Shown piece by piece: positions 1 through 32,000 of a stretch of DNA of 32,000 nt. Both the position numbers and the translations under genes were made by a program. Under the pieces are notes generated by a model. It made no database searches, was not told the DNA's origin, and saw only the letters and a program-made list of their open reading frames with translations. Each line of letters starts with the position of its first letter. Positions within the stretch are counted from its first letter, which is position 1. The DNA is from Trichodesmium erythraeum IMS101 (lineage in GTDB: Bacteria > Cyanobacteriota > Cyanobacteriia > Cyanobacteriales > Microcoleaceae), in the NCBI RefSeq assembly GCF_000014265.1, contig NC_008312.1:5640001-5672000 (forward strand). The letters run 5' to 3'.

Positions 1-261
1 AATTTTAATCTGGGGGATTTTTCTGAGGAAGCTATAGATAATTTACCTATTTTTAATGGTTATAAGGAGAAGTTGCGTAACTGTTCTAAAAAGGTTGACT
101 GTTGGGAAATTTTACGGCTGAAGTGTCAAGGATTTAAGCAAACAGAAATTGCTGAAAAGTTAGGTGTTCATCAGTCTAAAGTTAGTCGCAATTGGAATAC
201 TAAATGCCTGGAATGTGTGAAGAAAATTATTGGGGAAAATAATCTGGATTTAGAGGTTTAG
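1..261 (+). CDS. Sigma-70 region-4-type HTH protein, C-terminal part (5' end outside window)
   Basis: Frame 1 has no stop in bases 1-72, so the track start at 73 (TTG) is probably internal and the gene continues to the left. Residues CWEILRLKCQGFKQTEIAEKLGVHQSKVSRNW fit the helix-turn-helix pattern of sigma-70 region 4 / LuxR-type HTH. A CxxC (CLEC) follows the HTH. Stop TAG at 259-261. The call rests on about 45 residues only. Confidence 0.5.
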   Translation, partial: NFNLGDFSEEAIDNLPIFNGYKEKLRNCSKKVDCWEILRLKCQGFKQTEIAEKLGVHQSKVSRNWNTKCLECVKKIIGENNLDLEV

Positions 262-347
262 AATTAGGTAATTAATATTCCTCCGTTTCTCTATTAACTT
301 TTTACATAATCTGTCTGTCAATCTTTGGATTAATTGTTAACTAAAAT

Positions 348-1190
348 TTGGTTATTTTAACTATGAATAATATTACGGAATCATTGATTTTTCGAGTTCC
401 TTTGTCTCCAAAAAGTCACGCTCTGGCTGAAAATTTTGCTCAACAACAATTGGTTAAAAAACGGGCAAAAGAAGTTTATCTTAATACTCTGGCTGTACAT
501 ATTGGTCAGGATTTTCTGGATGGCTTAGGTTTTGAAACAAATTTGGAGAATGCTGACTCTTTTAATGCTTTTTTGCGGATGACTGAGGATGTGGCTGATG
601 TAATTATTCCAAATTTGGGGGCTGTCGAATTTAGGCGAGTTTTACCGGGGGAAACTGGTTTTTTTATTCCTGATTTTGTCAGAGAAAATAGGCTAGTTTA
701 TGTGGCTGTTGCTTTTGATGAATCTTTGGATTTTGGGGATATTTTAGGGTTTGTTTGTTTGAGTGATTTAACTGAGTCTGATGGTTATATTCCTCTGGAT
801 ATTTTACAACCTGCTGAAAATTTATTGGATTATTTAATGCAGTTAGAAGCGGGTAGGGATTTTCTGTTGAGTGATGATTCTTTGGCTGTGGAATTTCGTG
901 ATGTTGTGGGGGCGGAAACTCGGGAAAAATATTTGGGTTTTATGGCGGCAGCATTAGAGGCTATTTATCGTCAGTCTCCTGATGATGGTGGTAACTGGCG
1001 CGCTCAAGGTGGAAATATTTTGGCGGGTGACTTGCCTTGGGTGGGTAAGGATGCTGAGGAAAGAATGGTTATTGCTTCCAGAGAAAGAGATGAGGCGGAA
1101 GATCCTGTGGTGGAAAATAAGTCGGTGCCCCGTAGTACTCAAAAGTTGGCTAAACGACTTTTGGGAAAACTTAAGGATATTTGGGAGTAG
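348..1190 (+). CDS. DUF1822-family protein (cyanobacteria-restricted, function unknown)
   Basis: 280-codon ORF. The track start is TTG 348, but the first ATG at 363 is the more likely start. Segments YLNTLAV and DVADVIIPNLGAVEFRRV match my recollection of DUF1822 proteins, which commonly sit beside CHAT/TPR genes. No catalytic motif is visible. The C-terminal tail is acidic and likely disordered (RERDEAEDPVVEN). Overlapping ORFs 954-1241(-) and 982-1200(+) are judged spurious. Confidence 0.6.
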   Translation: MVILTMNNITESLIFRVPLSPKSHALAENFAQQQLVKKRAKEVYLNTLAVHIGQDFLDGLGFETNLENADSFNAFLRMTEDVADVIIPNLGAVEFRRVLPGETGFFIPDFVRENRLVYVAVAFDESLDFGDILGFVCLSDLTESDGYIPLDILQPAENLLDYLMQLEAGRDFLLSDDSLAVEFRDVVGAETREKYLGFMAAALEAIYRQSPDDGGNWRAQGGNILAGDLPWVGKDAEERMVIASRERDEAEDPVVENKSVPRSTQKLAKRLLGKLKDIWE

Positions 1191-1368
1191 GTTTGGTTGA
1201 GGTATGGAAACGTATGTATCTAATATTAAAATATTTTTCATTTCGATGTATTTGATAAACGCAGAAATAAGCTGCTAGGGTTTTGTCTGGGAGTTTACCC
1301 AAGTCCTGACTATGTAGTATTTTTGAATAAGTTTTGATTAATTATTATGACTTCAAATAAAAAAAACT

Positions 1369-4300
1369 ATGGATGAACAACGCCTAACCGCATACGCTAA
1401 ACTAATTCAACAACTCCTAAAGTGTCCTGAAGGTCAAGAGTCAAATGTTCTCCAAAACCACCAACACCTCATAGATGAAAGATTAATTCCTGTAATGCAG
1501 AAATATGGTCAATATCTGGCTAAAACAGGTAATGAAAATCAAGCTCAATGTTTTTTGAATATAGCTCAAACCCTAGCACAACAGTTAAATAAGTTGCCAA
1601 ATGCTGTTGCTGAGGAGTCTTACATGACTCTACTGGAACAGCTAAGAACAGCAAAGTTAGAAAATTGCGACGACTCGGCACCTGTCTACCATATCCTAGA
1701 TCACAACCGAGACCTTCTTGATGAAAATATTGCTCGTGTTCTCCCACAATATGCATCTGACTTGATCACCAAACTTACTGCTGAAGATACTGGTGGTTTT
1801 GTTGACTTGATCGAAAGCCTGAGTTATGATTTTTATAGTTTTCCACGGGGCAACAGAAAAGCTAATATAGAAATAGCGATCGCTGGATATTTATTTGTCC
1901 TCAGCTACCGTCAGGAAAATACAGAAAAATGGGCAGGAGCTCAAAATAATCTCGGTGCTGCCTACTTTTACAGAATAAGGGGAGACAAAGCCGAAAATAT
2001 TGAAGCTGCCATTGCTGCATGCAAACAAGCTTTGCTGGTGTTCACCCAAACTGACTTCCCCATGGACTGGGCAACAACTCAAAATAATCTCGGCGGTGCC
2101 TACTTTTACAGAATAAGGGGAGACAAAGCCGAAAATATTGAAGCCGCCATTGCTGCATTCCAACAAGCTTTGCTGGTGTTCACCCAAACTGACTTCCCCA
2201 TCAACTGGGCAGGAACTCAAAATAATCTCGGCCTTGCCTACATTGACAGAATAAGGGGAGACAAAGCCGAAAATATTGAAGCTGCCATTGCTGCATTCCA
2301 ACAAGCTTTGCTGGTGCACACCCAAACAGACTTCCCCATGGACTGGGCAAATACTCAAAATAATCTCGGCATTGCCTACATTTACAGAATAAGGGGAGAC
2401 AAAGCCGAAAATATTGAAGCTGCCATTGCTGCACACGAACAAGCTTTGCTGGTGTACACCCAAACTGACTTCCCCATGGACTGGGCAAATACTCAAAATA
2501 ATCTCGGCATTGCCTACAGTGACAGAATAAGGGGAGACAAAGCCGAAAATATTGAAGCCGCCATTGCTGCATTCCAACAAGCTTTGCTGGTGTTCACCCA
2601 AACTGACTTCCCCATCAACTGGGCAGCAACTCAAAATAATCTCGGCATTGCCTACAGTAAGAGAATAAGGGGAGACAAAGCCGAAAATATTGAAGCCGCC
2701 ATTGCTGCATACGAACAAGCTTTGCTGGTGTACACCCAAACTGACTTCCCCATCAACTGGGCAATGACTCAAAATAATCTCGGCCTTGCCTACATTGACA
2801 GAATAAGGGGAGACAAAGCCGAAAATATTGAAGCTGCCATTGCTGCATTCCAACAAGCTTTGCTGGTGCACACCCAAACAGACTTCCCCATGGACTGGGC
2901 AGGAACTCAAAATAATCTCGGCCTTGCCTACATTTACAGAATAAGGGGAGACAAAGCCGAAAATATTGAAGCCGCCATTGCTGCATACCAACAAGCTTTG
3001 CTGGTGTACACCCAAACTGACTTCCCCATCAACTGGGCAAATACTCAAAATAATCTCGGCATTGCCCACTGGGAGAGAATAAGGGGAGACAAAGCCGAAA
3101 ATATTGAAGCCGCCATTGCTGCATACCAACAAGCTTTGCTGGTGTACACCCAAACTGACTTCCCCATGGACTGGGCAAATACTCAAAATAATCTCGGCAT
3201 TGCCTACAGTGACAGAATAAGGGGAGACAAAGCCGAAAATATTGAAGCTGCCATTGCTGCATACCAACAAGCTTTGCTGGTGTACACCCAAACTGACTTC
3301 CCCATGGACTGGGCAATGACTCAAAATAATCTCGGCGCTGCCTACAGAGACAGAATAAGGGGAGACAAAGCCCAAAATATTGAAGCTGCCATTGCTGCAT
3401 ACCAACAAGCTTTGCTGGTGCGCACCCAAACTGACTTACCCAGGGACTGGGCAATGACTCAAAATAATCTCGGCAATTCCTACAGAGACAGAATAAAGGG
3501 AGACAAAGCCGAAAATATTGAAGCTGCCATTGATGCATACAAAGAAGCTTTGCTGGTGTATACCCAAACTGACTTCCCCATCGACTGGGCAGCAACTCAA
3601 AATAATCTCGGCATTGCCTACAGTGACAGAATAAGGGGAGACAAAGCCGAAAATATTGAAGCCGCCATTTCCTGCTATGATGCTGCTTTAAGAGTCACAA
3701 AACCAGAAAACCTACCAGCAGAGTGTTTACAAACTGCCCGTAACCTAGCTAGCCTTGCCGCAAAACAACAAAACTATGAACTCGCCATTAAGAACTATGA
3801 ACTCGCCATTGCCGCCATAGAGAAAAGTCGAGACTGGATACCCGATGAAATGGCAAGACAAGAAATCTTGCGCAACAATATATATGTCTATGAAAACATG
3901 GTTCAAGCTTGCGTCAAGACCCAACAATATGACAAAGCTTTAGAAACAGTAGAAAGGTTCCGCTGTCGTCGCTTGCTAGATTTAATTCTCGCTAAACATT
4001 TCTACAAAGCTCACGAAGTTCCAGAAGATATCCGCAACTTAGAAGCACAGATGGAAGATAAACAACGAGAAATTGACTGTTTACGTCAGCGGCTAACAAC
4101 CCCCAAAGGTGTTCAGGAACAAACTGGAGGAAGTCCTCATGTCTCCCGGGATGAGTGGGATGATATTACCGAAGAAGTTGAAAAGTTGATAACAGAAAAA
4201 CAGGAAATTTGGCAACAGCTCCGGGAGTTAGACCCCGTATTATCAGAAGGTATTCAAGCGCCCACTGTTAGTGTGGAGACAATGAAAGAATTATTAGAAA

Positions 4301-5715
4301 CTCCACAACAACCAGGAGCAGCATTTGATGTCACCGGATCAAAGAGTCCTTCCCCCCAACAAAAGGGAGGGAAACAAACAAAGGATGTTGCTCTCCTGAG
4401 TTTCTACACAACAGATGATGATACTTATGTTTTTATCCTCACTCAAGCAGGGGTAAAATTGCACTTTTGTCAAGGGCAAGGTTACACCAAACTTCAATTG
4501 TGGTTACGAGAGAGTTGGTTAAAACCATACTCCGAAAGAAATTATTTAGCAGAAAAACATGCTGCAGCAAACTTAGCCAAATGCGATATTGATGCCATTA
4601 AGTCAATTGACTCCAAGCCATCCAAAGTCCTAGTCAAACTCACCGATGGCACAACAACAGAAATTGAACTTGCCCAGTTTGAAACAACCCGGAAACAAGA
4701 GAAACACAAACTATACAAACAATGGCAAGACCAAATGGAAGAGACCTTAAAAGAATTAGCAGACAGACTGCAAATAAACCAACTCATAGAAAAACTCACC
4801 GACATCAAAGAAATTATTCTAGTACCCTTTATGTATCTGCATCAAATTCCTTTGCTAGTGTTGCCCCTAGATAACGGTCAATACTTAGGAGAAAAATTCC
4901 GGGTGAGAACGGCACCCAGCACCCAGGTCTTAACATTTTGTCAGAAACAACCCCCAACTCGAGAAAAAAACCTGCCACTTTACGGTATCGTCGAAAATAC
5001 TAAAAATGATCTACCATATACCCCCACAGAATGTCAATTGGTAGCACAAATTTATGGAGTCGCCCCCGAACACCATCTCAAAGGGAGCAAGGAAGCAACC
5101 AAAGCCAAATATAAAAAGTTGTTGACCAGAGAAAAAGTATTAGGTTTGCTCTCCAGTCACCACGCCACATCTAATTTAACTCAACCTTTAGAGTCTAAGT
5201 TATTACTGGGAGACACGGACTTAACATTAGGGGAGTTGCTCAATGCCACCATTCGTTGCCCCCAGTTAGGAGACCTATTTCTCTCCTGTTGTGAAACAGC
5301 ACTAGGAAATTCAGAATTAACGGACGATATTTTTACACTCAGCGCGGCATTTTTATCAGCAGGAGCATCAAACGTCATCAGTAGTTTGTGGGCAGTCAAT
5401 GACTTGGCAACAACAATATTATCATATTTTTTCCACCGCAACCGGGCGGCAGGTATTCCTAGTGTAGATGCGTTATGGCAAGGACAGATGGAGTTAAAAG
5501 AGTTAACTTTGGCAAAAGCGGAGGAGAATTTGAATAATGCAGAGGCAGTATTAGAAGAATTTGTAGAGGGGAGCGTAGAATATCAGGAAAAGGAGAAAAT
5601 AGCTGATAACTGTCAGGAAATTTATGATTTAGTATTCAAGGCTAAAAAAGTAATAGGGAGAGAAAAACCTTTTGATCATCCTTTTTATTGGGCTGGTTTT
5701 GTTTGTCAAGGATAA
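1369..5715 (+). CDS. Large TPR-like repeat protein with C-terminal CHAT domain (caspase-fold peptidase)
   Basis: 1448-aa ORF with an N-terminal helical region, 13 tandem 46-residue TPR-like units, a coiled-coil/low-complexity linker and a CHAT domain. The CHAT domain keeps the catalytic His (LLSSHHATSN), the catalytic Cys (LFLSCCETALG), the SSLWAVND motif and the typical C-terminal HPFYWAGFVCQG. Confidence 0.9.
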   Translation: MDEQRLTAYAKLIQQLLKCPEGQESNVLQNHQHLIDERLIPVMQKYGQYLAKTGNENQAQCFLNIAQTLAQQLNKLPNAVAEESYMTLLEQLRTAKLENCDDSAPVYHILDHNRDLLDENIARVLPQYASDLITKLTAEDTGGFVDLIESLSYDFYSFPRGNRKANIEIAIAGYLFVLSYRQENTEKWAGAQNNLGAAYFYRIRGDKAENIEAAIAACKQALLVFTQTDFPMDWATTQNNLGGAYFYRIRGDKAENIEAAIAAFQQALLVFTQTDFPINWAGTQNNLGLAYIDRIRGDKAENIEAAIAAFQQALLVHTQTDFPMDWANTQNNLGIAYIYRIRGDKAENIEAAIAAHEQALLVYTQTDFPMDWANTQNNLGIAYSDRIRGDKAENIEAAIAAFQQALLVFTQTDFPINWAATQNNLGIAYSKRIRGDKAENIEAAIAAYEQALLVYTQTDFPINWAMTQNNLGLAYIDRIRGDKAENIEAAIAAFQQALLVHTQTDFPMDWAGTQNNLGLAYIYRIRGDKAENIEAAIAAYQQALLVYTQTDFPINWANTQNNLGIAHWERIRGDKAENIEAAIAAYQQALLVYTQTDFPMDWANTQNNLGIAYSDRIRGDKAENIEAAIAAYQQALLVYTQTDFPMDWAMTQNNLGAAYRDRIRGDKAQNIEAAIAAYQQALLVRTQTDLPRDWAMTQNNLGNSYRDRIKGDKAENIEAAIDAYKEALLVYTQTDFPIDWAATQNNLGIAYSDRIRGDKAENIEAAISCYDAALRVTKPENLPAECLQTARNLASLAAKQQNYELAIKNYELAIAAIEKSRDWIPDEMARQEILRNNIYVYENMVQACVKTQQYDKALETVERFRCRRLLDLILAKHFYKAHEVPEDIRNLEAQMEDKQREIDCLRQRLTTPKGVQEQTGGSPHVSRDEWDDITEEVEKLITEKQEIWQQLRELDPVLSEGIQAPTVSVETMKELLETPQQPGAAFDVTGSKSPSPQQKGGKQTKDVALLSFYTTDDDTYVFILTQAGVKLHFCQGQGYTKLQLWLRESWLKPYSERNYLAEKHAAANLAKCDIDAIKSIDSKPSKVLVKLTDGTTTEIELAQFETTRKQEKHKLYKQWQDQMEETLKELADRLQINQLIEKLTDIKEIILVPFMYLHQIPLLVLPLDNGQYLGEKFRVRTAPSTQVLTFCQKQPPTREKNLPLYGIVENTKNDLPYTPTECQLVAQIYGVAPEHHLKGSKEATKAKYKKLLTREKVLGLLSSHHATSNLTQPLESKLLLGDTDLTLGELLNATIRCPQLGDLFLSCCETALGNSELTDDIFTLSAAFLSAGASNVISSLWAVNDLATTILSYFFHRNRAAGIPSVDALWQGQMELKELTLAKAEENLNNAEAVLEEFVEGSVEYQEKEKIADNCQEIYDLVFKAKKVIGREKPFDHPFYWAGFVCQG
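1930..3670 (+). repeat. 13 tandem copies of a 138-bp (46-codon) unit inside the CHAT gene
   Basis: The period was measured directly: AGACAAAG of RGDK occurs at 1983 and 2121, a shift of 138. The RI(R/K)GDKA(E/Q)NIEAAI motif occurs 13 times. Units share long nucleotide-identical stretches. The last unit degenerates after about 3670. Confidence 0.95.
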
Positions 5716-5752
5716 GTTAGAAGTCACAAGTTTAATAATTGTAGGTATGGTT

Positions 5753-5802
5753 GAGGGAGGAAACCTAACTATCATCAAAGGTTTGTTGGTTTCGCCTCCC
5801 TC
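5753..5802. terminator. Imperfect hairpin between convergent CHAT and monooxygenase genes
   Basis: GAGGGAGG (5753-5760) pairs with CCTCCCTC (5795-5802). There is also inner pairing GAAACC(T)AAC / GTTGGTTTC. It lies between stop codons at 5715 (+) and 5835 (-). There is no clear U-tract on either strand. A homologous hairpin follows the paralogous monooxygenase at about 8690-8730. Confidence 0.3.
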
Positions 5803-5834
5803 TACAAGGGCCGACATTAGTCAAAAGTCAAAAG

Positions 5835-7304
5835 TTAGAATAATGTTTGCATAACTTCCTCAATATTCCGAGAGAAAACTACTTGATGATGCTTCTGTAA
5901 CTTCTCGTCTGAAGAAAAAGGTCTACCTATTAAAGTTTGTTGTTGAATGTAAGTCACAAATGGACGACGCAAAGCTTCATATTTGCTAAAAGCTGCTTCT
6001 ATAGCTGTTATATCATCCCACTTATTTTGCTTATTAATTTCAGCTACCAAAGTAGCGATCGCTGCAGCATCCTCTAGTCCTTGATTAGCTCCTTGAGCAA
6101 TAAATGGTGGCATACCGTGGGCAGCATCTCCCGCCAATACAACCCGTCCTATATTCCATTTAGGCTGGTCTGGAGTTGAAGCCGTGGCATGATGAATATA
6201 ATACGGACGTTGTATGATCTGATCTGGGTCAGATAAAGCTACCAACTGTTGAATTATCTCTGGAAAATCTGCTTTTTTCAACTCTTCTACAGCAATATCA
6301 ATTAACTCTTCTCCCGATTTTTCTAGCAATGACTCTAATGGGAAAGCTCCATAGAGTAAATATCCAAACTGACAAGGTTGAAAAGAAAATAAAATGATAC
6401 TGGGAACATCACTGTCGGGAATTTGATGATTTTTGATAGTCACTATCCTAGAAGAACTATGCAAAAATCTCTCCTTTATTTCTTTTGAAAGTGCTTCTGC
6501 CACCTGAAGCATTCCACCACTGCCTATTGCGCCAACACCACAATATTCTGGTTTACTGTATCCACTGTCTGGAGTATTCTTATAGATGACTTGGCGGACC
6601 CGAGAGTTAATTCCATCCATTCCTAACAATAGTTTAGCACGAATTGAGGTGATTTCTGATTCAGGAAATTGGGAGGAATTCACGCTGCTGCTTTCATTCT
6701 TTTCTTGTTGATCATCCCAGTGAGCATAGGAGTTAGTTTCTACTTTCTGATTAGACACAAAATCCGCTCTAACACATTGAAATTCAGGCTCATTAACTAC
6801 ATTAAAACAATGATGATTAGCTTTGACCCGCTCAACTGGTAATAGTTGTCTTAGTTGAGTTTGTAACTCGTACCAAGGAATAGAGACTCTACCCTCCCCG
6901 TACTTTTGAAAATATTCATCGTATCCCAGGGGAATAGAACGAATTTTTTGCCCGTCCACATTTATGACATGCCATTCTGGTGAAGCCTGTTTTTTTTCTG
7001 TCTCGGTTTTCTGACTTACCTGTGGTGAATTATTTGGTTGATCAATAGTAGCTGTAATATTCTCGTAAGCTTTAGCATCAATATATTTAAGCGCTTTCAA
7101 GCCATTGGGTAAAAGATCAATAACCTGACCAACTTTACGGAAAGCCCTGGTTTGGTCGAGAACAATAATATTTTCAATTCCACGTTGGCGTAAACCCAGG
7201 GCAGTCGCTAACCCCACTGGGCCAGCACCGACGATCGCGACATCATAATCAATTTTTGGACTGGACTTTTCCCCTAACAATGACTCTGTTTGTTTTAGCT
7301 TCAT
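5835..7304 (-). CDS. FAD-dependent monooxygenase (aromatic-ring hydroxylase / UbiH-salicylate hydroxylase type), copy 1
   Basis: 489 aa. It has the N-terminal dinucleotide fold VAIVGAGPVGLATA, the DG motif GMDGINSRVRQ and the GD motif LAGDAAHGMPPFIAQGANQGLEDA. Confidence 0.85.
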   Translation of the reverse strand: MKLKQTESLLGEKSSPKIDYDVAIVGAGPVGLATALGLRQRGIENIIVLDQTRAFRKVGQVIDLLPNGLKALKYIDAKAYENITATIDQPNNSPQVSQKTETEKKQASPEWHVINVDGQKIRSIPLGYDEYFQKYGEGRVSIPWYELQTQLRQLLPVERVKANHHCFNVVNEPEFQCVRADFVSNQKVETNSYAHWDDQQEKNESSSVNSSQFPESEITSIRAKLLLGMDGINSRVRQVIYKNTPDSGYSKPEYCGVGAIGSGGMLQVAEALSKEIKERFLHSSSRIVTIKNHQIPDSDVPSIILFSFQPCQFGYLLYGAFPLESLLEKSGEELIDIAVEELKKADFPEIIQQLVALSDPDQIIQRPYYIHHATASTPDQPKWNIGRVVLAGDAAHGMPPFIAQGANQGLEDAAAIATLVAEINKQNKWDDITAIEAAFSKYEALRRPFVTYIQQQTLIGRPFSSDEKLQKHHQVVFSRNIEEVMQTLF

Positions 7305-7523
7305 AACTTTATCTTAAATAATTAGGACTTACACAGGCAAACTCAGAAACCCGGTTTCTCGTAGATATTTATGTTTAAAAACAATCATTTACTGTAGAAA
7401 CCAGGTGATTTTTTTTGTTTTAGTTCCACAAATTTATCTTAAATAATCACTAAAGCTATTGTAGAACAATATACAGGACTTACACAAGAACTCTGATCAT
7501 TAAATACCGAATAACACCGACTA

Positions 7524-7651
7524 GCACCCAGCACCCAGGCCTTAACATTTTGTCAGAAACAACCCCCAAACCGAGAAAAAAACCTGCCACCTTACGGTAT
7601 CGTCGAAAATACTAAAGACGACCTACCATACATCCCCACAGAATGTCAATT
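7524..7651 (+). pseudogene. 128-bp relic of a CHAT-domain gene (paralogous to 4912-5039)
   Basis: Hand alignment to 4912-5039 of the intact CHAT gene gives 9 mismatches in 128 nt with no indels, in the same orientation. It would encode APSTQALTFCQKQPPNREKNLPPYGIVENTKDDLPYIPTECQL. No start codon and no flanking CHAT sequence are present. Confidence 0.8.
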
Positions 7652-7656
7652 AGATC

Positions 7657-7693
7657 TAAAATAGTCAGGACTTACCCATGGTGGTGTCCTGAC
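7657..7693 (-). terminator. Candidate intrinsic terminator of the DoxX gene
   Basis: Perfect 8-bp inverted repeat GTCAGGAC (7664-7671) / GTCCTGAC (7686-7693). On the minus strand it is followed by TATTTTA. It lies about 80 nt downstream of the DoxX stop. Confidence 0.4.
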
Positions 7694-7773
7694 CGTGAGT
7701 GCAGATGCAATTCGCCCCTACATGTTTGACCTAAATGAATTTACGTAGTCCTGATCTTCAAAAACAAATTCTT

Positions 7774-8262
7774 CTAGTCAGAATTTCCTACTTTTTGGGC
7801 AATGAGGCGGTCAAGAGAAAATGAACCACCGCCATTAAAAAAACAGAATAAATACATAGTTGCGTAGAGTGATGCTGTCTCAAAAGAAGAAACTACAAAC
7901 CCATCTTCCCGCAGATGAAAATATATAGCTACCATCATAACAGATAATAACGCGATCGCAGCCGGTCGTGTCAGTAGTCCCAAAATCAGCAATATGGCCC
8001 CAACTATTTGGGTATAGGCGGCACAGTAGGTTAGAAACGTCGGGAATGGAAAACCCAGTGTCTCAGAAACAACATGAGATGCAAAACCCTCAACATCGGC
8101 AAGCTTATCAAAACCATTATGAATCATTATGACCCCAGAAATTACCCGTAATAACGTCCACCCTATTTGAAATATCAGATTAGAATCTTGATTAGAAGCG
8201 AAAATCAAAGATAGGAAATTCAGAGGTTTTTTATTTGTGATATTTGAAGTACTGTCTGTCAT
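7774..8262 (-). CDS. DoxX-family integral membrane protein
   Basis: 162 aa with about four hydrophobic helices. The DoxX-like signature is IHNGFDKL ... GFPFP ... ILLILGLLTRPAAIALL. Confidence 0.8.
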   Translation of the reverse strand: MTDSTSNITNKKPLNFLSLIFASNQDSNLIFQIGWTLLRVISGVIMIHNGFDKLADVEGFASHVVSETLGFPFPTFLTYCAAYTQIVGAILLILGLLTRPAAIALLSVMMVAIYFHLREDGFVVSSFETASLYATMYLFCFFNGGGSFSLDRLIAQKVGNSD

Positions 8263-8602
8263 AAATTAAACTCCTTTGTATTAAACCTAAAGACTTGCTT
8301 GTCTTATTTGCATAAATACTTTTTCAAAAATCATTAAGCAAAAAAGTTAAAAAGGCTAAACAGAAAAGACTACTAGGGGTAACTACCTAAATAATCTTTG
8401 GATCACTAATTTTTTTGCTGCACCAACTGAATATCTAATTGTAACAATATTTTAAGAATTAAGACAAAAGTTTAAATATATCTATTATCTAATCTGAAAA
8501 GTATGGCATATTCAAACTCCACAAGACTTAGAAAATTCAAGCGATCGCCTTTTAGAAGAGCTTAACCATATTCCTGTAGAACAAAAATGGAACAAAGAGA
8601 AA

Positions 8603-8637
8603 TCAAAAGTTAAAAATCAAAAATCAAAAGTCAAAAG
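8603..8637. repeat. Heptamer tandem repeat (TCAAAAG-like, 5 copies), STRR-like
   Basis: The units read TCAAAAG TTAAAAA TCAAAAA TCAAAAG TCAAAAG. The same heptamer occurs twice at 5821-5834, next to the paralogous monooxygenase. Confidence 0.7.
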
Positions 8638-8797
8638 TGAGATGAATGAAATTAGAAGTCAGTGCCATAACTGTAGTTAGAGCTGAGGGAAGAAACCCAA
8701 CTACAATAGAAAGCTTGTTGGTTTCACTTCGTTCTATAAGGACCTAAATTTTTCTACATGCTTTGAGATTTTTTCCGTGTTTAGCTCCACTACTCTC

Positions 8798-10267
8798 CTA
8801 CAATAATGTTTGCATAGCCTCCTCAATATTCCGAGAGAAAACTGCTTGATGATACTTCTGTAACTTCTCAGATGAAGAAAAAGGCCTACCTATTAAAGTT
8901 TGTTGTTGAATGTAAGTCACAAATGGACGACGCAAAGCCTCATATTTGCTAAAAGCTGCTTCTATCGCTGTTATATCATCCCACTTATTTTGCTTATTAA
9001 TCTCAGCCACCAAAGTAGCGATCGCTGCAGCATCCTCTAGTCCTTGGTTAGCTCCTTGACCAATAAACGGTGGCATACCATGAGCAGCATCTCCCGCCAA
9101 TACAACCCGTCCCATATTCCATTTAGGCTGTTCTGGAGTAGAAACAGTGGCATGATGAGTATAATACGGACGTTGTATAATCTGATCTGGGTCAGATAAA
9201 GCTACCAACTGTTGAATTATCTCTGGAAAGCCTGCTTTTTTTAACTCTTCTACGGCAATATCAATTAACTCTTCTCCCGATTTTTCAAGCAATGACTCTA
9301 AAGGGAAAGCTCCATGGAGGAGATATCCAAACTGACAAGGTTGAAGAGAAAATAAAATCATTCTGGGAACATCACTATCGGGAATTTGATTATTTTTGAT
9401 AGTTACTATATTAGGAGAACTATGAAAAAATCTTTCCTTAATTTCTTCTGAAAGTGCTTCTGCGACCTGAAGTGTTCCACCATTGCCAATTGCACCAATA
9501 CCAGAATATTCTGGTTGACTATATCCACTGTATAGAGTATTTTTATAGATTACTTGACGGACCTTAGAGTTAATTCCATCTACTCCTAATAATAGTTTAG
9601 CACGAATTGATGTAATTTCTGATTCCGGATATTGGGAGGAATTCACACCACTGATCTTATTCTTTTCTTGTGGATCATTCCAGTGAGAATAGGGGTTAGT
9701 TTCTACTTCCTGATCAGACAGAAAATCTGCTCTCACACATTCAAATTCTGGCTCAGTAACTACACTAATACAACGATGATTAGCTTTAACACACTCAACT
9801 GGTAATAGTTTTCTTAGTTGAGTTTGTAACTCGTACCAATAAATAGGGACTCTACCCTCCTCGTAATTTTGAAAATATCCATCGTATCTCAGGGGAAAAG
9901 GACAAATTTTTTGCCCATTCACATTTATGACATCCCATTCTGGCGGAGGCTGTTTTTTTTCTGTTCCAGTTTTCTGACTTGTCTGTAGTGAATTATTTGG
10001 TTGATCAATAGTAGCTTTAATATTCTTGTAAGCTTTAGAATCAATATATTTAAGAGCTTTTAAGCCATTGGGTAAAAGATCAATAACCTGACCAACTTTA
10101 CGGAAAACCTTAGTTTGGTCGAGAACAATAATATTTTCAATTCCACGTTGGCGTAAACCGAGAGCAGTTGCTAGTCCCACTGGGCCAGCACCGACGATCG
10201 CTACATCATAATCAATTTTTGGACTGGAGTTTTCCCCTAAAAATGGTTCTGTCTGTTGTAGTTTCAT
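8798..10267 (-). CDS. FAD-dependent monooxygenase, copy 2 (paralog of 5835-7304)
   Basis: 489 aa, the same length and motifs as copy 1 (VAIVGAGPVGLATA, GVDGINSKVRQ, LAGDAAHGMPPFIGQGANQGLEDA). It is collinear with copy 1 without indels. Confidence 0.85.
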   Translation of the reverse strand: MKLQQTEPFLGENSSPKIDYDVAIVGAGPVGLATALGLRQRGIENIIVLDQTKVFRKVGQVIDLLPNGLKALKYIDSKAYKNIKATIDQPNNSLQTSQKTGTEKKQPPPEWDVINVNGQKICPFPLRYDGYFQNYEEGRVPIYWYELQTQLRKLLPVECVKANHRCISVVTEPEFECVRADFLSDQEVETNPYSHWNDPQEKNKISGVNSSQYPESEITSIRAKLLLGVDGINSKVRQVIYKNTLYSGYSQPEYSGIGAIGNGGTLQVAEALSEEIKERFFHSSPNIVTIKNNQIPDSDVPRMILFSLQPCQFGYLLHGAFPLESLLEKSGEELIDIAVEELKKAGFPEIIQQLVALSDPDQIIQRPYYTHHATVSTPEQPKWNMGRVVLAGDAAHGMPPFIGQGANQGLEDAAAIATLVAEINKQNKWDDITAIEAAFSKYEALRRPFVTYIQQQTLIGRPFSSSEKLQKYHQAVFSRNIEEAMQTLL

Positions 10268-10299
10268 AAATTAATCTTAAATAATGATGATAATTATTT

Positions 10300-10327
10300 T
10301 TTAATAAAATAAAGCAACTATTGTTGC
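10300..10327 (-). terminator. Weak hairpin plus U-rich tract downstream of the kinase gene
   Basis: GCAAC (10314-10318), loop TATT, GTTGC (10323-10327). On the minus strand it is followed by TTTATTTTATT. The 5-bp stem is short, and such structures are easy to find by chance in AT-rich DNA. Confidence 0.25.
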
Positions 10328-10390
10328 AAGCATCAGCTAAAATTTTTATTTGTATTAGTCCTTTAATTATAAACATTCAACTAACTGTTT

Positions 10391-12385
10391 TTATGGAACC
10401 TGCCAAATTTTAATAGTTTTATCATTACTCCCACTTGCTAAACTCCTACCATCCTGACTAAACACCACTGAAAACACATCGCTAGAATGACCATTAAGAG
10501 TTTCCAACAACTCCCCAGTCACAGCATCCCACAAATTAATCACGCCATTGCGATACCCAGCAGCAACTATTTTTCCATTCGGACTAAACCCCACTGACAA
10601 AACATCACTCACACCATACTTCAAATGTTGTATCGGTGTAGAAATAAGTTCCCCTCCATAAACCTGCCATAACTTAACAGTACCATCCCGACTACCACTG
10701 CCTAATACTCCTCCATCCGGACTAAAACTTAGCGATCGCACCCAGTCTGAATGACCTTGAATGCTAAATAATTCTTTTGCCTTTTGCAAGTCCCATATTT
10801 TAATAGTTTGGTCGCGGCCGCCACTTGCTAAAATTCCACCATCTTTATTAAAAGCAACAGTATAAACCCGGTCTTGATGTCCGGCCAAAGTAAACCAGCG
10901 TCTTGCCTTCTGCAAATTCCAAATTTCAATAGCTCTATCCCTACCTCCACTCGCTAACATTTGATTATCCGGACTAAACGCCACCGTATCCACCCAGTCA
11001 GAATGACCAAGAAGAGTAAACCAACGTTTGCCTTTTTTCATATCCCAAATTTCAATAGTTTTATCCCGACTGCCACTCGCCAACATTTGATTATCCGGAC
11101 TAAACGCTACCGAACTTACCGAGTTACCATGACCAGTGAGAGTAAACCAACGTTTACCTTTAGTCATATCCCAAATTTCAATAGTTTTATCCCGACTGCC
11201 ACTCGCCAAAATTTGATTATCCGGACTAAATGCTACTGAATTTACCGAGTCAAAATGTCCAGTCAAAGTCAAGACACATTTCCAAGTTGACTGTTGTGGT
11301 TGAGGAAGAACTGTCGGCTGTATAACATAAGGGGGCGCAGTGATCGAATTTGTAGATTGTTTTGTTGGCTGTTTGGGAGACGTATATGTCGCCATCGTTG
11401 GCCTATTAGGAATGGGAGAGCTTGTCGATCTTTTAGTTGTGGAAGCTGTCGGTGGAAAAGTATTAGGAGCAGTAGGAAATGCCTGAGTTGGGTTTAACTC
11501 CTTCATTACTTCTAGAGCAGACTGGTAACGTATTTGGGGGTTAGTCATCAGCATTTTATCAATAACTTTTCCGAGTTTACTATTAAAAGGCTGATTTAAA
11601 TAATCTCGCCATACCCATTTATCTGCCATTACATCAAATAAATCAAAAGGAGATATTTGAGTCAACAAATAAATACAAGTTACTCCCAAACTATAAATAT
11701 CACTAGCAAAAATAGCATGACCTCTTAATTGTTCTGGAGCCACATATTCTGGACTACCAATTATTGTTCCTGGCTGCATTAAAGAAGTTCCAGTAATAAC
11801 TTTAGCCGCACCAAAATCAACTAAAACTAATTTATTAGTATTAGTCATCCATCCTATAGTTTCTGGAGTAGAACTACGACAAATAATATTTTCTGGTTTC
11901 AGGTCTCGATGAATTACTTTCTGTTCGTGAATAAACTTTAAAACTGGTAATAATTCATTCAACATTTGTTGAATTTGATTACTATCAAAAGGACCATTTT
12001 TTATTGACTCTTGAGCTAAATTAGAACCATCAATAAATTCCTGTACTAAATATTGATAATTATCCTGTTCAAAGTGAGCTAATAATTCTGGAATTTGTGG
12101 ATGTTTACCAAGTTCATCTAATCTAACTGCCTCTTGTTGAAATAACTCAGCAGCCTTTTTTGGATCCCCAGTATTTTGAGGTAAAAATTGTTTAATTACA
12201 CAGGGAGGATGAGAAGGTTTATCTTCATCCACAGCAAAAAAAGTCCGACCAAACCCACCCCTACCGATAGGTTTTATGGGGCGATATCTTTCTCTGAGCA
12301 GTAACTTTGACCCACAGGCGATGCAATATAATGTCCCTTCAGGATTTTGGGGATTTTGGCATTGAGGATTTAAGCAATAACTCAT
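10391..12385 (-). CDS. Ser/Thr protein kinase with N-terminal 4-Cys zinc ribbon and C-terminal WD40 repeats
   Basis: 664 aa. The zinc ribbon is CLNPQC...CIACGSKL. The Hanks kinase motifs are GRGGFG, HRDLKPENI, DFG and SPEYVAPE. A Pro/Thr/Ser-rich linker follows, then about seven 42-residue WD40 units (GH...SPD...LASGSRDKTIEIWD). Confidence 0.9.
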   Translation of the reverse strand: MSYCLNPQCQNPQNPEGTLYCIACGSKLLLRERYRPIKPIGRGGFGRTFFAVDEDKPSHPPCVIKQFLPQNTGDPKKAAELFQQEAVRLDELGKHPQIPELLAHFEQDNYQYLVQEFIDGSNLAQESIKNGPFDSNQIQQMLNELLPVLKFIHEQKVIHRDLKPENIICRSSTPETIGWMTNTNKLVLVDFGAAKVITGTSLMQPGTIIGSPEYVAPEQLRGHAIFASDIYSLGVTCIYLLTQISPFDLFDVMADKWVWRDYLNQPFNSKLGKVIDKMLMTNPQIRYQSALEVMKELNPTQAFPTAPNTFPPTASTTKRSTSSPIPNRPTMATYTSPKQPTKQSTNSITAPPYVIQPTVLPQPQQSTWKCVLTLTGHFDSVNSVAFSPDNQILASGSRDKTIEIWDMTKGKRWFTLTGHGNSVSSVAFSPDNQMLASGSRDKTIEIWDMKKGKRWFTLLGHSDWVDTVAFSPDNQMLASGGRDRAIEIWNLQKARRWFTLAGHQDRVYTVAFNKDGGILASGGRDQTIKIWDLQKAKELFSIQGHSDWVRSLSFSPDGGVLGSGSRDGTVKLWQVYGGELISTPIQHLKYGVSDVLSVGFSPNGKIVAAGYRNGVINLWDAVTGELLETLNGHSSDVFSVVFSQDGRSLASGSNDKTIKIWQVP
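10915..11240 (-). repeat. Near-identical 126-bp WD40-coding units
   Basis: TATCCCAAATTTCAATAGTTTTATCCCGACTGCCACTCGCCAA starts at 11041 and again at 11167, a shift of 126. A more diverged third unit starts at about 10915. Confidence 0.7.
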
Positions 12386-12594
12386 TTTAACAAGATTGGG
12401 CTAATATCTCTATGTTAATTATTTTCAGGAACTGATACCAATTGATTTTAAAGATGTCACAAATAGTTTCAAACTTTAAATGTCAAGTAATTTATTAATA
12501 TTAGTGTACATTAAAAGTATGGTATTAGGGGTGGGTTTTCTACTTCCGCACTAAAAACAAATTTTGACCTCCTAATTATAGGAATTACTATATT

Positions 12595-12942
12595 CCTAAT
12601 TTTCAATTTATATAATATTCGTGAGACGCAATTCTCAACCAAGAAATATATAAGAATAAATAAAGTCTCTTCAATGAGATTATTTTTTTGTGATACACAC
12701 CATTAACTAATTAGCAAATCGTGAAAGTAGAGTGTTTAAGATTTGCAATTTATTGCAAATCACCCAATCCTAATTTTCAATTTATATAATATTCGTGAGA
12801 CGCAATTCTCAACCAAGAAATATATAAGAATAAATAAAGTCTCTTCAATGAGATTATTTTTTTGTGATACACACCATTAACTAATTAGCAAATCGTGAAA
12901 GTAGGGTCTTTAAGATTAGCAATAAATTGCAAATCACCCAAT
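12595..12942. repeat. Tandem duplication of a 174-bp non-coding unit
   Basis: Copy 1 is 12595-12768 and copy 2 is 12769-12942. The first ~137 nt are identical by eye, and differences cluster in the last ~35 nt. Each copy carries a TATAAT box, a weak hairpin plus T7 run, and a 9-bp-arm palindrome (ATTTGCAAT-TT-ATTGCAAAT at 12741-12760). Confidence 0.9.
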
Positions 12943-13496
12943 CCTATAAAATGTACAATCTAATATTATAAAAAATGTAAAAAAGCAGATTATTCTACTT
13001 TTATAGCATCATCATCCTAGCAATTTAGACTAACAAATTATCCTACAAGCTTAGTAGGATACATTTATTCCTTTATTCCTTAATTTTTATATCTAGCTCT
13101 GAGAAAATACTCGCAAAGTTATCTCTCAGGAACAAAAACTAGATACTTTTTTAAAATACCTAAAAAGGCTAAAGTTAACATTAATAATTATAGCATAAAA
13201 TTAAAATATATGGCAAAATCAGGATAGTTAAAGTAATTGTCAAAAAATCATATATCAAATACGACTTTTTTAGAGCTAATTGTTCAAGTAAATATTAAGA
13301 GGCTAAATTACTTGCTATACTTAGGTTGAGCGAGTTATTTACCACTCAGCCCCAAATTACTAAAAGCTAAGTAAAATAAGACTTTTAGCTAAGTTCACAA
13401 ATCAACCCTTACCAGGAAAAGTCTATATATTCCCGCCCTAAAGCGCGGAGTATTATAAATGCCAAAATCCAACTTTTAGATCAATTTATAATACCA

Positions 13497-14852
13497 ATGA
13501 CAATAACTAAAACAAAACTAATAAATTGGGATGACTTAGCATCAGAGCTAACAGATATCGAAATTATTAGAGAACCAAATCAAGTTATTAAACTCTCCTT
13601 AGATTATTATCATTTCAGTCCGATTTTACAATCAAAACTGAAAGATAAAAAAGCTAATTTAGTTCTCAGACCCACCAATGAAACAGAAGTTTTACAAATA
13701 GCTAAAACCTGCGTTAAATATCAAGCACCTTTAACAGTTAGAGGAGCTGGAACTGGTAATTATGGGCAATGTATTCCTTTAGAAGGAGGGGTAATTCTCG
13801 ACACTACAAAAATGAATAATATTAATTGGATTAAACCAGGTTTATCTTCTGTTGAACCAGGGGTAAAATTAGTCGCTTTAGATAAAAAAGCTAAAGAAAT
13901 TAGTTGGGAATTAAGAATGTTTCCCTCAACTTATCGTACTGCTACAATTGGGGGATTTATTGGTGGTGGTAGTAGTGGAATTGGTTCAATTAATTATGGT
14001 GCTTTGAGAGATCGTGGTAATCTTTCTGCAGTGCGAGTTGTTACTATGGAAGACGAACCAAGAGTTATAGAATTGCGCGGTGATGATGTACAAAAAGTTA
14101 ATCATGCTTATGGCACAAATGGAATTATTACTGAATTAGAAATACCTCTAGCTCCTACTTATCCTTGGGCAGAATTAATAGTAACTTTTGATGATTTTAT
14201 GACCTGTGCAAAATTTGCTCAAGCATTAGGAGATAGTGATGGAATTGTCAAAAAGTTGATTACTATTTTTGCTTGGCCGATACCTAGTTTTTTTGCTGGT
14301 TTAAAAAAATCAATTCCTCAAGGAAAACATTGTGCTTTTTTAATGATATCTGAATATAACTTGGAGCTATTTCAGGATTTAGTTAAAGAATTTAAAGGTG
14401 AAATTTCTTATCAAAAAACTGCTCAAGAGACAAAGAATGGTACGCCAATATATGAGTTTACTTGGAATCATACAACGTTACATGCTCGGAGTGTAGATAC
14501 AAATTTGACTTATTTACAAAGTGGTTTTCCAAGTGATAAAAACTTAGCACTTATAGAAAAAATGTATCGGCATTTTGGGGATGAAGTAATGATGCATTTA
14601 GAGTTTATGCGAATAGATGGTCAAACTACACCAGTAGGATTACAAATTGTCCGTTATAGTTCAGAAAAACGACTGAATGAAATTATTGAATATCACGAAG
14701 AAAATGGGGTAAATATTTTTAATCCTCATACCTATATTTTGGAAGATGGAGGAATGAAAACTACGGATTTTGAACAGTTAGAATTTAAGCAAAAAGTAGA
14801 TCCATTAGGATTATTAAATCCGGGAAAAATGAAAGCTTGGTTAGAGAGATAG
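13497..14852 (+). CDS. FAD-linked oxidase (FAD_binding_4 / PCMH-type) family oxidoreductase
   Basis: 451 aa. It has the N-terminal FAD-binding pattern PLTVRGAGTGNYGQ, typical of the GlcD / D-lactate dehydrogenase-like family. The substrate cannot be inferred. Confidence 0.75.
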   Translation: MTITKTKLINWDDLASELTDIEIIREPNQVIKLSLDYYHFSPILQSKLKDKKANLVLRPTNETEVLQIAKTCVKYQAPLTVRGAGTGNYGQCIPLEGGVILDTTKMNNINWIKPGLSSVEPGVKLVALDKKAKEISWELRMFPSTYRTATIGGFIGGGSSGIGSINYGALRDRGNLSAVRVVTMEDEPRVIELRGDDVQKVNHAYGTNGIITELEIPLAPTYPWAELIVTFDDFMTCAKFAQALGDSDGIVKKLITIFAWPIPSFFAGLKKSIPQGKHCAFLMISEYNLELFQDLVKEFKGEISYQKTAQETKNGTPIYEFTWNHTTLHARSVDTNLTYLQSGFPSDKNLALIEKMYRHFGDEVMMHLEFMRIDGQTTPVGLQIVRYSSEKRLNEIIEYHEENGVNIFNPHTYILEDGGMKTTDFEQLEFKQKVDPLGLLNPGKMKAWLER

Positions 14853-15408
14853 GAAGAGATATAGAAAGAGATACAGGAAAAAATATTAGGGTAGTTCTTG
14901 TAGGGTATGTTTTCCTGGGAAATGTCAAAGGCGAGTCGTAACATACCATCTATATTATGCGATCGCCGTAAATTTTATGTTGGTAGTTCGACTGGTTTTG
15001 CTATTTTTTTTCATCAAGAGATATGAAATGGTTAGGATTTAAAATAGGTAAGTTATCTACTTCTGCTTAACAAACAACTTGAGTAATTAAAATATCATCA
15101 ATTCTACTTCCTATTCAATTCAAAGTAACCATTTTTAAGAATATTTTGATGACCTTTAATTATGCTTTTAACTTAATAATATTCTTATTCAGCAATTAAT
15201 TAAATCTCTTACAAGAATAAATATAATATAATTCCCCGATAAATTGTGCCAAAAAAACTATGGATATTGACACATTTTTTGATGATATTTTTGTGCTTTT
15301 ATTTTGATTAAATTACCATTAAAAATAATAACTTAATTGCTACAATTTATTATCCTATAATATCATATTTTTGATACTATTTTTACCTTTATCTGCAAAC
15401 AAGCAAAG

Positions 15409-18126
15409 ATGACAGATCAACCGAAAAACTCTACTGATATTATTCGAGCTGGAAATCAACTACCATCTCCTCCAGAATGGTTAAAAATTGGCGCCAAAGT
15501 CTATTCTCCTGAACATGGAATAGGTCAAATTACAGCCGTATTAGGAAAACGTTTAATTGTAGACTTTTTAGAAAGCCATAAACCAGTACATTTTTTAGAT
15601 TGGCAAATAGCAATTAAGAAGAAAGAGATTAATCCCAGAGATGGTAAAAATTTTAATCATCAAAAATTACAAGAAGCCAAAAAATCAAAGATATCCTCAG
15701 CAGAAATAGAAGCTATTCCTCGACCTGTCTTTCAAAAAATAGCCCAAGAATTTTTAGATAATTTAGTAGCAATAGATAACACGCCACCAACTCCAGGAAA
15801 ACTCTATCCTTTACCAGAAGATTTACCAATTACTCTCAAAAAAACTCTGATTATACACAATATTAGACAACTCTATGAACATCAAATTGAATCATTAACT
15901 GCTCTGAGAAAAGGATTAGATCTTTGTATTTTTACTCCCACAGCTTCTGGCAAAACTCTCTGTTATAACCTCGCCATTTTAGAGTCATGTTTACAACAAC
16001 CTGAGACGAGAGCATTATATATTTTTCCTCTCAAAGCACTGGCATTAGACCAAACCCAAAAGCTAGAAAGAATGGTCTCATATTTTCCCAAAAATTCTGT
16101 CAAAATTGGATTAATTACAGGTGACATATCTTCAGAAAACAGGAAAAAATTATTTATCCCCAACCCACCCAATATTTTAGGTGTCAGTCCAGATTTATTA
16201 CATTATCAACTATATAAAATTACCAGCAAAGATAGAGAAAAATGGCGCCAATTTTTTCAACAACTCCGATATGTAGTTATAGATGAATCTCATACTTATA
16301 TAGGAGCTTTTGGTGCTCATTTTGCCAACTTAATTCGACGGTTAAAAATGGTAGTAGATATCGTAGGCGGTAGTTCAGAAAAATTACAATTTATCTTTAG
16401 TTCAGCAACTATTGGAAATCCCGCAGAAATGGCAATGAGATTTAGCGATCGCTCCCACCAACCAGAACGACTTCATCTAATATCAAAAAGTGGTGCTGAT
16501 AGCTCGGGTAAAACAATTTTATTTCTGGAACCAAGCCAGATTGCTAATCCTGATTCTTGCAAAATAATTCTATCTTGGTTACGCTATAATTTGACTGGAG
16601 TAGTATTTTCTAATTCCAGGAGTGCGGTCAAAAAATTGTTAGGAATAATTAAACGAACAGCTGATAAAAATGGAGAGAGTTATTTAGCAGATAAAATAGC
16701 AATTTTTTATGGTTCTTTAGAGTTTCATAGGCGACAGGATATTATCCAAAAATTACAAACTGGTGTAGTCAAAGTTATTCTTTCTACTTCTGCATTAGAA
16801 GCAGGAATTGACTTACCTGAACTTGACTGTTGTTTAGTCCGTGGTTATCCAGGTAGTTTAATGTCTTGGAAACAAAGAATTGGTCGGGTAGGAAGGAAAA
16901 ATCCAGGGTTAATTATGTTTTTACCAGTAGCTCAAAATACTTTAGATAATTTCTATGGAAATAAACCAGATTTATTATTAAATGGTGAGGCAGAAAGTGC
17001 TACTTTTAATCCTAATTATCCAACAATTTTGGGCAAACATTTAGAATGTAGTTGTGTCGAAAGTGGAATACCTTTGAGTGAAATAAAAAAACGTTTTGGA
17101 GAAGTAGCTAAAGTAATTGTTGATAGCTTATTAAAACAGGAAAAAATATATATTAATAACTCTAATCAACTTTGGGGGTATGGTTATCCTCATCGGAATG
17201 TTAATTTGCGTGGTCATGCTCAAAATGATGTGGATTTAATCAATGTTAATACTGGAAAAAGCTTTGAAAAAATGCCAATGAGTCTGGCGCATAAAGAAGT
17301 ATTTCCAGGAGCAATTTATTGTGCTCAAAATTATGATGGTGATTTAATAAGCTATCATTCTGAAAATCTTGACTTAGATCAAAAACAAGCAATTTTAAAA
17401 CCTTTAGCTAAAAATTATAACTTAGAAACTGTACCAAATAATCAGTTAGCTATTAAAGAGATTCAGCAACTAGAGATACCTCAAATAATTCAAACAAATA
17501 TTTCCCACGCGAGATTAAGATTAAGTCTATTTTGGGGAGAAGTTACATTTTTAGTAAATGGTTATCAGCTACTTGCTACTAAATATGAAAAAGGAGTTGA
17601 AAAGACTACAGTTTTAGATGAAAAGAATTTCGATCCTCCCTATCAAACTCAATATCAAGCTCCAGTTCTTAAGGTTGAAATAAATGATGCTTTTAGTCAA
17701 GCTATACGGGAAAGTATTCGAGAAATTCAGTATAAAATTAAGGATAAATATAAAACAAAAATTCCAGATAATTTGAAATGTTTATGGAGTTGTAATCCTG
17801 ATTTTATTGCATTGCATAGTATGGGTCATCAAATCATATCTGCTATTCCATTAGTAGTGTTAAGTTCGAGTCAAGATGTCGAATTCTTTGTTCAGCGACA
17901 AGGAGGAGAAACTATAGGTTATTTTTTTGATACTTGTGATGGTGGAAATGGAGCGAGTGAGGCAATTTTTAATCAACTGTTGAAGTTTGTTCATAAGGCA
18001 ATAGCATTAGCAAAAAATTGTGATTGTGAATATGGTTGTCCCCGGTGTTTAACTCACCATCGTTGCCCTCAAAAAAATAAAGGTTTGTATAAAGATTTAG
18101 GGTTGTTGCTATTGCAAGCTATATAA
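15409..18126 (+). CDS. DExH-box helicase with C-terminal DUF1998 (MrfA-type zinc-binding) domain and N-terminal Tudor/SH3-like module
   Basis: 905 aa. Helicase motifs are motif I TPTASGKT (15934-15957), motif II DESH (16282-16293), SAT and motif VI QRIGRVGR. The DUF1998-like C-terminus is FFDTCDGGNGASE followed by CDCEYGCPRCLTHHRCPQ. The N-terminal residues EWLKIGAKVYSPEHGIGQITAVLGKRLIVDF resemble CarD/Mfd-RID and PcrA C-terminal Tudor-like modules. Confidence 0.85.
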   Translation: MTDQPKNSTDIIRAGNQLPSPPEWLKIGAKVYSPEHGIGQITAVLGKRLIVDFLESHKPVHFLDWQIAIKKKEINPRDGKNFNHQKLQEAKKSKISSAEIEAIPRPVFQKIAQEFLDNLVAIDNTPPTPGKLYPLPEDLPITLKKTLIIHNIRQLYEHQIESLTALRKGLDLCIFTPTASGKTLCYNLAILESCLQQPETRALYIFPLKALALDQTQKLERMVSYFPKNSVKIGLITGDISSENRKKLFIPNPPNILGVSPDLLHYQLYKITSKDREKWRQFFQQLRYVVIDESHTYIGAFGAHFANLIRRLKMVVDIVGGSSEKLQFIFSSATIGNPAEMAMRFSDRSHQPERLHLISKSGADSSGKTILFLEPSQIANPDSCKIILSWLRYNLTGVVFSNSRSAVKKLLGIIKRTADKNGESYLADKIAIFYGSLEFHRRQDIIQKLQTGVVKVILSTSALEAGIDLPELDCCLVRGYPGSLMSWKQRIGRVGRKNPGLIMFLPVAQNTLDNFYGNKPDLLLNGEAESATFNPNYPTILGKHLECSCVESGIPLSEIKKRFGEVAKVIVDSLLKQEKIYINNSNQLWGYGYPHRNVNLRGHAQNDVDLINVNTGKSFEKMPMSLAHKEVFPGAIYCAQNYDGDLISYHSENLDLDQKQAILKPLAKNYNLETVPNNQLAIKEIQQLEIPQIIQTNISHARLRLSLFWGEVTFLVNGYQLLATKYEKGVEKTTVLDEKNFDPPYQTQYQAPVLKVEINDAFSQAIRESIREIQYKIKDKYKTKIPDNLKCLWSCNPDFIALHSMGHQIISAIPLVVLSSSQDVEFFVQRQGGETIGYFFDTCDGGNGASEAIFNQLLKFVHKAIALAKNCDCEYGCPRCLTHHRCPQKNKGLYKDLGLLLLQAI

Positions 18127-18189
18127 TATTTAGCTACTACATCTAATAGCATTTATCAAAAGCTTTTCTATATTTTATTGAGTAAGAAA

Positions 18190-18250
18190 GTAGAGAAGTA
18201 GAGAATTAAATAAGAATTAAATAAGAATTAAATATAAGAATAAATAACAT
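18190..18250. repeat. Short AT-rich tandem repeats (8-mer x2, 11-mer x3-4)
   Basis: The sequence reads GTAGAGAA GTAGAGAA, then TTAAATAAGAA TTAAATAAGAA TTAAATATAAGAA TAAATAAC. It lies directly downstream of the helicase stop. Confidence 0.6.
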
Positions 18251-18429
18251 TAACTTAGATAAAGATATAGGAAAAAAGTTATTTATTTTATCTTTATTAT
18301 TTAATAACTGAATTATTACAAAGAGTTAGCATTAATGCATGGGAATTAGTATATAATTAAAGGGATAAAAAACTAGATGGTTTTTATTAGAGTTAAAGCC
18401 CTACCTACAAGTTTGTTACCCCATGAGCT

Positions 18430-18603
18430 TCACATCACAACCAAAAAATTGTAGGGACCTTGCATGCAAAGTCCCCATAGCTTCAGTTCTTTATCATCAG
18501 AGATGCCAAACAAGATAACTCCAGGAATTCCCAAGTCATAGACTTCCTTTGCTTCCTCAACAATTTTATCTACTGAGAGCTGATATACCCCTGGCATTGG
18601 CAT
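18430..18603 (-). pseudogene. hemB: Fragment of porphobilinogen synthase (HemB) gene
   Basis: The minus-strand 57-codon ORF encodes [38 protein letters not shown]... This matches the conserved HemB segment (E. coli [34 protein letters not shown]). Similarity stops at a 22-bp palindrome (18454-18475). The remaining roughly 280 residues of a HemB protein are absent. Confidence 0.65.
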
Positions 18604-18700
18604 TAACCAATATGCTTAGTATCCCTCCTTTTTTCGGAAAGAGCTGTTCATAGGCAAAGAGCTTTTCATAATCTTTGAGGCTAGTTGTATGACCTTTTGA

Positions 18701-19165
18701 TTATTCTTCCATTAAAAGTTTTACAGCTCGCCCTAAAATATCAGAAAATATTGAGAAGTCATTTTTCTTGATCAGGGAAAACAAGAGGTCATCAATTTCA
18801 TGAAAATCTTTGGATACACCTTTAATCAACAATTGGAGCAAAATTTTACTGACTTTAGCTATAACTCTAATTTTTGTTGAGATTTTTTCTTTAGAGATGA
18901 CTTCACAGATATATTTAACTACATCATCTCTTTTTCCTTCATCACCATAATTTCCTCGGTTTGCAATTAGAGTATTTATAAAAAGAAGACCTATGGTTTT
19001 CGCCAATAAGAAAGACCATTCACTAGATGGTTATTCTTGAGGAGGTAACTTATCCAACATTGCTACAGAAGGAATGTATGTATAGTTGTATTGATATTCC
19101 TATCTGGCTATTTCCAAAAGCTCATTTACCGATGAACTTGTAATATGTTTTAATGAGTTAGTCAT
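18701..19165 (-). pseudogene. Hypothetical gene interrupted by two in-frame stop codons
   Basis: A single frame runs from ATG 19165 (preceded by GGAAGGA about 11 nt upstream) to the stop at 18701. It is 155 codons and is broken by TAG at 19102-19100 and TAA at 19033-19031, with no frameshift. The track ORF 18701-19006 is its last third. I recognise no family. Confidence 0.55.
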
Positions 19166-19326
19166 GTTCAATTATTTCCTTCCACTAAAAACTAGATAGA
19201 GTTTTTTCAACAAGAATTCAGGAGTTAGGACTCTCTAGGAAATCAAGGTTTGATTTACTAGAGCACTATTACAAGTCAATGTAAATTTATCAAAATAGTT
19301 CTGAGTCCTGGCTCCTCCCTTCAAAA

Positions 19327-20199
19327 TTAAATATATTTCTGCAGTAATAATTCCAACTTTTTCTTAGTTGCAGTAGGTGCTTTATCTAAAGGAGTGAAAA
19401 TAGCATCTTTTAAAGCTGAATGAGAATCAGAAACAAACTGATTTTTACTCAATATGCGCACAGTTTCCTGAATAACTTTTTGAGCATTCGCCACATTCTT
19501 ATTTAAATTATTAACTACCATTTCTACAGTCACGCTATCATGTTCTTCATGCCAACAATCATAATCTGTAGACAAAGCTAATGTTGCATAAGCTATTTCG
19601 GCTTCCCTTGCTAATTTTGCCTCTGGCAAGTTTGTCATCCCAATGACTGTTGCACCCCAACTGCGATATAAATTTGACTCCGCTTTAGTAGAAAAAGCAG
19701 GCCCTTCCATACATAAATAAGTGCCACTACGATGCACATTTACATTTTCTAACTTTAAACTTTCCGCAGCATCCGCTAGTATCTTTGCTAGTTCAGGACA
19801 AGTAGGATTTTCAAAAGTAATGTGTGCTACTATTCCTTCACCGAAAAAAGTAGATATGCGATCTTTTGTCCTGTCAATGAACTGGTCTACTACTAATAGG
19901 TCTAGTGGCTTGACTTCTTCTTTGAGAGAACCAACTGCAGAAGCAGAGATTAAATATTTTACACCTAAACTTTTCATACCATAGATATTAGCACGAAACG
20001 GTAATTCAGATGGTAATAAAGTATGGTTGCGATTGTGTCTGGGTAGAAATGCTACTTGTATTCCTTCTAGAGTACCAACAATAAAAGCATCAGAGGGAGA
20101 GCCAAAAGGTGTATCTAGTTTGATTTCTTCTACATCTTTGAGTGCTTCCATTTTGTACAGACCACTACCGCCAATAATGCCAATCTTTGCTTTGCTCAT
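19327..20199 (-). CDS. mtnP: S-methyl-5'-thioadenosine phosphorylase
   Basis: 290 aa. It aligns by eye along its full length with MTAP/MtnP: [62 protein letters not shown] and TDYDCW. Confidence 0.9.
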
Positions 20200-20999
20200 T
20201 ATATTTCTATTACTCTAATATTTTACCAGATATAGGCTTGTATTATTTGAAGCCAAATTACTTTGGAGTGATTTTAATTGTTAAAAACAAATCAAAAAAA
20301 TCTATCTTTTGATTATACTCGTAATTATCTATGATTTTTATGAAATCTTCATAAAAACTACCGAAATTTTACCGTAATATCGCTCAAAAAAAACTTAACA
20401 AAACTATTAATAATTTTTAATAACTTATTTTTTTTCTGGTCTATACATTTTTAGTTTCTTATGTATATCTATCATTGATACAATTTTTTTTCTTTTGTTG
20501 CCAAATTATCTAATTATTTAGTTTATAAAAAAATCAATAATAGTACAATTAAAGTTATAAAATTTTCACAAAAATAAGCTATAAAAAAATATTTTTACAA
20601 TTCATAAAATTTCAAGATTAGAGTTATTATTTTTGATTTTTTTTACTATCTATTAAAGAAACAACTAGATTAAAAAAGTTTATTAAAATATTAGTAGAGC
20701 AAATTAGTATTATCAAATAATATGAGTTGAAAAATATAGCAAAAATATTCAGTTATAGCTTTAAATATTGAGCTATTAACTAAAGTCAAGACTATTGGCT
20801 TTTAAGGATTTCAATTTTATTAATCTCCTCACACTTTTTTAAAATTTATCTATTGCTCATAAGTTTCTAATTAGTATTAAGAATAGATCTAGTTTAATCA
20901 CTTTCCTAAAATAAATTTTAACGACAGTATTTGAGCTAAAAAATACTTACTATTTTCTTGATAAAGACTTTGACAAAATTGATTAATTAATTTTCCAAT

Positions 21000-21854
21000 T
21001 TAATTTGACTCTAATAACCAAAACCCACTATAAGTCATTCCAGAATCATCAGGTTGCACTAATAAAAAATGTAGTCCTTCGCTCTGCTGTTTTCTTTGCT
21101 CATAAGCCTGAGCTGCTCCTGATACTTCTTGGTCTGCAAAAGTAGCAACTACCCACCGATCTACTAACCCCGTCTCTAAAATTAACCCATCAGGATCCCC
21201 AGAAATATATTTTAAAAGGTATGGTCGTGTAGTTTCTAACCATCTCGCTAATTTCATAGACTGACGACCACCATCAATAACTACTCCTGGTATTGGTAGT
21301 GTTGAAGATAATCCTAAATTTAACGGCAAAAGAAATTCTGGTGCTTCTAAAACAGGTATAGGGCGTTCAATAATATCCCCAATATTACCAGCAGGTAATG
21401 AAGCAAATCTCCAGCGATCGCCCCACAAATTTTCAGCTAATGGTACAGGTGGAGGAACATCTAATACTAAAGGTTCATAAAATTCCCCAGTATATGCTTC
21501 CATATCCTGATATTGTTGCACCCTTTCCAGTAACCATTCTTTTAAAGCTGTTGTGCGTCTAGTCGGTTCTATTTTCAATCCTAACATTTGAGCGGCAACT
21601 TCTATTAACCCCAAAGACTGAGGTCGAAATACTTGAATTACATCTGGTAAACCTTGGCCTTGAGCCATTTTTTGCAGTTGTGCCACGAGCCAACTCGCTT
21701 TAACTTCCGACTGGGGACACATAGCAATAAATTCTAAGCTACGAGTAGGAGTGCAAATTAATAATTCCCATAATTTTTGGCCTTGTTTATCTTGGAGGGG
21801 ACGGCGGTAATAATCTACTTGCCAAATAGTTATAGTATCCATTTTTGACATCAA
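21000..21854 (-). CDS. Tab2-family (DUF1092) RNA-binding protein homolog
   Basis: 284 aa. The N-terminal signature WQVDYYRRPLQDKQGQKLWELLIC is typical of cyanobacterial Tab2/ATAB2 homologs. The track start is TTG 21854; ATG at 21851 is more likely. Confidence 0.7.
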   Translation of the reverse strand: MMSKMDTITIWQVDYYRRPLQDKQGQKLWELLICTPTRSLEFIAMCPQSEVKASWLVAQLQKMAQGQGLPDVIQVFRPQSLGLIEVAAQMLGLKIEPTRRTTALKEWLLERVQQYQDMEAYTGEFYEPLVLDVPPPVPLAENLWGDRWRFASLPAGNIGDIIERPIPVLEAPEFLLPLNLGLSSTLPIPGVVIDGGRQSMKLARWLETTRPYLLKYISGDPDGLILETGLVDRWVVATFADQEVSGAAQAYEQRKQQSEGLHFLLVQPDDSGMTYSGFWLLESN

Positions 21855-22833
21855 AATTTAATCAGAAAATTTGAAATATTTGAGATTTACTCCTCAGCAG
21901 TGCCAAGCAGAAAGGTTACATCTGAGAGTAGGCCAGAAAAAACAGGTACATCAAGAAGGGAACTAAATGCTCCTTCTCACCAAAAATTTCAATACATTGT
22001 CAAATTGTCAAGTAACATCAGCTATACTCCGTTCTCTTGTTTGACAATATTGTTCTAAGTTTTCCCGTTATCTGTCATCTAGTCTAGTATTTATTTATTC
22101 CATGTTTACTTATGATATATATCTATGCTATTCCTTACTAAAACTATCATAATTAAGAGTAACAGATTGTATTAGCTCATTAATATAAATCTTTGCCAAA
22201 TACAGAACAAAAGCAAACGAAGAGTGAGGGGTTAGATATGTTCCGCTATCAATATAATTATCTATTGGCGAGTTTGAGAAGTGCTAAAACTTTTATGATT
22301 TAATGGCCAGAAAAAGCTGACGCCAAACCCCACAATTCAAATTGTGAAAGCGAAATAATTGTTGACAATTTTACTTCATTATCAGAGATAGTGACCCAAG
22401 CTAGTTCGAAAGTTTATACAGTTAGTTATAAAGATCCCAAACCTAAGCCAGACTTACACAAGGGAGAATAGAAGGGAAAAAACTAGTTTAAGTCATTAGC
22501 TATGCCAGATTTGAGAGACGAAGCTTATGCTACTCAAAATCTTACGATTGGATATGTTCAACTATTCCTAAATAAATATCAATAATAAATAAATGATCAC
22601 AAATTCAAAAATGTATAAGTTCAGTTATTGATTCATGTTTTAAATTATCAACGCCTTTTAAATTATATCTAAGTCAAAGAATTAATTTATAAAAATAAAA
22701 TATAATACTACGTTTGCAATATCAAATTAGGATAAGCTTACCATTAAAGTTAATATTACAGTCAAACTATTACACATAATAATAATTATATACTATTTGC
22801 TATAATTAAGCAAATGTCAACCCAAATTATTAA

Positions 22834-24108
22834 TTGAATCCTATGATTAATCCTGCCTTGAGTCAATTTGGTACAACAATGTCCCGCCTGACAGGTGTGC
22901 GGGCTATTATGGCAGATATTATTGCCACCCTACGGGGGGGTCAAGGTCAGGAATTTCTTGACTTCAGTTCTGGAAACCCGCTTGTTTTACCAGAAGTAGA
23001 AAAATTATGGAAAGACTGTACCACAGAATTATTGGCAAGTCCAGAGTATGGGGAAGTAGTAGGACGCTATGGTTCTTCTCAAGGTTATCAACCTTTTATT
23101 GATGCCGTTGTTAATGACTTTAATTCTCGGTATGGGTTGAGTTTGAGCGATCGCAATGTTTTGATTACTCCTGGTTCTCAGTCTATATATTTCTATGCTG
23201 CTAATGCTTTTGGAGGATATACTGACAACCAAACTCTGAAAAAAATTGTTCTACCCCTTAGCCCAGACTACACTGGTTATGGTGGAGTTAGTTTAATTCC
23301 AGAGGCAGTAGTTGCCTACAAACCAACTCTGGAAATTGATGATGAGGATCATCGCTTCAAATATTGTCCCGACTTTAGTCAACTCGTCATTGATGAAAAT
23401 ACTGGTTGTGTTATTTTCTCACGCCCCTGTAACCCCACTGGTAATGTCATTAGTGTTGATGAGGTCAAAAAAATTGCCCATCAAGCCAATGTTTATGGTG
23501 TGCCAGTATTGGTGGATGCGGCTTATGCTCCTCCCTATCCAGGATTAAATTTTGTCGACATGGAACCTGTTTTTGGGGACAATATTGTTCATTGTATGAG
23601 TTTATCAAAGGCTGGACTTCCAGGAGAACGAATTGGCATTGCTATTGGAGATGAAAGAATAATTGAGGTTTTGCAAGGGTTTCAGACTAATATGTGTATT
23701 CATTCTCCTCGTTATGGACAGGCGATCGCTACTGATGCAATTAATTCTGGGGCTCTGGCAGAAATTTCTACTAAAGTAATTCGGCCTTTTTATCAAAATA
23801 AATTTTCGATTTTAGAATCAACTTTAGAAAAAGCTTTACCAAAAAATTTGCCCTGGTTTCTCCATCGTTTTGAAGGAGCTATTTTTGCTTGGTTGTGGTT
23901 AAAAGATTTACCAATGACTGACTGGGAATTTTACCAAAAGTTGAAGGAAGTAGGAATTATTGTTGTGCCTGGTAGTTCATTTTTCCCTGGTTTACGAGAA
24001 GAATGGCCTCATAAACAACAGTGTATTCGTATTAGTTTAACAGCTCCCGATGAGCATATTCAAGAGGGAATGGAACGCTTGGCAAAGATGATAATTTCAA
24101 TTTTTTAA
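22834..24108 (+). CDS. avtA: Valine-pyruvate aminotransferase-like PLP-dependent aminotransferase
   Basis: 424 aa. It shows extended similarity to E. coli AvtA: GGNP, TPGSQS, NPTGNV, the PLP-lysine motif CMSLSKAGLPGERIGI, and GAIFAWLWLKDLP...VPGSSFFPGL...WPHKQQCIRI. The track start is TTG 22834; ATG at 22843 is an alternative. Confidence 0.8.
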   Translation: MNPMINPALSQFGTTMSRLTGVRAIMADIIATLRGGQGQEFLDFSSGNPLVLPEVEKLWKDCTTELLASPEYGEVVGRYGSSQGYQPFIDAVVNDFNSRYGLSLSDRNVLITPGSQSIYFYAANAFGGYTDNQTLKKIVLPLSPDYTGYGGVSLIPEAVVAYKPTLEIDDEDHRFKYCPDFSQLVIDENTGCVIFSRPCNPTGNVISVDEVKKIAHQANVYGVPVLVDAAYAPPYPGLNFVDMEPVFGDNIVHCMSLSKAGLPGERIGIAIGDERIIEVLQGFQTNMCIHSPRYGQAIATDAINSGALAEISTKVIRPFYQNKFSILESTLEKALPKNLPWFLHRFEGAIFAWLWLKDLPMTDWEFYQKLKEVGIIVVPGSSFFPGLREEWPHKQQCIRISLTAPDEHIQEGMERLAKMIISIF

Positions 24109-24376
24109 TCACATCATCTGGAGAAAGAAGCAACAGCAAAAATATACTAATAATTAAGTTTAACTAGTTTTTTTTAGTTGTGATTATCAAATATAATTGA
24201 GCTTTCTTTTAGTCAAAATAATTTGTATTCAAATTATTTTAAATTCCCTATTCGTTACTTCCTAACTGAATGCTTAACTTTCAAAATTTAATTTTTGAAG
24301 TTAAAAATTATTCTCATGCGAGGGTGTTATCAGATATATAAAGATATTATAAATAGAAAAAATTCATTATTGAAAT

Positions 24377-25081
24377 ATGATAACTGTCAAAGAAGCAAGA
24401 GAAAAAGCACTACATTTTCTTAGTGAACAAGGACTGGAAAGAGAATTTCTTGAAAATGTCTCAATCAAACTTGATGATGCAGAAAAATTAATTAATATAA
24501 GCCGTCACAAACAGCCTCAAAAAATATTAGAAGTTAGTACTTTTGTGGAAGTCTCTACTGCTGTATTAGGATTGTGTTTAGCAGAAACAAAAATTGTTTG
24601 TATAGATGCCGACTTTCCTGTAGAGCTTCAAAATATCCTCTGTGTTAAACAATTTAAAATTGACAATCAAAAGACTAATTTATATTTTGTTGAAAAAGTT
24701 TTACTATACTTAAAAATTTTGACAAAATTTACCCTGAAGCGAGGTTTTTTTTCCTGTTTTTTTCCCAATCAAAAAGATTTGAATAAAGTTGTGAATTATG
24801 GAATTAAACCTGAAGACAGAAAAATTATTGGTCCAGAAGTCTGTGAAAAATACGGACCATTTGATCTGGGATTTCTAGATGGAAACCATCGAAAGGAAGC
24901 TGTAAAACAAGACCTAACATTACTATCTAGTTATATTAGACCTGGAGGAGAAATAGTTCTTCATGATGTAGGTTTAGATTACTGGGGACAAGAAGTAAGA
25001 CAAGGTGTCGAGCAATTTTTAAAAGAACATCCTCAAAAAAAATTTCGTATTGAAGGTGAAATTGGCTTTATTTCAGTTTAA
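24377..25081 (+). CDS. Class I SAM-methyltransferase-like protein (Methyltransf_24-like), glycine-poor motif I
   Basis: 234 aa. The C-terminal half LDGNHRKEAVKQDLTLLSSYIRPGGEIVLHDV fits the DGDH...PGG...HD pattern of this family. The expected motif I (ILEIGtyxGxST) reads ILEVSTFVEVST and has lost its glycines. Confidence 0.55.
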   Translation: MITVKEAREKALHFLSEQGLEREFLENVSIKLDDAEKLINISRHKQPQKILEVSTFVEVSTAVLGLCLAETKIVCIDADFPVELQNILCVKQFKIDNQKTNLYFVEKVLLYLKILTKFTLKRGFFSCFFPNQKDLNKVVNYGIKPEDRKIIGPEVCEKYGPFDLGFLDGNHRKEAVKQDLTLLSSYIRPGGEIVLHDVGLDYWGQEVRQGVEQFLKEHPQKKFRIEGEIGFISV

Positions 25082-25391
25082 CTTTGCAATGTATAGTTGA
25101 ATGTGCTCAAAAATTCTAGATGCCGAATTTTTCATACTTTTTATAGTTTTTTTATAGTTAGAGAGCTCATTCTATAATATTAAATTGGTAGTCCTAAACA
25201 GATAAAAATATTAAAAGATATTAGTTGCTATATTCCTTTAATTGTCAGAAGGTAGACGAGAAAAACCATTACTTGTTTACCACTACCATTAAATTTAATA
25301 GCGGTTTTCACTTTATAAATACAAAACTTCCCCTGAAAGCCAAAATCTCTGTATCCTTGAATCATGAAAACTGCTATGAGTTGAGCGTGTT

Positions 25392-26594
25392 TTAGCTATC
25401 AGTTGTTGTTACCTTTGTATGATTATGCCAATATTTATAAGCAGCATAAGCTAAAACCACTACACAGGTAACAATAGAAGACTCATCTACCTCAAACTGG
25501 GGATGATGAAGAGGATAATTATATTTATCTTTATACCCAACTCCTAGACGAAACATCATACCAGGCACTTTTTGAAGATACATAGAAAAATCTTCTGCAC
25601 CAAGAGAAGGCTCTGGTAAAACAATAACTCGATCGCTACCCCAAGCCTCCAAAGCTACTGACTCAACTAATTGAGTCAACACCGGGTTATTTTGCACAGA
25701 TGGTACCCCCTGTCGATAATTCAGTTCATACTTAGCGCCATAAGAATTACAAATATTGGCCACAATATTTTCAATCCAGGCAGGTAAAGTTTTGTGGGTA
25801 TCTGGATGAAGCGATCGCACAGTTCCCGACATTTTGACCTGATCTGCTATCACATTTGGCGCCCGACCGCCACTAATCTTACCAATTGTTAACACTACCG
25901 GTCTCAAAGGATTATGAGTTCTACTAATGGCCTGTTGTAAATTAGTAATTATCTGAGAAGAAATCCAAATAGCATCTGTGGCTTCGTGAGGGCGGGCACC
26001 ATGACCAGACTCTCCAATAATTGTTAATTCCAAATCATCAGCAGCAGCGGTTAGTGCCCCATGGCGAATACCCACCGAACCTGCAAGAATACTTGGGTAA
26101 ACATGGACTCCTAAAATTGCCTCTACATTCTCAAGGACTCCATCTTTAATCATCCAATTTGCACCTTGAGATATTTCCTCTGCTGGTTGAAATAGAAAAC
26201 GGACATCTCCTGGTAGAAGTTCTCCCAACTCAGATAATACCATTGCTGTACCTAAGCCTACAGTAGTGTGAATATCGTGACCACAGGCGTGCATAACTCC
26301 AGTATTACGAGAAGCAAAATCCAAATTAGTACATTCTTTAATGGGCAAACCATCCATATCAGTACGAATTGCCAGCCATTGATTATTGTTAGTACTACCT
26401 TTAAGTTCCCCCACGATGCCAGTTTTACCAACAGCTTCCCGCACATGAAGACCGCAGGAAGATAATACACCTGCAACATAGGCAGCGGTTTGGTGTTCTT
26501 GGCCACTTAATTCTGGGTGGGAGTGAATATGGCGACGAATTTCAATCAGACGAGGTGCTAGAGTAGTTGCTAATTCTTTAATTTTGTTTAACAT
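25392..26594 (-). CDS. M20-family amidohydrolase (N-acyl-amino-acid amidohydrolase / hippurate hydrolase type)
   Basis: 400 aa. Family motifs are IRRHIHSHPELSGQE, HACGHD, FQPAEE and GHGARPH. Confidence 0.85.
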   Translation of the reverse strand: MLNKIKELATTLAPRLIEIRRHIHSHPELSGQEHQTAAYVAGVLSSCGLHVREAVGKTGIVGELKGSTNNNQWLAIRTDMDGLPIKECTNLDFASRNTGVMHACGHDIHTTVGLGTAMVLSELGELLPGDVRFLFQPAEEISQGANWMIKDGVLENVEAILGVHVYPSILAGSVGIRHGALTAAADDLELTIIGESGHGARPHEATDAIWISSQIITNLQQAISRTHNPLRPVVLTIGKISGGRAPNVIADQVKMSGTVRSLHPDTHKTLPAWIENIVANICNSYGAKYELNYRQGVPSVQNNPVLTQLVESVALEAWGSDRVIVLPEPSLGAEDFSMYLQKVPGMMFRLGVGYKDKYNYPLHHPQFEVDESSIVTCVVVLAYAAYKYWHNHTKVTTTDS

Positions 26595-26659
26595 AGATAA
26601 TTTTTTTGCCTATTCTTTAGATTTATTTAACTTAATAAAAAGCCTTTTTCTGAAATTGT

Positions 26660-26689
26660 AGGTTGGGTTTTAATGCCTTAACCCAACCT
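26660..26689. repeat. GGTTGGGTT-type hairpin (dispersed cyanobacterial intergenic repeat family)
   Basis: Perfect 10-bp stem AGGTTGGGTT (26660-26669) / AACCCAACCT (26680-26689) with a 10-nt loop. It lies about 70 bp upstream of the M20 start. Confidence 0.5.
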
Positions 26690-28140
26690 CTTGATTTATG
26701 TTTATTTACTGATATTACCCAGCTCAACAATGTTTCAAGAATTTTAGTGATTAGTTGAAAAGGAAATATCAAGGGTTTCAGATATAGGGTGCCTAACATC
26801 AGTTATTTCCTAGAAATAGGAAGCAATAAAACCTATAATTACTTTAATAAAAGTAATAATTAATAACTGGTATATTGATAACTGAAAAAAAAATTATCTG
26901 AAAGAGCGATCGCTTTACCTCAAAAACTTTACAAAAAATATGTCAAAGTTTTTGTACAACTAGGAACAAAAAAACTATAATAGTTAATACAAAGTATAAA
27001 ATTTAACTTTTCTACTAAATTTGATAAAAAAATATTAATTAATGAAACATTCAGATATTCCACTTTACACTTAGGTCGATGTCAAAGATATTTTGCTAGA
27101 TATACAACCCGATAAATTACCTAAATAGTTAGTTTGGGCTAGATGTTATTGGGATGAATTAAGTATAGGAATTAGTGTTGAGAAAAAACGAAGCTAAAAA
27201 TTGGCGGAAATAAGTTTTTGGTTCTAGATTTCGAGTATATAAAACTAAAGAAATAATCGAAAAATTCATAATATTTATAATATTAAAAGGCCTAAAAATA
27301 CAAGATAATAATGAGCCTAATTTTAGAGTATTAAAAAGTAATAAATTCGCGAATATTTCATAAAATTAGAAAGCACGAAAACAGAAAAAATAAACCTTAC
27401 TATTTGGTTTGAATAAACAGAGCAAAAAGCGCCAAATCCTAAATGAAAACCTAGTTTTGAAAGACCATAATTTATTTAGTTTGAGCACAAAAATATAGAT
27501 CTTCAACCTCCCCAAATATTTCCATCAAATATTCCTCCAACCATAGCTTTTCATTCATTTAGAGGGGGAGTAAGAAGAACAACTCATGCCCAAGCTTGAG
27601 CTCAAGCTTAGATTTCAGAAAAAACTACTAAAAAACGAAAAGTACTTATGGTAGATGGAAACCTAGAAGCACCAGAAAAAAGACTCTTATAAACTATTCA
27701 ACCTTTTCTGGAAAAAGACCAAAAACAAATGAGCATAATTACACCATTTGCACAAAATTTATTAGTATTGCCCCAAATTTGGAAAGATATCATAAATATT
27801 CTTCAAGAGTCAGAAATAGTCGAAAAAATGCGCATTCTTTTAGAATGGTTACCAAAGGATTTAAATATTTAGGTGACACAACTAAAATAGTTCAATAAGC
27901 GTAGGTAAGATTAAAGTATAAAATTTAACAATAATAGAGTTAGTATTAAATTGCACTATTGTTAATATAATATCTAAATTTATTTGGTGTGTTTGATTAG
28001 GTGTAAGTGGAGTTGAGGTATAAAAATGAACAATTAATAATAGAGCCAGTATAGGTTTTAACTGTTTTTCTAATCAGACCCACATTTGTTTTATTAGGTT
28101 TAGTATAACAGAATAAAAAAATATCTTAATTTCCAATCAT

Positions 28141-29160
28141 TTGATGCCAAAAATTCTTAAGTCAATTCTATTCCCAATATTCGCAGTCTTAGCCGCATTA
28201 TTAGTAGGAGCAGGTTTAATGATCTTAGCAAAAACTAACCCTGTAACTGCCTATACTGCCCTATTCCAAGAATCTCTAACTACCTACTTTGGTTTCAGCA
28301 ATACCCTCAGCAAAACCACACCATTATTATTAGTAAGTTTAGGAATATTAATAGCATTACGAGCAGGTTTATTTAATCTCGGTGGCGAAGGACAAATTTA
28401 TATGGGTGCTTTAGGCAGTGTTGTCATCGGACTATATTTGCCGAATTTACCAATGTGGATACATTTACCCCTAGCATTAGTAGGAGGTTTTCTTCTAGGA
28501 GCAATTTGGGGAGCGATCGCTGGTTACCTCAAAACTGCCCGTGGTTTAAACGAAGTCTTGACCACCCTACTACTAAATTACATCGCTCAAAACTTTGTCA
28601 ATTATATGGTAAATGAGCCACTTATCGCCCCCAACGCCCCCAGTCCCTACACCCCCCTAATTGCTGAGTCAGCACGTTTGCCCATAATTTTACCCAAAAC
28701 TCAAGCTCATGCCGGAATTTTATTGGCCTTAGCTATTGCAATTATTTTAGCAATAGTCTTGTCCTTCACCGCCTTCGGTTATCAAGTGGATGCTGTGGGA
28801 CAAAACCCTACTGCAGCTAGTTACGCTAAAATACCTGTTAAACAAACTATTATCACAGTAATGGGTTTATCCGGTGGCTTGGCAGGTTTAGCAGGAAGTA
28901 CAGAAGTATTAGGAGCAAAATATCGGTTATTTGAAAATTTTTCTCCCGGCTATGGTTTTGACGCGATCGCCATTGCTTTATTAAGTCGGAGCAACCCACT
29001 AGCAGTAATTTTAACATCCTTATTTTTTGGTGTTCTCAGGAGTGGAGCCAATGTAATGCAACGTAGTGCAGGAGTATCGATCACTGTTATTTATGTTATT
29101 CAAGGCTTAACAATGTTATTTTTAGCAATAAGTCTAGCATTTGAGTCTAGATCCAAGTAA
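28141..29160 (+). CDS. ABC transporter permease (BPD_transp_2 family, nucleoside/simple-sugar type), subunit 1
   Basis: 339 aa and highly hydrophobic with multiple transmembrane helices. The pattern NLGGEGQIYMGA is typical of YufP/NupB-like permeases. The track start is TTG 28141; ATG at 28144 is more likely. Confidence 0.8.
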   Translation: MMPKILKSILFPIFAVLAALLVGAGLMILAKTNPVTAYTALFQESLTTYFGFSNTLSKTTPLLLVSLGILIALRAGLFNLGGEGQIYMGALGSVVIGLYLPNLPMWIHLPLALVGGFLLGAIWGAIAGYLKTARGLNEVLTTLLLNYIAQNFVNYMVNEPLIAPNAPSPYTPLIAESARLPIILPKTQAHAGILLALAIAIILAIVLSFTAFGYQVDAVGQNPTAASYAKIPVKQTIITVMGLSGGLAGLAGSTEVLGAKYRLFENFSPGYGFDAIAIALLSRSNPLAVILTSLFFGVLRSGANVMQRSAGVSITVIYVIQGLTMLFLAISLAFESRSK

Positions 29161-29362
29161 AGACATCCCACAAACTTGCCAGGAAATTTTTAGCACTCCT
29201 GTATAGTCATGGTAGATAGGGACGAACAATGAACAACACCGGGAACAGGATACTCCTAGTGCCTTTTCCCTGAAAAAATAATTAAAAACAATTAAAAATA
29301 ATTACAGTTATTTCCTTCCAGCTCTTAAAAAATCCTAGTTTCCCACTCATCTAATTTTTACA

Positions 29363-30295
29363 ATGAAATTTTCAAACATCGACTTTTTTTCTGACTATTT
29401 ATCTGCCACAATTCGACTTTCTATACCTCTAGCTTTTGCTGCTTTAGGTGGATTATTTTCCGAACGTTCCGGCGTACTTAATATTGCTTTAGAAGGAATG
29501 TTATTAACAGGAGCTTTTGTCAGTGCAGCTGTTTCTATTGCTACTGGAAATCCTTGGATAGGAACCTTAGTAGCAGTTTTCGCCGGGGGAATTTTAGGCT
29601 TAATTCATAGTTATCTTTGTATCAGTTTAAAAGTTAATCAATTAATCTCTAGTTTAGCAATAAATTTAGCAGCATCAGGATTAACTGCTTATGGTGCTAG
29701 ATTATTATTTAATAGTGGCACAATTGCTTTGCCAGGCATTGAAAAAATCAATCTTTTCGGATTAAAAAAATTACCTATTGGGGAAATATTTTTTAATCAA
29801 GACTTATTATTTTATTTATTATTGTTATTAATTATAGTTGCTAATTATATCATTTTTAATACCAGTTGGGGTTTAGCTATAAGAGCAGTTGGCGAATATC
29901 CTCAAGCAGCAGCAACAGCCGGAATATCTGTTAGTTTAGTCCGTTATTTAAGCGTAAGTATTAGCGGTTGTTTGGCAAGTTTGGGAGGAGTTTACTTAGC
30001 ATTAGTTCATGTGAAATTTTTTACCGAAGGCATGAGTAGTGGAAAAGGTTTTATTGCCTTAGCAGCCATAATCTTTGGTAGATGGCATCCAGTTTATACC
30101 GTTTTAGCCTGTTTATTATTTGGAGCAACAGAAGCTTTGCAATTGAGAGTTCAAGCTTTTAATCTAAACATTCCCTATCAATTTTTAAAAATGTTACCTT
30201 ATATTATTACTCTATTAGCCTTAATTGGTTTAGCAGGTAAATCTACCCCTCCTGCTGCTTTAGGAAAAGTGTATTTTAAAGATAGTAAAAATTAG
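29363..30295 (+). CDS. ABC transporter permease (BPD_transp_2 family), subunit 2
   Basis: 310 aa and hydrophobic. The pattern NIALEGMLLTGAF is typical of YufQ/NupC-like permeases. It is co-oriented with subunit 1 but separated from it by 202 bp. Confidence 0.8.
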   Translation: MKFSNIDFFSDYLSATIRLSIPLAFAALGGLFSERSGVLNIALEGMLLTGAFVSAAVSIATGNPWIGTLVAVFAGGILGLIHSYLCISLKVNQLISSLAINLAASGLTAYGARLLFNSGTIALPGIEKINLFGLKKLPIGEIFFNQDLLFYLLLLLIIVANYIIFNTSWGLAIRAVGEYPQAAATAGISVSLVRYLSVSISGCLASLGGVYLALVHVKFFTEGMSSGKGFIALAAIIFGRWHPVYTVLACLLFGATEALQLRVQAFNLNIPYQFLKMLPYIITLLALIGLAGKSTPPAALGKVYFKDSKN

Positions 30296-30687
30296 GAGGT
30301 GTAGTAGAGGAGAAAATTTTCCGAAAAATAGCTACTGACACTTAAACAAAACATAACTAGAAAACAGACTCAAATTATCTTCACCTTAATGCTTATACTT
30401 TGGCGGATATTACCAGATAGCAGAAAGCACTTATTCTCAAAGGTTAATTCCAATTGCGGCTATATTTTATACGCAAACTTTATACACAAACAATGCTACC
30501 AAACATGATTAAAAACTAAGTAAGGACCTTCTATAGAACATCCCTACTTAGGCTTCTAAAATCACCCAGACTGTTGAATCAAGTAATCTCTAGAGCAACT
30601 AATAGCAATGCTTCAACAGAACTATCAGCAAATAAATACAAACTCATATGTGAAAGTGACAGCTATTGAAAAACCGTATTTCTCTAC

Positions 30688-32000
30688 TCAACCAGACGTT
30701 AAAATAGGCTGGCTAACTTTCTGCCACGATTTTTTTGGTTTCACAACCATCCGCATATTTGCTGGTGGCGCCATAGTTAACCCTCTCCGGACAGGGCTAA
30801 TTCTTTGGTTAGGCAATAACTTAAGTTCCCACTGTGATAAAATTGTTGCCAATACCAATTTCATTTCAAATAAAGCAAAAGCTGAACCTATACAACGACG
30901 ACTACCCCCTCCAAATGGTAAATATTCATAAGGTGAAAATTGTCTTTCCAGAAAACGTTCTGGTTTAAACTTTTTAGGTTCTGGATAAATATCCTCCCGA
31001 TGATGAGTCAGATAAATAGGCACTATCGCCACCATTCCCGGTTCAAGTTGATAACCCATAATTTCTATAGGTTTCTGAACAACTCTAGGGAAAGCATTCA
31101 TAGCAATAGGATAAATGCGAAGAGTTTCTTGACAAATAGCGCTGAGGTAAGGAAGTTTAGTAATAGCAACTTGATCCGAGTTACTAGGAATAGTTGCTAA
31201 TTCTGCCATGAGTTTTTCACCCACTGATGGGATCATATCAATCCAATATAATGCCCATGCTAAAGCTGATGCCGTAGTTTCGTGACCAGCGAAAAGCATT
31301 GTCAGTAGTTCATCCTTAATTTCTTCGTCGCTCATAGCATTACCTGCTTCATCACGGGCTTCTAGTAATAAACTAAGAATATCATCACGATGATTTCCTT
31401 CTTTCTTTGCAGTTTGAATTTCTGCAATTATTAGTTCATGGAGTTCTTGCTTTTTGCGCAAAAATCTCCCCCATGGACTCCAAGGACCCCAGTCTTTTCG
31501 TAAAAAATTGAAGAACAGAAAAGTAGAGCTGAGGGGAGAACTCATAGAGTCTAGAAGATCAGACATAAGAACTCTAAGTTTTTCATAACTTTTTCCTTCT
31601 TGATCTAAACCAAATACAGCAGCAAGAATTACTTTGAGAGATATTTCTTGAGTTGACTTGCGAATAGGAAAAGGTTGTTCTATTTTCCACTGACTAATAA
31701 CATTAGAAGTGATGTTATAGATTAGGTCTCCATATTTACGCATCCGATCACCATGAAAAGGTGGCATTAATAGTTTTCTTTGTCGTTTGTGGCGATCGCC
31801 ATCTTGGAGCAATAGAGAATTTAGGCCCACAAAATATTTTAAAATACCATTTATACTTCCTGAGGTAAAAGTATCAGGATCCGCGGTAAAAATTTGTTGA
31901 ATGGCTTTAGGATTGCAGAAGTAGATGAAAGGATACAAGGAGTTAGTATTCGTTCTAAAGATATCTCCATATTCAGAGTATCGCTCTTCTATGGCAGATA
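30688..32000 (-). CDS. Cytochrome P450 (N-terminus outside window)
   Basis: It has the heme-binding loop FGGGSRRCIGSAFA, the I-helix AGHETT and the K-helix ETLR. The frame stays open beyond the track start (TTG 31938) to base 32000, reading ...YSEYGDIFRTNTNSLYPF, so the gene is truncated by the window edge. Confidence 0.9.
   Translation of the reverse strand, partial: SAIEERYSEYGDIFRTNTNSLYPFIYFCNPKAIQQIFTADPDTFTSGSINGILKYFVGLNSLLLQDGDRHKRQRKLLMPPFHGDRMRKYGDLIYNITSNVISQWKIEQPFPIRKSTQEISLKVILAAVFGLDQEGKSYEKLRVLMSDLLDSMSSPLSSTFLFFNFLRKDWGPWSPWGRFLRKKQELHELIIAEIQTAKKEGNHRDDILSLLLEARDEAGNAMSDEEIKDELLTMLFAGHETTASALAWALYWIDMIPSVGEKLMAELATIPSNSDQVAITKLPYLSAICQETLRIYPIAMNAFPRVVQKPIEIMGYQLEPGMVAIVPIYLTHHREDIYPEPKKFKPERFLERQFSPYEYLPFGGGSRRCIGSAFALFEMKLVLATILSQWELKLLPNQRISPVRRGLTMAPPANMRMVVKPKKSWQKVSQPILTSG

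Follow-up and report, generated by a model that had tools for sequence, protein, structure and literature searches.

At the start of the 32-kb stretch of Trichodesmium DNA that we analysed, hereafter the window, three open reading frames (ORFs) follow one another on the plus strand (Table 1). They encode the C-terminal part of a sigma-like protein, a short protein of the DUF1822 family and a 1448-residue protein with TPR-like repeats and a CHAT domain. The ORF list of the window places them where an initial annotation, made from the sequence, had placed them, and confirms the co-orientation and the gaps that it gave, 86 bp between the first two genes and 178 bp between the last two. The 280 residues that it assigned to the DUF1822 protein correspond to an ORF running from TTG 348 to position 1190. 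The family assignment holds, whereas the length must be revised, as both the NCBI annotation and all orthologues, which begin MN(N/S)ITES, agree with a start at ATG 363 and a product of 275 residues. Counted from this ATG, the first gap is 101 bp. An exact look-up of the DUF1822 protein of the window returned no record.

As the initial annotation had also stated, the window holds no cas gene or CRISPR array: searches for cas domains, CRISPR-like arrays and Rfam families, CRISPR repeats included, yielded no match in the 32 kb. Cas7-11 (gRAMP) and CRISPR arrays are likewise absent from the related loci that were labelled with Pfam. The defence models of PADLOC-DB 2.0 match neither the DUF1822 nor the TPR-CHAT protein, and their single match to the sigma-like protein, IetA (E = 0.004), is at chance level. 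The two intergenic gaps contain no terminator-like or promoter-like sites above chance, and the window yielded neither a recurrent promoter motif nor a candidate regulon. A stretch of 140 bp 5′ of the sigma-like gene is conserved; it shows no conserved RNA fold, and no further copy of its motif occurs in the window or 5′ of the CHAT gene.

Table 1. Features of the three-gene locus, in window coordinates.
Feature	Position	Strand	Basis and remarks
Sigma-like gene, 3′ end (86 codons + stop)	1..261	+	Region-4-type HTH and Cys cluster; HMM matches of the fragment
DUF1822 gene, short form	363..1190	+	PF08852, 4e-52; 275 aa from ATG 363
DUF1822 N-terminal alpha/beta domain, aa 10-145	390..797	+	Structure model, family conservation, Pfam match
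DUF1822 disordered acidic linker, aa 226-252	1038..1118	+	pLDDT <50; candidate protease cleavage region
R-[DE]-E motif of the DUF1822 linker (R242-D243-E244)	1086-1094	+	Kept across short forms
DUF1822 C-terminal amphipathic helix, aa 257-274, LAKRLLGKLKDIW	1131..1184	+	pLDDT >90; motif co-occurrence
TPR-CHAT protease gene, 1448 aa	1369..5715	+	ORF and Pfam domains
TPR-CHAT N-terminal helical domain, aa 1-184, starts MDEQRLTAYAKLIQQLL	1369..1920	+	Kept in all subfamily partners
13 TPR-like repeats, 46 aa (138 bp) each, ~92% DNA identity	1921..3714	+	Tandem Repeats Finder, NNLG spacing
CHAT (caspase-fold) peptidase domain, aa 1112-1448	4702..5712	+	PF12770, 1.2e-34; Csx29 alignment
Catalytic His1265 codon	5161-5163	+	Alignment to Csx29 His
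Catalytic Cys1308 codon	5290-5292	+	Alignment to Csx29 Cys

The TPR-CHAT protein and its repeat array

Pfam identifies a CHAT domain at residues 1125 to 1448 of the large protein (120.5 bits against a cut-off of 24) and TPR_10 repeats (E = 8e-36), in agreement with the domain composition first described. An NNLG sequence recurs every 46 residues from residue 193 to residue 745, so that the number of units is exactly 13; Tandem Repeats Finder reports 12.5 copies at 92%. The catalytic dyad, also noted at the outset, is formed by the second His of LLSSHHATS and the second Cys of FLSCCETALG. In alignments with the Csx29 chains in the PDB, both residues coincide with the catalytic His and Cys, and they are invariant in the orthologues and in all the CHAT partners that we examined. 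The Csx29 model (NF041237) nevertheless reaches only 61.3 bits against a cut-off of 300, over the CHAT core only. By sequence, the CHAT domain is thus a distant relative of Csx29 and nothing closer.

Among the 11 internal repeat units compared, 399 codon differences are nonsynonymous versus 53 synonymous, and 82% of the nonsynonymous ones sit at nine of the 46 positions, namely 2, 3, 6, 13, 16, 17, 34, 35 and 41 of each unit. NLR-like proteins of fungi and bacteria also contain repeats of high similarity with hypervariable positions. As in those proteins, the tandem units of the array are nearly identical, and where they differ the change is almost always nonsynonymous and falls at one of a few positions; unlike in those proteins, the repeats are fused to a protease, and there is no NTPase domain. 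Because hypervariable positions are expected of a sensor, the 13-repeat array is presumed to be the ligand-binding sensor of the protein. The initial annotation had suggested a sensor role; the substitution pattern lends it support, and the sensing of a ligand is presumed.

Approximately 330 residues separate the array from the CHAT domain and include the low-complexity stretch PQQPGAAFDVTGSKSPSPQQKGGKQTKD. We also considered an adaptor domain shared by the N termini of the TPR-CHAT protein (MDEQ...LI...) and of the sigma-like family, and rejected it (hhalign probability, 0.1%).

The sigma-like and DUF1822 proteins

The sequence of the sigma-like gene beyond the window edge was taken from a 99% identical contig of a Trichodesmium MAG (L001), where the full-length orthologue has 261 residues (L001:6288-7073; P0038). 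The initial annotation had called the truncated product a sigma-70 region-4-type HTH protein. The HTH part of this claim stands, with a match of the window fragment to HTH_23 (E = 2e-5). The sigma part is weaker, as Sigma70_r4_2 (E = 0.008) and TIGR02937 (E = 5e-5) match below their curated cut-offs; the values of Sigma70_r4_2 for the protein of the window range from 0.008 to 0.04. Within the family, five of 42 members match Sigma70_r4_2 at E < 0.01, one member matches Sigma70_r4 at 1.6e-5, and none of the 42 matches Pfam Sigma70_r2 (E < 0.01). Profile searches of the PDB with the family returned no sigma factor. A narrow profile of the clade, run against 1.84 billion representative proteins, retrieved almost only the clade itself and generic HTH repeats; the clade was joined to the wider family through iterated HMMs on fetched loci.

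The full-length orthologue matches TIGR02937 over residues 84 to 240 (E = 1.1e-6), although at 28.4 bits against a cut-off of 42.9. Alignment with Escherichia coli RpoE by hhalign (E = 2.4e-5, probability 76%) covers residues 17 to 175 of RpoE, including region 2, and places the HTH on region 4.2. With a structure model of pLDDT 64, the top Foldseek matches are nearly all ECF sigma factors (E = 0.014 to 1). The protein is collinear, with weak signal, with both ECF domains, regions 2 and 4, by three independent methods and looks like a divergent two-domain ECF-type sigma factor. Both regions had been anticipated in the full-length ORF; they are recovered as weak collinearity by TIGR02937 and hhalign and not as a Pfam Sigma70_r2 match.

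The DUF1822 protein matches PF08852 (E = 4.2e-52, 178 bits against a gathering cut-off of 25) over profile positions 1 to 174 of 370. The C-terminal half of the profile is absent from this short form, which lacks the beta-rich C-terminal domain and carries the acidic linker and the terminal helix in its place. The AlphaFold2 model (pLDDT 83, pTM 0.81) shows an N-terminal domain of alpha/beta type, the portion common to the whole family, and not TPRs. This disagrees with Kaur et al., who regard DUF1822 as a TPR protein and give some DUF1822-annotated proteins the label TRADD-N+TPRs (PMC8195603). In 43 family members, Pfam detected only DUF1822, with no anti-sigma domain and no match to TRADD_N, PD-(D/E)XK or TPR; FecR_C appears in two of them at a nonsignificant E value of 0.13.

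Profile searches of the PDB with DUF1822 returned no chain at E values up to 10, and thus no Csx30-like chain, and the protein resembles neither Csx30 nor CalpT nor any chain of solved structure. Foldseek found no significant match to the model (probability at most 0.33, E at least 0.24), and Csx30 is not in the list. The weak matches that it does contain include the restriction-endonuclease-fold proteins HincII and PvuII, Hjc resolvase and a splicing endonuclease.

The initial annotation saw no catalytic motif in the DUF1822 protein. This is correct for known motifs, but a set of residues, mostly polar, is nearly invariant in the family (H19, K36, Y39, N41, T42, D79, G86, E89, R91, R110 and Y113), and D79, E89 and R91 are placed on a beta-hairpin in the model. 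These residues suggest an active or ligand-binding site. The acidic tail that it described is a disordered linker in the model, in which the R-[DE]-E motif is preserved inside an otherwise variable stretch. The C-terminal helix motif, LAxxLLxKLxxIW, is present in 32 of 85 DUF1822 proteins.

Gene neighborhoods and protease types

We counted the neighbors of DUF1822 genes in 80 species-representative loci and in the window. A sigma-like gene lies directly 5′ of 79 of the 83 DUF1822 genes, with a median gap of 7 bp (at most 35 bp in 62 of 80; 86 to 101 bp in the window), and on a Nostoc plasmid the two genes overlap by 4 bp in the RefSeq annotation. Within 5 kb downstream, a CHAT gene on the same strand accompanies 60 of 72 DUF1822 genes, 51 of them at a distance of 600 bp or less. 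The conservation of the three genes as neighbors, which the initial annotation had set as a check, was thus confirmed.

Two types of proteases are found among the 60 CHAT partners. In 47 of them the CHAT domain is N terminal, as in the published EACC2-caspase type, and in 13 it is C terminal and preceded by TPRs. The latter type occurs only beside short DUF1822 proteins of 253 to 280 residues, whereas the former is associated with proteins of 286 to 478 residues. An HMM of the N-terminal type does not match the TPR-CHAT protein of the window, and hhalign aligns the two over the catalytic core only (probability, 91%). The CHAT domains of the TPR-CHAT partners are 41 to 42% identical between Trichodesmium and Microcoleus or Nostoc, and share 24 to 28% identity with the remaining CHAT proteins of these loci. 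By these sequence comparisons, the TPR-CHAT partners are a subfamily of their own, which recurs in Trichodesmium, Okeania and Dapis, in Microcoleus and Phormidium, and on a conjugative Nostoc plasmid.

The protease type is paired with the tail of DUF1822. The TPR-CHAT subfamily is present in 12 of 17 loci whose DUF1822 protein carries the helix motif versus one of 27 motif-less loci (Fisher P = 3e-6, kinship being ignored), and the other five motif-bearing loci have no TPR-CHAT gene within 10 kb. Hybrid DUF1822 proteins with both tail modules come from loci in which the two protease types occur together. Toxin-antitoxin genes (1.3 to 3.6 kb) are inserted between the DUF1822 and CHAT genes of Okeania and Dapis, indicating that co-transcription of the triad is not obligatory.

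Neighborhoods of caspase, ECF sigma and DUF1822 genes were described by Kaur, Iyer, Burroughs and Aravind (eLife 2021; PMC8195603), who proposed, on computational grounds only, a caspase-triggered transcriptional output via the ECF sigma factor. In their system, the caspase is N terminal (EACC2-caspase-variable) and the C-terminal sensor varies, with CHASE2, STAND/WD40 or a kinase among the examples. The locus of the window and this system have the sigma-like and DUF1822 families in common, with the sigma-like gene directly 5′ and a CHAT/caspase gene after the pair, and the idea of a protease that ties sensing to ECF-sigma transcription applies to both. The locus differs in the order of the protease domains, with an N-terminal helical domain, 13 TPR units and a C-terminal CHAT domain of a different subfamily, and in the tail of DUF1822, which has the acidic linker and terminal helix and no beta-rich domain. 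The combination of TPR-CHAT and short DUF1822 was not found in the text of that article or in those of its supplementary tables covered here. On sequence grounds, the module of the window is therefore a second form of the system of Kaur et al., the general concept of which has been in print since 2021. What is added to the general prediction is the pairing of DUF1822 tail modules with protease types, a candidate cleavage region, a putative docking helix (aa 257-274) and the nine hypervariable repeat positions.

A candidate protease-gated sigma factor module

We propose that the triad is one signaling module, in which the TPR-CHAT protease would gate the ECF-like sigma factor through cleavage of DUF1822, a reading to which we assign a probability of roughly 45%. 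More generally, the module, which is conserved across cyanobacteria as a gene triad, probably links sensing by a protease to a transcriptional response. What we observe directly is which domains are present, that the dyad is intact, that the triad is conserved, that tail and protease type co-occur and that the repeats are hypervariable. From these observations we infer the protein contacts, the cleavage of DUF1822 and the transcriptional output, as follows. The sigma-like protein and DUF1822 would be made together, DUF1822 acting as a partner or adaptor that keeps the sigma factor inactive. The TPR-CHAT protein would be a latent protease whose 13-unit array senses a ligand through its hypervariable surface positions, as the substitution pattern suggests. 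The co-occurrence data point to the C-terminal helix as the element that docks DUF1822 to the TPR-CHAT subfamily, with the linker joining it to the globular body. Once activated, the His1265/Cys1308 site may cut DUF1822 in the acidic region between residues 226 and 256, near R242-D243-E244, and the freed sigma factor would switch on its target genes.

Precedents of protease-gated sigma factors count in favor of this model, i.e., Csx29/Csx30/RpoE of Craspase, CalpL/CalpT/CalpS and SAVED-CHAT/PCaspase/PCc-sigma, as does the corresponding prediction for the sister form (PMC8195603). Type III-E Craspase comprises Cas7-11, the TPR-CHAT protein Csx29, Csx30, Csx31 and RpoE, and target RNA activates it through Cas7-11. 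The initial annotation saw the same list of parts here. The TPR-CHAT protease with its His/Cys dyad bears it out and the weakly sigma-like gene would fit it, but neither sequence nor fold searches relate DUF1822 to Csx30, and the CHAT domain is distant (61 bits versus 300). In Craspase, cleavage acts on a small partner that governs an ECF-type sigma factor, and DUF1822 would be the counterpart of this partner. Neither Cas7-11 nor a CRISPR array occurs in the window, which sets it apart from Craspase and leaves the long hypervariable TPR array as the only candidate sensor. In the type III-B CalpL-CalpT-CalpS system, a SAVED-Lon protease cuts the anti-sigma factor CalpT and frees the ECF sigma factor CalpS. 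This system and SAVED-CHAT/PCaspase/PCc-sigma share with our model the proposed logic, a signal-activated protease acting on a sigma factor and its binding partner. In contrast, they use Lon or SAVED and cyclic oligoadenylate, are linked to CRISPR and have unrelated partners. DegS/RseP-RseA-sigmaE likewise has an ECF-type sigma gene tightly coupled to the next gene and a proteolytic release such as we propose; the present locus differs in its three predicted cytoplasmic proteins, the lack of an anti-sigma domain and the caspase fold of its protease.

Several observations count against the model. DUF1822 has no recognizable anti-sigma domain and is not similar to Csx30, CalpT or a solved chain, the sigma assignment comes from subthreshold scores, and a passive substrate leaves the nearly invariant polar residues of DUF1822 unexplained. 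The toxin-antitoxin insertions, the five motif-bearing loci without TPR-CHAT and the lack of a regulon motif in the window also belong here.

Four alternatives were weighed against this background. The caspase could cut its own polypeptide upon stimulus, with uncleaved DUF1822 serving as an adaptor or scaffold that signals to the ECF sigma factor, as Kaur et al. proposed for the sister form (PMC8195603). The low-complexity stretch between the array and the CHAT domain could be the self-cleavage site, and the strong conservation of the DUF1822 N-domain resembles that of an interaction or enzymatic module. However, the data fit cleavage in trans equally, and the part of DUF1822 that covaries with the protease, a disordered linker with a terminal helix, resembles a substrate or docking element more than a rigid scaffold. 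We therefore hold autoprocessing to be unlikely. We consider it decidedly improbable that the sigma-like gene encodes a conventional HTH transcription factor that forms a two-gene regulator with DUF1822, to which the TPR-CHAT protein is linked loosely or only by regulation. The Pfam counts in the family, the PDB searches that return no sigma factor and the insertions that part the genes in some genomes speak for it. Against it stand the collinearity with both ECF domains and the co-occurrence of the CHAT subfamily with the DUF1822 tail across distant lineages and on a plasmid. DUF1822 might instead be an effector or enzyme under protease control, e.g., of a nuclease-like fold, with the sigma-like protein as a mere local regulator of the operon. 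The beta-hairpin residues D79, E89 and R91 and the other invariant polar residues are in keeping with an enzyme, as are the best, nonsignificant Foldseek matches; yet their low probabilities, the absence of any Pfam or PDB profile match to a nuclease fold and the 79/83 coupling to the sigma-like gene, the classic layout of a sigma factor and its regulator, make this hardly likely. Finally, although cyanobacterial loci often contain several CHAT genes and gaps reach 3.6 kb, we find it very improbable that an abundant TPR-CHAT protein of filamentous cyanobacteria lies beside the sigma/DUF1822 pair by accident, since the same CHAT subfamily accompanies short DUF1822 proteins in three or more divergent lineages as well as on a conjugative plasmid, and just one of 27 loci lacking the helix motif has it; by gene order and sequence, the triad is not a chance neighborhood.

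Should the protease indeed gate the sigma factor, as in our preferred reading, the module would be a counterpart of Craspase and CalpL signaling that does without CRISPR. It would also represent caspase-like transcription control in a nitrogen fixer that forms blooms and in which population crashes have been associated with programmed cell death. A more far-reaching version, which we regard as tentative and rather doubtful, would be a stand-alone, CRISPR-independent, caspase-like sensor for immunity or cell fate. In it, the TPR array would directly recognize a variable ligand of invading or cellular origin, the protease would cut the DUF1822 linker, and the ECF-like sigma factor would launch a defense or programmed-death program in Trichodesmium. 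The DUF1822 tails would then be interchangeable plugs that connect one sigma/adaptor pair with different protease sensors. DUF1822 modules occur widely among filamentous and colonial cyanobacteria, with 511 DUF1822 matches in species-representative genomes; there are often several per genome, and some are located on conjugative plasmids.

A conserved three-gene neighborhood in two forms

ORF calling in the window, together with domain matches, confirmed the layout described in the initial annotation: bases 1-5715 hold three co-oriented ORFs, for a sigma-like protein, a DUF1822 protein and a TPR-CHAT protease. The second is a clear DUF1822 member (PF08852, 4e-52), whose ATG at base 363 is the start in all orthologues, giving a protein of 275 aa that is 99% identical to its Trichodesmium MAG counterpart. 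A 512-aa antisense ORF (1891-3429, minus strand) and shorter neighbors inside the TPR array are artefacts of repeat periodicity, not genes. Scans of the 32 kb for cas genes, a CRISPR array, and Rfam and PADLOC matches returned none, bearing out the claim that the window lacks cas genes and arrays; its remainder is ordinary chromosomal content.

Features of the module, of the DUF1822 protein and of the surrounding DNA (window coordinates unless stated otherwise)
Feature	Position	Strand	Remark
Sigma-like gene	1-261	+	truncated by window edge
DUF1822 gene	363-1190	+	
TPR-CHAT protease gene	1369-5715	+	
Conserved upstream region	L001:6150-6287 (Trichodesmium MAG contig)		just left of window; equivalents in L004 and L009-L020
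DUF1822 alpha/beta domain	aa 10-145		AlphaFold2 model
DUF1822 helical region	between alpha/beta domain and linker		AlphaFold2 model
DUF1822 disordered acidic linker	aa 226-252		AlphaFold2 model
DUF1822 C-terminal helix	aa 257-274		AlphaFold2 model; confident
FAD-dependent monooxygenase paralogues	5835-7304 and 8798-10267	-	489 aa each, 85% identical
DoxX membrane protein gene	7774-8262	-	between the two monooxygenase paralogues
Ser/Thr protein kinase-WD40 repeat fusion	10391-12385	-	
Tandem repeat	12594-12946		174-bp unit x2, 97% identity; AT-rich intergenic region
DEAD/DEAH helicase	15409-18126	+	C-terminal MrfA-type zinc-binding domain

A lack of conservation as neighbors would, by the criterion of the initial annotation, have refuted its reading; in other genomes the three genes proved to be conserved as neighbors. 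With each species represented by one genome, a search yielded 511 DUF1822 relatives; 80 loci were fetched, and the ORFs called in them were searched with HMMs built and iterated on those loci. Of the 83 DUF1822 genes whose upstream flank was long enough to judge, 79 have the sigma-like gene as their immediate upstream neighbor (median gap, 7 bp), and a CHAT gene is found on the same strand less than 5 kb downstream in 60 of the 72 cases with enough downstream sequence, 51 of these 60 genes being within 600 bp of DUF1822. In several CHAT-less loci of the Trichodesmium/Okeania clade, the contig stops a short way past DUF1822, most likely because assembly broke at the repeat array. The sigma-like/DUF1822/CHAT neighborhood is real, the module is a well conserved feature, and all three genes very probably form a single functional unit.

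The CHAT partner is of two types. In 47 loci the CHAT domain is N-terminal and is followed by CHASE2, STAND/WD40 or other domains, the architecture known as EACC2-caspase from Kaur et al. 2021 (eLife, PMC8195603). In 13 loci, the window included, the domain is C-terminal, in a TPR protein. An alignment between the two CHAT types is confined to the catalytic core (hhalign probability, 91%). The window CHAT shares 74-89% identity with its Okeania and Dapis counterparts and 41-42% with those of Microcoleus and Phormidium and with a copy on a Nostoc plasmid; against other CHAT proteins encoded in those same loci, the figure is 24-28%. The TPR-CHAT partners are a subfamily of their own. The length of DUF1822 tracks its partner, with nonoverlapping ranges of 253-280 aa for TPR-CHAT and 286-478 aa for the N-terminal type.

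Kaur et al. 2021 proposed that caspase activation leads to a transcriptional response. The accessible part of their supplementary tables includes DUF1822-annotated proteins that are preceded by an HTH gene and followed by EACC2+CASPASE genes; the short DUF1822/TPR-CHAT arrangement was not found in that part. The concept has already been predicted computationally for the sister architecture, and experimentally demonstrated analogues exist in CRISPR systems, namely, Craspase (Csx29/Csx30/RpoE), CalpL/CalpT/CalpS and SAVED-CHAT/PCaspase/PCc-sigma. The window locus is not a Craspase family member: its TPR-CHAT protein scores 61 bits with the Csx29 model (cutoff, 300), cas genes are absent and its DUF1822 protein is unrelated to Csx30. 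The reasoning of the initial annotation was sound; what is new here is the definition of a second architecture, with matching DUF1822 tail modules and specific residues to test.

The sigma-like protein and its upstream DNA

The first ORF retains 86 codons in the window, and this fragment is weakly sigma-like (HTH_23, 2e-5; Sigma70_r4_2, 0.008; TIGR02937, 5e-5). The complete gene, on the Trichodesmium MAG contig L001, encodes 261 aa. The full-length protein matched no Pfam family above threshold, and TIGR02937 matched its residues 84-240 (1.1e-6) with 28 bits, below the cutoff of 42.9. A profile of 42 family members aligned with residues 17-175 of E. coli RpoE (E = 2.4e-5; probability, 76%), the RpoE sequence having been checked against PDB entry 1OR7. 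The Foldseek list for the AlphaFold2 model (pLDDT, 64) consists almost entirely of sigma factors (E values of 0.014 to ~2), mostly of the ECF type (SigH, SigL, SigK, RpoE, SigW, CnrH and AlgU). By these three independent methods, the protein appears collinear with two-domain ECF sigma factors. However, PDB profile searches by sequence with the family recovered no sigma factor, and no family member matched Pfam Sigma70_r2. Because three methods support the assignment and these searches do not, we consider a divergent ECF-like sigma factor probable but not proven, a plain HTH regulator being one of the main rival readings.

A cluster of cysteines near region 4 is conserved in the family (C203, C209, C244 and C247 of the full-length protein; Cys codons at 109-243 in the window), with the pattern RNCxKKVDC...KCLxC in the clade of the window protein and NCHxR..P..NCQ...RxC in the family at large. 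The cluster may bind a metal or serve a redox role, an uncommon trait for an ECF sigma factor.

Over ~140 bp 5′ of the sigma-like start codon, DNA conservation among Trichodesmium, Okeania and Dapis exceeds that of the coding region. This segment includes TTAGATTTTAGATTTTT and AAACTGCA-N7-GCATCGAAT. No conserved RNA fold was detected in it, its motif is absent elsewhere in the fetched loci and the window, and a search for a clue to a regulon found none.

Repeat array, DUF1822 tail and proposed mechanism

The third ORF encodes a 1448-aa protein with an N-terminal helical domain, repeats, a linker region of ~330 aa and a C-terminal CHAT domain (1.2e-34). The repeats number exactly 13 units of 46 aa, as initially counted, and both catalytic residues are indeed retained: His1265 and Cys1308 line up with the catalytic pair in Csx29 structures and are invariant in all CHAT orthologues examined. 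The 11 internal units are 92% identical in DNA, their codon differences comprise 399 nonsynonymous versus 53 synonymous changes, and 82% of the former fall on 9 of the 46 positions. A diversifying binding surface would be expected to show such a pattern of changes, which supports the suggestion that the array may be the sensor. Orthologues differ in repeat number and in length (1091-1625 aa).

The AlphaFold2 model of DUF1822 (pLDDT, 83; pTM, 0.81) has four parts. An R-[DE]-E sequence in the linker and a terminal helix, LAxxLLxKLxxIW, are common to all short forms, and 32 of 85 DUF1822 proteins carry the helix motif. Of the 44 DUF1822 genes flanked by 5 kb or more on each side, 17 have the motif and 27 do not; TPR-CHAT genes of this subfamily were nearby for 12 and 1 of these, respectively (Fisher p = 3e-6, phylogeny ignored). 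In hybrid DUF1822 proteins (425-478 aa), the helix is internal, with the long-form beta-rich domain after it, and some of their loci contain both protease types. Of the evidence gathered here, this modularity speaks most strongly for a physical interaction between DUF1822 and the protease, with the tail as the contact or substrate element.

A ligand would activate TPR-CHAT, which would cut DUF1822 in its acidic linker and thereby free the sigma factor; we put the probability of this sequence of events at roughly 45%. The predicted cut would fall between residues 226 and 256, possibly after R242. Besides a plain HTH regulator, there are two main rivals. In one, the protease would process itself, and DUF1822 would be a scaffold that stays uncut; in the other, DUF1822 would be an enzyme or effector, a role suggested by its invariant polar residues and by weak nuclease-fold matches.

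A 201-aa protein (P0027) of the MAG Microcoleaceae cyanobacterium MO_207.B10 joins the sigma-like N terminus in frame to DUF1822 from residue ~75; this fusion is a deletion or an assembly artefact. Natural HTH+TRADD-N+TPRs fusions annotated as DUF1822 are listed by Kaur et al. 2021 (PMC8195603).

Mobility and genomic surroundings

On the conjugative plasmid pn3 of Nostoc sp. UHCC 0926 (NZ_CP117771.1), the same short DUF1822/TPR-CHAT variant as in the window lies beside a site-specific integrase (L092:6309-12687). There is a 4-bp overlap between its sigma-like gene and its DUF1822 gene, and the RefSeq labels are hypothetical protein, DUF1822 family protein and CHAT domain-containing tetratricopeptide repeat protein. 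Dapis and Okeania have insertions of toxin-antitoxin modules (UPF0175/DUF3368, PIN, MNT/HepT and DUF2283) between the DUF1822 and TPR-CHAT genes (L002:11520-14067; L004:10946-12577). Two sigma-like/DUF1822 pairs lie one behind the other in Trichodesmium MAG_R02 (L009:2487-5981); its contig breaks off directly past the second of the DUF1822 genes, the probable break point being the repeat array. Plasmid carriage, toxin-antitoxin insertions and tandem pairs fit a mobile conflict-type module without proving it.

A NACHT-family NTPase gene (L001:733-2583) is located ~3.7 kb upstream of the sigma-like gene, past an ABC transporter and a Bmp gene. Two loci (L089:10001-20377 and L091:10001-20642) hold a fuller sister system consisting of sigma-like, DUF1822, CHAT-CHASE2, DUF928 and TPS (two-partner secretion) domain proteins, the last containing or adjoining a second CHAT domain.

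No link to the module was found for the kinase-WD40 and helicase genes, a few kilobases away. The tandem repeat has the kinase-WD40 gene on one side and an FAD oxidase gene on the other, and the two monooxygenase genes flanking DoxX look like a recent local duplication.
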